This document shows positions 1 to 64,000 of a stretch of 64,000 nt of DNA, one piece after another (positions within the stretch are counted from its first letter, which is position 1; each line of letters opens with the position of its first letter). Under the pieces are notes generated by a model. It did no database searches and was not told the origin of the DNA. It worked only from the letters and a program-made list of their open reading frames with translations. A program made the position numbers and the translations under genes. The stretch lies in assembly GCA_963733195.1 (NCBI GenBank), contig CAVTCR010000019.1, forward strand, positions 89,553 to 153,552, in the 5' to 3' direction. The DNA is from an uncultured delta proteobacterium. Lineage in GTDB: Bacteria > Desulfobacterota > Binatia > Bin18.

Positions 1-876
1 AGGCTCCCAGTTATTCAACATGCGGCGTGCCAGGGTGATGTCAGGTTGTCTGACTTTTGGATCGTCAACCGGCAACGGCTTAAACACAATCGTGCTCTTG
101 CTGTCGGTCAACTGAATAATCAACTTGGCAAAGTTAAGCACCGACATTTCTTGTGGATTCCCAATATTCACTGGCCCGTCATAATCCGAACGGAGCAAAC
201 GCACGATCCCTTCGACTAAATCGTTGACATAGCAGAAGCTCCGCGTTTGCCCACCATCTCCGTATACCGTTACGTCTTCTCCACGAAGCGCCTGAGCGAT
301 AAAGTTCGGGACTACGCGACCATCGCGGAGTCGCATGCGCGGTCCGAATGTATTAAAAATTCGCACGATGCGGGTTTCCACCTTATGCGTCCGGTGGTAG
401 GCCATCGTCATAGCCTCAGCAAAGCGCTTCGCTTCATCGTATACGCCACGCGGACCGATCGGATTTACATTCCCCCAATAATCCTCTCTCTGTGGATGAA
501 CCAATGGGTCACCATAAACCTCGGAGGTTGACGCGAGGAGAAAGCGCGCATTCTTCTCTTTGGCAAGGCCAAGGGCTTTGTGGGTCCCGAGCGACCCCAC
601 TTTTAGGGTTTGAATTGGCAATTCGAGGTAGTCAACCGGGCTCGCAGGTGAGGCAAAATGCAATATCGCATCGACTGGTCCCTTGACGTAAATATAGGTC
701 GTCACATCCTGAGGAATGAAGGAGAAGCGTTTATTGGGAAACAAATGCGCGATGTTATCGGCATTGCCAGTGATCAGGTTATCGACACAAATGACCTCAT
801 CCCCTTCATTGAGAAACCGCTCGCATAGATGGGAGCCAATAAATCCAGCCCCCCCAGTAATCAACACACGCGCCAT
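1..876 (-). CDS. UDP-glucuronate decarboxylase-like NAD-dependent epimerase/dehydratase (3' end beyond window edge)
   Basis: Manual translation from ATG at 876: [19 protein letters not shown]..., [42 protein letters not shown]. Absent from the ORF track because it runs off the edge. Confidence 0.9.
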
Positions 877-920
877 ACAAAATATCCTTCTAATAAAGGA
901 GTCACGAACCGCTGGCTGCT

Positions 921-2234
921 TTACTGCGTCACCCCGGCTCGGCCAATAGGATAATACGTGAATCCTTCTTGTTTCATCACAGAGGGTTCATACAAATTAC
1001 GACCATCAAAAATAATCGGTGATTTCATAAGCTCACGGACTCGGGTAAAGTCGGGACGGCGGAATTCATTCCATTCGGTAACGATTAACAAGGCATCAGC
1101 CCCAGGAAGCGCATCGTAATTCCCACGATGGTACGAGACACGGTCACCAAACACCTCCTGTGCACGGGCGAGTGCTTCTGGATCGTGGACTGCAATTTCC
1201 GCTCCAGCTTTCAACAGCGCTTCAATAATTACGATCGATGGAGCCTCACGCATATCGTCAGTCCGAGGTTTGAAAGCAAGTCCCCAGATCGCAAATTTCC
1301 GCCCGCGCAAATCCTTGCCAAAGCGCGCGAAGACCTTGTTTACCAGCAGTTCTTTTTGCTTTTCGTTGATGATCTCAACTTCCTTCAATAACGAAAAGTC
1401 CATGTCATACTCTTCCGCCGTCCGGATCACCGCACGCACGTCCTTAGGAAAGCACGAGCCACCGTAGCCTACCCCAGGGAACAAGAAATAATGGCCAATA
1501 CGACGGTCAAATCCGATGCCTCGTCGTACATCGGACACATCAGCACCAGCTTTCTCGCACAAGTTCGCCACTTGGTTGATAAACGAAATACGCGTCGCCA
1601 AAAATGCGTTCGCTGCATACTTCGTCATCTCGGCACTGCGATTGTCCATCACCAAGATGGGATTCTCCGTTCGCACAAACGGACCGTAGAGTTCCTTCAT
1701 CAGTGACAATGCACGCTCGCTATTACTCCCAAGCACGACCCGGTCGGGCTTCATAAAGTCTTCTACGGCAGCGCCTTCTTTGAGGAATTCTGGATTGGAG
1801 ACGACATCGAAAGGATGCGTGGTGTGAGCAGACATGGTTTCACGTACCTTGTCTGCTGTACCTACTGGCACTGTACTCTTGAGCACAACGATGCGGTAGC
1901 CAGGCATCGCTTTGGCAATATCCGCCGTTGCCTTGAGCACCATGCCCAGATCTGCCGAGCCATCGTCATCCTGGGGGGTACCCACCGCGATGAAGCAAAC
2001 GAGAGCATCTTTTACTGCCGCAGCCAGATCAGTGGTGAAGCGTAAGCGGCCATCAGTCACATTCCGCCGAATGAGTTCTTCTAATCCTGGCTCATAGATC
2101 GGAATCTTCCCATTGCGTAAGTCAGCGATCTTGCCCGCATCGATATCCACACACATGACATCATTACCGCCTTCGGCAAAACACGTTCCGGAAACGAGCC
2201 CAACGTATCCGGTTCCAACAACACACAGTTTCAT
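921..2234 (-). CDS. ugd: UDP-glucose 6-dehydrogenase
   Basis: [14 protein letters not shown] Rossmann motif, [19 protein letters not shown] catalytic Cys motif. Confidence 0.95.
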
Positions 2235-2353
2235 GCCCTCTCCTATCAACTGGAGATAGTTTTACTTACCAACATCTCACGCTTTTGGTTGAGGAAAATT
2301 GTCACTATTGTAGCACGTCTCGACGCAGGATGGCGTAGCGACATTCGTGCCTT

Positions 2354-3292
2354 TTACTCTAGCACTTCTTTAATGAGGTAGACAGGCTTTTGCTGGCTTT
2401 CATGATAGGTACGTGCGAGCATCTCGCCTAACAGTCCGGTCGAGACAAATTGTACTCCCACAATCACCAATAAAATCCCGAGCCACAATAATGGCCGACC
2501 AGCCAGTTCCATTCCAAAGAAAATACGCTCAATGCCTAAGAATGTGGTAATTCCCCCCCCCAATAATAAGGCCAGAAGGCCGACAAAACCAAATAGATGG
2601 CTTGGGCGAGTGGCGTAACTAGAAAGAAACTTCACCGTCAACAAATCGACAATTACCCACAGGGTACGAGCTAAGCCGTATTTGGAGATGCCCCGCTGGC
2701 GCGCGTGATGCGTCACCGGCAGCTCGGTGATCTTTGCGCCGAGGTCTCCAACCAGGGCAGGAATAAAGCGATGCATTTCACCATACAACTTTAGCTCCTT
2801 AGCTACATCACGGCGGAAGACTTTGAGCGTACATCCATAGTCATGAATTTTCACTCGTGTCGTCCACCCAATAATCCGATTGGCAATTTGCGAGGGAAGC
2901 CGACGCTGCAGGAAAGGGTCTTGGCGATTGAGCCGCCAACCGTTGACTAAATCGTAACCTTCATTGAGCTTGGCAATCAAACGAGGGATATCCGCTGGGT
3001 CGTTTTGTAAGTCTCCATCAAGCGAGACGATAATCTCGCCATGAGCATGATCAAACCCCGCAGCCAAAGCGGCAGTCTGACCAAAGTTCCGGCGAAAGCG
3101 GATCACTTTAATCCGTGCATCTTGCGCGTGAAGACTTGTGAGAATCTCCGCACTGTTATCGATACTCCCATCATCGACCAAGATCAGCTCATAAGTCCAC
3201 CCTGTTGGATCGAGAACTGTCTGAATCCGCTCACATAGCGGAACAAGGTTCTCGGCTTCGTTATATACTGGAACGACAAGGGACAAATACAT
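2354..3292 (-). CDS. Glycosyltransferase family 2 (DPM1/ArnC-like polyprenol-phosphate glycosyltransferase)
   Basis: VVPVYNE, DDGSID, RNFGQTAAL, DGDLQNDP and two C-terminal TM helices. Confidence 0.9.
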   Translation of the reverse strand: MYLSLVVPVYNEAENLVPLCERIQTVLDPTGWTYELILVDDGSIDNSAEILTSLHAQDARIKVIRFRRNFGQTAALAAGFDHAHGEIIVSLDGDLQNDPADIPRLIAKLNEGYDLVNGWRLNRQDPFLQRRLPSQIANRIIGWTTRVKIHDYGCTLKVFRRDVAKELKLYGEMHRFIPALVGDLGAKITELPVTHHARQRGISKYGLARTLWVIVDLLTVKFLSSYATRPSHLFGFVGLLALLLGGGITTFLGIERIFFGMELAGRPLLWLGILLVIVGVQFVSTGLLGEMLARTYHESQQKPVYLIKEVLE

Positions 3293-3410
3293 AGGGATTG
3301 GGAATTAGGAATTAGGAGTTGGGGATTCAGGGACCATTTCTCATTTCTGAATTGTTATCTAAAGGGTTAAAGCTTTTTCTTACCAAATCCTAAATCCCTG
3401 TTCCAACCCC
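3293..3410. repeat. Degenerate heptamer (STRR-like) intergenic repeat with inverted halves
   Basis: gggattg ggaatta ggaatta ggagttg ... ccaaatcctaaatccctgttccaacccc. Confidence 0.6.
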
Positions 3411-4315
3411 TAGAACTCAGTGAGACTCACAAACTGTCTGTATCTGCGCTCAATATCATCACGGGTGAGGGTGCGGAGGCGATTGAGGCTAAAGTCTTCC
3501 ACCACGAATGACGCGACAACGCTACCATAAACGATCCCTTTGCGAACATTGGTTTCTGAGAGATCACCCGACGCCGCTAGATACCCCATCATTCCACCGG
3601 CGAACGAGTCACCCGCTCCAGTGGGATCGAATACTTCTTCGAGTGGATATGCTGGTACGGCGAAGACTGAGTTGGGAGAGAATGAGAGGACACCATACTC
3701 TCCGCGCTTTACGAGGAGCGTCTTCGGTCCCATACCCAGGATTTTACGCGCGGAACGGACGACATTGGCCTCACCACTCAACATGCGTGCTTCCTCATCG
3801 TTGATCACCAACATCTCTACACGTTTGAGGAGGGCTTCGAGTTCTTTCCGTGCGCCTTGAATCCAGTGGGTAATCGTATCGCAGGCAATCAGCCGTGGTG
3901 TCGTCGTGAGCTGATCAAGCACACCATCTTGCAGACCAGGATTAATGTTGGCGAGAAACACAAACGGAGAATTTCGATAGCCTTGGGGCAGCACAGGAGA
4001 AAACGTCGAGAAGACATTCAGTTGCAGGTCCAAGGTGTCGCGTATGTTCATGTCTTCATGGTACCGACCTGTCCAACGGAAGGTTTTCCCTTTACTCACA
4101 GAGAGTCCTTCGAGATCAATATTCCGCGAAGCTAAGAAGTCTTTTTCTTTTGCAGGAAAGTCTTCGCCAATGACAGCTACCAGTTTGACTGGGGCAAAGT
4201 AGCTCGCCGCAACCGCGAAGTATGACGCCGATCCTCCCAACACTTCGTCAGCTCGACCGTGATGCGGAGTCTCGATCGTATCAAAGGCTACCGACCCAAC
4301 GACCAAAATACTCAT
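3410..4315 (-). CDS. PfkB-family carbohydrate/nucleoside kinase
   Basis: N-terminal VVGSVAFD...LGGSASY and C-terminal DPTGAGDSFAGG signature. Confidence 0.9.
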   Translation of the reverse strand: MSILVVGSVAFDTIETPHHGRADEVLGGSASYFAVAASYFAPVKLVAVIGEDFPAKEKDFLASRNIDLEGLSVSKGKTFRWTGRYHEDMNIRDTLDLQLNVFSTFSPVLPQGYRNSPFVFLANINPGLQDGVLDQLTTTPRLIACDTITHWIQGARKELEALLKRVEMLVINDEEARMLSGEANVVRSARKILGMGPKTLLVKRGEYGVLSFSPNSVFAVPAYPLEEVFDPTGAGDSFAGGMMGYLAASGDLSETNVRKGIVYGSVVASFVVEDFSLNRLRTLTRDDIERRYRQFVSLTEF

Positions 4316-4330
4316 GCTATTCTTCCTTTA

Positions 4331-5191
4331 CTACTCGCCAAGATATTTGCCAACGAAAATCGCCAGCTCCTGCTTCACTGATTGTGGGATCATCGCGCGA
4401 TCGGTGATGATTGCGTCCTTCAAGGCATGGCCACAAGGACACGCACGTGCTGCCGGCAATTGCGGGATTACCTGAGCGATGATGTGCTGTGCAGTGGTAA
4501 CGTTTTGGTTGAGGATTACCAGGATCTCTTCAATCACCACGTCTCCAGCTTCAGTATTCCAGCAATCGTAGTCAGTCGCCAAAGCTAATGTCGCGAAACA
4601 GATTTCTGCCTCTCGTGCCAGTTTAGCTTCTTGGAGGTTCGTCATACCAATAACATCGGCCCCCCAGCTACGGTACAGAAACGATTCGGCGCGAGTTGAA
4701 AACTGCGGCCCTTCCATGCAGACATATGTCCCACCGATATGCACTGTTGCACTGACACTGCGGGCCACACTGCCAAGGAGTTGGAGCAGATCACTACACA
4801 CCGGGTCAGCGAAGGCAACATGCGCGACAATACCACGCCCAAAGAACGTACTGATGCGTCCGCGGGTGCGATCGATAAATTGGTCAGGCAAAACCAGGTG
4901 GCCTGGTGCGATCTCTTTCTTCAAGCTGCCGACCGCGCTCACGGCAATGAGCCGCTCGACCCCGAGTTGCTTCATGCCATAAATGTTGGCACGAAAGTTT
5001 AACTCAGAGGGAAGGAGGCGATGCCCTCGACCATGTCGAGGAAGAAACACGACCTTCACACCACTCATCTCACCAACAAAATAGTCATCCGAGGGATCAC
5101 CAAAAGGCGTGGTGACTTTCACCCATTCACCACGTTCGATACCGCTCATCTGGTAGAGCCCACTGCCACCGATCACACCAAGAGTTATCAT
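4331..5191 (-). CDS. mtnP: S-methyl-5'-thioadenosine phosphorylase
   Basis: GVIGGSGLY, RHGRGH, MEGPQFSTRAES, GMTNLQEAKLAREAE, TDYDCW. Confidence 0.93.
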   Translation of the reverse strand: MITLGVIGGSGLYQMSGIERGEWVKVTTPFGDPSDDYFVGEMSGVKVVFLPRHGRGHRLLPSELNFRANIYGMKQLGVERLIAVSAVGSLKKEIAPGHLVLPDQFIDRTRGRISTFFGRGIVAHVAFADPVCSDLLQLLGSVARSVSATVHIGGTYVCMEGPQFSTRAESFLYRSWGADVIGMTNLQEAKLAREAEICFATLALATDYDCWNTEAGDVVIEEILVILNQNVTTAQHIIAQVIPQLPAARACPCGHALKDAIITDRAMIPQSVKQELAIFVGKYLGE

Positions 5192-5201
5192 CTCTTCTCT
5201 C

Positions 5202-6315
5202 TTATCTGGATACAGAGAAAGGAGACAGAGAGCCCGCTCCTTCCCTCTCTGTCTCTATCTCTAATCTCTGTCTGGTCTGGGGCTGCGGACTCGGAGGGGA
5301 GAATTGTGCCGCCAGTTGTCCACACGCCGCCTGCGCGTCTTGTCCACGGCTTTCGCGGATCGTCGCATGGATACCTTTATCGAGAAGAATCTGGCGAAAA
5401 TGATCAATCTGTGGTCGCGGCGTGGGCAGAAACTGCGCACCGGGAAATGGATTAAACGGAATAAGATTCACTTTCGCACGCATCCCATGCAGCAATCGTG
5501 TCAACCGTCGCGCGTCATCACCACTGTCGTTCACGCCTTTGAGCATCGTATAGGCAAAGGTCACACGCTTGCGGGGAGACATCGGTAAAGTACGGCACGT
5601 CGCTAAAAGCTGCTCAAGCGGAAATCGCCGATTCACCGGCATCAACGTATTGCGCAGTTCGTTGGTCGTCGCAGTGAGTGACACGGTAAGATTCACATTG
5701 GTCTCTGATAACAGACGGTGCATCTGTGGCACTAAGCCAACGGTTGATACCGTCACGCGACGTGGCGAAAAATTGAACCCCCAGTCGGCAGTGATAATCC
5801 CCAGTGCCTTCACCACATGATCGTAATTCGCTAACGCCTCCCCCATACCCATGAAGACGAGATTCGTCAGCTTTTGTTCAGCGTGCAACGTTTGCTGGAC
5901 TTCCCATATTTGACTCACAATCTCCGCTTCCGTTAGATCACGCACTGGTCGTACTTGTGCAGTCGCGCAGAAACGGCAGCCCATCGCGCATCCTACCTGT
6001 GAGGAAATACACAAGGTGAGACGATCTTCTGCAGGAATGAGGACAGTTTCGATCTGGCGATTATCAGCCAGCGCGAAGAGGAACTTTCGTGTGCTATCAT
6101 TGGCCTGGCGTCATTCGCACGCATGTGAGTCGATCCACAGAGAACGCTTGCGCTAACAGTGCCCGCAGAGACAGCGACAAATCGCTCATCTCGTCAAACG
6201 TAGTAGCACCACGCTGGTACAGCCACTTGAGTATTTGCCCAGCGCGATACGGCTTCTCGCCGTGCTCCACAAGCCAGGTTTCGAGATCGGTCTTAGTGAG
6301 GCTTTTGATATCCAT
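5202..6315 (-). CDS. rlmN: 23S rRNA m2A2503 radical-SAM methyltransferase RlmN (one frameshift near 6100, probably an assembly indel)
   Basis: ORF 6097-6321 (GEKPYRAGQILKWLY) joins ORF 5202-6014 with CAMGCRFC, FMGMGE and AACGQL. Confidence 0.9.
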
Positions 6316-6377
6316 ATGCACGTAAGGCGTAATATGTAAAACGTAACTGAGAGGCTGGGTGGTTACTCGTTCACGCT

Positions 6378-6800
6378 TTACGATTTTGCGATTTCCATCT
6401 CACTAAAGAAATAGCCGATTTCCCACTTTGCAGTGTCTGGACCATCAGAGCCATGCACAGCATTTTTCTCTACATCAGTGGCCCAATCTTTACGGATTGT
6501 CCCGGCATCGGCTTTAGCTGGGTCGGTCGCACCCATCAGTCGGCGGTTAGTCTGGATCGCATCTTCACCTTCAAGTACCGAAATGAGCACCGGACCGGAA
6601 GACATAAAGTCGGTCAGGCTGTTGAAGAAAGGGCGTTCTCTATGCACGGCATAGAACCCTTGGGCTTGGGCTTTACTGAGGGTCGTCATCCACGCTGCGA
6701 CGATTTTCAATCCTGCATTTTCAAAGCGGCGGAGAATGTCGCCAATAGCATTCTTTTTCACCGCATCTGGCTTCACAATTGACAGTGTACGTTCCTTCAT
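6378..6800 (-). CDS. ndk: Nucleoside diphosphate kinase
   Basis: [14 protein letters not shown] ... NAVHGSD active-site His. Confidence 0.96.
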
Positions 6801-6827
6801 GACTTTCCTCTTTCTAACGGTCGCAAC

Positions 6828-6856
6828 AATGTATCGGTGCCCTGAGAAGGGGTCAA
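6828..6856 (-). promoter_or_regulatory. Putative sigma70 promoter of ndk
   Basis: Minus strand TTGACC-N17-TACATT about 28 nt upstream of the ndk ATG. Confidence 0.5.
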
Positions 6857-6875
6857 CGAGGTTACAGGTCACCGT

Positions 6876-7781
6876 CTAGCTGTTCTGCCGCGCTCGTAGA
6901 ATCCCCACCAAAACCAGTGCTCCACCCAACGCTTGCCACGGTTCCAATACCTCACCCAAGAGAAGCCAGGCAAAGATAGTCGCCATCACAGGTTGTAACA
7001 GCAACCCAACCGATGAGAAGGCCGCTGGTAAATGGGCTAACGCATAGGCAATCAGACTCTGGCCGCTCACTTGTGAAATCAACGCTAACCCGAGCAGAAC
7101 ACTCCAGCCTCTGCCGGTCGTCGGCACGATCTCCTCGTCCGAAAGCAACGCGATAGGAAAGAGCGCGAGCGCAGTCACAGTTCCTCCCCACGCCATGATG
7201 GTGGCAACAGGCAATTCTTCCCGTAATTGTTTGACGGTAAGAATATAGCCCGCATAGAACACCGCTGTGATCAATCCTAATGCATCACCCCACAAATGGC
7301 GAAGACTCATCTGCAAGCTGGAGCCAACCATCAGGCTGGTGCCAATGAGCGCCAAGACCATCGCCATAAGGAAAGAGCGATTCACCCGCTGACCGAACAC
7401 CAACCAGGCTCCGAGTGCAACAAAGATCGGGGCAAAGTTCGCCAATAGTGTCGAGTTAGCAACCGAGGTAAAAAGAATAGACCAATGCCAGACCGACAAA
7501 TCGCCAGCGAAGAAGAGACCAGCAAGAGCGAGCTGACCATACGGTATATTACTGACAACTTTTTGTGAGTTACTATGATTTCGCTGCTCGTATACCGCCC
7601 ATAAGCAAAAGGCGGGAAGTGCAAGCATTAGCCGCCAAAATGCCGTTGCCACGGGTCCGACCTCACTGAGGCGGACAAAAATCGGCGCAAAGGCAATCGC
7701 TGTCGCTCCGGCAAACAGAGCAACGAGCGACGTTGTGCTGCCTTCAGTGATCGAGGAAAAGCTGACAGCTTGAGACTTCAT
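6876..7781 (-). CDS. DMT/EamA family transporter
   Basis: About 10 hydrophobic segments in two EamA-like repeats. Confidence 0.85.
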   Translation of the reverse strand: MKSQAVSFSSITEGSTTSLVALFAGATAIAFAPIFVRLSEVGPVATAFWRLMLALPAFCLWAVYEQRNHSNSQKVVSNIPYGQLALAGLFFAGDLSVWHWSILFTSVANSTLLANFAPIFVALGAWLVFGQRVNRSFLMAMVLALIGTSLMVGSSLQMSLRHLWGDALGLITAVFYAGYILTVKQLREELPVATIMAWGGTVTALALFPIALLSDEEIVPTTGRGWSVLLGLALISQVSGQSLIAYALAHLPAAFSSVGLLLQPVMATIFAWLLLGEVLEPWQALGGALVLVGILRARQNS

Positions 7782-8064
7782 ATTGTAGGCATTTTCGGTA
7801 ACGACTATTCCTCAATGCATGATTTTCGACAACTCCCTACCTGGCCTAACAGGAGTGAAGTTGCGCTTGCCCTGGCAACAGCAAAGGTGGTACAGGGTGA
7901 GGAGTTTTTGTGATCAAGTTGCGAGGCTGCGTGGTCGTGATGGGCTGCGTGACTGCACGGCAATTACACCGGGCATTCGGCAGCCCGTATAGCGTTGGCC
8001 TTCTTATCGATGAAACTATACGCAGTCATTGCGAAATATGCATAATATACATACTATTGATACG

Positions 8065-8336
8065 GTGGAGAGCAACTTTGATCCCACGAAGACCGCCATT
8101 AACTTGCGTAAACGCGGCGTGTCGCTCGCGGAGGGTGACGGTGTCCTGAACGATCCTTTAGCACTCACGATTGAGGATGACTCTGCACGGGGCGAGCAGC
8201 GGTTTGTCTCTATCGGCATGAACACTTTCGGTCGGGTGATGGTCGTCGTCTACACATATAGGGCGAGAACACCCGTTTGATCTCGGTGCGACACGCGGAA
8301 CCCAAAGAGAGACGATCCTATGAAAAAGGAGTATGA
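8065..8336 (+). CDS. BrnT-family ribonuclease toxin (frameshift near 8262)
   Basis: FDPTKTAINLRKRGVSL...GEQRFVSIG...VVVYTYR then shifted frame RLISVRHAEPKERRSYE. Confidence 0.8.
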
Positions 8337-8569
8337 CTTTTCTAAAGCAAGCGGGAGCTGTACAGCCCACGACGGGTAAAACTCGCATCACCCTCTATCT
8401 TGACAACGACGTGCTGGAACATTTCGCACGGTGTCAGAGAAGACAGGGCGTGGATATCAAACACTCATCAACGAAGCGCTCAAGACCCAAGTTGGACGTA
8501 CGGAGCAGCCGTTGACGCCGGAGGTGGTGCGGCGCATCAGTGCGCGAAGAGTTGGCCTTGCAGAGCTAG
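8320..8569 (+). CDS. BrnA-family antitoxin (several frameshifts)
   Basis: MKKEYDFSKA / GKTRITLYLDNDVLEHF / GRGYQTLINEALK; overlaps the toxin stop codon. Confidence 0.8.
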
Positions 8570-8571
8570 AG

Positions 8572-8670
8572 GGCTCACGAGAGGCTCCACCGCATCACCG
8601 CCCACGAGCGGTTCCTGTTGAACCCGAACAGACACGACTGGGCGGCTCGCGGTGTGCGGGAGCGTTAACC
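8572..8670 (+). mobile_element. Degenerate integron attC site
   Basis: GGCTCAC...CCACCGCATCACCGCCC...TGGGCGGCTCGCGGTG...GTTAACC; arms nearly identical to the attC at 21431-21527; starts 3 nt after the BrnA stop. Confidence 0.7.
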
Positions 8671-8699
8671 AGCATCACAAAGCGATAGGTTATCAAACC

Positions 8700-9206
8700 A
8701 TGCCGAATCTATCCTATCTCTCTCCAAAGACGACGATCCGAGACAGTCCGATTCATGGCCGGGGCCTCTTTGCCGTAGCCCCAATTGCCAAAGATGAGAT
8801 TGTAGCGATCAAGGGCGGCTATATTTTTGACCGCCTCACGCGTGAGGGTATCGCCGCGTCGCTCGGCCCGGCAGAAATCTTTGTGGCCGACGGGTTCTTT
8901 ATTGGCCCATTGGTTGAACACGAGAGAGAGGGCGGAATGATCTTTAGCAATCATTCGTGTGACCCCAACATCGGAGTCCAAGGACAGATTGTGTTCGTGG
9001 CCATGAGAGACATTCAAGCCGGGGAAGAGCTGACGCATGATTGGGCCACGACGGACGATGACGACTATGAGGAGCCATGTCACTGTGGAGCGCCCAATTG
9101 CCGGAAGGTGATCACTGGTCAGGACTGGCGGAGGAAAGATTTACAGGAGAAGTATTGGGAGTATATGTCGTGGTACTTGCAGCGGAAGATCAAACAAGAA
9201 AATTAA
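8700..9206 (+). CDS. Bacterial SET-domain protein with post-SET Cys cluster
   Basis: SPIHGRGLFA, NHSCDPN, GEELTHDW, CHCGAPNCR. Confidence 0.9.
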   Translation: MPNLSYLSPKTTIRDSPIHGRGLFAVAPIAKDEIVAIKGGYIFDRLTREGIAASLGPAEIFVADGFFIGPLVEHEREGGMIFSNHSCDPNIGVQGQIVFVAMRDIQAGEELTHDWATTDDDDYEEPCHCGAPNCRKVITGQDWRRKDLQEKYWEYMSWYLQRKIKQEN

Positions 9207-9223
9207 CGTACGGTCGCTAAGGC

Positions 9224-9260
9224 TGTCCAACTAAGCCATTGCACGGGACCGTCGCCCGTG
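9224..9260 (+). mobile_element. Possible truncated attC left arm
   Basis: GTCCAAC-TAAGCCATTGCACGGGACCGTCGCC just after the SET stop resembles an attC R''/L'' start; no right arm found. Confidence 0.35.
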
Positions 9261-9331
9261 CCGCAGCATAGACTATGCATCTAACTGTAGGTGATACCAA
9301 TCTACTCACTCTAACACAGGCAACAATATCC

Positions 9332-10444
9332 TCACGGTAGATTCAGCGGTGGTGGCGGCGGTGTGAAGTGCAGGCCGCACTGACGATAAGCTTTTTTCAC
9401 CGTAGCCCAATCTGGGACAGGATCAACAAGCGCAAGACCGGCCAACGCGTGGCAAGCTTCGGCGTGGTAACCAAAACGTCGCGCGTCTGCCAAACTGCGG
9501 GTAAATTCACGTCGTGCACGTTGCGGCTTACTCTGCAGAAGGGCCAATTCCCCTACCCCTAAACGACAGTAAATTGTCCCGCGATGATCACGGGTCTCGC
9601 GAAAGAGTTTTTGGGCACGGGCAAACTCAGTGGCACTACGTTGGTAGTCACCGCGCATTTTGTGTACCGTTGCCATAGCCCAGACCGTATACGCAAAGCT
9701 GGCCTTATCACCAATACGGGCATACAGCTTCTCAGCTTTCGCGAACAACCGCATCGCTTCACCGTATTCGTGATGCATCCGTGCCGCATTGCCTAAGCCA
9801 CAGTATGAATAGGCCCGGCCATACACGTCACCGATTTTCTCAAAGAGTGAGTTTGCCTCTTGGTAGTAACGTCTCGTGTCAGCGAACTTGCCCATGAGGC
9901 GAGAGGCACCAGCCAAGCCACACAACGCATATCCGGTTCCCGGCTGGTCTTCTTGCTTTTTGGCTAACGCTAAAGCTTTACGGAAATGTGCTACGGCTTT
10001 ACGCAAGTCACCACAGAAGCGATACGTGCTCCCTATCGCCCATAGCACGAACCCCTCGCCTTCTTTGGCACGAGCCGCATGGTACAACTGTTGCGCTTCC
10101 GCAAGATACGGAGAGGGCGCGTTCAGGATTGCCTTGCGCACGGAGACTGAGCCCTACTCCCGACAGACTTTCTGCTAGTCCTTCACGATCGTCGAGTGAC
10201 ACAGAAAGCGAGACCGCGCGCGTATAGGCACGTTGCGCTGTAGTAAACTGGCCCATCATACGAAGGCAGTCGCCCGTGCCAATCACCGCATCTCGTTCTC
10301 CTTCGGTGTCTTTTGTCGCTTTGTATGCAGCTTGGGCTTGACGATAGAAGGTCAGAGCTTCAGCGAAGCGACTGTGGGCGCGCGCATTCTCTCCTTGACG
10401 AAAAAGCCGCTCAGGCTTTACCGATTGAGATTTGCTCTGGCCAT
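9332..10444 (-). CDS. Tetratricopeptide repeat protein (frameshifts near 10430 and 10140)
   Basis: Repeated TPR-like helices (GYALCGLAGASR, AYSYCGLGNAAR); ORFs 10008-10286 and 9332-10141 join. Confidence 0.75.
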
Positions 10445-10454
10445 GAAGAAAGAA

Positions 10455-10478
10455 GGGCGCAGCATGCTGCGCCCCTAC
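10455..10478. repeat. GTAG-type REP palindrome
   Basis: GGGCGCAGCATGCTGCGCCCCTAC; second copy at 34871-34893. Confidence 0.75.
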
Positions 10479-10506
10479 CGGCTACTGAATGCTGACTACT
10501 GACTAC

Positions 10507-11382
10507 TTATCTTCTTCCCAACGCTTTCGCCATCGTCACGCCCATCTCGGCTGGGCTTGGGATGGTATGCGCACCGGCTTCTTGTAGAGCTTGAATCTTC
10601 TCCGCTGCCGTACCTTTGCCACCGGCGATAATCGCACCGGCGTGTCCCATCCGTTTCCCTTTGGGAGCCGTCTGCCCACCGATAAACGCCGCGACTGGTT
10701 TCGTCACATTGGCTTTGATGAATGCTGCAGCATCTTCTTCAGCCGAGCCACCAATCTCACCAATCATGACAATACCTTCCGTTTGTGGGTCATCCTGAAA
10801 CATCCGTAGCACGTCAATAAAATTCGTGCCGTTTACTGGATCGCCACCGATGCCAACACATGACGATTGTCCAATGCCGAGCTGGGTAAGCTGGTGCACT
10901 GCCTCATAGGTAAGGGTACCACTACGAGATACCACACCAATCGAGCCCTGCTTGTGGATGTATCCCGGCATAATCCCGATTTTGCACTCACCAGGAGTGA
11001 TAACACCAGGACAATTCGGACCGATCAGGCGCGAGCTTTTCCCTTGCATGTAACGCTTTACGCGCACCATATCGAGAACAGGAATACCCTCGGTAATGCA
11101 AATAACAAGCGGAACTCCAGCATCGACGGCTTCCATGATTGCATCTGCAGCGAACGGTGGCGGAACATAGATCACAGAGGCGTTTGCGCCGGTCGCTTTC
11201 ACAGATTGCTCAACCGTGTCGAAAATAGGGATCCCTTCAAAGTCAGTCCCGCCACGACCAGGGGTCACACCGGCAACCATTTGTGTTCCGTACTCACGGC
11301 AGGCACGCGTGTGTAACTGGCCGGTCGCACCGGTAATGCCTTGGGTCACGACTTTCGTATTCTTGTTGACGAGAATGCTCAC
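10507..11382 (-). CDS. sucD: Succinyl-CoA ligase alpha subunit
   Basis: [22 protein letters not shown] phospho-His motif. Confidence 0.97.
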
Positions 11383-11392
11383 AACGACTCCT

Positions 11393-11543
11393 CTAGGGGC
11401 TGGGGACTAGGGGCTGGGGGTTGGTTAAAAGAGAAAAAGCCGACTTCTTCATGCTCTGGTTTTTCGTCTCTAGTCTTTCTCTATTTTTGCCCTTTGCCTT
11501 TTGATTTTTGCCTTTCCCTAATCCCAACCCCAACACCCAGCCC
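11393..11543. repeat. Heptamer-type intergenic repeat with inverted halves
   Basis: taggggctggggactaggggctggggg ... tttgcctttgccttttgatttttgcc ... ccccaacacccagcccct. Confidence 0.6.
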
Positions 11544-12711
11544 CTATTTGCCTTTCACTGCGGCAACGATCTTCTGCGCAGCATCGGCTAAATCGTTAGC
11601 TGGGGTAATGTTGAGACCGGACTCAGCAAGAATCTTTTTGCCTTGCTCAACATTGGTTCCTTCCAATCTCACAACCAGTGGAACTGACAGTTTGACTTGT
11701 TTAGCCGCCTCAACCACGCCCGTGGCTACGACATCACAGCGCATGATGCCACCAAAGATGTTGACTAACACACCTTTGACATTTTTATCTGAGAGAATGA
11801 TCTTGAACGCTTCAGTCACTTTCTCTGTCGTGGCACCGCCACCGACATCAAGGAAGTTGGCTGGCTCAGCGCCGTAAAACTTGATGATGTCCATCGTCGC
11901 CATTGCCAACCCAGCGCCGTTGACCATGCAGCCAATGCTGCCATCAAGCGCAATGTAACTGAGGTCAAACTTTGAGGCCTCAACTTCTTTGGGATTCTCC
12001 TCGGTAATGTCGCGCATCTCACGCAGATCCGCATGACGAAAGAGCGCGTTATCATCGAAACCCATTTTGGCATCGAGAGCGACGAGGTCACCAGACTTCG
12101 TCAATACGAGCGGGTTAATTTCGACCATTGAGGCATCGCTATCCATGAACGCCCGGTAGAGTGCCCGCATGAATCCAACCGCTTTATTCACTGAATCTTT
12201 CGGCAGTCCGAGACCAAAGGCGAGCTTGCGGCCCTGGAAATCATTAAAGCCAATCGCTGGATCAATCGTGGCACGCAGGATCTTTTCAGGCGCGCGCTCA
12301 GCAACTTCTTCGATCTCGACCCCACCTTCAGAACTGGCCATAACGGTGACGCGGGACGTCACACGATCAATCACCATACCAAGGTAGTATTCCTTGGCGA
12401 TGTCACAGCCTTGTTCGACAAAGACCTTCAGTACTTCTTTGCCTTCAGGCCCAGTCTGATGGGTCACCAGTTTTTTTCCTAAGAATTGCCGCGGCATGCT
12501 GCTTCGCCTCTTGGGGAGTCTTGGCGAGTTTGACCCCACCGGCTTTGCCACGCCCACCGGCATGAATCTGCGCTTTGACGACGCATAACCCACCACCTAA
12601 CGCATTGGCCGCAGCTTCGGCTTCGTCCGCGGTCGTAGCGACCTTACCGTTCAGTACCGCAACACCATACTTCCTAAGAATGTCTTTGGCTTGGTATTCA
12701 TGGATATTCAT
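11544..12711 (-). CDS. sucC: Succinyl-CoA ligase beta subunit (one frameshift near 12490)
   Basis: MNIHEYQAK...[17 protein letters not shown] joined to ...[30 protein letters not shown]. Confidence 0.95.
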
Positions 12712-12784
12712 AGTAGTCCTCGCCGAGGGACAGCGGCAGATGCGGAGGGACTCAGCAGCGCCGGGTCCCTATCTCGCGCCTAAC

Positions 12785-13138
12785 CTAAATAGAGACAATC
12801 GTCATCACTGCAATGAGCATGATCAGTAATGCTCCCCCGTAGCACAGGTACGCAATCGGAGTGGCATAGGCTCTCCAGCCTGTATCGTACAGCGTGTGGC
12901 GGATACGATGCATGCAGTGAAAAACCGGAACAGAAAAAAGCACGATGAGATAGAGCTTTGCTAACGGATGAGAAAGCAGTGCATGTATCCGGTCATAGGA
13001 AAACGTATCTGCTGGTCCCCACCAGAACGGAATCGCAAATCCCAGCAGAAGGATATGGATAGGAACGAGTAAAGCGGAAACTACGCCACCAGCAGAAAAA
13101 ATCGCCCACCAAAACGCTTCGCCCCGAGCCCTCACCAT
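12785..13138 (-). CDS. frdD: Fumarate reductase membrane anchor D
   Basis: EAFWWAIFSAGG...HCMHRIRHTLYD, E. coli FrdD-like, three TM helices. Confidence 0.85.
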   Translation of the reverse strand: MVRARGEAFWWAIFSAGGVVSALLVPIHILLLGFAIPFWWGPADTFSYDRIHALLSHPLAKLYLIVLFSVPVFHCMHRIRHTLYDTGWRAYATPIAYLCYGGALLIMLIAVMTIVSI

Positions 13139-13140
13139 AG

Positions 13141-13527
13141 TTAGCTCCACGTCGCAATCAGAAAAATAATGACCGAAATCGTTAACCAACCGACATAATT
13201 AGGCGCGATGAGAAACGCGTCAGGAAGCTTCTCTTCTCCTCTGCGCACCACCACTGCTTTCGGCGTAAGGTTGAACCAGGTACTGGTGTGATAACAGGCC
13301 GCAATGAGTGCAGCAAGGTGAAAGAAAAATGACCACGGAGAAGAGAGTCGTTGCAAAAAGGCGCTGTACGCCTCTGGTCCGCGGGCCAGGTTGTATAAAA
13401 AAAGTAAGAAGATGATCAGGAACGCGAGCACGAAGACAGCCGTCAGTTCGCGAAACATGAAGAGCCGGTAGTTATGGTTCTTCAACCACCACGTATTGGA
13501 GACCGGGCGTCGATAGACTTCACTCAT
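13141..13527 (-). CDS. frdC: Fumarate reductase membrane anchor C
   Basis: [24 protein letters not shown]...[12 protein letters not shown]. Confidence 0.88.
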
Positions 13528-14270
13528 CGTGACCCCCAAGGCGTAAGCACTGATTTTACGAGATCCAACGCCCCACCTACTTTGGCTTGCTGAATAGCGC
13601 CGGCAGGATCAACATCTTTCGGACACACCTCTGAACATTCACCGACAAAGGTACACTCCCAGATCCCCTCATGACGGAAGATCACATCGTGTCGTTCTTC
13701 CTGACCCTGATCACGGGAGTCCAGATTGTACCGTTGCGCAAGGGCGATCGCCGCTGGACCGACAAACGAAGATTCAAGGCCATAGATCGGGCAGGCTGCA
13801 TAACATAACAAACAGTTAATGCACATGCTGAACTGCTTGAAGGTAGCGAGTTCAGCCGGACTTTGCAGATATTCGCCTTCTGAAACGGGTTTCTCTTCTT
13901 TACGGATAATAAAGGGCTTCACTTCTTTGAGCTTGTGCACGAAGTCCGTGATGTTAACAATCAAGTCGCGTTCAACTGGGAAGTTCGCCAACGGTTCGAC
14001 ACGTACAGGACCAGGGTAGTAATCCTTGAGGAATGCGGCGCAGGTCAGCTTGGGAGTGCCGTTCACCATCATGCCGCAACTACCACACACCCCCATGCGG
14101 CAGGACCAACGATACGATATTGAACCATCAACCTGGTCTTTAAGGTAGTTGAGCGCATCCAACACGACCCAGTCGTCATGGAACGGGACCGTAAAATTCT
14201 GAAAGATCGGTTCTTTCTCAGTCTCCGGTCGATAGCGGAAGACTTCTAAGGTGATCGTGCGCTCAGCCAT
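13524..14270 (-). CDS. frdB: Fumarate reductase iron-sulfur subunit
   Basis: [38 protein letters not shown]; TAATG coupling to frdA. Confidence 0.93.
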
Positions 14271-16030
14271 TATTTCTCTCCGTATGTCCGTTCCGCCGGT
14301 GGCCAGTTCGTTATCACTACTTTGAGATAATCGATACGAGGAGGCCCGCCTGGGGTACAATACGCTAACGAATGCGCCAGGAAGTTCTCGTCGTCACGCT
14401 TCGGATGATCTGTCCGTTGATGCGAGCCACGTGATTCTTTCCGATTCACCGCACTGTGAGCCACAGTCTCAGCAATTTCGAGCATATTTTCGAGTTCGAG
14501 CACTGAGGTCAGCTCTGTGTTGTAGGTATTACTACGGTCGTCAAGCGTGACCCCTTTGAAGCGATCCTTCAGTTCCGCCAACTTGTCGCAGGTGGCTTTC
14601 AGTGGGGCTTCAAGGCGATAGATCCCTGCCCCTTCTTCCATCGTTTTCGTCATTTCAGTACGAATTGTAGCGATACGTTCTTTGCCATCAGTTTTGGCAA
14701 TGAAGTTCTTACGTACCCGCTCTTGCTCGTCCTTTGCTTGCGATTCGAGGGCCGGAGTATCAATCTTCTTTTGCTCTTTGGCAAACGTTGCCGCAGCTTG
14801 ACCAGCACGCGCGCCAAACACGAGCAACTCGGTGAGAGAGTTCGAGCCTAACCGATTCGCGCCATTAATACTGACGCAGGCCGTCTCACCGGCAGCAAAC
14901 AACCCAGAGATCGAAGTCGCAGCGTTAATATCAGTGTGTACGCCACCCATCATGTAGTGCACAACCGGACGGACAGGGATCGGTTCATAGACTGGATCGA
15001 TGCCCGCATAGTTCCTGGCCAGTTCGCGCACGAACGGCAACTTCTTCATGATCTTGTATTCGCCGAGATGGCGAATATCGAGATGCACGACATCGCCATA
15101 GGGACCAGGGATCGTGTTGCCTTTGTCACGTTCCTTCATGAAGCACTGCGAGAGCTTGTCGCGCGGTCCAAGTTCCATCGTGCGTAACTGTGGATGTTTT
15201 GGGTCATGAATATCAAGTGGTTTGCCTAATGCGTAGTCTTGCAAATAACGATAGCCATTCTTGTTGAGGAGAATCCCACCTTCTCCACGCGCAGCCTCGG
15301 TGATCAAAATTCCTGTCCCAGGAAGTCCAGTCGGATGATACTGAACAAACTCCATGTCTTTCAGCGCTGCTCCAGCGCGATAGGCCAGAGCCATGCCATC
15401 GCCGGTCTTAATCGCACCGTTGGTGGTAAACGGGAAGATGCGACCACCACCACCAGTACACAGAACCACAGCCTTGGCGAGAATCGGTTGCATGAGTCCA
15501 CTACGCATCTCGATCGCCGTCACCCCCTGGCAACGTCCATTCTCGATGAGCAGTTTAGTCGCAAACCATTCATCATAACGCTGGATCGACTCGTATTTGA
15601 GTGAAGTTTGGAACAACGCATGGAGCAGATGAAACCCGGTCTTATCGGCAGCAAACCAGGTGCGCTCGATTCGCATACCGCCAAAGGGACGAACAGCTAC
15701 ATGACCGTCCGGTTCACGGCTCCAGGGGCAACCCCAGTGTTCCAACTGAATCAGTTCGGCGGTAGCAGACTTCACGAACAGTTCGACAACATCCTGATCT
15801 GCCAGCCAGTCTGCACCGCTAATAGTATCTTTGATATGTTCTTCTAAGGTATCGTTGGCCTTGATGACACCGGCAGTGCCACCTTCAGCAGCCACGGTGT
15901 GACTGCGCATCGGATAGACCTTAGAAACGACGGCAATGTTGAGCTTCGGGTCGGCTTCAGCCGCGGCAATGGCGGCCCGTAGCCCTGCTCCACCACCACC
16001 GATGATGAGGACATCATGCACGAGTGCCAT
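14270..16030 (-). CDS. frdA: Fumarate reductase flavoprotein subunit
   Basis: [10 protein letters not shown] covalent-FAD motif of FrdA type, [22 protein letters not shown]. Confidence 0.93.
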
Positions 16031-16148
16031 GCCTATTCTTCAGCCTCCTGTTTTGGGCTTTCCTGGCTCGTCGGCTTCACGCGATCTGTGTCTGTTGGAG
16101 TGTGAGACCGGGGGCAAAATGCCAAAATTTACTGGACCTGTCTAGGGC

Positions 16149-16715
16149 TTAGTCTTCTTGCGCGTACTGCTTCCGTCCCTCTTCATAAAGATCAGCCCCA
16201 TAGGTGTCATCAATCACAATCACCGGAAAATCCTCAACAACCAAACGACGGATTGCCTCAGTACCTAAATCTTCGTAGGCAATGATTTCTGCACTTTTGA
16301 TGTATTTCGACAGCAATGCACCAGTCCCGCCGACTGCACCGAAGTAGATGCATTTATGCTGTTTCATTGCGTCTCTTACGGGCATGGAGCGTGCCCCTTT
16401 ACCGATCATCCCTTTGAGGCCCAACGCCATCAGCTTTGGTGCATAGGAATCCATCCGTCCACCGGTCGTTGGTCCCGCCGAGCCAATCACCATTCCCGGA
16501 CGTGGCGGTGTGGGCCCAACATAATAAATAATTTGCCCACGAACATCGATCGGCAACGACTTTCCCTCATCAAGCAGATCGATCAATCGCTTATGAGCGG
16601 CATCACGACCAGTGAGGAGCATACCAGAGAGGCGGACACGGTCACCGGCGTGCAAGCTTGTGACCACATCGTCAGAGAGTGGAGTCGTCAGTCGTCGGAC
16701 TTCGTCACCTGCCAT
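16149..16715 (-). CDS. Class I fumarate hydratase beta subunit
   Basis: GRDAAHKRL, GPTTGGRMD, MIGKG; context. Confidence 0.9.
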   Translation of the reverse strand: MAGDEVRRLTTPLSDDVVTSLHAGDRVRLSGMLLTGRDAAHKRLIDLLDEGKSLPIDVRGQIIYYVGPTPPRPGMVIGSAGPTTGGRMDSYAPKLMALGLKGMIGKGARSMPVRDAMKQHKCIYFGAVGGTGALLSKYIKSAEIIAYEDLGTEAIRRLVVEDFPVIVIDDTYGADLYEEGRKQYAQED

Positions 16716-16727
16716 ATGCTGCGCTCC

Positions 16728-17570
16728 TTATAGTACCGCTTCTTTGTGGCGATGCGCATGACATTCGATCGTCACCGCCACCGGCAAACTGGTGATATGA
16801 CAGGGATAGGTATTGATATGAATCGCAAATGCGGTGGTATCGCCGCCGTATCCTTGTGGACCAATTCCGAGCTTATTGGCTTTGGTCAGCAGTTCTTGCT
16901 CAAGCGCATTGATTTCAGCATTAGGGTTCGGCTCACCAATACTACGGAAGAGTGAACGCTTAGAGAGTAGTGCCGCTTTCTCAAACGTGCCGCCGATACC
17001 CACACCCGCAATCAGTGGCGGGCAGGCATCCGGCCCGGCAGTTTTGATGCATTCGATGACAAAGTTCTTCGCGCCTTCAATGCCTTCAGCTGGAGTGCAC
17101 ATCTTGTATTTGCTGCGATTCTCACAGCCACCACCTTTGGCCATCACCATCAAGGTCAGTTTGTCGCCGGGGACAATCTGCGTATGCACAATCGCCGGAG
17201 TGTTGTCGCCAGTATTTTTGCGGTTGAAAGGATCGCCGACGATCGACGCCCGTAGATAGCCCTCTTTGTAACCGCGTCGCACGCCTTCATTGATGGCGTC
17301 TTCCATGAAGCCACCAGCTATGTGGACGTCTTGACCAATGTCGGCAAAGCAGATGACAAAGCCGGTATCCTGGCAATAGGGCAAGCGTTGCGTCCGCGAG
17401 ATCTGGGCATTTTCCTTAATCATCTCGAGTGCACCACGCCCAGCCGGTGAACGCTCCGTGCTCAGCGCTTTGTCAAACGCATTGAGCATGTCATCACCAA
17501 GAACGAAATTGGCTTCCATACACAACTGAATGATGGTGTCGGTGATTTTTTGCGCTTCGATAGTTCGCAT
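16728..17570 (-). CDS. Class I fumarate hydratase alpha subunit
   Basis: CQDTG, NTGDNTPA, KGGGCEN, ACPP, GIGPQGYGG, CHAHRH. Confidence 0.9.
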   Translation of the reverse strand: MRTIEAQKITDTIIQLCMEANFVLGDDMLNAFDKALSTERSPAGRGALEMIKENAQISRTQRLPYCQDTGFVICFADIGQDVHIAGGFMEDAINEGVRRGYKEGYLRASIVGDPFNRKNTGDNTPAIVHTQIVPGDKLTLMVMAKGGGCENRSKYKMCTPAEGIEGAKNFVIECIKTAGPDACPPLIAGVGIGGTFEKAALLSKRSLFRSIGEPNPNAEINALEQELLTKANKLGIGPQGYGGDTTAFAIHINTYPCHITSLPVAVTIECHAHRHKEAVL

Positions 17571-17612
17571 AGTGGCTGTTCCCCGCACTCAAAAGAGACA
17601 CGCAACACGTCA

Positions 17613-17755
17613 CTAGTACTCTGTCCAAATGAAGATGCGGGGTTGTCATTGCGAGCGTAGCGAAGCAATCTCTGTGAGGATACTGTGTCGACGAGATTGC
17701 TTCGTCGCTCCGCTCCTCGCAATGACCCCTCAAAACCACCTGGACGGAGTACTAG
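17613..17755. mobile_element. MITE-like element with terminal inverted repeats and an internal REP-like palindrome
   Basis: CTAGTACTCTGTCCAAATG ... CACCTGGACGGAGTACTAG termini; internal GTCATTGCGAG..GAAGCAATCTC / GAGATTGCTTC..CTCGCAATGAC. Confidence 0.75.
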
Positions 17756-17851
17756 GTCTTCTCTTGCTTTTACGCTTTTTTCTTAACCTCACAAGTTGGG
17801 ATAGTGTGAAATCAACAGAGCTTTGACATTAGTTACGATAATCGTTCTCTT

Positions 17852-18946
<1,095 letters not shown>

Positions 18947-19000
18947 TCACGACCGCGTCGTCGCGTTAGGACTCACCCCACGGATCGTGAGCAAACCAGG

Positions 19001-19110
19001 TTCCTATATGTAGCCAGAAAATGTTCCTACCTATAGCCGTATAGAGCTGGCTACCCATAGACCGTTCTGGCTATTCGTAGGAAGATGTTTCTGCTAATAG
19101 CCAGGAGCAT
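19001..19110. repeat. Array of five ~21-23 nt degenerate motifs in mixed orientation
   Basis: Consensus TTCCTA-N4-TAGCCAG at 19001, 19024 and 19088 (+) and at 19047 and 19065 (-). Confidence 0.6.
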
Positions 19111-19255
19111 TGCCGTTCAATTAAAGTTAGCCTATGCAAAGCTACAGTGCTCCAGGTGAAAATCAGCTGGACAAATCATGTGTCGAGTTCAGAGAATGAG
19201 TTGACGCTTGGACGTCGAAATATCGGTTCGGGCGTTGGGAAAAGAAGAGGAAGAA

Positions 19256-20128
19256 ATGTCAAAAAAAGTCGCTCTGGTGACCGGAAGTAATAAAGGGATC
19301 GGTAAAGAGATCGTCCGCACCTTGGCTGCCTATGGCTACACGGTCTATCTGGGCGCTCGAAACGAGCAACGTGGCCACGCCGCAGCCCAGGAACTTGTGA
19401 GTGCAGGGGGCGACGTCCGTTTTGTCAAGATCGATCTCACCGACTCAGAAACGATCCATGCTGCCGCTGAGAAGGTGAGAGATGAAGTAGGAAAGCTCGA
19501 CGTGTTGATCAATAACGCCGGTGTCGCCCTTGAGGCGGAGCCGCCCAGCACGGCGAACCTCGCGTTCCTCAAAGCGACGTTCCAGACGAACTACTTTGGC
19601 ATGGTGGAGGTGACGCAGGCCTTCCTGCCGTTGCTGCGCGCCTCTACTACTCGCGTGATCCTTAATGTCACGAGCGGCTTGGGGTCGATCACCAAACACA
19701 CCGACCCATCGTGGGAGTTTGGCGGCTTTCCCTTGCTCGGCTACAACTCTTCGAAAGCGGCGGTCAATATGTTCACCGTGCTCCTTGCAAAGGAACTCCG
19801 AGCAGAAGGCTTTAAGGTGAATGCGGTGAGTCCTGGCTATACCGCAACGGACTTAAACCAGTTCCGGGGCCATGAGACCGTGGAAGAAGCAGCGGCGTAT
19901 CTCGTGCAGTATGCCTTGCTAGATGAGCAGGGACCTACGGCTGGTTTCTTCGCCAAAGGAGAGGGGACACTGCCCTGGCAGGGAAGACAGTTGCCGTCGA
20001 CTCTGTGCGGAACTGTCGCGCTCGTTCTTCTTCTCAGAGACCGGGGTGAAGATGAACGAGAGGGAAAAGGATTGGCAAAAGGGGCATCCATTCCAACGCC
20101 GAAGAAGAACCTGAGGAAGATGCGATAG
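19256..20128 (+). CDS. SDR oxidoreductase (carbonyl-reductase-like), probable gene cassette with C-terminal read-through
   Basis: TGSNKGIG, NNAG, YNSSK, VSPGYTATDLN; the family normally ends at ...LPW. Confidence 0.88.
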   Translation: MSKKVALVTGSNKGIGKEIVRTLAAYGYTVYLGARNEQRGHAAAQELVSAGGDVRFVKIDLTDSETIHAAAEKVRDEVGKLDVLINNAGVALEAEPPSTANLAFLKATFQTNYFGMVEVTQAFLPLLRASTTRVILNVTSGLGSITKHTDPSWEFGGFPLLGYNSSKAAVNMFTVLLAKELRAEGFKVNAVSPGYTATDLNQFRGHETVEEAAAYLVQYALLDEQGPTAGFFAKGEGTLPWQGRQLPSTLCGTVALVLLLRDRGEDEREGKGLAKGASIPTPKKNLRKMR

Positions 20129-20200
20129 TCTCACGACGAGAAACATACTGGGACTTGGGATGGAACCTTGAATTTGGCAACTGGGCGAGTAACCTTTACA

Positions 20201-20298
20201 GGCTAACTCTTCCGTGCTCGGGACCGCCGCCCGCGTGCGGTTTTGAGTGAACACGAAGGGATATGGTGAGACCGCGGCGGGTGACTGCAACGTTAGCC
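20201..20298 (+). mobile_element. Integron attC site
   Basis: Complementary core sites GGCTAAC ... GTTAGCC 98 bp apart, internal CCGCCGC/GCGGCGG pairing, similar to 21431-21527. Confidence 0.7.
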
Positions 20299-20329
20299 AT
20301 CAATCCAATCGAGAGGGGGAGATACATTT

Positions 20330-21382
20330 ATGTCAACACAAGAGCCGGTTACAACGCCCACCACTCCGCCACCCTTTGTGGCGCTCTTTCAGATGGTGAC
20401 CGGGTACTACATCTCCCAGGCGCTTTACGTCGCCGCCAAACTCGGGATTGCCGATGTGCTCAAGGATGGTCCGCGCCATTACACTACGCTTGCCCAACTC
20501 ACGGGCACCCATGCCCCCTCGCTCTATCGCCTCTTACGGCTCCTCGCCAGTGCTGGAGTATGCGACGAACAGGAGAAGGGGCACTTTGGGTTGACCGCCA
20601 TTGGAGCCTATCTCCAAACGGATATCCCTGGTTCTTTGCACGCCATCGCCTTACAGTTCGCTGGGCCATGGCACTCGCGCGGGTGGAGCGACCTTTTATA
20701 CAGCGTACAGACGGGCGAGATTGCCTTTGACCATCTCTTTGGGATGGGTGTCTTTCCATATCTCACGCAGCATCCAGACGAGGCGGCGATCTTCGACGCA
20801 GCCATGACCGCCTTCTCTACGCAGGCTGCTGCGGCAGTGGTCACGGCTTATGATTTCTCAGCGTTGGGGACAATTGTCGATATAGGCGGTGGGCACGGAG
20901 CATTGCTGAGAGCCATTCTGCAAGCAACTCCAACTGCGCGTGGTCTCCTCTTTGACTTGCCCCACGTTGTCGAAGGGGCCAAGAGGCAGATAGAGGCCGC
21001 TGGCCTAGCGGAGCGGTGTGCGGTGGTGGGGGGAGACTTCTTCACAGCGGTACCGAGTGGCGGCGATGCCTATATTCTCTCGGAAGTCATCCATGACTGG
21101 GATGATGAGCGAAGCCTGACGATTCTCAAAAATTGCCACCGCGCCATGAATAAAAAGGGAAGACTTTTGCTCGTCGAGTTAGTCTTGCCGGCACGGATAG
21201 ATCAGTCTCCGACAAGCCAGATCATCGTCGGCAGCGACGTCAACATGCTCGTACTCGCCGGTGGGCGCGAACGGACAGAGGCTGAGTTTAGGGTGCTCTT
21301 CGAGGCGGCAGGGTTTAAGCTGACCAAGATCATTCCCACCCAAGGTTTGGCGAGCGTAGTTGAAGGGATACGCCTAGAGTAA
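20330..21382 (+). CDS. SAM-dependent O-methyltransferase (Methyltransf_2 with dimerisation domain), attC-flanked cassette
   Basis: VDIGGGHG, GGDFF, VIHDWDDE, GGRERTEAEF. Confidence 0.92.
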   Translation: MSTQEPVTTPTTPPPFVALFQMVTGYYISQALYVAAKLGIADVLKDGPRHYTTLAQLTGTHAPSLYRLLRLLASAGVCDEQEKGHFGLTAIGAYLQTDIPGSLHAIALQFAGPWHSRGWSDLLYSVQTGEIAFDHLFGMGVFPYLTQHPDEAAIFDAAMTAFSTQAAAAVVTAYDFSALGTIVDIGGGHGALLRAILQATPTARGLLFDLPHVVEGAKRQIEAAGLAERCAVVGGDFFTAVPSGGDAYILSEVIHDWDDERSLTILKNCHRAMNKKGRLLLVELVLPARIDQSPTSQIIVGSDVNMLVLAGGRERTEAEFRVLFEAAGFKLTKIIPTQGLASVVEGIRLE

Positions 21383-21430
21383 CGCCGGGCACGAGGAAGC
21401 GCAGTATGGATGACCAACGAAGGCGTTAAC

Positions 21431-21527
21431 GGCTAACATGCCGCGCCACCGCATCGCCGCCCGGTTGCGGATCTGCTGAAGCTGAAAGGCCGCGTTTGGG
21501 CGGCTCGCGGTGCGCGGGGCGTTAGAC
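21431..21527 (+). mobile_element. Integron attC site
   Basis: GGCTAAC ... GTTAGAC; stem CGCGC-[C]-ACCGC..GCCGCCC..GCGG pairs with CCGC..GGGCGGC..GCGGT-GCGCG, leaving an extrahelical base. Confidence 0.85.
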
Positions 21528-21554
21528 TCCAAAACAACAAACAGAGAGATGACC

Positions 21555-22450
21555 ATGCAATTTGGAATCTATGTCCCAAACTTTGGAGAGAACGGAGACC
21601 CCCACAACCTTTTGACCCTTGCCGAGTGAGGCCGAAGCTGCTGGCTGAGATGGCTTCTTTCTCTGAGAGCACCTCCTCCACGATTCTCGGGAGGCTGATA
21701 TCCTGGTCGGGGACGCTCTGGAATCGCTGGCCGCCATCGTGGCCCGAACGGAGCGAATGCGACTGGGTCCGATGATTACTCCCGTTGAATGTCGATCAGC
21801 CCCTGGAAGCTGACGCTTGAATTGGTGTAGCTTCATCAACCGCCTGTCACTCGGAGGCGCGATCCTGGGACTTGGCCTGAGGGCACCGGCAGATGCGGAA
21901 TTTCAATGCTTTGGCGAAGATCCTGCGGATCGAGTGCGAGCGCGCAAGCTTGACGAAGCGCTAGGTATTCTCGACGGGCTGGAACGTGGGGAGAGCTTCC
22001 ACCGAGCAAGGGGAGTATTTCCACATTGAAGGAAGTGACATTCAACGCACCCGACCGGTGAAGACGCCACACGCTCGGATCTGGGTAGCTGGCTTTTGGC
22101 CCAATAAGGCCCCACTGCGCCGGGCCGCGCGCTGGGAACGGAAGTTTTCCTTTGAAGATGCCCCCTGTACCCATAATAGGCCTCTCGCCAAGCAACATTA
22201 CGTGGTCGGCCTTGTGGCTTACCCCGGACAGAGCTGCGGGAGAGCATCACCTTCGTGAGGCAGCACCGCACCACGGATGGGCACTTTGACATCGTTGCCA
22301 GTGGCGCGACGTCAGTCAACGAGTGAAGCAAGTCAGCAAGAGATCGTCACTGCCTTCCGGGAGGCTGGGCGACCTGTGGCTGGAGTGGCTTGAGAACAGC
22401 GAGAGGACTTTTGTGTTGAATATGAAGGACAGCTGGCGGCGGACAGAGCG
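21555..22450 (+). pseudogene. LLM-class (luciferase-like) oxidoreductase pseudogene
   Basis: MQFGIYVPNFG..EAEAAG*DGFFL*EH.., RTERMRLGPMITP, PRIWVAGFWPNKAPLRRAARW; in-frame TGA at 21646 and 21664 plus indels; 3' end approximate. Confidence 0.75.
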
Positions 22451-22469
22451 CAGAGCGGGCGTGAGTAGC

Positions 22470-22491
22470 GTAGCCCGGATGAAATCCGGGA
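22470..22491. repeat. GTAG-type REP
   Basis: GTAGCCCGGATGAAATCCGGGA; homolog at 23863. Confidence 0.65.
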
Positions 22492-22519
22492 TTCCTAGCG
22501 CAATTTGCATCTGCATGAG

Positions 22520-23085
22520 TCCAGGCCTCACAAGAAATGGGTGGATGACGTCCTCTGCATTCTTGTCGGGTGGAAAGACAGGGTAAAAGACCTGCTCTAT
22601 GCGCCCGTTGCAGAGGATGAGCGTGAGCCGTTTGATTAAGATCATCGACCCTACGGCAAATGTAGGCAGTCGTAAGGCATTGGCAAAGACCAGCCGCTCG
22701 TCGCTCAAGAGTTCGAACGGGAGATGCAGTCGCTTGACGGCTTCACGTTGATAGTCCGTATCCTGGGTGCTCAGCCAAAGACCTGTGCCCCGAAGGTTTG
22801 CAGTTCACGGTAGTGGTCCCGAAAGGCGCAGGATTGTGGGGTGCAGCCTCTGGCTCCCGGGATCTCGTTCCAGCCGGTGGGCGGCTCTCGGTCCGGGTGG
22901 CCCGTACGCGGATAACAGTAGACGACGGTTCTGCCAGTGAGACTCGATAGATCGACGAGGCGCCCTGCCGTCGAGGGCAGCGGGACAGAAGGAAGGGACA
23001 TGCCTGGGAGATGGTTGCACGTCCCGTCATCGCGCGGAACCGGAAGATCCTTGGGCAGCTCGTACAGATTATCCGATCTCGGCAT
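22520..23085 (-). CDS. Peroxiredoxin (BCP/redoxin-like); frameshift near 22775; native C-terminus uncertain
   Basis: LPKDLPVPRDDG, YCYPRTG, PGARGCTPQSCAFRD, then LSTQDTDYQ..LLSD..KRLTL..VFYPVFPPD. Confidence 0.8.
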
Positions 23086-23110
23086 ACGTTCCTCCTTTCC
23101 ATGCTCCGTT

Positions 23111-23499
23111 TCACAGAGCAATTTCAACTGAGACTGTAGTGTAAGAAACCCGTGGCGATTTACGACCACGCTTCTGTGGTCCGGCCTTTTCTTCTCCAAG
23201 ATCGATGAGTCCTAGACGGGCAAGAAGGTGAACATCTGTATTGACATTCTTGAAGTCTCTTCCCGCCAGCGTAGCTAACGCCTTGATCGACTCGGGCCGT
23301 TCCTTGTGGATAAGGCGCAGCAATTCGAGCCGACGGTCAGTCAGCACCTGACGAAGTTCCTCCAACGAGGTGAAATATAACGTGTCCTGCGACCAGTGCG
23401 GATCTCGTTCCTCGTGATCCAATCGTCGCGCGATTTTCTTTTCTTCTTCCCACACCTCCTTCCACGGTTTCACAACAACATGGATTTTACGGGGCTTCA
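23111..23499 (-). CDS. HTH protein (HVO_A0114/MarR-like), probable antitoxin
   Basis: LYFTSLEELRQVLTDRRLELL...PESIKALATLAGRDFKNVNTDVHLL; overlaps the upstream small gene. Confidence 0.7.
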
Positions 23500-23792
23500 T
23501 TACTTTCTTCCTCTTCAAGCAGACGTGTGCAGTTTTGTTCAAAATCGTCCAGGAGCTTCTCTATACTCTGAAACATATAGGGTTCTTCGACTCCACGCAG
23601 ATGACGATGAGAACCTTTCGGCCAATGATTGTCATACCCTATCAACTCCTCGCCATTAGCTGGATCGACTAAGAAACAGCGAAACCGATAACCCTCAGGA
23701 GTTTTAGAACTTACAGGCACTTGGTAAATCGCCACCTCCATGATGTAGCCTTTGCGGTAGACTTTGAACGCCCGGAGCGGTTGACGTTTCAT
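23487..23792 (-). CDS. DUF6516/TumE-like putative toxin
   Basis: IYQVP..PEGYRFR..LIGYDNHWPKGSHRH..EEPYMFQSIEKLLDDF. Confidence 0.7.
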   Translation of the reverse strand: MKRQPLRAFKVYRKGYIMEVAIYQVPVSSKTPEGYRFRCFLVDPANGEELIGYDNHWPKGSHRHLRGVEEPYMFQSIEKLLDDFEQNCTRLLEEEESNEAP

Positions 23793-23815
23793 CCTATGGT
23801 TTTCTACGCCATAGG
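23793..23815. promoter_or_regulatory. Inverted repeat, probable autoregulatory operator of the TA pair
   Basis: CCTATGG-N9-CCATAGG directly abutting the start codon. Confidence 0.5.
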
Positions 23816-23862
23816 TAGAAAGCTAGCAATAGCTTTGCGGGTCGAGGCGATGAAGAAGCGAG

Positions 23863-23923
23863 GTAGCCCGGCTGCAATCCGGGACTTCTGCTCCTGGATT
23901 TTGCTGCGCGCCATCCAGGCTAC
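23863..23923. repeat. GTAG-type REP doublet
   Basis: GTAGCCCGGCTGCAATCCGGGA ... CCTGGATT..ATCCAGGCTAC. Confidence 0.7.
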
Positions 23924-24009
23924 GTCGCTGTGGTAGACTGGACACGAGTGGCGCGCCATCAGCGCTGTACCATGCGGCCACCGACGACGATGTTCTTCAT
24001 CAAGGATCG

Positions 24010-25062
24010 CTACAGATCCTTCACCGCGGGAATCACTTTCTCTGCGAAGTTCCGTAGATACTCTGCGGACTTCTCCCAGCTCATACCCGCTCGCTTAGCC
24101 ATCAAGTGCAGCTCGTCGGGCGCTCCGTTGGCGAAGACTTCACGAAGCTCACCTATTGCTTGTTCAGGCGTGACGAAGAGCCGTTGCCAGTTGGGCAGGT
24201 CTTCCGGCTTCTCGGGAATCGTATCCATCAGCAGTGCAGTATACGGGTGGACGCCCTGGCGCTCGTAGTGGAAGCTGGCAAACGCTCCCTCGCGATGCTC
24301 TGCCCATGCCTTCTCCGGATCGTCGGTGACGAAACAACTCCCGAAGGTATTGATCTTGGCAGACTTGGGATTGCGGCCGTTTCTCTCACACGCCGCTCGC
24401 CAGCCTTGAAGCCATCGCTGCCATAGATCACCTCCGGTGAGGCTCGTGAAGAAGCCGCCCCATGCTCCAACGTCAAGGCCGAGCCGTGCCACGCGATTCA
24501 TCGCCTTCGGGGTGAATGCCGCGACAACGAAGGTCGGCGGGTGCGGTTTCTGCAGCGGCTTGGGATTGAGCCAGACGCCTTCGAGATCCCAGTGTTTCCC
24601 GTGGAAATCAAACGGCCGGTCTTCGGTCCAACAGCGCAGCAGGATATCCAACCCTTCTTCGAGGAGACTTGGCCGATGCTTTGGGTTCAACCCGAGCATC
24701 CGGAACTCCATGTCGAACGTTTGCCCAACTTGGCCGATGCCGATGTCGAGGCGGCCATTGGAGAGAATGTCGAGCACAGCGAGTTGCTCTGCCAGGAGCA
24801 CCGGGTGATAGAACGGCAGCTGAATGATGTTCGAACAGATGCGGACCCGGTGGGTGTGCATCGCTGCGGCGGTCATCGTTACCGCGATGCCCGGGTTGTA
24901 GCCTTCAGGGTCGCCGTGGTGCTCGCAGAGGCTGATCGAATCGAAGCCTAACCGTTCCATCTCCTGCATGTGGTCGAAAGCGCTGGAGTATAATGCCGGC
25001 CAAGGCTGGAACCACTCGCTCTTGGGAGGATTGCGAAAATCGTACAAGACGCCAAATTTCAT
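24010..25062 (-). CDS. LLM-class flavin-dependent oxidoreductase
   Basis: MKFGVLYDFRNP, CEHH, HPVLLAEQLAVLDILSNGRL, PKPLQKPHPP. Confidence 0.9.
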   Translation of the reverse strand: MKFGVLYDFRNPPKSEWFQPWPALYSSAFDHMQEMERLGFDSISLCEHHGDPEGYNPGIAVTMTAAAMHTHRVRICSNIIQLPFYHPVLLAEQLAVLDILSNGRLDIGIGQVGQTFDMEFRMLGLNPKHRPSLLEEGLDILLRCWTEDRPFDFHGKHWDLEGVWLNPKPLQKPHPPTFVVAAFTPKAMNRVARLGLDVGAWGGFFTSLTGGDLWQRWLQGWRAACERNGRNPKSAKINTFGSCFVTDDPEKAWAEHREGAFASFHYERQGVHPYTALLMDTIPEKPEDLPNWQRLFVTPEQAIGELREVFANGAPDELHLMAKRAGMSWEKSAEYLRNFAEKVIPAVKDL

Positions 25063-25157
25063 GACTCTCCTCCTTTGACAAAAAAATGGAATGTCTCCTT
25101 TTCCCCTTCGCCCTCCTGAATTAGACCGCAAAAGATTGGGATACAAGGCCTGTCGCC

Positions 25158-25835
25158 CTATGAGTTTCGATTTAGCAGAGCAGACAAGTCATACTCCAGT
25201 AGCTCGCCGATCCGCTCAACGGTCACATCTGCTGGCGGATAGGTAGCGAGTACTTGTGGGTCGTGTGCATAGTGCCCCTGTCGCGGAAATACGGTCGTCA
25301 CACGTGTGCCCCAGATCTTCTTGATGGCCGTTAAGATGCGCAGCTTGTCATCCACCAGCACGTAGTGCGAGGCTGGGTAGCGGCGCTCGACATCATCAAG
25401 TTCCAGCTCTTTATGGACATAGATCAGCACGTTCTTCTCCACCGCTTCAAACAACCCGGCCCGCTCAATTTTACGCGGTTGGAAAACCACATCACCATCC
25501 GAAAGAATAACCACTGGACCCCACTCTTTACATTGATCGATCACATCGAGGGCATTCGGGTACAGTCGGTTGGCGAAGGGGTAGTTCACTAAGTAAGACG
25601 AGACGGTTAAGAGATGTGGATCACGGGGATGTTCAATCCGATACCGCTGCAACGCGCCGAGGTAGTCAGCATAGCCGAGTTGGGAACGTAATTCCTCGAA
25701 GATCGTCCAGTATCGTTGTTGACGTTCATGTCCTACTTCACGTTCGAGATGGCGCTTCAGATCAGTAGTGACACGGTCGTTGTCAAGCAACGTATTATCG
25801 ACATCGAAAAGAAACACGACCTGGTGCATAGCCAT
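25158..25835 (-). CDS. HAD-family hydrolase
   Basis: FLFDVDNTLLDND, SDGD, VDDK. Confidence 0.88.
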   Translation of the reverse strand: MAMHQVVFLFDVDNTLLDNDRVTTDLKRHLEREVGHERQQRYWTIFEELRSQLGYADYLGALQRYRIEHPRDPHLLTVSSYLVNYPFANRLYPNALDVIDQCKEWGPVVILSDGDVVFQPRKIERAGLFEAVEKNVLIYVHKELELDDVERRYPASHYVLVDDKLRILTAIKKIWGTRVTTVFPRQGHYAHDPQVLATYPPADVTVERIGELLEYDLSALLNRNS

Positions 25836-26197
25836 GAGACCTCCTCTTTTGCTATCTGACCTGGACCATCTATTTCATCGTGAGAACGATATGGACAGCG
25901 TCTCTAACAACAGTATCACAGGAAGCGCTCTTCACTGAAATCCACAGAAGGGTTCTCATAACCGTCGCGTTGCTCAGAATGACAAGACCGATTGGTTGCA
26001 TCGTAAAGTGTACCAAGGTCGGATAGTTTGATTTAATTGCCACTGCTGCCTCACAACAGCGGAGTAGCTTGCCATTTGTTTACTTCTTCGCTTGTTTATC
26101 TGAGGCAGCGACGGCAAAAATATTCACGTCAATGGGGTCATCGGTCGCTACAACATTGGCGAGCTAAGGTAGTACGGGTAGCGCCCTCAGTGGGGTG

Positions 26198-27427
26198 TTA
26201 TGCGTCTTGTTGCGCTCGCATTTCGGTTGCGTAAAAATCCATCGTGTCTATATCTTTGTCTGATTCTTTGGGTTTGCCGAGCAGTTTCAGCCACAGAAAA
26301 CCGCTTGCCCCAGCTATCAGTGAAGCCAGCAAGATGGCCATCTTCGAGGCGTTGATCGCTTCCAAGTTTCCAACAAAAGCCAGATTCGTAATAAAAATTG
26401 ACATCGTGAAACCAATGCCGCCAAGCAGTCCCGCACCGCAAACGTGCCACCAGTTCAAATCGAGTGGTAATTTGCAAATGCCGAGGGTAACGGCGACGAA
26501 ACTCAACAGTGTAATGCCTAAAGGTTTGCCAAAAACTAACCCGCCGATGATACCCAAACTATTTGCGCTCGTTAAGTTTTGCGCCCAATCCGTGCCGATG
26601 ACGATGCCCGTATTTGCCAGTGCGAAAATCGGTAAAATGACGAAAGCGACGGGCTTGTGCAAAAAATGCTCAAGCTGATGCGAAGGTGATTCTTCGTCGT
26701 CTTCTTTGGCGGAAAATGGCATCGCAAATGCCAGCAAAACTCCAGTGATCGTCGCGTGAACACCGGAGTTCAACATCAAAAGCCACATCAACGCGCCGCC
26801 GAGCAAATACGGCATGAGCGACATCACACGAAAAAAATAATTCAGCACGATGAGCAAGCCAAAAACAGCTATCGCACCAAGTAAGTAGGCAACCGAAAGT
26901 TGCGCTGTGTAGAAGACGGCGATGACGATAATCGCGCCTAAATCGTCCATCACCGCCAGTGCGGCCAAAAAAACTTTCAAAGACGCGGGAACGTGGCTAC
27001 CCAAAAGTGCGAGAACACCCAAAGCAAAAGCGATGTCAGTCGCCATCGGAATCCCGATTCCAGGTTGCGTTGGTGTTCCCGCATTCAAGACAAAGTGAAT
27101 TAATGCAGGCAAACAAAGACCACCGACGGCCGCGAAAATCGGCAGCAGCGCATTTTTGAAATTCGAGAGTTCACCGTTATAAAGCTCGCGTTCGAGTTCT
27201 AATCCGATGAGCAAAAAGAAAATCGCCATCAGCGCGTCGTTAATCCAATGCTCGACACTCAAACCGCCGACATACATTTGCCAAATACTTAAATACTTCG
27301 CGCCGAGAATCGAATTGGCGAGCAGAAGCGAAACACCTGTACAGATGATCAGCAAAATGCCACTCGACTTTTCCGACTCGAAAAAGTCTTTGAAGGTGTT
27401 TGATAATTTTCTCTGTACAACACTCAT
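26198..27427 (-). CDS. nhaA: Na+/H+ antiporter NhaA
   Basis: WINDALMAIFFLLIGLELERE, IPMATDIAF, AVMDDLGA, GIGFTMSIF. Confidence 0.95.
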   Translation of the reverse strand: MSVVQRKLSNTFKDFFESEKSSGILLIICTGVSLLLANSILGAKYLSIWQMYVGGLSVEHWINDALMAIFFLLIGLELERELYNGELSNFKNALLPIFAAVGGLCLPALIHFVLNAGTPTQPGIGIPMATDIAFALGVLALLGSHVPASLKVFLAALAVMDDLGAIIVIAVFYTAQLSVAYLLGAIAVFGLLIVLNYFFRVMSLMPYLLGGALMWLLMLNSGVHATITGVLLAFAMPFSAKEDDEESPSHQLEHFLHKPVAFVILPIFALANTGIVIGTDWAQNLTSANSLGIIGGLVFGKPLGITLLSFVAVTLGICKLPLDLNWWHVCGAGLLGGIGFTMSIFITNLAFVGNLEAINASKMAILLASLIAGASGFLWLKLLGKPKESDKDIDTMDFYATEMRAQQDA

Positions 27428-27590
27428 AATCGTCTTTCGGTCAAAGTATCAAAACCGGGATACTCCTAATATGCCCAAGTCTCACCCTTTTGTGCACGAA
27501 AGCTTGCCTCTCTTCGTACTGATCGTCGCACTCATTGCCGCCGACATTCCAAGGTAAGATCCTGACAATGCACGAACTATATGGGTGGGC

Positions 27591-28745
27591 CTAATGTCCG
27601 CCTATTCCTGGAATAAACGGTAATACGATCGAGAGGGTAATTAAGAGGATGATAATCCATTCCAAGATTTCCATGCGGTGACTGGCCGCCTGATCGTTCA
27701 TTTTTTCGTAGAGACTCTCAAGCGTTTGCAGCTTGCGAAGAATGCTGGTATCCCAGTCCGCCAGATGAAAGCGTTCAGACGCTGCACGATAGACCCGTGC
27801 CAGGTATTGATCTCCTAAGAGTTTGAGCGCGTTGTTCACTCCCTCAAACAGCAGTGCGCTGTCGATGTGGAATTGCGCGATCTCGTGCAAGCTCGCACGA
27901 TAAGACCCGGGAACCCACAACGATCTCCCGAGGCGGGATGAGACCGTTTCGTACGACCGTTCCAACGCCTCATCAAGGAGTTGATCAAGGAAGCGCATTT
28001 CTAATAACTCAACATTGGCGAATTCCAGGACGGAACAAACATCAGCGCCGTCCCGGTCCACCACAAGCGCAGCATGCCAGTCGATAATCGTCACATCGTC
28101 GGGGCTGAACGATAAGCAGCGAGATAATGCGTCTTGCCTCTCTTGTGCGGACAATTCTTGTCGCTCGGCGCGCAGCATCCGGGCGATTACCGGTGCATGC
28201 ACCGTGCGCAAGGTATCGGGCGCACACGGTGTGACAAAGGATTCGATGTGAAAAATCACGTAGTCTTCAACTATATCGGCAACCTGGGGTTTGACGAGGG
28301 CAGCATGGATAACCGTGAGCAACTGCTCCACACGTTGACGCGAATCCGCTAGCAGTCGCTCGTTGTTGTACAACTCTTCACTAAGGGTGCAGAGTCCAGA
28401 GAGCGAACCCATAAGGGGAATACTATACATAACGGACACCGCACCGAAGTCATACAGCACCACGTCAACATCAGCGTGGCTCCGATGCATTCCTAACGGC
28501 AATGGCTCTGCCGCTTGCGTCACACGCACGGGGGCGGGATGATACTCAAAATGCGCAGGTGCGGGATGTTGCCGCTTGATACCGCCACGCTGCGTCGCGC
28601 TACTGATTGACCGCTCTGCCTCGTCAAGATTAATGGCAAAAGCGATATCGTAGGCGAATAAGGCGTAACACGTCCCCTGTTTAACAGAGACGGACTTTGT
28701 CGCGACTGCGGGCGAGGCATTTTCTAGTGCTTTGGAGTCTGGCAT
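27591..28745 (-). CDS. RMD1/DUF155-like hypothetical protein
   Basis: YDFGAVSV, LEFANVELLEMRFLD, GDQYLARVY, LEWIIILLI C-terminal TM. Confidence 0.6.
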   Translation of the reverse strand: MPDSKALENASPAVATKSVSVKQGTCYALFAYDIAFAINLDEAERSISSATQRGGIKRQHPAPAHFEYHPAPVRVTQAAEPLPLGMHRSHADVDVVLYDFGAVSVMYSIPLMGSLSGLCTLSEELYNNERLLADSRQRVEQLLTVIHAALVKPQVADIVEDYVIFHIESFVTPCAPDTLRTVHAPVIARMLRAERQELSAQERQDALSRCLSFSPDDVTIIDWHAALVVDRDGADVCSVLEFANVELLEMRFLDQLLDEALERSYETVSSRLGRSLWVPGSYRASLHEIAQFHIDSALLFEGVNNALKLLGDQYLARVYRAASERFHLADWDTSILRKLQTLESLYEKMNDQAASHRMEILEWIIILLITLSIVLPFIPGIGGH

Positions 28746-29005
28746 ATCATCACTATGTCTTACGAAGAGAATCGCTCCATACCCTGAGTATTAGGTCATT
28801 CCGATTCTCCATGCAATTCGGAAACCGCCCACAACAGCTCGACGAGTCCGAAGGAAAGTGGCTCAATAGCCCCAATAACTTAATTTACCGCTCTGACAGA
28901 CGAGCGTCTATCGTATTCGGCTGAACATTCCTGACGTCCGGCCAATTTCGGCAATAAAATAATAAGCGCATAATCGAATGAGGCTATGAAGCAATGGAGG
29001 AACCA

Positions 29006-29773
29006 ATGAGACTCGCAGGAAAAATTGCTCTTATCACTGGTAGCAGCAAAGGAATTGGCCGCTCCATCGCTGAACGCTTCGCCCAAGAAGGCGCTGATGT
29101 CGTCATCAACTACAACCGCACTCCGGGTGGAGCAGAGGAAGCGTTACGCAATGTCGAAGCGGCTGGTCGTCGTGGGTTGATCGTCAAAGCCGATCTCTCG
29201 AACACGACAGAGGTGCGAAAGCTCGTCGCCACCGCGATCGAACATTTCGGACGGCTCGACATTCTCGTCAACAACGCCGGCATCGAAACCCACGCACCAT
29301 TCTGGGAGGTGACAGAGGAAGACTACGACCGTGTACTGAACGTCAACCTGAAAGGTGTCTTTTTCACCACACAAGAAATTGTTCGTCATCTCATCGCCAC
29401 CAAACGCCCCGGCAAGATTGTCAACATCAGCTCGGTCCACGAAGAATTGCCCTTCCCCAACTTTGCCGCCTATTGCGCCAGCAAGGGCGGTCTCAAAATG
29501 CTGACCCGCAACTTGAGTGTCGAGCTCGGACAGTTTGGCATCACCATCAATTCAATTGCGCCGGGTGCGATTGAGACACCAATCAATACCAAACTGCTCA
29601 ATGATCCACAGAAACTTGGCGCGCTGTTAACCCAGATTCCTCTCGCACGACTGGGAAAGCCCAATGATGTGGCCGGACTCGCAACCTTCTTGGCCTCGTC
29701 TGACGCTGACTATGTCACAGGTTCGACGTATTTCATCGACGGCGGGCTGACCTGGAATTACCAGGAACAATAG
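29006..29773 (+). CDS. Glucose 1-dehydrogenase-like SDR
   Basis: TGSSKGIG, NNAGIE, ISSVHE, YCASKGG, PGAIETPIN. Confidence 0.88.
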   Translation: MRLAGKIALITGSSKGIGRSIAERFAQEGADVVINYNRTPGGAEEALRNVEAAGRRGLIVKADLSNTTEVRKLVATAIEHFGRLDILVNNAGIETHAPFWEVTEEDYDRVLNVNLKGVFFTTQEIVRHLIATKRPGKIVNISSVHEELPFPNFAAYCASKGGLKMLTRNLSVELGQFGITINSIAPGAIETPINTKLLNDPQKLGALLTQIPLARLGKPNDVAGLATFLASSDADYVTGSTYFIDGGLTWNYQEQ

Positions 29774-29984
29774 TCACGATGAATACACGTGATACTCTGT
29801 CAGAGTGATTTTGAGGGGTTCCAGTCCATCATGCCGACGCAGCCTGTCCCAGGTTCTACCGGGAGCAAGCATCCAGAAATCTCAAGCAAAAACCGTCCGC
29901 TAAGCCGCCTGGATTCCGCTTCCGTGGGAATGACGTTCCCTGCCCTCCCTCAAAATCATTGTGATGCAACACTGTAGTGACTAT
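29770..29984. mobile_element. MITE-like element related to 17613-17755
   Basis: Inverted repeat TGATTTTGAGGG (29806-29817) / CCCTCAAAATCA (29947-29958), outer ATAGTCAC/GTGACTAT, internal CTGGATTCCGCTTCCGTGGGAATGAC REP-like arm. Confidence 0.6.
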
Positions 29985-29999
29985 CGATTAGTCGAGTGA

Positions 30000-30320
30000 G
30001 CAAGGGACATATTGCTATGAGCCAACCGACCCAGCTATCAGTAACAACACCTGCGTCTCCCTTTCCTGCTCGCTGTGCGATGTCTACCCTCTTTAGTGAC
30101 TGCCGGAAAAACACAAGGAGTACAACCTGGAACAGCGCTGACTGCCGTTGCCTCGATGGGCTATTTCGGCTTCCTGGTCGGACCGCCACTGATCGGCCTG
30201 GTGGCAGAGGTGACGAGCTTGCCAGTCGCGCTCGGGATCGTGAGCGCCTGCTGTGCAATCGTCGCGATACGTGCCAGTGCAGTAGGCAAGTCACTTCAAA
30301 AGAGAGTCGGGAACGGTCTT
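30000..30320 (+). pseudogene. C-terminal fragment of an MFS transporter
   Basis: PGTALTAVASMGYFGFLVGPPLIGLVAEVTSL; no N-terminal part; bounded by a MITE and a REP. Confidence 0.6.
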
Positions 30321-30324
30321 CGAT

Positions 30325-30382
30325 CTTATTCCGGCCTACGGCAGAGTAAGTGTAGGCCGGAATAAGCATAGCGTTTCCGGCA
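30325..30382. repeat. GTAG-type REP inverted pair
   Basis: CTTATTCCGGCCTAC / GTAGGCCGGAATAAG (perfect 15-bp inverted repeat) then TTCCGGCA. Confidence 0.75.
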
Positions 30383-30394
30383 ACCCGAGACTTA

Positions 30395-31819
30395 CTACAA
30401 AGCAGCGATGTATTTGAGCCCAGTGATACTCGGGAGGAAACAATATGCTCCTCCTCGAGTAGTCACGAACTGTGAAAATCTTGGTATTGCGACCTTCGCA
30501 TCAGCCCCTGGCAGCGCAAAAGCCGGCTCTCTAATCACGTTACTCCCCGCGATGGGGTCCTTGGCATCACTTGGAAGCTCAGGCCGAAAGCCACCACGGT
30601 TCATCCAGTTCGTTATGAGAAATTCAAATTGATCTTCCAGGCTCACGCAAACAAAGAGGCCGAGAAGTCCGCGTTCTACGTCGTCTGCTTTACCATTACG
30701 AGGATCATACTTGGGGCCGTAGGGCATACCACGACGAACGATTGGATGTCGGTCGCTGTCAGCTCCAGCCACAGCTTCACCGCGTGGGTTGACACGACGG
30801 ATATGAGCATCGAATGGACACGTCAGTCCTTGCGGGTCCTTGGTAAAATCAAAGTCGTTGAGTTTATCCGGCGGAAGCGGTGGTTGCGGAGATGAAGAGT
30901 GAGGACTCAATACGAGAGGAACTCCATTACGCCAACGGCCACAGAACTTTGCCGCGATCATTTCTTTATCTAGACCCGTGGCAGCAGCAACTGCGTCCAG
31001 ATACTTCTCGAACTCAACGACATCTTGTTGGAGGATACGGAACGCGGCGAAACTCCCGTTCCGTCCGAACTCAAGCGGGCGTGGCACGGGGTACTGAAAT
31101 CCCAACCACTGACTGGGATAGCCAAGAAGGAACGCCCCAGAGGGTACGGCTATCGCCGTCGCCGCGGCGAATTGAGGCCGCGGTGCACCAGCAATCACCG
31201 GCTGCGCTATGCCATCTCGATAGCCAAAGTGAATAAGGACTCCAGGTTGACTCTCTTCTTGTGAGTTTCCGTCCTCTAGTTTAGCACCGACCTCACAATG
31301 TAAAACTGTACAAGAACTCTGCCGGGCAAGGTCACTGAGTATGGTACTCAAGCTGTCAAGACTTTTCTCGTTCGCGTAGAGCGATAACATCATGTGCACC
31401 GCTCCAGTATTCAGCTGCCCGCGCCAGTGGTGCGGGGCACTCGTTCCACAATCACCAATGAGCGCAGCTCGTGCAGGAGCGCCATTGACAAACGCTTTGT
31501 CGTGGGCAAAAGACGCAAGCGTCGCTGCTGGAAGATGTAGTGCTTGCAGTCCAGCGTAAGTAAAGCCAATGTTAAGCGCCGAGGCGGGGCGAGTTTTCTG
31601 CGTCCAGTCTGCCGCTGTCGCTATGCGCAGGGTCGCTTGCGGATTATTCGTGAGTGTTCCTACGAGTCGCCGGCCACCTTCGGCTTGGTCAACACGGACG
31701 AAAAAATGGCGCACCGCAGGAAGGGCATAGTCACAAAGAATCAATCCCTGGATGTCGTGGAGCGGCAACGTACGGTTTGTCAGACTTTCGGGAGTCACAA
31801 TGGTAGCCTGCGTGTTCAC
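30395..31819 (-). CDS. DyP-type heme peroxidase
   Basis: DIQGLI, HFGYRDGIAQP (GxxDG), NGSFAAFR, AHIRRVNPR, RRGMPYG, GLLG. Confidence 0.92.
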   Translation of the reverse strand: MNTQATIVTPESLTNRTLPLHDIQGLILCDYALPAVRHFFVRVDQAEGGRRLVGTLTNNPQATLRIATAADWTQKTRPASALNIGFTYAGLQALHLPAATLASFAHDKAFVNGAPARAALIGDCGTSAPHHWRGQLNTGAVHMMLSLYANEKSLDSLSTILSDLARQSSCTVLHCEVGAKLEDGNSQEESQPGVLIHFGYRDGIAQPVIAGAPRPQFAAATAIAVPSGAFLLGYPSQWLGFQYPVPRPLEFGRNGSFAAFRILQQDVVEFEKYLDAVAAATGLDKEMIAAKFCGRWRNGVPLVLSPHSSSPQPPLPPDKLNDFDFTKDPQGLTCPFDAHIRRVNPRGEAVAGADSDRHPIVRRGMPYGPKYDPRNGKADDVERGLLGLFVCVSLEDQFEFLITNWMNRGGFRPELPSDAKDPIAGSNVIREPAFALPGADAKVAIPRFSQFVTTRGGAYCFLPSITGLKYIAAL

Positions 31820-33696
31820 TTCTTTTCTCCCCCTTGTCGTCCGAGGATATCCTGTACGGTCAGATCACCATAAGCGCTGTAGAACTGCGAGTCGGAGACG
31901 AGATCGGCCCGTTCGACATAGGCAATAAACTCATCACGATATTGTCGCACTGGTAATGGCGGCGCATCCTTCATGTGCTCTAACATGAGGTCGAACAAGT
32001 CTCCTGCGACCTCAATATAGTTCTCAATGTAATTGTCGAACGCTCCATCGTAAGTAGTAATGAGGGCCAGTTTGGTATCGTGCTCCAGGAAAACAAATCG
32101 CGCGAAATGAACAGTGCCAACTTGCTCGAGGACATCGACCACTTGCTGATAGGCTTGCGACAGGATGAGTTTCAGTGCCCGCGCATGTAACGCCTGCGGC
32201 TGTTTGATCTCCATGACCGCTGTGAGTGCATTTTGTACAGGCTGAGGCCCAAAATCAACAGCAAGTTGTTTCGGGAAAAAAGTTCCATACTCGAGTTTTC
32301 CGAGTGGACCGGATGCGCGACGGACCTTTGGCAACATCAGCAGGCTTCGTATCATTTCTACGATCTGCACCTGCGCGATATATTTACCAAAGCAGTCATG
32401 CCAGCCAGTACCAAAAATCAGATCGTCCGCATCAGCAAAGTTCCGGTCTGGGCGGAACTCGAATGGCTGTTCCCACTTGCGCTCGTCCATCATAGCCGAG
32501 CACACGCTCAGAAACAGAAGCTTTCCTTTGGTAATGTGTGTTTCTCGCGTCGTACCAGGAGCAAGCACCAGATCCTCGCGTGCGATACGCAGAAGAAAAG
32601 GAACCGGTGCATTAAAGCGGAGTGCTTCTCGAATGAGCCCCCATAGCTGGCGTCGAGATGCTTGCGTTGTCGCAGCATCTCTTGCAGAGGTCACTTTCTG
32701 TGCAACTTCCGTCGCCATTTCCTGCGCAGTGGGATGTGACAAGAAGAAATCCATCGCGTTACTCACCGCAGCCGTCACATTATCGACCATACCATTGACC
32801 ATCCCAACCAGATTGCGAATGACTTTTTCTACGAGCTTTTGCATCTGCTCAGCTTTATTTCCAGCTGGGTCGAACGGTTCGGCGGCAACCATGCGTTGGA
32901 GAATGGTTGTTGGGTCAGTGGGAGGATGCTTCTGCAATTCCTCAATCAGCGAGGTCATATGGGTAGCAACCTCTTTTCTGACTTGTGGCACTCGTGCCAG
33001 CAATTGCTGGATGGTTGCCGGATCAAAGGCGAAATGGCGGCCAAAGGCACCGTGGATAAAGGCGCCGTTCAGTGTGGCGATCCAATTGCCAACGCAGGGA
33101 AAGGCCGGATCAAGAAACGGGCGTGGGTCTGGCAACGGTACCGGATTCGGGCGCGAAGGAGGCGGGAGCGGAGGAATACCGAAGTCGACCGGGTTCGGGT
33201 CGGTGAGGCCAAAGTAGTGCTGAGCTACAGCAGTAGAGACTCGACGAGCAAAACCATGTGGGACATCGATGCGCCCGGCGGGTTTGCGAGGTTCTCGCTG
33301 ACCAGGGAGCGCGCCTCCCTCATGACGTGTCATCATGAAGCCAAGGATTTTTTCGATCTCTTCGGCAGCAATTTTATGCACTCGTTCGAGTTCAGCTTGC
33401 GGCAGTAGTCCTTCCAAAAAGGCGCGGTCGGCGTCATGCCCATCTTCTTTGTCCTTGCCAAGGACAAAGTCGTAACTCCCAAGATAGGCTTTGACATTGA
33501 AATGGCTAGAATCCTCAAAAATGGCTTTCACATCTTCATGACGCGAAACAAAGACAGCCTCTGGAGTCACAAAGAACGGTGCATGTTCGCGCAATTCAAC
33601 AAAGAGTTCTTGTCGGCGGCGAAAAATCCACTCCGTGAACAGTTCTTTGCGTTTATCACCTGAATACAGGGCAGTATAGGCTTCGATAAACCCCAC
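31816..33696 (-). CDS. Cytochrome P450 fused to a C-terminal ~130-aa domain
   Basis: EALR (ExxR), FRPDR, FGTGWHDCFG heme-Cys motif; C-terminal GTVHFARFVFL..LALITTYDGAFDNYI; 4-nt overlap with DyP. Confidence 0.88.
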   Translation of the reverse strand: MGFIEAYTALYSGDKRKELFTEWIFRRRQELFVELREHAPFFVTPEAVFVSRHEDVKAIFEDSSHFNVKAYLGSYDFVLGKDKEDGHDADRAFLEGLLPQAELERVHKIAAEEIEKILGFMMTRHEGGALPGQREPRKPAGRIDVPHGFARRVSTAVAQHYFGLTDPNPVDFGIPPLPPPSRPNPVPLPDPRPFLDPAFPCVGNWIATLNGAFIHGAFGRHFAFDPATIQQLLARVPQVRKEVATHMTSLIEELQKHPPTDPTTILQRMVAAEPFDPAGNKAEQMQKLVEKVIRNLVGMVNGMVDNVTAAVSNAMDFFLSHPTAQEMATEVAQKVTSARDAATTQASRRQLWGLIREALRFNAPVPFLLRIAREDLVLAPGTTRETHITKGKLLFLSVCSAMMDERKWEQPFEFRPDRNFADADDLIFGTGWHDCFGKYIAQVQIVEMIRSLLMLPKVRRASGPLGKLEYGTFFPKQLAVDFGPQPVQNALTAVMEIKQPQALHARALKLILSQAYQQVVDVLEQVGTVHFARFVFLEHDTKLALITTYDGAFDNYIENYIEVAGDLFDLMLEHMKDAPPLPVRQYRDEFIAYVERADLVSDSQFYSAYGDLTVQDILGRQGGEKK

Positions 33697-33826
33697 AGCA
33701 TCCTCCTCTCCGATGCCTCAGGATTTCAGTCCTGAGGGCAAGCTAAATCGAAACACGGAAGATCCGTACACTCCAGAACTTCTTGCTCCCTCTCCTTATT
33801 CAGAAGGAGTACCCTCATGACTTTTT

Positions 33827-33855
33827 GTAGAGACACCCCGCCAAGGCGTCTCTAT
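33827..33855. repeat. GTAG-type REP hairpin
   Basis: GTAGAGACACC...GGCGTCTCTAT. Confidence 0.55.
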
Positions 33856-33879
33856 TTTGCTCTGCATGTCGACCCATCG

Positions 33880-34710
33880 TCACACTCGGGCAAGAGGAAC
33901 AGACAGCCCTGGGACCTCAACCCGCGTACGGAAGATAGTGCCTTTGCCGTCAGGGACCTCAGTGTTATCCGCAGTGACGATATAGAGGTCACGGCGGTCT
34001 TTCCAGCCAAAGCAGACGCTCGTCACTGCTTTCGCCGGTACGTCGATCTTGCGATCCACTTTCCCTTCTGGGGTGTAGCGAGTCACGCATCGGCCACCGT
34101 AAACAGCAACCCAAACGCATCCGGCCTCGTCAACACACAGACCATCGGGAATCGTTCCGCCGGTCATCTGCGCAATCGCTCGACGGTTGGTCATCGTTCC
34201 ATCTGCAGCAACATCATGAACAATGAGATGCGGGCCGGAACTGTCTGCGTGATAGATCGTCTTCCCATCGGGGGAAAAGCCGATCCCGTTGGTCAGGCCA
34301 ACATTACCGTACATTTCTGTAACTTTGCTTTCTCCTTCGATCCGCCATAACTCCCCAGGAGTGCGGGACCCTTCTTTGAAAGGATCAGAACGTAACGACC
34401 CGGCGTAGACGCGGCCAGCACTGTCAGTAAAGATGTCGTTGAATCCGGGGATATCATCGCGCTGAAACAAGATACGTGTCTGACCATCTTTGACATGACA
34501 AATGTTCTTGCCAGAGACAACGACACCACCGTCGGCATGCAACGCGATACCCCCGACTCCGCGCCGACGTGGGACAGCGGTACTTACTTCTCCGCTCGGC
34601 GAACGGCGATACACACCGCCGTTTGTGACATCGCTAAAATAGAGATTATCGTTGCTATCAACGCGCGGACCTTCAAGTAACCCGTAACCAGACGCGAGTG
34701 TTTCGAGCAT
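33880..34710 (-). CDS. SMP-30/gluconolactonase/LRE family protein
   Basis: LEGPR, FNDIFTD, NGIGFSPDG, PDGLCVD; AGGAG RBS before the ATG at 34710. Confidence 0.9.
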   Translation of the reverse strand: MLETLASGYGLLEGPRVDSNDNLYFSDVTNGGVYRRSPSGEVSTAVPRRRGVGGIALHADGGVVVSGKNICHVKDGQTRILFQRDDIPGFNDIFTDSAGRVYAGSLRSDPFKEGSRTPGELWRIEGESKVTEMYGNVGLTNGIGFSPDGKTIYHADSSGPHLIVHDVAADGTMTNRRAIAQMTGGTIPDGLCVDEAGCVWVAVYGGRCVTRYTPEGKVDRKIDVPAKAVTSVCFGWKDRRDLYIVTADNTEVPDGKGTIFRTRVEVPGLSVPLARV

Positions 34711-34870
34711 GACGTTCTCCTCCTTTACTATTTTAGAGCCTTCATCCTTCGATCCTTCGACTACGCTCACCTGTGCCTGCGGCACTGGCGCAGGCAGGAC
34801 AGGCTTTGCTAACGCTACACTCAAGACGAACGGGGGAATCTTCTCCAACTGCAATTCATAAATGAAAAGA

Positions 34871-34893
34871 GGCGCAGCATGCTGCGCCCCTAC
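34871..34893. repeat. GTAG-type REP palindrome
   Basis: Identical core to 10455-10478. Confidence 0.75.
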
Positions 34894-34921
34894 CTCATGA
34901 GCTAATTGCTGATAGCTTTGA

Positions 34922-36097
34922 CTAGTTCAACCCATAGACCTTGGCAACGCTATCACCCAACAGATTCCGCCGTGCTGTCTCTGACAACGGAGAAACAAGA
35001 TTGCTGAGCGCTTCGATATAGTTCCCCGGATGATCGAAATGTGGAAAGTCCGTCGCCCAGAAAAATTTATCGTTCCCAACGTGCTCTACAATATGTGCGA
35101 GCGCTTTTTCATCCGGGTCGCCGGAAATCCAGCACTGTCGCTTGAAGTAGAAGCTGGGTTTTTCTTTGAGCAGCACACTCTTACCCAGTGCTGTCTCATA
35201 GGTTGTATCCATGCGATCAAGTGCCGCACCGATCCAGCCGGCACCAGATTCGAGCAGAACGACCTTCACGTTAGGAAATTTATCAAACAGTCCATATTGG
35301 AATAGCGCAAAGAGGGCTTGTTGCGGCCCTTGCGCACCCAACACATTGTGATACCAATCGGCCCACTTCATCTCCTTGAAGCGTTGATAAACGCGCTTAC
35401 TCGGGTGCTCAGCCATAGGATGAATGCCAACCGGCACGCCAAGCTCTTGCGCTTTCGCCCAGAATGGGTCGTGATCAGGGTGTGCATGGGCTTTCATCGT
35501 CATGGTGAAGGGCGCAACAAATGCGCCCTTGCATCCTGCTTTTATTGAACGTTCCAGTTCTTTCGCTGCTTCGTGCCCGTCAGCCAAAGAGATATGCGCA
35601 ACCGGGATGAGGCGATCCTTATAGTCCGAGCAAAAGTCGACAATCCAACGATTATACGCCTTTGCATAGGCAAGCGAGACGCCAGGGTCTTCGGTCTCAC
35701 ATTCCCAAGTCAAGCCAATGCTGGGGTAGAGAATTGAGGCGCGCAAGCCTTCGCGATCCAGCAGCTCGACACGTTCCTTTGGATACATCGAACCAAAGGG
35801 GGCTGCCTCACTGTACTTTTTTTCCTGCAGTTTAACTGCCATCTGGTCAGCGCTTTCTCCCATACTGCCCAGCAGCGTAAACGTTTTCAGGTTGAAAAAC
35901 TTCGACGGATGGCCTTCGATTTCGAGATATTCTTTCCCTTCGCTGTTCACTCGAACGCGAATCGCCTTGTCGCGATATTGCGGGTCAATATATTTTTCCC
36001 AAATATCTGGCGGCTCTAAGATATGACCATCAGCATCAATGACGTTGTTATACGGAATACGGTATTTGAAATTACGCTCCATTGCATTCTCATTCAT
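34922..36097 (-). CDS. Amidohydrolase family protein (Amidohydro_2)
   Basis: IDADGHILEP, AYNRW, LESGAGW, WATDFPHFD. Confidence 0.9.
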   Translation of the reverse strand: MNENAMERNFKYRIPYNNVIDADGHILEPPDIWEKYIDPQYRDKAIRVRVNSEGKEYLEIEGHPSKFFNLKTFTLLGSMGESADQMAVKLQEKKYSEAAPFGSMYPKERVELLDREGLRASILYPSIGLTWECETEDPGVSLAYAKAYNRWIVDFCSDYKDRLIPVAHISLADGHEAAKELERSIKAGCKGAFVAPFTMTMKAHAHPDHDPFWAKAQELGVPVGIHPMAEHPSKRVYQRFKEMKWADWYHNVLGAQGPQQALFALFQYGLFDKFPNVKVVLLESGAGWIGAALDRMDTTYETALGKSVLLKEKPSFYFKRQCWISGDPDEKALAHIVEHVGNDKFFWATDFPHFDHPGNYIEALSNLVSPLSETARRNLLGDSVAKVYGLN

Positions 36098-36111
36098 CGC
36101 AACAGCACTCC

Positions 36112-37287
36112 TTAATTCAGCGGCACGCCATAGACCTGTGCCACGTTTTCTCCCAAAATTCCTCGTCGCGCCCGCTCTGAAAGGGGAGCAACCAGGGTAT
36201 CTAGCGCCTTCATGTAACCAAGTGTGTGATCATCGTGTGGGTAATCGGTCGCCCAGAAGAATTTGTCCGGTCCTAAGAAATCGATCAGGTAAGACACGGC
36301 ACGCTCGTCCGGGTCTGCTGAGATCCAGCATTGGCGTTGGAAGTAAAAACTCGGCTTCTCTTTCAAAGGCACGGACTGTCCCAAGCAGGTCTCATAGGCC
36401 GCATCCATGCGGTCAAGCAGGTGCCCAATCCAGCCCGCGCCGGATTCAAGCATCACGATTTTGACTTTGGGGAACCGATCAAATAAGCCATATTGAAAGA
36501 GTGCGAGAAAGGCTTGTTGTGGTCCCTGTCCGCCGAGCACATCGACCCACCATTCACCCCATTTGTACATTTCCCGAAAACGTTGATAGACGCGACGATT
36601 CGGTGGCTCCGCTACCGGATGAATTGCCACTGGTACGTCATGGTCCTGAACAGCGGCCCAGAAACGGTCATAATCTTTATGAGCATGTGGTTTATCAGTC
36701 AGCGTGTGGGGCGCGACAAAGATGCCCTTGCAGCCAGCTTTCACTGCCCGTTCGAATTCTTCAACCTCCATGTGCCCATCGGTCAAACAAATATGCGCTA
36801 TTGGCACTAGCCGCCCAGCAGAGTCCGCACAGAAGTCGACTACCCAGCGATTGTAGGCGCGACAATATGCGGTGGCCAACTCTAGGTCCGTCACTTCACT
36901 TTCCCATTCCAGAGCGATGGTGGGATAGACAAAGGCTTTTCTCAGTCCTTCATAGTCGAGGAGCTGCAGCCGCTCTTTCGGGTCGTTGCCACCAAACGGA
37001 ATGCTGTCCTTGTAAGAAATCCGCGTGAGTTGATCTCGGTCCTCAAACGAGAAGCCCATACCGCGGCCACGCGCGAGGAGATCCGCATTGAGATACCGCG
37101 ACGGCTTCCCACCGACCTGCATCCGTTCGCGTCCATCGGCATCGATCCCAAGGCGAATGGCTCGGTCACGATATTGCGATTCCAAATACCTCTCCCACAA
37201 ATCGTGGGGTTCGTTGATATGGCCGTCAGCATCGATCACGCCCTCGTACGAGGTGCGGGTCGTTTTGGGCATCGTCCGTGGCTGCAC
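36112..37287 (-). CDS. Amidohydrolase family protein, tandem paralog
   Basis: IDADGHINEP, AYNRW, LESGAGW, WATDYPHDD; AGGAGG before the GTG at 37287. Confidence 0.9.
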   Translation of the reverse strand: MQPRTMPKTTRTSYEGVIDADGHINEPHDLWERYLESQYRDRAIRLGIDADGRERMQVGGKPSRYLNADLLARGRGMGFSFEDRDQLTRISYKDSIPFGGNDPKERLQLLDYEGLRKAFVYPTIALEWESEVTDLELATAYCRAYNRWVVDFCADSAGRLVPIAHICLTDGHMEVEEFERAVKAGCKGIFVAPHTLTDKPHAHKDYDRFWAAVQDHDVPVAIHPVAEPPNRRVYQRFREMYKWGEWWVDVLGGQGPQQAFLALFQYGLFDRFPKVKIVMLESGAGWIGHLLDRMDAAYETCLGQSVPLKEKPSFYFQRQCWISADPDERAVSYLIDFLGPDKFFWATDYPHDDHTLGYMKALDTLVAPLSERARRGILGENVAQVYGVPLN

Positions 37288-37472
37288 TGTGGCTCCTCCT
37301 TCAATTGTTGAGTACCAATCATTCATTGCTAGAGTTTCGTATAGGGGGTTTTTGCTGTCAAGAGGAAGCATTCTTAACGCAAATCCCTCATTTTCACTTT
37401 ACGGGATTCCTCGCTGTGACTCCAGAATCCCAATATCATGCCGATAACGTTCAATGTGGGGACATTACCGCC

Positions 37473-39527
37473 ATGAGATTTCGAGACGAACAACTTAAAC
37501 TGCAGCAGGAGGTAGACGCCGAGGATCGGTCACTCGAGCAGGACCTTCCCACAACAGCGAAGGTCGAATATCTCCAGAATGCGCCCAAAGTCCGTCGCCC
37601 TGTTCTCTTAGGCCAATTACTCATCCAAATCGGTGCTGTGAAACAGGAGCATCTTGAGGCAGCACTTGTACAACAGAAGCAAACCAAGAAGAAGATCGGC
37701 ACCCTTTTGGTAGAAAATGGCTGGATCAGTGAAGCCACGCTTGTCCAAGCATTGCAACTGTGTCAGTTCCTGCGCTCTCAAGGTGACAAACTTCGCGAGA
37801 AATTCGCCCCCTTACTCTCCAGCCAATGTATGAGCGAGCAAGAGTTAGAAGCTGCCATTATTGACTCCCAGGTAAGGCGGCGCTCGGTCGAGACTATTCT
37901 CGTTGAGAAGTATCATATTAGCAAGCAAGATATTGGTCAGGCGCTCAGCACCTTCTACCGCTGCCCGTTTGTAGAGAACCTCGATCGCCTTCCGATGACT
38001 CCAGATTTGGTACAGCGTCTCAATCCGACGTATCTCAAAACTAATTTATGGATCCCACTCCAGGAGAGTAAAGACAACGTCACGGTTTTAATCGACGATC
38101 CGCATGATTTCCCCAGGTTTCAAGATATCCGACGCTTATTCCCAGGAAAAGAAATCCGTTTCTCGGTTGCCCTGCGCCAAGACATTGCCCAATACGTGCA
38201 AGCGATCACCAACACTGGTCAACAACAGGTCACGCTCGAACCCATTCCGGCAATCTTACGTCAGCTAGACAGTGAAGGCTATGACATTTCTGAGGAAGAT
38301 GCGCCGTCAGTTATGGTCAACGAGAACGATAGCGCCATCGTCCGCTTGGCTAACCAAATCATCAGTGACGGGTATCGTAAGGGAGCCTCAGATATTCACA
38401 TCGAGCCAGCAGGAGAGAAAGAAGAAACCAGTGTCCGCTTTCGTATCGATGGGAGTTTTCTCGACTACCTCAAAGTTTCGCCACTCTACCGTCGTGCCCT
38501 TGCCTCACGGCTGAAGATCATGGCGCGACTCGATATCGCGGAACGACGGAAGCCACAAGACGGAAAGATTCACTTTCGTTTGTCAGATCGCGAAATCGAG
38601 GTCCGTGTGGCAACTCTTCCCACGGTCGGCACGGGAAACGAAGATATGGTCTTGCGTATTTTTGATCCCACGCGGCAGGTCGCACTTGATCACCTCCATA
38701 TGGCCGAGCTTACCTTGCAGCGTTTTACCAATGTATTACAAAAGCCTCACGGAATGATCCTCTGCGTTGGACCGACAGGTTCCGGAAAGACAACCACACT
38801 CCACTCGGCTCTGCGGTTCCTCATCTCTCCGCACCGAAAGATCTGGACTGTCGAGGATCCAGTAGAGATCACCCAGCGAGGGGTTCGCCAAGTACAAGTG
38901 AACGCAAAGATCGGCTTGGATTTTGCCGCTGCCTTACGTTCTTTCTTACGAGCGGACCCAGACGTCATTATGGTGGGTGAAATTCGTGATCGTGAAACCG
39001 CCGAAGTGAGTCTACGTGCTGCTCTCACTGGCCACCTCGTACTCAGTACCCTGCACACCAATAGTGCAGTTGAGACCGCCACTCGGTTCATAGACATGGG
39101 GCTCGACCCATTCCACTTCGCCGACGCTCTACGCGGGGTGTTAGCTCAACGGTTAGTCCGCACTCTGTGTGTGGCATGTAAAGAGTGCTATTCTCCAACC
39201 AAAGAAGAATACGACGCCCTGGCCTACGAATATGGCGAGCAGAGCTTTGCTAACCTACACACTCCTTACAACGACACGTTTGCGTTGTTTCGTCCCCGTG
39301 GCTGTGATGAGTGTTATAATACAGGCTACAAAGGGCGGTTAGGACTCCATGAATTATTTGTGATCACCGAAGAAGTCAGGAACCTCCTTCGCCAACGTGT
39401 TTCGTACGCCGACCTTTTACACATAGCTCTTACACAAGGCATGACGACGCTCATGCAGGATGGCATCGCCAAGGTCCTCCAAGGCTGGACCGATCTCCCT
39501 CAAGTCCGGATGGCTACTATGAGGTAG
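37473..39527 (+). CDS. GspE/PulE/PilB-family secretion ATPase with N-terminal MshEN-like motifs
   Basis: ASDIHIEP, GPTGSGKTTT, LRADPDVIMVGEIRD, TGHLVLSTLHTN, CxxC...CxxC; N-terminal LGQLLIQIGAV..LEAALVQQ..KIGTLLVENG. Confidence 0.92.
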   Translation: MRFRDEQLKLQQEVDAEDRSLEQDLPTTAKVEYLQNAPKVRRPVLLGQLLIQIGAVKQEHLEAALVQQKQTKKKIGTLLVENGWISEATLVQALQLCQFLRSQGDKLREKFAPLLSSQCMSEQELEAAIIDSQVRRRSVETILVEKYHISKQDIGQALSTFYRCPFVENLDRLPMTPDLVQRLNPTYLKTNLWIPLQESKDNVTVLIDDPHDFPRFQDIRRLFPGKEIRFSVALRQDIAQYVQAITNTGQQQVTLEPIPAILRQLDSEGYDISEEDAPSVMVNENDSAIVRLANQIISDGYRKGASDIHIEPAGEKEETSVRFRIDGSFLDYLKVSPLYRRALASRLKIMARLDIAERRKPQDGKIHFRLSDREIEVRVATLPTVGTGNEDMVLRIFDPTRQVALDHLHMAELTLQRFTNVLQKPHGMILCVGPTGSGKTTTLHSALRFLISPHRKIWTVEDPVEITQRGVRQVQVNAKIGLDFAAALRSFLRADPDVIMVGEIRDRETAEVSLRAALTGHLVLSTLHTNSAVETATRFIDMGLDPFHFADALRGVLAQRLVRTLCVACKECYSPTKEEYDALAYEYGEQSFANLHTPYNDTFALFRPRGCDECYNTGYKGRLGLHELFVITEEVRNLLRQRVSYADLLHIALTQGMTTLMQDGIAKVLQGWTDLPQVRMATMR

Positions 39528-39628
39528 CTCCCCGCAAGCCCCTTGCTTTGAAAAGCCAAGAGACTATAAATCAGGGAAATAACCCTAACCACGCATCGCC
39601 TCGAAGTGATGCGCAAAGGAGGTGCTGT

Positions 39629-40030
39629 ATGAGCGCAGAAGACAATAAGAAGGTCGTGTTAAGTTTCTTTGAGAACTTCTCTACCGGAAAGGCCGAGGCT
39701 GCTCTCGGGCAGATGGCTGACACCGCGACGTGGACCGTCATGGGCAAACCGGAGAACTTCGCGCTGGCAGGAACAAAAACCAAAGCGCAATTCACCGAGT
39801 TGCTAAAAGGCATTGGCGCAGCGATGCCGAAAGGGCTGCGGCTCACTGCCAAAGCCATGACTGCTGAAGGTGATCGTGTAGCAGTTGAGGCCGAATCATA
39901 CGGCGAACACGCCAACGGCAAAGTCTACAACAACGCCTATCACTTCCTCATTGAAGTGCGAAACGGCAAGATCCAAGCCGTGCGTGAGTACCTCGATACC
40001 ATTCACGCGAAGGAAGTGTTGCTCGGGTAA
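39629..40030 (+). CDS. SnoaL/NTF2-like protein
   Basis: AEGDRVAVEAES...YNNAYHFL...VREYLDT; AGGAGG RBS. Confidence 0.85.
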   Translation: MSAEDNKKVVLSFFENFSTGKAEAALGQMADTATWTVMGKPENFALAGTKTKAQFTELLKGIGAAMPKGLRLTAKAMTAEGDRVAVEAESYGEHANGKVYNNAYHFLIEVRNGKIQAVREYLDTIHAKEVLLG

Positions 40031-40063
40031 GCAGCGGTCCATCTTTTAGCAGCCCACTATCAC

Positions 40064-40100
40064 AAAAAGAGGGGTGTCGCCGCGCGAGCCCCTCTTTTTT
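40064..40100. terminator. Intrinsic terminator, possibly bidirectional
   Basis: AAAAAGAGGGG...CCCCTCTTTTTT. Confidence 0.75.
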
Positions 40101-40118
40101 CTGCTAGACTCGCCCTAG

Positions 40119-40871
40119 ATGAGTAGTGAAATTAACTACGATCAGTGTTATCAGACGCTGAACCTGAGACCCGGGGCTTCCCTCGCGGAGATTAAACAGC
40201 GCTACCGCGAACTCGCACGGCGCTTTCACCCAGATAAAGTTCCTCCTGCACAGCGAGAACGGGCAACACTCCAGTTTCAGCGGATTAACGAGGCTAAGGA
40301 AGTTTTGGAAGCATATTGGGAGGAGCAACGCAGTGCTCCTCCTAGTGCGTTGCATCAGCGCTTCCAAGAGGCACTACGCCGTCGCGAAGAAGAACAACGC
40401 CAACGCACTGAAGCGGCATGGCGTCCGCGTACGGAACCACCGCGCCCGCCACAACACCAACGGCCCGCCACTCCTAAGACACCCTACGAACCTACGGAAC
40501 AGAAACGACACACATCTAGAGAGCCCTCATCAGTATCTTTTCTCGCCCGCGTCTTCATCGTCCTTATCGCCGAGACCAGCATTTTTCTGATTTTGTGGTT
40601 CGGCTACCACAGCCTCAGCGATATCCACACCGCCCTCGTCAGATTACAGGTATATACCGCTAATGATCTGATGCTCAAAGTTTCTTTCGGGTTAGTAGTT
40701 CTGGCGCTGCTGGTGTGTGGCTACGTGACCGGTATTGCGTTGATTCTGCTAGCGTTCTTGCTGCTCGTCGTTCCCCACGAACGTATCCTGCACATGCTTT
40801 CTGGTCGACGAAAGCGACCAGCCAACCCCTTCCCTTACCTCTCTCGGCCATTTTCGGCTCGGCGCAAGTAG
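40119..40871 (+). CDS. J-domain membrane protein
   Basis: HPD motif in an N-terminal J domain, Pro-rich linker, C-terminal TM segments. Confidence 0.85.
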   Translation: MSSEINYDQCYQTLNLRPGASLAEIKQRYRELARRFHPDKVPPAQRERATLQFQRINEAKEVLEAYWEEQRSAPPSALHQRFQEALRRREEEQRQRTEAAWRPRTEPPRPPQHQRPATPKTPYEPTEQKRHTSREPSSVSFLARVFIVLIAETSIFLILWFGYHSLSDIHTALVRLQVYTANDLMLKVSFGLVVLALLVCGYVTGIALILLAFLLLVVPHERILHMLSGRRKRPANPFPYLSRPFSARRK

Positions 40872-41025
40872 AAAGAGGACAGGAGCCGAACTTTGAACTC
40901 TGAAGAAGAGACGTTTACCTCAATTATCAAGGGAACGTCCGGTCCGAAAAATCCCTTCGGTGTATCGACCCGGTTACGCTCAAAGTGAACGGAAACCTAT
41001 TACATCCCTATAATAGAGGGATACA

Positions 41026-41787
41026 TCAATAGGCACTCAATCCACCATCGACTGGAATGATGGCCCCGGTCATGAAGCTGGCTTCCTCGGACGCGAGGTA
41101 GAGTGCAAGGTTCACCACTTCTTGTGAGGTGCCGAAACGTTTGATCAGATGCATGTCACCAATCTGCTTCCATACGGCTTCTTTGTTCTCCATTGCTTCA
41201 ATGTATTTGCGTGGCATGGGCGTATCGATCGCCCCTGGGCAAATAGCGTTCACGCGGATGTTATGGGGCGCGAGATCAACGGCCATACACCGAGTGAGAT
41301 TTACCAATCCTCCCTTTGCCGCGCCATACGCTGCCATCGCGGGATAGCCGACAATACCACCGACGGACGAGATATTGATGATCGAGCCGCTCTGTTGCTT
41401 GATCATATGCTGCACCACGGCTTTACTCACGAGGAACGGCCCGGTGAGGTCGATCGTGAGAATGCGATTCCATTCCTCCAGCGTCGTTTCATGGAATAAC
41501 TTGCCCAAGATGATCCCGGCGTTGTTATACAGAACATCGATGCGTCCATAGGCTGTGATACATCTCTCTGCGAGGCGATTGGCATCTGCCTCTTGCGATA
41601 CATCCGCCGGTACAAACACTGCCTGTTTGCCTTGGGACGCAAGGCGCGCGGCGACCCGTTCGCCTTCTGGCAAGACATCGCTGAGTACGAGTTGTGCCCC
41701 TTCTTTCGCGAACACCTCTGCAGCAACTTCCCCTTGCCCACGTGCGGCACCAGTGATGATGACAACCTTTCCGTCAAGTCGGCCCAT
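41026..41787 (-). CDS. SDR oxidoreductase
   Basis: TGAARGQG, NNAG, YGAAKGG, PGAIDTPM. Confidence 0.92.
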   Translation of the reverse strand: MGRLDGKVVIITGAARGQGEVAAEVFAKEGAQLVLSDVLPEGERVAARLASQGKQAVFVPADVSQEADANRLAERCITAYGRIDVLYNNAGIILGKLFHETTLEEWNRILTIDLTGPFLVSKAVVQHMIKQQSGSIINISSVGGIVGYPAMAAYGAAKGGLVNLTRCMAVDLAPHNIRVNAICPGAIDTPMPRKYIEAMENKEAVWKQIGDMHLIKRFGTSQEVVNLALYLASEEASFMTGAIIPVDGGLSAY

Positions 41788-41953
41788 GATTTCCTCCTGC
41801 AAAAAAATAGTCAGTATTCAGTAGCCAGTAATCGATAAGGGGACATAGCAGAAATAATTGACGGTTGCCAAACCCGGAATCTGCAAGTAAGAGGGTTCTA
41901 CTTTTGGCTGAGGGCTGACCACTGATAGCTGATAACCTTATGAAGGAACAACT

Positions 41954-43681
41954 ATGGCACTAACTGTAGATCCCATCACGTTAGCTGTCGTGCAAGGCGT
42001 CCTGGAATCAACCCAACGCGAAATGACCTTGACCATTGAGAAAACCTCGCGCTCGTCGGTATTCAACATTGCGCGTGATTACTCGAACGCATTGTTCAAC
42101 GGCAAAGGCGAGATGATCCTGCAAGGACAGGATATTCCGATTCACCTCGGTTCGTTGATGCCCGCGCTCCGCACGGTGGCCGACTATTTTACAGATGAGA
42201 CGCATCCTGGTGATGTCTTCTACCACAACGATCCAGCCTGGAGCGGCTCGCATATCGTCGATTGCTGCATGTACAAGCCGGTCTTCTATAAAGATGAACT
42301 GGTCTTCTGGACGGTGAGCAAGGGGCATGTCACAGACATCGGCGGCCCAGTACCGGCTGGTTATAATCCCGAAGCCAAGGAAATTTACGCTGAAGGGCTA
42401 CGTATCCCCCCGCTGAAAATCTACGATCGTGGCAAAGAGCGACGCGATGTTGTCAATCTGATCCTAACGAATGTACGCTCGCGTCGCCTCCAGGCTGGAG
42501 ATATGCGCGCGCAGCTTGCTGCTGTCACTATCGGTGAACGTAATCTCATTGCGTTGTTGGATAAGTACGGAAAAGAAACGGTGCAGGCTTGTATTGCGGA
42601 GCTATTGAACCTGGCAGAACGGCAGATGCGCAAGTTCATCACCGATATTCCTGATGGTGTGTATCATGGCAGTTCGCTACTCGAAGATGCTGGGCATGGT
42701 TTTGGCGATATTAAGATTACGGCTGAAGTTACTGTCAAAGCAGATGCCATGCATGTACGGCTGAGTAGTCCCCCTCAGATTCCGTATTTCATTAATTCGT
42801 ATGCCTCTAATTCTTTATCTGGCGTGTATCTCGGCGTGATGATGTTTGCGCAGTTGCCACCGCCGTATAACGAAGGACTCTATAGAGCAATTGAAGTTGA
42901 CGTGGGTCCTGAAGGGACGATCACCAACGCCAAGGAACCGGCCCCGCATGTGAATTGTACGACGACACCGTCAGAGACGATTACTGATGCGGTTCGTATG
43001 GCGCTTGAGCAAGCCTTACCGCAGCGTGCCGTAGCATCGTGGGGACACTCGAATGGCCTCAATATCGCTGGACGGGACTTCCGCACCGGCGAAGAATATG
43101 TGTCGATGATCCTCGCGACGATCATCAGTGGAGGTGGGGCGACGCATCAAGCTGATGGGTGGCCGGCAGTTGGTCCAGAGTGCTGTTTTGGCGCACTCAC
43201 GAGCGGGGATATTGAGATTCTCGAATACCAATATCCGATTATTATTCATCGTTATGGTCTGATGACCGACTCAGGGGGAGCAGGGAAGTTTCGTGGTGGA
43301 TCAGGTACACATTGGGAAGTTGAACCGTTACATGACCCGATGCAGATAATCATGTTTGGTGAAGGGCGGAGGTATCCTTCTCCTGGTGCCTTGGGTGCAC
43401 AGTCTTCAGTGGTTGAACCCAAGGTTGGCCGAGCTTTGTACTACAAGAAAGACGGCTCAGTCGAGGAAATCAAAAAAAACATCATCACTTCCATCTCACC
43501 GGGAGAGCGATTTGCCAACGAAAATCCCGGCGGTGGTGGGGTTGGTGACCCCAAAGAACGCACAGTCGAGAGAGTGCTTGAGGATGTCAAGAACGGCCTT
43601 GTCTCTGTGCAGGCTGCCAAGGACGAATATGGGGTCAATGTCGGCGAAGAAATGCAGCGACGAATGGCGGTTGGCAAATAG
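41954..43681 (+). CDS. Hydantoinase B/oxoprolinase family protein
   Basis: DPITLAVV, PIHLGS, NDP..GSH..D, HVTDIGG, EGLRIPP, DSGGAGKFRGG, PGGGGVGDP. Confidence 0.92.
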   Translation: MALTVDPITLAVVQGVLESTQREMTLTIEKTSRSSVFNIARDYSNALFNGKGEMILQGQDIPIHLGSLMPALRTVADYFTDETHPGDVFYHNDPAWSGSHIVDCCMYKPVFYKDELVFWTVSKGHVTDIGGPVPAGYNPEAKEIYAEGLRIPPLKIYDRGKERRDVVNLILTNVRSRRLQAGDMRAQLAAVTIGERNLIALLDKYGKETVQACIAELLNLAERQMRKFITDIPDGVYHGSSLLEDAGHGFGDIKITAEVTVKADAMHVRLSSPPQIPYFINSYASNSLSGVYLGVMMFAQLPPPYNEGLYRAIEVDVGPEGTITNAKEPAPHVNCTTTPSETITDAVRMALEQALPQRAVASWGHSNGLNIAGRDFRTGEEYVSMILATIISGGGATHQADGWPAVGPECCFGALTSGDIEILEYQYPIIIHRYGLMTDSGGAGKFRGGSGTHWEVEPLHDPMQIIMFGEGRRYPSPGALGAQSSVVEPKVGRALYYKKDGSVEEIKKNIITSISPGERFANENPGGGGVGDPKERTVERVLEDVKNGLVSVQAAKDEYGVNVGEEMQRRMAVGK

Positions 43682-43756
43682 TGAAGAGTGAAAAGTTAAG
43701 AGTGAAGAATGAAAAAAGATCAACACGAGCTGCTTTTTAACTCTTCATTCTTCATT
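43680..43756. repeat. Heptamer-type intergenic repeat with inverted halves
   Basis: agtgaag agtgaaa agttaag agtgaag aatgaaa ... tttttaact cttcatt cttcatt. Confidence 0.65.
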
Positions 43757-43776
43757 ACATAATTCTTAATTATCTT

Positions 43777-45859
43777 ATGCACTATCGTTTAGGTGTCGAT
43801 ACCGGCGGTACGTTTACCGATTTCATCCTGGCCTCGCCAGGTGCAGGGATTCGACTGTATAAAACTCCTTCAACTCCGAGTAACCCTCCTGCAGCCGTGC
43901 AGGAAGGATTGCGGCAGATCTTGTGCTGACCTCGGCTGTTCACTGGCGAACTTTCTTGATGCTTGTGACCTAGTCATCTTGGGGACCACGGTCGGGGTGA
44001 ATGCGCTGATTGAAAATAAGGGGGCAAAGACTGGTCTCTTTTGCACGAAAGGTCACGAGGATTCATTGGAGATTCGTCTTGGTCACAAGGAGGATGGACA
44101 TCGCTATGATGTTGATTTCCCTCAGGCCTCGATGCTCGTCCCGCGTGCATTACGGTTTCCAGTCACCGAACGCGTTCTCAGTACTGGCGAGGTGCGAACA
44201 CCGTTGAACGAGGGCGATATTCTCCGTGGTCTTCGTGTCTTCAAAGAAGAGGGTGTGGAGTCGATTGCTGTATCGTTTGTCTGGTCATTCCTTCATCCTG
44301 AGCATGAAAGACGGGCCGCAGAGATTATCGCTGCCGAATTTCCCACAGCGTATCGGACTCTTTCGATCGATGTGCTCCCACAGATTCGAGAGTATACGCG
44401 TACCAGTACAACGGTCGTGAATGCATATATTGGTCCAATCATTAAGCAATACGTTGAACGCATGGAAGGATTTCTCCACAACCTTGGATATCGTCATCAG
44501 ATTCGCTACATGCAAAGTAACGGTGGGCTAACGTCCGGGCGCTTCCTCATGGACAAAGGTATCTACGCCCTCAATTCTGGTCCGGCAGCCGGGCCTAATG
44601 CTGGACTCTTCTTTGGTGAGGCATTTGGTTCGCGCGACATCATCACTGTTGATATGGGTGGAACGAGCTTCGATATCAGCCTGAGTAAAAATGGGAAAAC
44701 GAAGACCGCGAAAGATTTTGATTTCATTCGCTATCGTATTGGTATTCCCATGCTTCAAGTAGAAACACTGGGTGCCGGAGGTGGAAGTATTGCGTTTGTG
44801 AATGCGATGGGGTTGTTGCAAGTGGGGCCGGAAAGTGCGGGCGCTCAACCTGGCCCAGCAGCCTACGGACGTGGAGGAAAACGTCCGACTGTAACCGATG
44901 CCCTTGTGGTGTTGGGGTATCTCAATCCGCAGTCGCTGCTTGGTGGACGCCTCCAAATCGATGCCGATGCTGCACGACGGGTGGTCGTGGAAGGTGTAGC
45001 AGCGCCGCTCAAACTCAGTATTGAGCAAGCCGCGCTAGGGATTTTTCAACTGGTGAATGCCAATATGGTCAGTGGCATTCGCCGTGTCTCTATTGAGGAA
45101 GGATACGATCCACGTGACTTTGTGCTGGTCGTTGGCGGTGGCGCTGGCCCTGCCCACGCCGGCATGTTGGCGAGCGAGTTGGGGATTCGTCGGATCATCA
45201 TTCCCAAAGTAGCGGCTGCGTTTTGCGCTTTCGGAGAGATTATTTCCGATATGAAACATAACTACCTGTCCTCGTACACCAGTCGTCTCGACCAAGTCGA
45301 TTACGAACGATTGAATCACTTGTTTGCCGAGATGGAAGAGCGAGGTCGACAAGAGCTTGTCGAGACAGGAATCGCAACTACGCAGATTGCCACGCACCGC
45401 TCGCTCGATATGCGTTATGTGGATCAGATTCATGAATGCCAGGTAGATATTCCCACTGCAACACTCACACCGCAGAATATTGCACAGGTGGCTGAGGCGT
45501 TCCACCGTCGCCACGAAGAACTGTTCACGTATAGTGAACATGACAATATGGTAGAGATTATCAATCTTGAAACTACCGTGCTCGGACGTGTTGAGCGGCC
45601 GCAATTGCCCACCTTCGCTCGTGGCAATAACAATCCTCAGCATGCCCATAACGGCGAGCGCCAGGCATTTTTTTCTGAGATCGGCGGTTTTGTTCTGACT
45701 CCAGTTTTTGATGGCGCAAAACTTCTTGTTGGGAATGCTGTTCAGGGTCCGGCGATTATCGAAGAGGCAACGACCACAATAGTCGTTTTCCCCGGCTGGC
45801 AGGTGGAGTTGACTGATCCAGGAATGTATTGCATGACTTCACAACTGTCCTCAGTATGA
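43777..45859 (+). CDS. Hydantoinase A/oxoprolinase family protein (frameshift near 43920)
   Basis: True start MHYRLGVDTGGTFTD at 43777, then GTTVGVNAL, SGPAAG, DMGGTSFD, GAGGGS, GGAGPAH. Confidence 0.9.
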
Positions 45860-46160
45860 TACGGAAATAAAAGTAGTAACAAGCTCATCGCCGTCCCTGT
45901 CCATTCCGGTGAATAGCTCTTGAGCAAAGCCCCGTTACATTCCGTAAATTTGGTTAGTTGTTCATTTCAGTGTACGGTATTGCCATTTCGACCAACCAAT
46001 GGAATGTGGTGAGAGTGGTGGTCCCATTTGAGTCAAAAAACTTATCCCTTTAGAACAAGAGTCAGCCTTCTATGAGTCTCGGGCCTTAAGTGGGAATGGG
46101 GGTGAGACCTGCTAACGGTAGGGGAGGTGACTCTCTGTGTGCGGGTCTCACAGAGCCAAG

Positions 46161-46256
46161 TGTCTGAAAAAGGCAAACCTCTCGAAAGAGTGAGACACAA
46201 AGCTACTGGCCTAAACCCGAGCAATATTCCAGATACGGTCGCAGAGTTACCAGGCG
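46161..46256 (+). ncRNA. c-di-GMP-I (GEMM-I) riboswitch
   Basis: GGCAAACC-TCTC-GAAA-GAGT-GAGACACAAAGC-TACTGGCCTAAAC...GCAGAGTTACC; P1 TGTCTG/CAGGCG; closely follows the Vc2 layout; 55 nt before an ATG. Confidence 0.85.
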
Positions 46257-46310
46257 ATCCCAGGTCCTCCTCGGAGTTCTGTGGTCGCTCAGAATCTTTG
46301 AGGAGGGAAC

Positions 46311-47647
46311 ATGTTTCCTGCGCTGACACCACCTCGTCATCTCTTCCTTTCTACCCTCATTATTTTCGGCGTGTTATTTTCTTCGCGAATTTCCTCGGCC
46401 GCACCGCAAGTAACTCTCACGTGGAGAGATAATTCGATCAATGAAGATGGGTTTGTCATCGAGCGAAGACCCAGTACGGGTGGAACGTATACTCCAGTCG
46501 CTCAAGTTGGGCAGAATGTCACATCCGTATATTGATAATACCGTGGTTGCTGGGAGTGGGTATTGCTACCGCGTACAATCATTTAATAGTGACGGAACAT
46601 CGCCATACTCGAATGAGGCCTGTCGTACTGTGGCAACCACGGATATAGATACGCTGGTATCTATATATATATCTATAGTTGGACAGGGAAACATAACCAG
46701 TAATCCTACGGGAATTAGTTGCACACCAACATGCGAGAAAAGCTTCCCACGCGGTGCGACGGTCGGCCTTACCGCTACTCCTGTGACGGGATGGCAGTTC
46801 CAGGGGTGGGGAGGCAATTGTGCGGGGAAAGCGACAACGTGTTCTCTCACCATCGATCAAGTGAAGAATGTTACTGCGAGTTTTATCAAACCTAATGTGG
46901 GAGGGGGGGGAGGATCAACAACCGTTCTAACGATTGGAACGTTTCAGAGTGGTGCATGGTGGATCGACAATGGGAACTGGATAAAGGACGGTTGTACTGT
47001 GGACACGTGTGTGTCGTTCGGAGCCTCTGGAGACCTGCCAGTTGTAGGCTATTGGACAAAAGGTGGGAAAAAACAAATAGGGGTATTCCGTAAAGGTACT
47101 TGGTATTTGGATAGTAATGGCAACGGCCGTCTTGATGGCTGTACAGGAGGGGACACCTGCTTCTCCTTTGGCTCAGCCAATCAGAAAGCGGTCGTGGGTG
47201 ACTTAAACGGTGATGGGCAAGCTGAAGTCGGGGTGTTTAGTGATGGAGAACTGGTATTTTGATACCGGAAATCGTCGAGAGGATGGATGTACAATTGATA
47301 CATGCATTTCAGGGTTTGGCCTTACTGGCGACCAACCCGTGGTGGGAGACTGGAATGGGGACGGACGGTCCGACATTGGGGTGTTTCGCAATGGGAAGTT
47401 GGTATCTCGATTATAACGGGAATCGTAAGTTGGATGAATGTGGAATTGATAAGTGTCTAAGTTTCGGGAGACGGGGTGACTGATGCAGTCGTGGGAGACT
47501 GGAACGGGGATAGAAAAATCCAAATCGGGGTGCTCCGTCGAGGTGAATGGCATCTAGACAATGGCGACGGAGTCTGGAGCTTCGTGTGCCGTCGATAAGT
47601 GTGTGAAAGGTCTTGGGTCAAAGGACGATATCCCGGTTTCCAGGTGA
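46311..47647 (+). CDS. Secreted protein: FN3 + InlB-B-like repeat + FG-GAP-like Cys-containing repeats (multiple frameshifts)
   Basis: Signal peptide, LTWRDNSINEDGFVIER..YCYRV (FN3), GNITSNPTGISC..WQFQGWGGNC, repeats of IGVFR.G.WYLD.NG...DGC..D.C..FG...PVVGDWNGDG. Confidence 0.75.
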
Positions 47648-47693
47648 CCTGCAAATCTCGGTTCCGTGAATAAATAGCGCGGCAAGACGTCCG

Positions 47694-48698
47694 CTATTGA
47701 CCAAGTTCGTCACCGAGGTCGAATAACCGCAGCGCGAGGCGTATCTTTGCCAGCTGCGCCTCGCGGTTATTTCGTGCCCTGAGTGCCTCTTCAATATCGA
47801 CAGCGCGAAACCGGACTCTACTCCCAGGAGAGGCTTGAGCAATGCGATCAAGGTCGCTCTTGATGGCAGTCCCGATTGTCGTGTAGCCACCGCCAGTGAC
47901 GGCATCGTTCAGTAAAAGTATTGCCTCTAGTCCTCCCGGAATCTGGATCGAACCTACAGGATAGCCCAAATCGACGACGTTGGACGGGTCTGCTCCAGCA
48001 CCAAACGGTTGTTCGCCCGGCTTGAAATGAAAGGTTGGGCCTTTGAGTCGATAGCCAATGCGATCGGCTTCAGTCGAAACCTCCCAGGTTGCAGCCAGAA
48101 AGTCTGCGAGGCTTTCCTCCTTCACTCGGTAGTTGCACATGCCCATAATCACCCGGACTTCAATATCTTTTGTTGGGCTCGGGAGGAGGGTGCGATCGAT
48201 ACTCCTGCCCAACATAGCATCAGGTGATCGTATATACGGACCAAGTTGGAGCTTGTCGCCGGCTTGGAGTTTTCGCCCTCCCAATCCACCAAACCGTCCC
48301 AGCATGTAGGTTGAACGGCTGCCAAGTAATACTGGCACCTCGATCCCACCAGCAACACAGAGATACGCCCGTGCCCCACGCTCTACACTGCCACATGAAA
48401 GAATATCACCTGCAGTGACTCTATGAGTCTGCCACAGGGTCGTCGGATGATCGTTGATGCGAAAGGACAATTCCGCGCCGGTCACAGCAACTGTCGTTGT
48501 CTGCCTCACTCTGAGTGTTGGACCGGTGTAGGTCATCTCGAGACCTGCCGCATTCTCATCGTTTCCAACCAACAGGTTGCCGACTCGAAAAGAAAAGTTA
48601 TCCATCGCTCCGGATGGCGGCATGCCGATGTGATACCAGCCAAAGCGCCCGAGATCTTGGACAGTTGTGAGGAGACCAGGTTCAAGAACCTCAAGCAT
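47694..48698 (-). CDS. pxpC: 5-oxoprolinase subunit C / AHS2 carboxyltransferase-domain protein
   Basis: PGLLTTVQDLGR, SGAMD, LGSRST, DRIGYRL, TGGGY. Confidence 0.85.
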   Translation of the reverse strand: MLEVLEPGLLTTVQDLGRFGWYHIGMPPSGAMDNFSFRVGNLLVGNDENAAGLEMTYTGPTLRVRQTTTVAVTGAELSFRINDHPTTLWQTHRVTAGDILSCGSVERGARAYLCVAGGIEVPVLLGSRSTYMLGRFGGLGGRKLQAGDKLQLGPYIRSPDAMLGRSIDRTLLPSPTKDIEVRVIMGMCNYRVKEESLADFLAATWEVSTEADRIGYRLKGPTFHFKPGEQPFGAGADPSNVVDLGYPVGSIQIPGGLEAILLLNDAVTGGGYTTIGTAIKSDLDRIAQASPGSRVRFRAVDIEEALRARNNREAQLAKIRLALRLFDLGDELGQ

Positions 48699-49566
48699 AG
48701 CCTGCCTCTTCTTGGAGGCATTGCAAATAGCGGTCTGGACTGTTCAGGTATTCGCTCGGGCGAAAGCGCTGCTCGATAATGCGATAACGGTAGGTCCCAG
48801 CTTCGACTTGCGTACGAATCGTATTGTATTCATCCATGTCTATGGGGCGGAATTTCCACCGATCTCCCGCGTCAGCCAAGATATAGCGGCTGCGCAGATC
48901 GGGAAGATGTTCCTCTGGGTCATATACTGGGACTGCTGACATGCCAATCATTTGATACCCGCCGGGTCCGCGGACCGGATAGATACACAAGAACACACCA
49001 CCGTGCGCGACCGCTCGTTCTGGGGTGTCAGTGCGAGGACGGATATACTTAGGAGCTTGGATTGCGCGCTCAGGCGGGACCATGCGGTAACACCAGGCCG
49101 TCCCCGGAACAAATCCAACCATCGACACCCAGTACGGTGTATCGCAATACGCAGTGATGAACTCCTCCTTCGAGGAATAACCGTTGATGCGCATGAGGTA
49201 TTCGAGGTTTGACACCGACGGATCTTGATGTCGGTCCCCGAAGCGCTGCGCACATTCACGAGTCCACGGATCATCGAATAACACCGGAATATCGACCAGC
49301 CGAGACTGCAGAGCGTCAGCATATTGCACTGCGTGTTCGATATCTTTAAGTTCGCGAATCAGTTGGTTGGGATGAATAACTTCAGGGTGGAAATGAACAA
49401 GATACGACGCATTGGCTGGGCAGGTTTCAATGACGCCTGCGACTCCGCGTCGTTTGACCTCTTGGCAGACTGCCAGGATTTTGAAGTTGGTTGCTAGATC
49501 CATCGCCTCATTAAAAATAACAAGGAGATACTCATCACCACCATAATCGTACCGTGTCTCAAACAT
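48691..49566 (-). CDS. pxpB: 5-oxoprolinase subunit B / AHS1 domain protein
   Basis: GGDEYL, MVGFVPG, PRTDTP, YPVRGPGGYQMIG. Confidence 0.85.
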   Translation of the reverse strand: MFETRYDYGGDEYLLVIFNEAMDLATNFKILAVCQEVKRRGVAGVIETCPANASYLVHFHPEVIHPNQLIRELKDIEHAVQYADALQSRLVDIPVLFDDPWTRECAQRFGDRHQDPSVSNLEYLMRINGYSSKEEFITAYCDTPYWVSMVGFVPGTAWCYRMVPPERAIQAPKYIRPRTDTPERAVAHGGVFLCIYPVRGPGGYQMIGMSAVPVYDPEEHLPDLRSRYILADAGDRWKFRPIDMDEYNTIRTQVEAGTYRYRIIEQRFRPSEYLNSPDRYLQCLQEEAGYA

Positions 49567-49588
49567 AGAATGCTCTTTATGCAGACCC

Positions 49589-50467
49589 TCACCCTGCCCC
49601 TTGGACCTCTCTCCCCGCAGTGTAGGAGAGGAAGTGAATGTAAAGGAAATGACCTAAGCGCTGGCGCGTCGGCGCAACGGGAGTTGCAGCTTCGTGTCCG
49701 GCATGGATGGCACTGTGCACTTCGATTCCTTCCCGTTGTAATGCTGAGTGTAATCCATCGAGGACTTCTGGTGCGTTTACGACATCACCATGGACACATA
49801 CGCTGTCTCCTTCGACATCAATCACTGTACCCGTCGTCGTCGTCGTCTTGTTATCAAGGGCGAAGCGTAAAACAAGCTCGACGATTTCTTCAACACTTTC
49901 TGTGCCATAGGTCCGTTTCACGGTAATCGCGCCCTTCTCGTCGTAACTTAATCCCGGATAGAATTCTTTGATGACGGAAAAGCCCATTTTTTCGGCGGTG
50001 GCAACCAAGGGGAAATGTGGGAGTGCCGGGAGATATAAGGTCAGGTCTGGGTCTATGGCCTGAAATCCTTCGAGCACTGCACGAGCGTTGTCTTCGGATT
50101 GAATCGACCACGAGTAAAATGCGCCGTGCGGTTTGCCCGCTTGCAGCTTGAGCCCGTGCATTTCACAGAATGCTTTGAGCGCACCGGCTTGGTAAACGAC
50201 ATAGTTTGTCGCTTCCTGAAGAGTGATGTTCATCAAGCGACGCCCGAAGCCCATCAGATCGGGAAAGCCGGGGTGCGCACCCACTGTGACACCGTATTGT
50301 TTTGCCCATTCGACCGTGCGGCGCATCCATGTGGGGTCACCAGCATGGAACCCGCAGGCGATGTTCGCATGGGAGATGCGTTTCATGACTTCCTCAGGTC
50401 GTCCTAAGACGAAGTTGCCGAATGATTCTCCCATGTCACTATTAAGATCAATCCACGTTCTACGCAT
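49589..50467 (-). CDS. pxpA: 5-oxoprolinase subunit A (LamB/YcsF)
   Basis: DLNSDMGESFG, NIACGFHAGDP, GAHPGFPDLMGFGRR, KPHGA, CVHGD. Confidence 0.9.
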   Translation of the reverse strand: MRRTWIDLNSDMGESFGNFVLGRPEEVMKRISHANIACGFHAGDPTWMRRTVEWAKQYGVTVGAHPGFPDLMGFGRRLMNITLQEATNYVVYQAGALKAFCEMHGLKLQAGKPHGAFYSWSIQSEDNARAVLEGFQAIDPDLTLYLPALPHFPLVATAEKMGFSVIKEFYPGLSYDEKGAITVKRTYGTESVEEIVELVLRFALDNKTTTTTGTVIDVEGDSVCVHGDVVNAPEVLDGLHSALQREGIEVHSAIHAGHEAATPVAPTRQRLGHFLYIHFLSYTAGREVQGAG

Positions 50468-50558
50468 GGTTTGCCTCCCGTTTGTAGTTCTGAGTTCCGA
50501 GGTTCGAGCTACGAGTCACCAATAAAGGCTTTGACCTCATCTTTCCACTAGTCGCTCG

Positions 50559-51608
50559 CTACTCGCTCCTCGTTGCTCCTTGTTTGAAGTGTGGCATCAC
50601 TTCCTTCGCAAACAATCGCATCGCGCGTAGGGTTTTCTGGTGGTCTGCCCCGGGGTAATGCATCCAACAGATGAGATAATCCATGCTGAGTTCACGTTGG
50701 TACTTTTCAATCTCACGAATGCAATGGTCAGGGTCACCAATAATAAACCGCTCGCGGTGGCTATCGAAGGTCACAGTGGCAGGGTTTTCTACAAGGCGTC
50801 CCTGATCGTCTCTCAATGGCCGCACGTTAGCCCACTTCCCGTACATCCCGCCATGAATGTACATGATGCCGTCACGTGCCTCGTCTTCAGCTTGCCGGGT
50901 TGTTTCCGCGACATACACCTCGCGAATCACCGGTGTAGCCATCGCTGTTTTGTTGAACCGTTGTAATTGCTGGCGGTACCAGAGGTAATGCGTCTTCAAT
51001 TCATTAATGTGATGTCGCGGAGAAGCGACGAGCGCTGAGCCCCACTGCGCGGCGCGGCGGACTCCTCCGCGTGTAGAAGCACCGATCCAAATTGGTGGAT
51101 GCGGTTTCTGATACGGTTTGGGAGTCACGGACAAATTTTCGACGCTATAGTGCTGACCGGAGAACGAAAAACTCTCGGTTGTCCAGCTCTTAATGAGGAT
51201 TTCGAGTTCTTCCTCCATGCGATTTTCCCGCCCGGTGCGCTGTTCCTGGTGTCCAGCATACTCTTCCGGACGATACCCAGTCGCGACACCAAAAATGAAT
51301 CGGCCAGCAGCTATATTATCGAGCACTGCAACATCTTCTGCCGTTTGTACTGGACGATGTAGCGGAAGCAGGTACATGCTCGTGCCGATCTTCAGTGTGG
51401 AAGTCCGGGCGGCCATTGCTGACGCTGTTACTAACAGGGACGGACACATACCGTCTTCCATGAAGTGATGCTCAACGAGCCAGGCCGAATCGAAGCCAAT
51501 TTCTTCAGCGACAACCACTTGCTCGAGCATGTCGCGATAGAGCTCGGCATGATTCTTTTGAGAATCAGGGGGAGATTGCATCGAAAACGGACCAAGACCA
51601 AATTTCAT
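50559..51608 (-). CDS. LLM-class flavin-dependent oxidoreductase
   Basis: MKFGLG, WLVEHHF, AEDVAVLDNI, PKPYQKPHPPIW. Confidence 0.9.
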   Translation of the reverse strand: MKFGLGPFSMQSPPDSQKNHAELYRDMLEQVVVAEEIGFDSAWLVEHHFMEDGMCPSLLVTASAMAARTSTLKIGTSMYLLPLHRPVQTAEDVAVLDNIAAGRFIFGVATGYRPEEYAGHQEQRTGRENRMEEELEILIKSWTTESFSFSGQHYSVENLSVTPKPYQKPHPPIWIGASTRGGVRRAAQWGSALVASPRHHINELKTHYLWYRQQLQRFNKTAMATPVIREVYVAETTRQAEDEARDGIMYIHGGMYGKWANVRPLRDDQGRLVENPATVTFDSHRERFIIGDPDHCIREIEKYQRELSMDYLICWMHYPGADHQKTLRAMRLFAKEVMPHFKQGATRSE

Positions 51609-51791
51609 TCCTGTTTGCCTCCACCTATTCTGGGCATTGTCATGGTCGGAAGGAATTTTCCTCTCGATAGCGAACATTGTCAACGATACAGAAGGCCAGC
51701 AAGAAGACTCACCATCAGTGCACCATCAGGACAGACACCGCTATCGCTGCGCGCCGCGACAAAGCGTGGTGCAGAGAACAGTTCCACTAAA

Positions 51792-52826
51792 TCAGCCGAT
51801 CGGAGTTACAGAACGCAACCAGTTGTGCTGGTCATCCGATAAGGGGCCAAAGGTCTGGAACAGTTGATTCGTTGGCAGTGCGTCCCTCTCGAAGAGCCAA
51901 TGATAGTGTACGTGCACAAGATGTGGGAAGGTGGCTCGCATTAGTACTGGATCAATTCGGTCGTGTAGATGTAAGGGATAATTGTAAGTCGGCGACAGTT
52001 CCTGAACCTGGCGTGTCGTGCTCCAGATCGCTAAGGAGAGGGCTGCCTGATTCGACCCCCATAGGGTTCCTGCCGCAGAGGTGACCCAACCGGCACCGGT
52101 CCGGAAGGGACTGGCACTAGAACGTGGTCGCAGGTTTTGTCGGATGGAGGCGAAGAAGAAGTCCGCCCACCGTCGCAAGATTCCCAATCCACCTCTGGCG
52201 ACCACAAGCCCACCGTTATAGTTTGCCTTGATGCGATGACGATCAACGAACGACTCGCTCCATGGGAGATCATCGTAATCAACTCCGCAGCAACGACAGA
52301 GGCTCTGCCAATAGGTATCAAACAGGTCCTGTGGGCCAGCCGTACAAATTCCTTTTACATCAACTGGGCGCACCGCTATATCAATGTTCGGTGAGAGAAG
52401 AAATTCAGATGGTTCTCGCAGGAATAGCGTATCGCTATCTAAAATCACGAGAATGTCGTGGCGGTTCATTCCCTCGATATAAGCGGCAGCTGCCACCCGA
52501 TTGGCAGGCCCATACTCGGAACAGCTCGTATTGAGAAGCTTATCGATGTAATGGACACGTAGGTCATCGAGCTTTTTCCGAGCGTCTACGGAAATTGCAT
52601 GTCCGGTGCGGGGAGAGACTGCATACAGTTCACTAGTCATAAACCGTCCCGCATAGCGGCGGATACTCTCGAAGAGCATAAGCGCCTGCCTCTCGAGCAC
52701 TCCGCTCTCAATACACGCGACAAACCCAACATCAGGTCTCTCTGCTTGGCTGGAAACCGATAGTGTATTTTTCGTTTCCGTCAGCTGTGCACGCAGAGTG
52801 CGTATCAATCGCTGGAGAAAATTCAC
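51792..52826 (-). CDS. Putative glycosyltransferase (GT-A fold, GT8-like) / hypothetical protein
   Basis: LDSDTLF DxD motif, YNGGLV, NQAAL, YNYPLH, VHYH. Confidence 0.55.
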   Translation of the reverse strand: MNFLQRLIRTLRAQLTETKNTLSVSSQAERPDVGFVACIESGVLERQALMLFESIRRYAGRFMTSELYAVSPRTGHAISVDARKKLDDLRVHYIDKLLNTSCSEYGPANRVAAAAYIEGMNRHDILVILDSDTLFLREPSEFLLSPNIDIAVRPVDVKGICTAGPQDLFDTYWQSLCRCCGVDYDDLPWSESFVDRHRIKANYNGGLVVARGGLGILRRWADFFFASIRQNLRPRSSASPFRTGAGWVTSAAGTLWGSNQAALSLAIWSTTRQVQELSPTYNYPLHLHDRIDPVLMRATFPHLVHVHYHWLFERDALPTNQLFQTFGPLSDDQHNWLRSVTPIG

Positions 52827-53032
52827 GGCCAGAATATCATCTTTCGTGTAATCTCGGGCCGATAATAGTGGTTTGCGAGCGGATAATCAAAGACACGTAT
52901 CCAATCTAAATCGGACCGAACATTCTACACCCCCCCCCCGCCCTCTCACGAATGCTGTAATCTCTGTTACAGAGAAGCGTCTCCAGTTCCTCGATTTGGT
53001 CGGGACCTAAGTTTTTTGCGAAGGTTTCCTAT

Positions 53033-53172
53033 TAGGGTCACGGTAACGATGCGGTTCTGTCAGCGCGTCGAGCCAGGGGCTCGGAGAATAGGCTTGTCTC
53101 CGAGCAGCGCAATGGGTCTCCTTCAGAGACCATCCCCTTGCGCGGTCCGGGGACAGAACACGCCCGTCCCTA
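53033..53172 (+). ncRNA. Candidate structured cis-regulatory leader RNA
   Basis: Nested stems: TAGGG/CCCTA, ACGG/CCGT, GTTCTGTC/GACAGAAC, GCTCGGAGA/TCTCCGAGC, GCGCAA/TTGCGC, GGTCTC/GAGACC. Confidence 0.45.
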
Positions 53173-53206
53173 GTAGTTCATTTGACGCAGTGGGTCTCAA
53201 TTTGTT

Positions 53207-56200
53207 ATGGTGGACGTGGGGGATTGGAAAAGATTGTCTGTTCTTGCCTGGAACTATTTGACGAAATCGTTCTTGCGCTTCCACCTGCTCTTCTTGCTGC
53301 TCAGCCTGTTACTTGTACCCGTCTCCGCACCTGCCCACGCCGCCATTACCGCCCTGTTCGAGAGTCCGCTCTCCGGGCCGGTGGCGGGGGTGCAAGTCGT
53401 GCGGGGCTGGGCGTTTGTGACCGAGCCGGGCGACACGATTGCGCGGGTGGAGTTGGTGGTGGATGGCGTGCCGGCGATGACGATCCCCTGTTGTGGGGAG
53501 CGCGCCGATGTGGCCACCGCCTATCCGCAGTATCCCGCCGCCGTCACCCTCCACAGCGGCTGGGGGCTAACCGTAAACTGGAGTTTGCTGCCTCCGGGTC
53601 TCCATACGGTGCAGGTGGAGATCACCACCGCGCAGCGGCAACAGTGGCGGTCCGAGGTGCGGGAGGTGGAGGTCGTGACGGTGGGGGGCTTTGAGTTTCT
53701 GGACCTACTGAGCCTCGCCGACGCCACGGCGCGTTTGGAGGGCGACGAGATTGTCCTGGACAACGTGCGGGTGCGGGATCACGCGAGCGGACAAGAACGG
53801 GAAGTCACCCTCCGCTTACGGTGGGACCCCAACGCCCAGACGCTGTCCCTGAGCGGAGCGGTCACCACCGCCTCATTGACCTCGTTGCGCTCTACGCTCC
53901 GCGGCGTCCTTACTCCTATGTGGCAGTGGCTCGCACGGGCGAGTGGTGCCCGGGAGGTCCAAGCCGCAGCGGGCATTGTCAGCGAGTGGGAGAGTCCGAG
54001 CGCGGATGCGCTGGTGAGCGGCGTGCAGGTGATGCGCGGCTGGATGTTTGCCGAAGAGGTCGGCGTGCCGATTGCCGTCGTGCGAGTGGTGTTGGATGGC
54101 CGCATCGCGACGACGCTGCCGTGTTGTTCGGCCCGGGGAGACGTGGCCGCCGCCTTTCCGGACAATCCCAATGCCTTGGAGAGTGGTGCGGCCTTGGTCG
54201 TCAACTACGGCAACCTCACTGCCGGCCCACACGCCCTCGGTCTGGAGATCGAAGCTGCCAATGGGGCGATGTTGGCGTTCACCCGTGCCATTACCGTCCT
54301 CAAGATCGGGGGGTTCGACTACCTCGATCAATTCGATCTCTCCCAGGCTACGGTTCGTCTGGAGGGAGAAGAGATCGTGCTCACGGACGTGCGTGTGCGG
54401 GAGGAGACGTCGGGCCGTGAGAAGGTGCTGACGCTGCGGTTTCGCTGGGATACGGCCCCGCAAGGGTTTGTGCTGGCGGCCAATGATCCGCCGGTCGCCA
54501 GTGACCAGCGGGTGGAGACGGAGAGCAACGACGCCGTGACAGTCACGCTGCAGGCGCGGGATGCCGATGACGATCCCCTGCGTTTTGAAGTGGTGGACGG
54601 GCCCGCACACGGGCAGCTCACCGGTGAGCCCCCGCTGGTGCGCTACACGCCCGATCCCGGGTTTGTGGGCGAGGATCGCTTCACTTTTCTGGCGCAGGAC
54701 TTCACCTCGGCCTCGAATGTCGCCACGGTGACCCTCACGGTGACGGATGCGTCGACACCCACCCCCACCAATGACCCTCCGCAAGTGGATCTTGATCCCA
54801 CCAACCTCTCGGGGCAGCAGCCGAACTTCACCACGACCTTCACGGAAGACAGCGGATTGCAAGCGATTGTCAGTCCGCTGATGACGGTGAGTGACCCGGA
54901 CAGCGCGACCCTGGCGTCGGCGACCGCAACCCTGACGAACGTGCTCGATACGGGACAGGAAGTCCTGGCCGTCGATCCGGCCACGGTGACGCCCAATACG
55001 CCCATTGTCGCCACCTACGACGCCACAAACGGGGAGCTCCGTCTCACCGGCTCAGCTCCCCTGAGTCAATACCAGGCGGCGCTGCGCACGTTGACCTACA
55101 CCAACGCTTCCCAGAACCCTAATCCCACCGACCGCCTCATCCGGGTCGTCGCCAACGACGGCGCGGCGACCAGCACACCGGTGACCAGCACCGTGAGCAT
55201 CCGGACGGTCAATGACCAACCGACCTTCACGGCCACGAACCCCCCGGCAGTAGGTGAGAACGCGGGGCCGCAGACCCTCACCGGCTGGGCGACGTTTAAT
55301 CCCGGCGCGCCTGAGGAAACTGGGCAAACCGTGCTCGCCTACACCGTCAGCGCCGTGAGCAACCCGGGGCTCTTTACCACGTTGCCGGCGGTGGCGACGG
55401 ATGGGACGCTGACCTACACGCCCGCCGCCAACACCGTCGGGACGTCGACGTTCACCGTCACCGTGCAAGATGATGGCGGCACGGCCAATGGCGGGCAAGA
55501 CACCTCGGCGGCGCAAACGTTTACCATCACGGTCACTGTGGTGGATGATCCACCGGTGGCGGTGAATGACGCGGCGACGGTGGCGGAAGATGATCCAGCC
55601 ACGACGGTCACCGTGCTGGCCAATGATACTGATGTGGATGGTGGGCCGATCAGCATTGCGTTCCGTCACCCAACCGGCCAATGGCACGGTGGTCAACCAA
55701 TGGCGCGGATCTGACCTACACACCTAACCCTGACTACTGCAACACGCCACCGGGGACGACGTTAGACACCTTTACCTACACGCTCACGCCGGGCGGGAGT
55801 ACAGCCACCGTCAGTGTCACGGTGACCTGTGGCAATGATGCGCCGGTGGTGGATTTGGACGGCACGGCCGATGATCCAGGAGGTGACGTTGACTTTGCTG
55901 TGACGTTTACCGAAGGTACCCCGGCGGTGATTGTCGATGCAGCCAACTTGACCGTCACCGATGTCGACAGCCCGAATTTAGACTCAGCCACCGTGACGAT
56001 TACCAATCTGGTAGATGTGGGAGTCGAGACGCTGACGGCGACGGCGACGGGGAGCATCACGGTCAACTATGTTGCGCCGACGTTGACGTTGAGTGGGAGC
56101 GACACACTGGCCAATTACCAGCAAGTGTTGCGCACAGTGACGTATAACAACACGTCGCAGAATCCCAATACCACGGCTCGGACTATCACCTTTGTGGGGA

Positions 56201-59200
56201 ATGATGGAACTGTCGATAGTGCGCTGGCGACGAGCACGGTGACGATCCAAGCGATCAACAGTGCCCCGAGTTTCACCAAGGGGCCGGATCAGACGGTGAA
56301 TGAAGATGCTGGCGCGCAGACGGTCAATGGGTGGGCGACGGCGATTAGTGATGGAGATGGTGGACACGCAGACGCTGACCTTCAATGTGACGGGCAACAC
56401 CAATGCCGCGCTCTTCAGTGCTGGGCCAGCCATCAGTCCAGCGGGAGTGCTGACCTACACGCCGGCAGCGGATGCCAACGGGACGGCGACGATTACCATG
56501 ACGCTCTCAGACGACGGGGGCACGGCGCAATGGCGGAGTCGACACCAGTGCACCGCAGACGTTCACCATCACGGTGAATGCGATCAATGATGCGCCGAGT
56601 TTCACGGCCGGGCCGAACCAGACCGTCCTGGAAGACAGCGGACCGCAGACGGTCAATCCGTGGGCGACGGGGATCAGTGCCGGGACCTGCGGATGAAGCC
56701 AGCCAGACGCTGACGTTTAACATTACCGGCAACACCAATGCCGGCCCTATTCAGTGCCGGCGCCGGCGATCTCTCCCACCGGGGTCCTGACCTACACGCC
56801 GGCGGCCAATGTCAGTGGCAGTGCCACGATTACCATGACGCTCTCAGGACAATGGGGGGACGGCCAATGGCGGATGTCAACACCAGCGGACCACAGACGT
56901 TTACCATCACGGTCACGGTGGTGGATGATCCGCCGGTGGCGGTGGATGATGCGGTCGACGGTGGCGGAGGATGCGTCCGCCACGACGGTCACCGTGCTGG
57001 CCAATGATACCGATGGGGATGGCGGGCCGATCAGCATTGCGTTGGTCACCCAACCGGCCAACGGCGCGGTGGTCAACAATGGCACGGATGTGAGTTACAC
57101 GCCTAACGCCGACTACTGCAACACGCCACCGGGGACGACGTTAGACACCTTTACCTACACACTCACGCCGGGCGGGAGTACAGCCACCGTCAGTGTCACG
57201 GTGACCTGTGGCAACGATGCGCCGGTGGTGGATTTGGACGGCACGGCCGATGATCCAGGAGGTGACGTTGACTTCGCTGTGACGTTTACCGAAGGCACGC
57301 CGGTGGTGATCGTTGATGCCACGAATTTAACCGTGAGCGATATCGACAACCCGAACCTCGTCTCAGCTACAGTGACGATTACCAATCTGCAAGATGCCGG
57401 TATCGAGACACTGGCGGCGACGACCGCGGGGACGAGCATAACGGCAGTCTACACGGCCGCAACTGGAGTGCTGAGTCTCACCGGCACCGATACGCTGGCC
57501 AACTACCAGCAAGTGTTACGCACGGTGATGTATAACAACACCTCGCAGAATCCCAATACGACCGCACGGCTGATCACCTTCGTAGTGAATGACGGGACTG
57601 ATACGAGTGCAACGGCGACGACGACCCTGAGTATTACCTCTGTCAATAATCCACCAACCGTCACTCCAGTCACTTTTACCCTTGACGAAAACAGCACTAA
57701 CGGCACGGTGGTGGGGACGGTGACCGCGACCGATCCCGACCTGCCGGCACAGACGTTGAGTTATGCGATCACGGCAGGGAACCCGGGGAATGCGTTTGCC
57801 ATTAACTCCAGCACTGGGCAGATTACGGTGGCGACCTCTACGGCGCTCGATTTCGAGACTACGCCGACGTTTAACCTTACCGTCCAAGTGACCGACGACG
57901 GCACGCCTGCCCAATCAGGCAGTGCCACCATCACGGTCAACTTGACCAATGCGAATGATCCGCCGGTGGTGATGGCGGCCACCTTCGCTATTCCAGAGAA
58001 CAGCGCCAACGGGACAACGGTCGGGACGCCGGTGACCTTCACCGACACAGATGTAGGCCAGACCCACACTTTTGCCATCAGTGCGGGGAACATCGGTGGG
58101 GCGTTCGCGATCAACGCCAGCGGTCAGATCACGGTCGCCAACAACACGGCGCTCGATTTCGAGACCACGCCGGCATTCAACCTTACCGTACAAGTGACTG
58201 ACAACGGCACCCCTGCCCAATCAGGCAGTGCCACGATCACCGTCAACCTCACTGACGTGAACGAGGCCCCGACGGCCACGGCTCAGAGTATAACGACCGA
58301 CGAGGACATAGCTATAGCGATTACCCTCGCCGGCACGGACCCAGAGAATCAGACCCTAACCTTCGTGGTGGCTACTAGCCCGACCAAGGGGGGGCTGAGC
58401 GGAACACCACCGAATCTGACTTATACGCCAACCGCCAACCTTAACGGCCCAGACAGACTTCACCTTTACGGTCAGTGACGGGACCACCACCTCGGCCCCG
58501 GCGACCGTCAGTATTACTATTAATCCGGTGGATGACCCGCCGGTGGCGGCCGTGGACACGGCCACGGTCACCGAGGATGCGGGGGCCACTGCGATCAGCG
58601 TCTTAGCCAATGACCTGGACATTGACGGCGGACCGATCGGCATCTTTTCGGTCACCCAGCCGGCCAACGGTGCGGTCGTCAATAACGGCACGAATGTCAC
58701 CTACCAGCCTAATGCCGATTACTGCAACAGTTTGTCGGGCACCCCGGATACGTTCAGCTACACCCTCAGCCCGGGTGGGAGTACGGCTGCAGTCAGTGTG
58801 ACCGTCACCTGTGTCAACGACCCGCCGAGCGTGACGCCACCGGCAGCCTATGCCGCCCACGCCCATATCGCCATCAACATCCCCGATGGCGCCACCGATC
58901 TCTTCGAGGGTTCAATCATCACCGATGTCGATGGCCCGGGGGCGGCACCCTTCAGCATCACAGCGGCAGGGCCTTTCGCCTCGACCAACGGCGGCAGTGT
59001 GACGATCGCGGGCAACGGCAAGCTCACCTACAACCCGCCGGTCGGATTCACCGGTGCCAACGACACCTTCCTCTACCAGATCTGCGACAGTGGGGTGCCG
59101 GGTAGTGCGTGTACTGATGCCACAGCCACGGTCACCGTGAGCGGGCCGTTGGTGTGGTTTGTCAATAATGCACTGGGCGCGGCGGGAGATGGCCGACTGT

Positions 59201-61030
59201 CTTCACCGTTCAACACGCTGGCGGCGGCAGACAGTGCGGCCAATGCCACCGGCGACCGCATCTTCGTGTTCACCGGTGCGAGCACCTACACCCTCGGCTT
59301 TGGACTCTTGACCAATCAACGCCTGATTGGGCAGGGCGTGGTCGATACCAACTTCGACACCGCGCTCGGCATCACCCCACCCGCGACCAGCGTGGTCCGG
59401 CCTGGGATCAACGGCACACGCCCGATCATCAACGGCACGATCGCCCTGGCCACCGGCGGCACCACGCGGGGGTTCAATGTCAACAACACTACCACCAACG
59501 GTGTCACGGGCAGTGGGGCGACGGGGCTCACGGTCAATCAGGTGAGCGTGACCACCACCACGGGCGTGGCGGTGAACCTGGCGAACTCCGGGGGCACAGT
59601 GAGTTTCACCTCGGTCTCAGCCAACGGCGCCGCCAACGGCATCGTGCTGCAGAACACCACCGGCGGCTTTATCGTCACGGGCGACGGCAACACGACCCAA
59701 GGTGGCAACAACTCCGGCGGTACGATTCAGAGCACCACCGGCGACGGCATCTCACTGACGAATACCACCAACGTGTCCCTCAACAACATGAATTTCCAGA
59801 ACACAGCCGGACACGGCATCAACGGCACCGGGGTAAACACTTTCAGCTTCACCAACGGCAAAATCAACGGCGCGGGCACGGCATCCGACCACAGCTGCGT
59901 CTCGTTCGACGACCTGAACGCCGCCAACGTCAGCGGGACGTTCACTTTCACCAACAACCAATGCACCCAGACCGAGGCCAACGGCGTCGACATCGAGAAC
60001 TACGGGGCGACACTTTCCGACGTCAACATCTCGAACAACCAGTTCACCGACACGGGCGACGTGGCGACGCCCGGTTCCGCCGTCCTGCTGATCGGTAACT
60101 CGACGGCTTCGACCAGCGGCGTCTTAACAAAGGCGACGCTCGAACAACAATACAATCACGGACTTCCGTGCCGGCGCCGGCTTCGTGCTTCAGGCCAACA
60201 CCGACTCGGCTGCGGGCACGCCCTGTCACCTACGGCACTGCCGGCGACGCCACAACGTCGTCACGTGACCGGCAACCTGATGAACGGCGGCAACGGCGGC
60301 ATCGGCTACCAGCCCGATCGGTTCGTCACCGGCGGGATCAACCGGAGCGGACAGGGCAACTACAACGTCTCCAACAACGGTACGGTGGCCAACCCGATCC
60401 AGAACATCGACTGTATCGCGATCGAACTCCAGGCCGACGGCCCGGTCCAATGTACGACAACTGTCAACAACAATTTCATCAACGCGAACAATGCCGTCGG
60501 CCTGCTCTGGCATCGGCATCGTGGGTCACGGACGACTCCTGGCAGACAGTCGGCGCCGGCACGCTAACGACCACGATCATTGACGGCAACAACGTCAGCC
60601 GGACAGATGGGCCCGGCATCTTCGCTATCGTCCGCGACCTCGGGCTGCACGATGACAGCAAGGGTGACCAACAACACTGTCGCCGCGCCGATCGCCGACG
60701 AACGCCGCCCGCGCCGGCATTCAGGTCGACTCCGGCTCCGCCGCCGGCGATATTACCCTCTGTCTGGACATCAGCGGCAACACCACTGCCGGCAGCACGA
60801 ACACCGGCACCAGCACCACGTCGCCTGGCATCAACCTCCGCAAGCAAGGGACAGCCGTGGGTGTTAATGACTTCGGCATCGAAGGGTTACCGAGCTCGCC
60901 CGCTGGCACGCCAACGGTCGAAAATTACGTCAATTCACAAAACACCAGCACCTCCGGCACCTTTGGAGTGGGAGGTACCGCTTTACTCTCGGGCACGAGT
61001 GGATTTGTGAGTTGCGGATCGGCACCGTAA
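53207..61030 (+). CDS. Giant secreted adhesin-like protein (~2600 aa if indels are corrected): paired Ig-like domains, tandem-95/Big_9 and cadherin repeats, C-terminal beta-helix-like region
   Basis: Signal peptide ..VSAPAHA-A; NDPPVA/DxDGD repeats; cadherin LDFETTP motifs; Asn/Thr/Gly-rich C-terminus ending [11 protein letters not shown]; ORFs 53207, 55681, 56754 and 58528 join through frameshifts. Confidence 0.8.
55517..57295 (+). repeat. Near-identical ~400-bp intragenic direct repeats (55517-55916 and 56897-57295)
   Basis: Shared runs such as gactactgcaacacgccaccggggacgacgttagacacctttacctacac and gatttggacggcacggccgatgatccaggaggtgacgttgact. Confidence 0.9.
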
Positions 61031-61084
61031 CCCGCACGTGGACGAAGCCAAAATGGGTCAACTAATGAGCCGTGAGGAGGAATT

Positions 61085-61597
61085 ATGGCGGAACCATTCT
61101 TGTCAGAAATCAGGATCATGAGTTTCGACTTCGCGCCAAAGGGATGGGCGTTATGCAACGGACAGCTTCTACCTATTAACCAGAATCAAGCATTATTTTC
61201 CCTGCTGGGAACGACCTTCGGTGGTGATGGCCGGGTGAACTTCGCGCTGCCTAACCTGCAAGGTCGCACTCCGGTCCACGTCGGCAGCGGCCACACCTTA
61301 GGTGAGCGCGGCGGCGAACAAGCCCACACACTGAGTATCACCGAACTGCCTGAGCACGTACACGCGGTGAACGCAACAACAATCCAAGCCCAAGCCGCTA
61401 CTAATATCCCAAATTCGTCCCTTGTGCTTGCCCAGTCCAATTTCAGTTTTCTATATGGTTCCCCCTCTACTCTTGAGGCAATGGCGCCGAATGCCATCTC
61501 TCCAGTAGGTGGGTCCCAGGCACACCTCAACATGCAACCGTTTCTGACCCTGGCATTCTGCATCGCGTTGCAGGGGATTTTTCCATCGCCAAACTAA
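61085..61597 (+). CDS. Phage tail-collar domain protein (microcystin-dependent protein/MdpB-like), paralog 1
   Basis: FLSEIRIMSFDFAPKGWALCNGQLL..QNQALFSLLGTTFGGDG..FALPNLQGR; HVH; HLNMQPFL..CIALQGIFP. Confidence 0.92.
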   Translation: MAEPFLSEIRIMSFDFAPKGWALCNGQLLPINQNQALFSLLGTTFGGDGRVNFALPNLQGRTPVHVGSGHTLGERGGEQAHTLSITELPEHVHAVNATTIQAQAATNIPNSSLVLAQSNFSFLYGSPSTLEAMAPNAISPVGGSQAHLNMQPFLTLAFCIALQGIFPSPN

Positions 61598-61672
61598 AAT
61601 CAGTCTGAGGGTCTGAGAGTCTGGGAGTCCGGGAGACTGACGGACTAAGAGGCTCAGAGAAAGAGGGCAAGT

Positions 61673-62184
61673 ATGGCACAAACCGTATGTTGGTGAAATT
61701 CGCATGTTCGCGGGCAACTTCGCGCCGGCGGGGTGGATGTTCTGTGAAGGGTCAATTGCTCCCGATCAGCGAGAACGAGACGCTTTTCCAATTGATTGGC
61801 ACAACGTACGGCGGCGACGGTGAGAGTACGTTCGCGCTGCCCGACCTGCGCGGAAGAATTCCGGTCCATCAAGGGAACGGCCTTATCCTAGCAGAGACCG
61901 GTGGGGCAGAGGAGATCACGCTCACAGTGACCCAAATCCCTGCCCACTCGCATGCTCTGCTCGGAACGGCCAGTATCGCGACGAGCAACTCACCACAGAA
62001 CGCCATGCTAGCGAGCAGTACGGGTGCCACTATTTTTCCATACGGCACTGATCAGCCAACGACGCTTCTCCATCCACTTTCGCTTTCGCCAGTTGGCGGC
62101 AGTCAACCGCACACGAATTTTCAACCGTACTTGTGTGTCAACTTCATTATTTCGTTGTTTGGGATTTTTCCGTCGCCAACGTGA
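61673..62184 (+). CDS. Phage tail-collar domain protein, paralog 2 (two indels near the 5' end)
   Basis: MAQ-PYVGEIRMFAGNFAPAGWMFCE-GQLLPISENETLFQLIGTTYGGDG; HSH; HTNFQPYL. Confidence 0.88.
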
Positions 62185-62361
62185 TGAAGAAGTAGCCAGT
62201 AGTCAGCATTCAGTAGCCAGTAGTGGAAAGAAGGCTATAGACTATAGGCTTAAGGTTGTACGAAGAAGAGAAAACTCTTTCGCTGCTTCATATTCGTTTC
62301 TCTGCAGTGAGGCGGCATCATTCCCGCGAAAGTGGGAATCCAGGAATAAGGAGCAAACACT

Positions 62362-62878
62362 ATGGCAGACCCGTTCGTTGCTGAAATCAGAATTTTCCCA
62401 TTTAACTTTGCCCCGAAGGGTTGGGCGTGGTGCGATGGCCAGTTGATGCCATTGTCGCAGAACACGGCGTTGTTTTCGTTGCTGGGGACAACTTATGGGG
62501 GAAATGGCAAATCCAATTTCGCATTGCCTGACCTCCAAGGCCGCGCGCCGATGCACCCTGGCCAGGGACCAGGCTTAAGCCTTCACGATTTGGGCGAGAC
62601 AGGAGGCAGCGAGACGGTGACGCTACTGGAGTCCGAGATACCTGTCCATACCCATGCCTTTATCGCTTCTGAATCCGATGGGATAGAAAGGACTGCTAAC
62701 GCCCAACTGCTAGCTGGAGGCGTTGGCATCAGCGCTTACCAGACGCCAGGTCGTAACCCAACTCAACTCTAATACCCTCTCTCCAGCCGGTGGCGACCAA
62801 ACGCATAACAAATTGCAACCCTATCTGACTTTCTACTTCTGCATCGCGCTACAGGGGGTCTTTCCGCCGCGAACGTAA
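62362..62878 (+). CDS. Phage tail-collar domain protein, paralog 3 (indel near 62770)
   Basis: MADPFVAEIRIFPFNFAPKGWAWCDGQL; HTH; shifted C-terminus HNKLQPYLTFYFCIALQGVFPPRT. Confidence 0.88.
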
Positions 62879-62900
62879 ATCAGTCTTTCTGTCTGAGGGT

Positions 62901-63098
62901 CTATAGGAATCCTTTTTGATTTGTGGTGGAAGCAGAAGAGCTGAAGTTGGTTCACCCTTCGACTTCGCTCTACTACGCTCAGGGCGAACGGTCTACGCTA
63001 TGCGCACGGTAAGCCCGTTCGTGCTGAGCGTCGCCCGGAGGGCGGAGTCGAAGCATGAACGGCACTCGATATCCACAAATGATTTAGGTTCACTATAG
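62901..63098. mobile_element. MITE-like element with CTATAG termini and an internal REP-like palindrome
   Basis: CTATAGGAATCCTTTTTGATTTGTGG ... CCACAAATGATTTAGGTTCACTATAG; internal TTCGACTTCGC..CGCTCAGGGCGAACGG / CCGTTCGTGCTGAGCG..GGAGTCGAA. Confidence 0.75.
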
Positions 63099-63247
63099 GA
63101 GTTGAGGAGTCAAAAAAGGGATTTAGGATTTGGGCTCTAGGATTTAGGAGGGGAAGAGCCGGGAGAAGTTTCAGGGATTAGCTATCTTCCTACTGGCATG
63201 GGGATTGGTGTAGGGAATACAATCCCAGGTCAATGAGAGGAGCGAGT

Positions 63248-63472
63248 ATGCAAACCGCCACAGAGATGACTCAACCCCAGGTTCACCCCACCCCACCTCG
63301 TGAGGCTGTTCAACGCGTTATTTTGCCTGGTGTCAGTTGGTCCACCTATGAGGCGTTATTGGCTGACATGCAGGACAGTCACGCTGTGCATTTTGCCTAC
63401 GACCAGGGGATGTTGGAAATTATGGCACCATCGTATGAACACGAGTCGGTGAAAGGCCATCTTGCTCTCTTA
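63248..63472 (+). pseudogene. Uma2-family endonuclease, N-terminal part, interrupted by an IS
   Basis: QRVILPGVSWSTYEALL...AYDQGMLEIMAPSYEHE; homology stops near 63475. Confidence 0.8.
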
Positions 63473-64000
63473 GTGACTCACCTTACGCGACGGGAGCGAA
63501 AAAGGTATAGCCTCGCGCATATGAAACAACAACCGATAGCCAATTTGTATTCCGATTACTTGCTGGCCTCGTTTGGGCCGACGACAGCCACGGGGCTGAG
63601 CGAACTGCTGGAAGGGGAAGTCAGCCATGATCAAGTGACCCGGTACTTGGCGGGGACGAAGAAAACCGCGACCGATCTGTGGCAGACCGTCAAGTCCTTT
63701 GTTCGGGAGGTACAATTCCGGAAGGGGTGTTGATCCTGGACGACTCGATCGAGGAGAAGCCGTATACCGACGAGAACGAGAGTCTGTTGGCACTACGATC
63801 ACTCCAAAGACCGGATGCTCAAAGGGATCAATTTCCTGACGGCGCTGTATAGCAGCCCAGGGGTGCGTGTCCCGGTGGGCTTCCACTTGGTGGCCAGACC
63901 AAGACGTATATCGACCCCAAGACACAGAAGGAGAAGCGGCGCAGTCCCGTGCCAAGAATACCGTGTGTCAGGAACTGATCAAACAGGCGAGCAATACGTG
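63473..64000 (+). mobile_element. IS701-family insertion sequence; transposase from 63521, frameshifted, runs off the window
   Basis: LYSDYLLASFGPTTATGLS..VSHDQVTRYL..DLW, then GVLILDDSIEEKPYTDENE..WHYDHSK..KGINFLTALY. Confidence 0.85.

Follow-up and report, generated by a model that had tools for sequence, protein, structure and literature searches.

A widespread bacterial cassette of three tail collar paralogs and a giant beta-helix surface protein, with a likely heterotrimeric recognition knob as its product

The DNA analyzed here, a stretch of 64,000 nucleotides referred to as the window, carries a copy of a non-viral gene cassette that is widespread among bacteria. It is based on three ancient clades of phage tail collar protein, termed A, B, and C, which are linked to giant beta-helix proteins, to a GNAT acetyltransferase, and to DUF6916 proteins. 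The product of the cassette is most likely an A:B:C heterotrimeric, metal-binding recognition knob that would work together with the giant surface protein.

The locus in the window

The first gene of the locus (53207..61030, + strand), delimited by Pfam, homology, and frame-aware reading, encodes a giant secreted surface protein. Read from its ATG at 53207, it starts with a hydrophobic, signal-like N-terminus, in agreement with the signal peptide assigned in the original prediction, and continues as a long stretch of Ig/cadherin/beta-helix coding sequence. The gene is distributed over several segments (53207-55714, 55681-56577, 56754-58478, and 58528-60567, plus an end piece to 61030) on which Pfam recognizes Big_9, Cadherin_4, Cadherin_5, and Cadherin. 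Besides these Big_9/cadherin-type Ig repeats and the C-terminal beta-helix, the N-terminal part contains two repeats of about 190 residues that belong to no Pfam family, and a 1.38 kb internal duplication relates the region of about 55.5-56.9 kb to that of 56.9-58.3 kb. The start and coding content of what had been described as a ~7.8-kb Ig/cadherin/beta-helix gene are thus confirmed, while a single intact open reading frame is not: at least seven frame changes are required for a stop-free reading, and about 17 when the reading is guided by homology, with eight in 55.66-58.46 kb and up to nine in 60.0-60.7 kb. The giant shares 54% identity over 575 residues with an intact 1290-residue protein of G024, a genome from another genus of the same family. 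The segment common to the window giant and to the giants that adjoin other collar triplets is the beta-helix module (59140..61027, + strand, the start being estimated from about residue 205 of the piece 58528-60567). An iterated profile of this module matches 47 of the 57 triplet-adjacent giants (loci from the best 80 of at least 597 relatives), and in the genome of the window its sole match, one of 698 open reading frames of at least 500 residues, is the piece 58420-60564.

The last frame of the giant gene ends with a stop at 61028-61030 and the ATG of paralog A follows 54 nt on at 61085, so that the spacing and shared strand originally noted are both correct. All three collar genes lie on the + strand and all score above the curated Pfam cut-off of 24 bits for PF07484, the phage tail collar domain; a search of the whole genome returned only these three collars of the PF07484 type. 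Paralog A (61085..61597) is the only one with an intact open frame, of 170 residues, and contains the motif HVH (PF07484 E 2.6e-27, 95.0 bits). Paralog B (61673..62184) contains HSH and carries two +1 frameshifts, near 61682 and at 61750-61755, shortly after its start ATG at 61673, and its match is partial owing to frameshift (E 2.4e-17, 63.0 bits). Paralog C (62362..62878) contains HTH and a GPGLSL insert specific to its clade (E 3.6e-27, 94.5 bits); it has one +1 frameshift near 62752, such that the first frame stops at 62772 and the conserved C-terminus, which ends at 62878, lies in another frame. The earlier description of three paralogs of about 170 residues therefore holds for domain and strand, and fails for B and C as regards intactness. 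The HxH motifs and the C-terminal H-x-x-x-QP...G-x-FP motif are found in all three as described, and none of the three sequences has a signal peptide, again as first reported. The collar domain begins at residue 1-8 of the 165-171 residues in each paralog, leaving no N-terminal shaft.

The window copies pair one-to-one with A, B, and C of G024, where the GPGLSL insert is likewise present in the C copy. Paralog A is 76-77% identical to its G024 counterpart, and frameshift-aware alignments of B and C to theirs give scores of 609 and 618. Positions that are invariant within each clade are almost entirely retained, with no violation among 46 in A, none among 34 in B (X at the breaks), and one among 56 in C, an N to K change that falls after the break in that gene.

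The cassette in other genomes

The best 80 of at least 597 relatives were kept, and by their record titles they come from about eight phyla. Chosen as the nearest relatives of paralog A, they constitute a non-random, phylogenetically non-independent sample. Culturable carriers among them include Chiayiivirga flava DSM 24163, Flavobacterium phragmitis, Mesorhizobium huakuii NBRC 15243, Paenibacillus eucommiae DSM 26048, and Nocardioides currus. The clade tree was built from the collars of these related loci, with B and C of the window outside it. Within the best 80 of at least 597, the collars come as triplets at nearly all loci, and 59 of the 62 clean triplets contain one member of each clade, in the order ABC in 53, BAC in four, and BCA in two. 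This bears out the view of three obligate, distinct paralogs and is compatible with a single heterotrimer. Identity within each clade across phyla is 55-76%.

Linkage was counted at the 56 loci of this sample (the best 80 of at least 597) with flanking sequence of 3 kb or more on either side, a giant being defined as a same-strand open reading frame of at least 800 residues within 2.5 kb of the triplet. A giant adjoins the triplet at 49 of the 56 (25 upstream and 24 downstream), compared with 5.5% and 12.4% of control windows, so the neighborhood survey substantiates the link between triplet and giant proposed at the outset. The specific beta-helix module is present at 48 of these 56 loci, GNAT at 44, DUF6916 at 34, and a DUF6916 with a Tat motif at 11. 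Ig/cadherin-type repeats were identified in 21 of the 22 giants that were scanned; a T9SS tail occurs in one, SLH domains in one, and RTX repeats in two. In the intact syntenic locus of G024, the gene for the 1290-residue Big_9/cadherin/beta-helix protein comes first, followed in order by A, B, C, a DUF6916 gene whose product has a Tat-type signal, and GNAT. The window locus has both the one-to-one A/B/C pairing and the adjacent beta-helix giant, and is hence one copy of the same cassette.

No description of a cellular A/B/C cassette was found in the literature searched, a body of text with supplements and most subscription journals outside it, and the literature matches listed contain no mention of COG4675 or DUF6916. 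In Acaryochloris, the available part of one report has AM1_3686-3690, which encode an acetyltransferase, a hypothetical protein, and three tail collar proteins, as co-induced under far-red low light (PMC11633204).

Genomic context and the absence of phage genes

The window ends where the contig ends, and the contig stops 1.1 kb past C. Outside the cassette, the start of a Uma2-like gene (63233..64000, + strand; Pfam Uma2, E 0.0049) runs into a probable fragment of an IS701-family transposase. Specifically, residues 104-160 of the ORF 63233-63733 match the transposase N-terminus (NCBIfam NF049921, E 4e-14), which agrees with the IS701 first recognized at this end of the window; the match reaches 52.8 bits against a cut-off of 250 and spans profile positions 3-58 of 318, the fragment being disrupted by frameshifts and truncated where the contig stops. 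This remnant occupies the place that DUF6916 and GNAT hold in relatives such as G024. A cassette-type GNAT was not found in the 93%-complete assembly, where the best GNAT scores 50 bits on the cassette profile and cassette members score 182-250. For DUF6916 (PF21880), neither the Pfam model, which also found none in the 14 control genomes and so does not by itself establish absence, nor a purpose-built profile gave a match in the genome. A giant with neither GNAT nor DUF6916 is seen at only four of the 56 well-flanked loci (from the best 80 of at least 597). As a recurrent partner, GNAT is therefore upheld across the relatives (44 of 56 loci) and not in the genome of the window itself.

One might suppose that the collars are leftovers of a prophage, a tailocin, or a contractile injection system with its other genes past the contig end. 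PF07484 is best known from phage tail fibers, the only PDB sequence matches are to phage fibers, namely 8kec (a long tail fiber, matched over residues 31-99 with E 2e-5) and 9cuy (a short tail fiber), and, with the contig ending at an insertion sequence, the window covers nothing beyond it. However, among the 50 open reading frames of the window, which runs to the contig end, Pfam identifies no capsid, sheath, tube, or baseplate family, as had been stated, nor is any phage structural family present among 134 small neighbors at related loci, and in G024 the intact locus sits between metabolic and signaling genes. The collars match 376 phage records, all at less than 60% identity and the best at 37%, whereas cellular relatives in other phyla are 55-79% identical. 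Alignments of actinophage minor tail proteins extend across 90% of paralog A, with 31-37% identity. Of 79 IMG/VR loci, only nine have triplets. The non-prophage context originally claimed is thus supported, and we consider the remnant explanation close to refuted.

Frameshifts as assembly errors or as decay

Frames are split throughout this assembly. Among long orthologs of same-genus genes, 17 of 89 are divided across frames, with 0.153 junctions per kb, so that a frameshift is met about every 6.5 kb of coding sequence; rpoB (two breaks), rpoC, tuf, dnaK, purH, and uvrD are among the divided genes. In a same-genus relative, rpoC encodes a single protein of 1362 residues with Rpb1 domains 1-5; as this gene is split in cyanobacteria, the cyanobacterial origin hinted at by the MdpB label is unlikely. 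Because genes such as rpoB, rpoC, tuf, and dnaK are affected across the assembly, the breaks in the window genes are probably artefacts also. The density at the locus is high, with about 20 shifts in 9.7 kb versus 1.5 expected, or some 13 times the genome average, and 18 of the approximately 20 shifts are of the +1 type compared with 12 of 21 genome-wide. Three of the indels can be pinned by the repeat within the giant gene, and these are single-base insertions.

Homopolymer runs were considered as the source of the local excess and rejected, as G/C runs of at least four are rarer in the densest stretch, 60.0-61.0 kb, than in a genome sample (0.97 versus 4.19 per kb). All of the breaks fall within 8.4 kb of the contig end, and long-ORF coverage in the last three 2-kb bins of contigs is 0.41, 0.51, and 0.57 versus 0.64 in the interior. 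These values are compatible with a decay of sequence quality toward contig ends as the source of the local shifts, and insertion sequences at contig ends could equally lower the coverage.

The alternative is that the window holds a decaying pseudogene cluster, a horizontally acquired island that lost its GNAT/DUF6916 end to IS701 and is accumulating real frameshifts. The dense shifts, the missing GNAT and DUF6916, and the insertion sequence directly downstream in their place speak for real decay of the window copy. Decay also fits a frameshift excess that homopolymers do not account for, the GC content of the locus (60-64% versus 53% elsewhere in the window), the lack of any match to the cassette in two same-genus genomes (four of 24 family genomes have one), and the change at an invariant position past the break in C. 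In the DNA comparison with same-genus genomes, made for synteny at the island borders, the matches are short and 64-78% identical. Bacterial pseudogenes show a deletion bias, to which the insertion bias seen here runs opposite. Moreover, the aligned paths of the window genes contain no in-frame stop, the invariant residues are nearly all kept (one violation in 136 positions), and the breaks lie near a contig end, where long-ORF coverage falls assembly-wide. We downgrade the pseudogene reading because rpoB, rpoC, tuf, and dnaK are split in the same assembly, and regard it as possible though not likely. We attribute the frameshifts in the giant gene, B, and C most probably to errors of assembly, and the locus is accordingly likely to work in the organism. 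Any gene model or pseudogene call taken from this assembly needs checking at the read level, most of all at this contig end.

A proposed heterotrimeric knob

The three paralogs share one layout: a conserved collar and a single HxH are followed by about 40 hypervariable residues and, at the C-terminus, by a conserved strand. Averaged over alignment columns, conservation reaches 0.90-0.92 for the collar and 0.81-0.85 for the C-terminus and drops to 0.41-0.43 over residues 96-135. The histidines of HxH do not vary within any clade (H91/H93 in A and B, H95/H97 in C). A hypervariable head on a conserved scaffold points to an outward-facing binding surface. We propose that A, B, and C assemble as a single 1:1:1 trimer in which, by analogy with phage fiber tips, the three HxH motifs would grip a metal on the trimer axis and the variable loops would make up a head that recognizes a sugar or a cell surface. 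Such a knob would act with the giant surface protein, either as its tip or as its partner. In those genomes where a DUF6916 with a Tat signal exists, this protein would export the signal-less knob in the folded state. The reading that we favor, and hold to be somewhat better than an even prospect, is that the window contains a live copy of the non-viral cassette with artefactual frameshifts, whose putative A:B:C metal-binding knob partners the giant and may be exported by Tat-DUF6916 where that is available.

Export and alternative roles

The export route had been described as unexplained, and the cassette offers a partial answer in other genomes. An RR motif is present in 13 of 14 long forms of DUF6916, while the short form and GNAT have no signal. 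The structure model of DUF6916 (pLDDT 84) has six strands; Foldseek returned nothing for it at E 0.001 or better, and its best VIA (Z 8.0) matches were to barrels of the PilZ/YcgR-N type, which is at background level, with MreC and several phage tail/neck proteins also among the weak rows. A Tat-DUF6916 route is not general, since a Tat-signal DUF6916 is present at only 11 of the 56 loci (from the best 80 of at least 597), and it is inapplicable in the genome of the window because that genome has no DUF6916.

It could instead be that A, B, and C are cytoplasmic and have no contact with the exported giant, serving as an assembly or quality-control factor, as a regulator, or as a substrate or partner of GNAT, the linkage reflecting co-regulation only. 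That would agree with the lack of signal peptides on A, B, and C, as well as on GNAT and the short form of DUF6916, and with the lack of a Tat-signal DUF6916 at 45 of the 56 loci. A cytoplasmic role is at odds with the pattern of the hypervariable head, with the Tat signal on nearly all long DUF6916 forms, which points to the periplasm or the outside, and with the available description of a virophage analogue that binds cell surfaces, and we judge it quite unlikely. Alternatively, the knob might be a released bacteriocin- or effector-like binder directed against other cells, with GNAT for self-protection and the giant as an independent adhesin. The variable head loops, the dedicated acetyltransferase at 44 of 56 loci, and the patchy distribution (four of 24 family genomes match) would suit such a role, but A, B, and C contain no toxin domain, Pfam giving the Collar domain only, and a beta-helix giant is very closely coupled to them (48 of 56 loci), which leaves this alternative very unlikely.

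A more elaborate version of the heterotrimeric knob is a "cellular tail fiber" made by bacteria of many phyla, in which a phage-derived, metal-centered A:B:C knob would assemble in the cytoplasm, have its conserved M-A-(E/Q/D)-P N-termini modified by the RimI-like acetyltransferase, be exported in folded form through a Tat-DUF6916 adaptor, and dock on the beta-helix of the giant, its hypervariable loops choosing the polysaccharide or cell that is bound. We offer this scheme as speculative, its complete form being rather unlikely.

Comparison with known systems

Tat "hitchhiker" export carries partners that lack signals of their own, the small and large subunits of hydrogenase being an example. 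The cassette may be comparable in that a small twin-arginine protein is encoded beside signal-less and probably metal-binding oligomers, but the genome of the window differs from hitchhiker systems in having no DUF6916 gene. The receptor-binding fiber tips of phages (8kec and 9cuy; T4 gp12 and gp37) resemble the window collars in that the collar domain is followed by HxH. Phage fibers are encoded by single genes, form homotrimers with a long shaft, and lie within tail gene clusters, whereas the window collars are shaftless, come as three fixed paralogs, and have no phage neighbors.

Collar proteins in cellular, non-phage operons of unknown function are described in the available parts of the literature on RhiB, which carries PF07484 and belongs to the rhiABC(D) operon of Rhizobium (PMC13133039), and on MrpB of Microcystis, which is RhiB-like and co-transcribed with mrpA (PMC3328848). 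These are the basis of the label "microcystin-dependent protein". As far as the accessible text goes, each of these operons has one recognized collar protein and is under quorum-sensing or microcystin-linked control, and their descriptions mention no A/B/C triplet, beta-helix giant, GNAT, or DUF6916. The virophage DSLV2 (Aquatic Virophage 1 lineage; J Virol 2025) is closer in arrangement: in the available part of that report, the three PF07484 proteins encoded one after another were purified together, as a ~55 kDa complex, and attach to Synechococcus cells (PMC12724248). By this partial description, DSLV2 and the window each have three consecutive same-strand genes that combine a PF07484 collar with a variable head. 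The DSLV2 tail proteins are, in the same text, part of the virion and modeled on the capsomer, whereas the cassette triplet is found in the chromosomes of cells from about eight phyla, next to a beta-helix/Ig giant, GNAT, and DUF6916.

If the proposed A:B:C knob is correct, it would be the second natural heterotrimeric fiber tip, after that of a virophage. For the family labeled "microcystin-dependent protein / phage tail collar protein", a testable context emerges from three obligate subunits that are 55-76% identical across about eight phyla, and from cassette partners that comprise a giant surface protein, an acetyltransferase, and a small protein, a beta-barrel by prediction, sometimes with a Tat signal. 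Should the knob prove to be a surface recognition head, bacteria would have widely domesticated a phage receptor-binding module for their own adhesion or recognition.

Gene organization of the locus

The original prediction described a giant gene of about 7.8 kb followed by three collar paralogs (A, B, and C), and the order, the plus strand (53207-62878), and the 54-nt gap between the last giant-gene stop and the first collar gene all stand, but the genes are not intact, their frames being broken. The ORFs of the giant gene (53207-61030, +) lie in differing frames at 53207-55714, 55681-56577, 56754-58478, and 58528-60567, and the last frame ends at 61028-61030. Pfam finds Big_9, Cadherin_4, Cadherin_5, and Cadherin domains across these pieces, and the N-terminus, read by eye from the sequence, is signal-peptide-like. 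An internal duplication of 1.38 kb (55500-58300), its copies 78-92% identical, helps to locate single-base indels. Collar A (61085-61597, +) is an intact ORF of 170 aa, B (ATG at 61673, +) is readable with two +1 shifts, and C (start at 62362, +) has a shift near 62752, so that its conserved C-terminus, ending at 62878, is in a different frame. All three exceed the PF07484 cut-off, and the predicted HVH, HSH, and HTH motifs and H-x-x-x-QP...G-x-FP end are all seen in their sequences. They are the only collar genes found in a search of their own genome (G000). By eye, a similar short sequence (AATCAGTCT...GAGGGTCT) lies just past the stops of A and C (61598-61640 and 62879-62915), and the B-C spacer is 177 nt versus the usual 10-15 nt at other loci.

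Elsewhere in the window there is a c-di-GMP-I riboswitch (46162-46254, +; 59.5 bits, E 4e-9) upstream of an ORF of 273 aa (46441-47262) that encodes a divergent InlB B-repeat domain, and short stretches resembling this region occur at several places in both same-genus genomes. A 2.6-kb stretch (21382-24010) has no ORF of at least 150 aa and no Rfam or tRNA match.

A cassette with three obligate clades

An intact syntenic locus, in the order giant gene, three collar genes, DUF6916, and GNAT, is present in G024, a genome from a different genus of the same family. Its giant protein (1290 aa, Big_9/cadherin/beta-helix) is 54% identical to the window piece over 575 residues, its DUF6916 protein (145 aa) has a twin-arginine N-terminus, and its collars pair one-to-one with A, B, and C of the window. 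A one-genome-per-species scan found at least 597 relatives of A, and the best 80 loci (55-79% identity) were kept; by our reading of the record titles these belong to Chloroflexota, Acidobacteriota, Verrucomicrobiota, Pseudomonadota, Bacteroidota, Actinomycetota, Bacillota, and Eremiobacterota. Nearly all of the 80 have three consecutive collar genes of ~170 aa. A tree built from the 186 proteins of 62 clean triplets has three clades, and 59 triplets have one member of each, ordered ABC (53), BAC (4), or BCA (2); in the remaining three the third gene is not placed in clade C. Mean column identity is 62-73% per clade. The collar (0.90-0.92), the HxH segment (0.76-0.88), and the C-terminal strand (0.81-0.85) are conserved in all three, and residues 96-135 are variable in all three (0.41-0.43). 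Two or three triplets stand in tandem at some loci (L114:1-5456, L113, L020, L052, and L075), at L020 two, each behind its own giant gene, and nine collar ORFs are packed into one IMG/VR contig of 5.4 kb.

Neighbors were counted at 56 loci, those flanked by 3 kb or more on each side. The predicted linkage to giant surface genes was borne out, in that a same-strand ORF of at least 800 aa lies within 2.5 kb of the triplet at 49 of them (25 upstream, 24 downstream), versus 5.5% (G000) and 12.4% (stretches of the same-genus genome G002) of random 1.6-kb windows; the anticipated co-occurrence with GNAT was likewise found, the cassette-type gene being present at 44. DUF6916 proteins occur at 34, 11 of these with a twin-arginine motif; all three neighbors are found together at 25 loci and at least one of them at 54. 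Some Ig/cadherin-type repeat is present in 21 of 22 giants scanned with Pfam (Big_9 in 18). An iterated profile seeded with the G024 beta-helix matches 47 of 57 adjacent giants and, in a separate count, is matched at 48 of the 56 loci; in G000 the window giant is its sole match among 698 ORFs of at least 500 aa. The anchors fit the host lineages: one giant, from a Flavobacterium, has a T9SS sorting domain, one from a Paenibacillus has SLH domains, and two more have RTX repeats. Of 14 long forms of DUF6916, 13 have the RR motif, and short forms have no signal; the domain model is a confident six-stranded barrel for which a structural search gave no clear relative. The cassette GNATs match the RimI model weakly (30-37 bits, cut-off 86). 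Two Contendobacter loci (L017:12193-13395 and L071:12191-13393) have a GT4-type glycosyltransferase between their triplet and a Tat-signal DUF6916, and Peripla_BP_6 (periplasmic-binding-protein) genes recur at four other loci.

No description of the cellular cassette was found in the article texts searched. In Acaryochloris, AM1_3686-3690, whose annotations read acetyltransferase, hypothetical protein, and three tail collars, rank with the most strongly induced genes under far-red low light (PMC11633204).

Relation to phages and mobility

Phage records matching A number 376, all below 60% identity, the best being actinophage minor tail proteins (31-37% over ~90% of A), and only phage fibers are matched by sequence among solved structures. 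In IMG/VR, triplets occur at 9 of 79 loci, and the other 70 are single collar-bearing proteins of many sizes. Pfam detected no phage structural family among the 134 small neighbors of related loci or the 50 window ORFs, in agreement with the predicted lack of capsid, sheath, tube, and baseplate genes. Since identity to phages is low, phage neighbors are missing, and the structure matches are to fibers only, the collar module is, judged by sequence, of phage-fiber ancestry and yet a distinct cellular family. A collar domain is stated for RhiB, of the non-phage rhiABC(D) operon (PMC13133039), and MrpB is stated to be similar to RhiB (PMC3328848).

G000, which is 93% complete, contains neither DUF6916 nor a cassette-type GNAT, and a giant and triplet with neither gene is rare elsewhere (4 of 56 loci). 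At the position of these two genes in G024, a 350-nt stretch of the window is followed by a Uma2-like start (weak, E 0.0049) that runs into the N-terminus of a probable IS701 transposase fragment (63233-64000), whose frame also appears to shift ahead of the contig end. The end of the window is also the end of contig C19. Neither of the two same-genus genomes has a collar match, in the family only 4 of 24 genomes have one, and locus GC is 60-64% against a background of 53%; from this patchiness and composition the locus appears to be an accessory block that moves horizontally.

Origin of the frame changes

A stop-free reading of the giant gene takes at least seven frame changes, and homology to related giants places eight at 55.66-58.46 kb and up to nine more at 60.0-60.7 kb. 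We searched 116 ORFs of at least 350 aa from twenty 20-kb stretches of G002 against G000, where 89 have orthologs at 60% identity or more: 68 in one piece, 17 split over frames, and 4 partial for other reasons. Guided by these orthologs, there are 21 frame junctions in ~137 kb (0.153/kb). The split genes (sites include C71:135283-145110 and C19:5230, the latter on the window's contig) include rpoB (two breaks), rpoC, tuf, dnaK, purH, and uvrD, and as these cannot all be dead, the assembly must have pervasive indel errors; pseudogene calls from it require read support. The cassette frameshifts are thus probably artefactual. Real decay of the cassette genes, which we regard as less likely, is favored by the local density of ~20 shifts in 9.7 kb, ~13 times the genome-wide rate and not explained by homopolymer content, and by the prevalence of +1 shifts (18 of ~20 versus 12 of 21 genome-wide). 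However, when the collars are read through with X at breaks, clade-invariant positions are violated in 0 of 46 cases for A, 0 of 34 for B, and 1 of 56 for C, within the range of other clade members; the aligned paths have no in-frame stops, and the 1.38-kb repeat pins three breaks to single inserted bases. No cassette break is farther than 8.4 kb from the contig end, and long-ORF coverage drops assembly-wide in the last 6 kb of contigs, which fits poor consensus there and is no proof of it. The succinyl-CoA ligase beta ORF (11544-12750) aligns to the ATP-grasp_2 profile only from position 71 onward, and another frameshift may therefore have removed the N-terminus of this ORF.

Proposed mechanism

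Cassette membership, the three obligate clades, and their linkage are observed, and from them we infer a mechanism. The fold is trimeric in phages and each cassette supplies one each of three paralogs with an invariant HxH, so the simplest assembly would be a single A:B:C trimer whose HxH motifs form an axial metal site and whose head displays three different variable loops. A precedent is virophage DSLV2, in which three consecutive PF07484 proteins are reported to co-purify in a ~55-kDa complex and to bind cells of Synechococcus (PMC12724248). The strongly conserved collar N-termini, M-A-(E/Q/D)-P, together with the RimI-like GNAT, suggest N-terminal acetylation of the collars, the weakest step. 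In some lineages the folded knob may be exported piggy-back on the Tat-signal DUF6916, a route that cannot apply in G000. The close association of the triplet with a beta-helix/Ig giant carrying signals for export or anchoring points to a possible role of the knob as the tip or partner of the giant protein in surface recognition.
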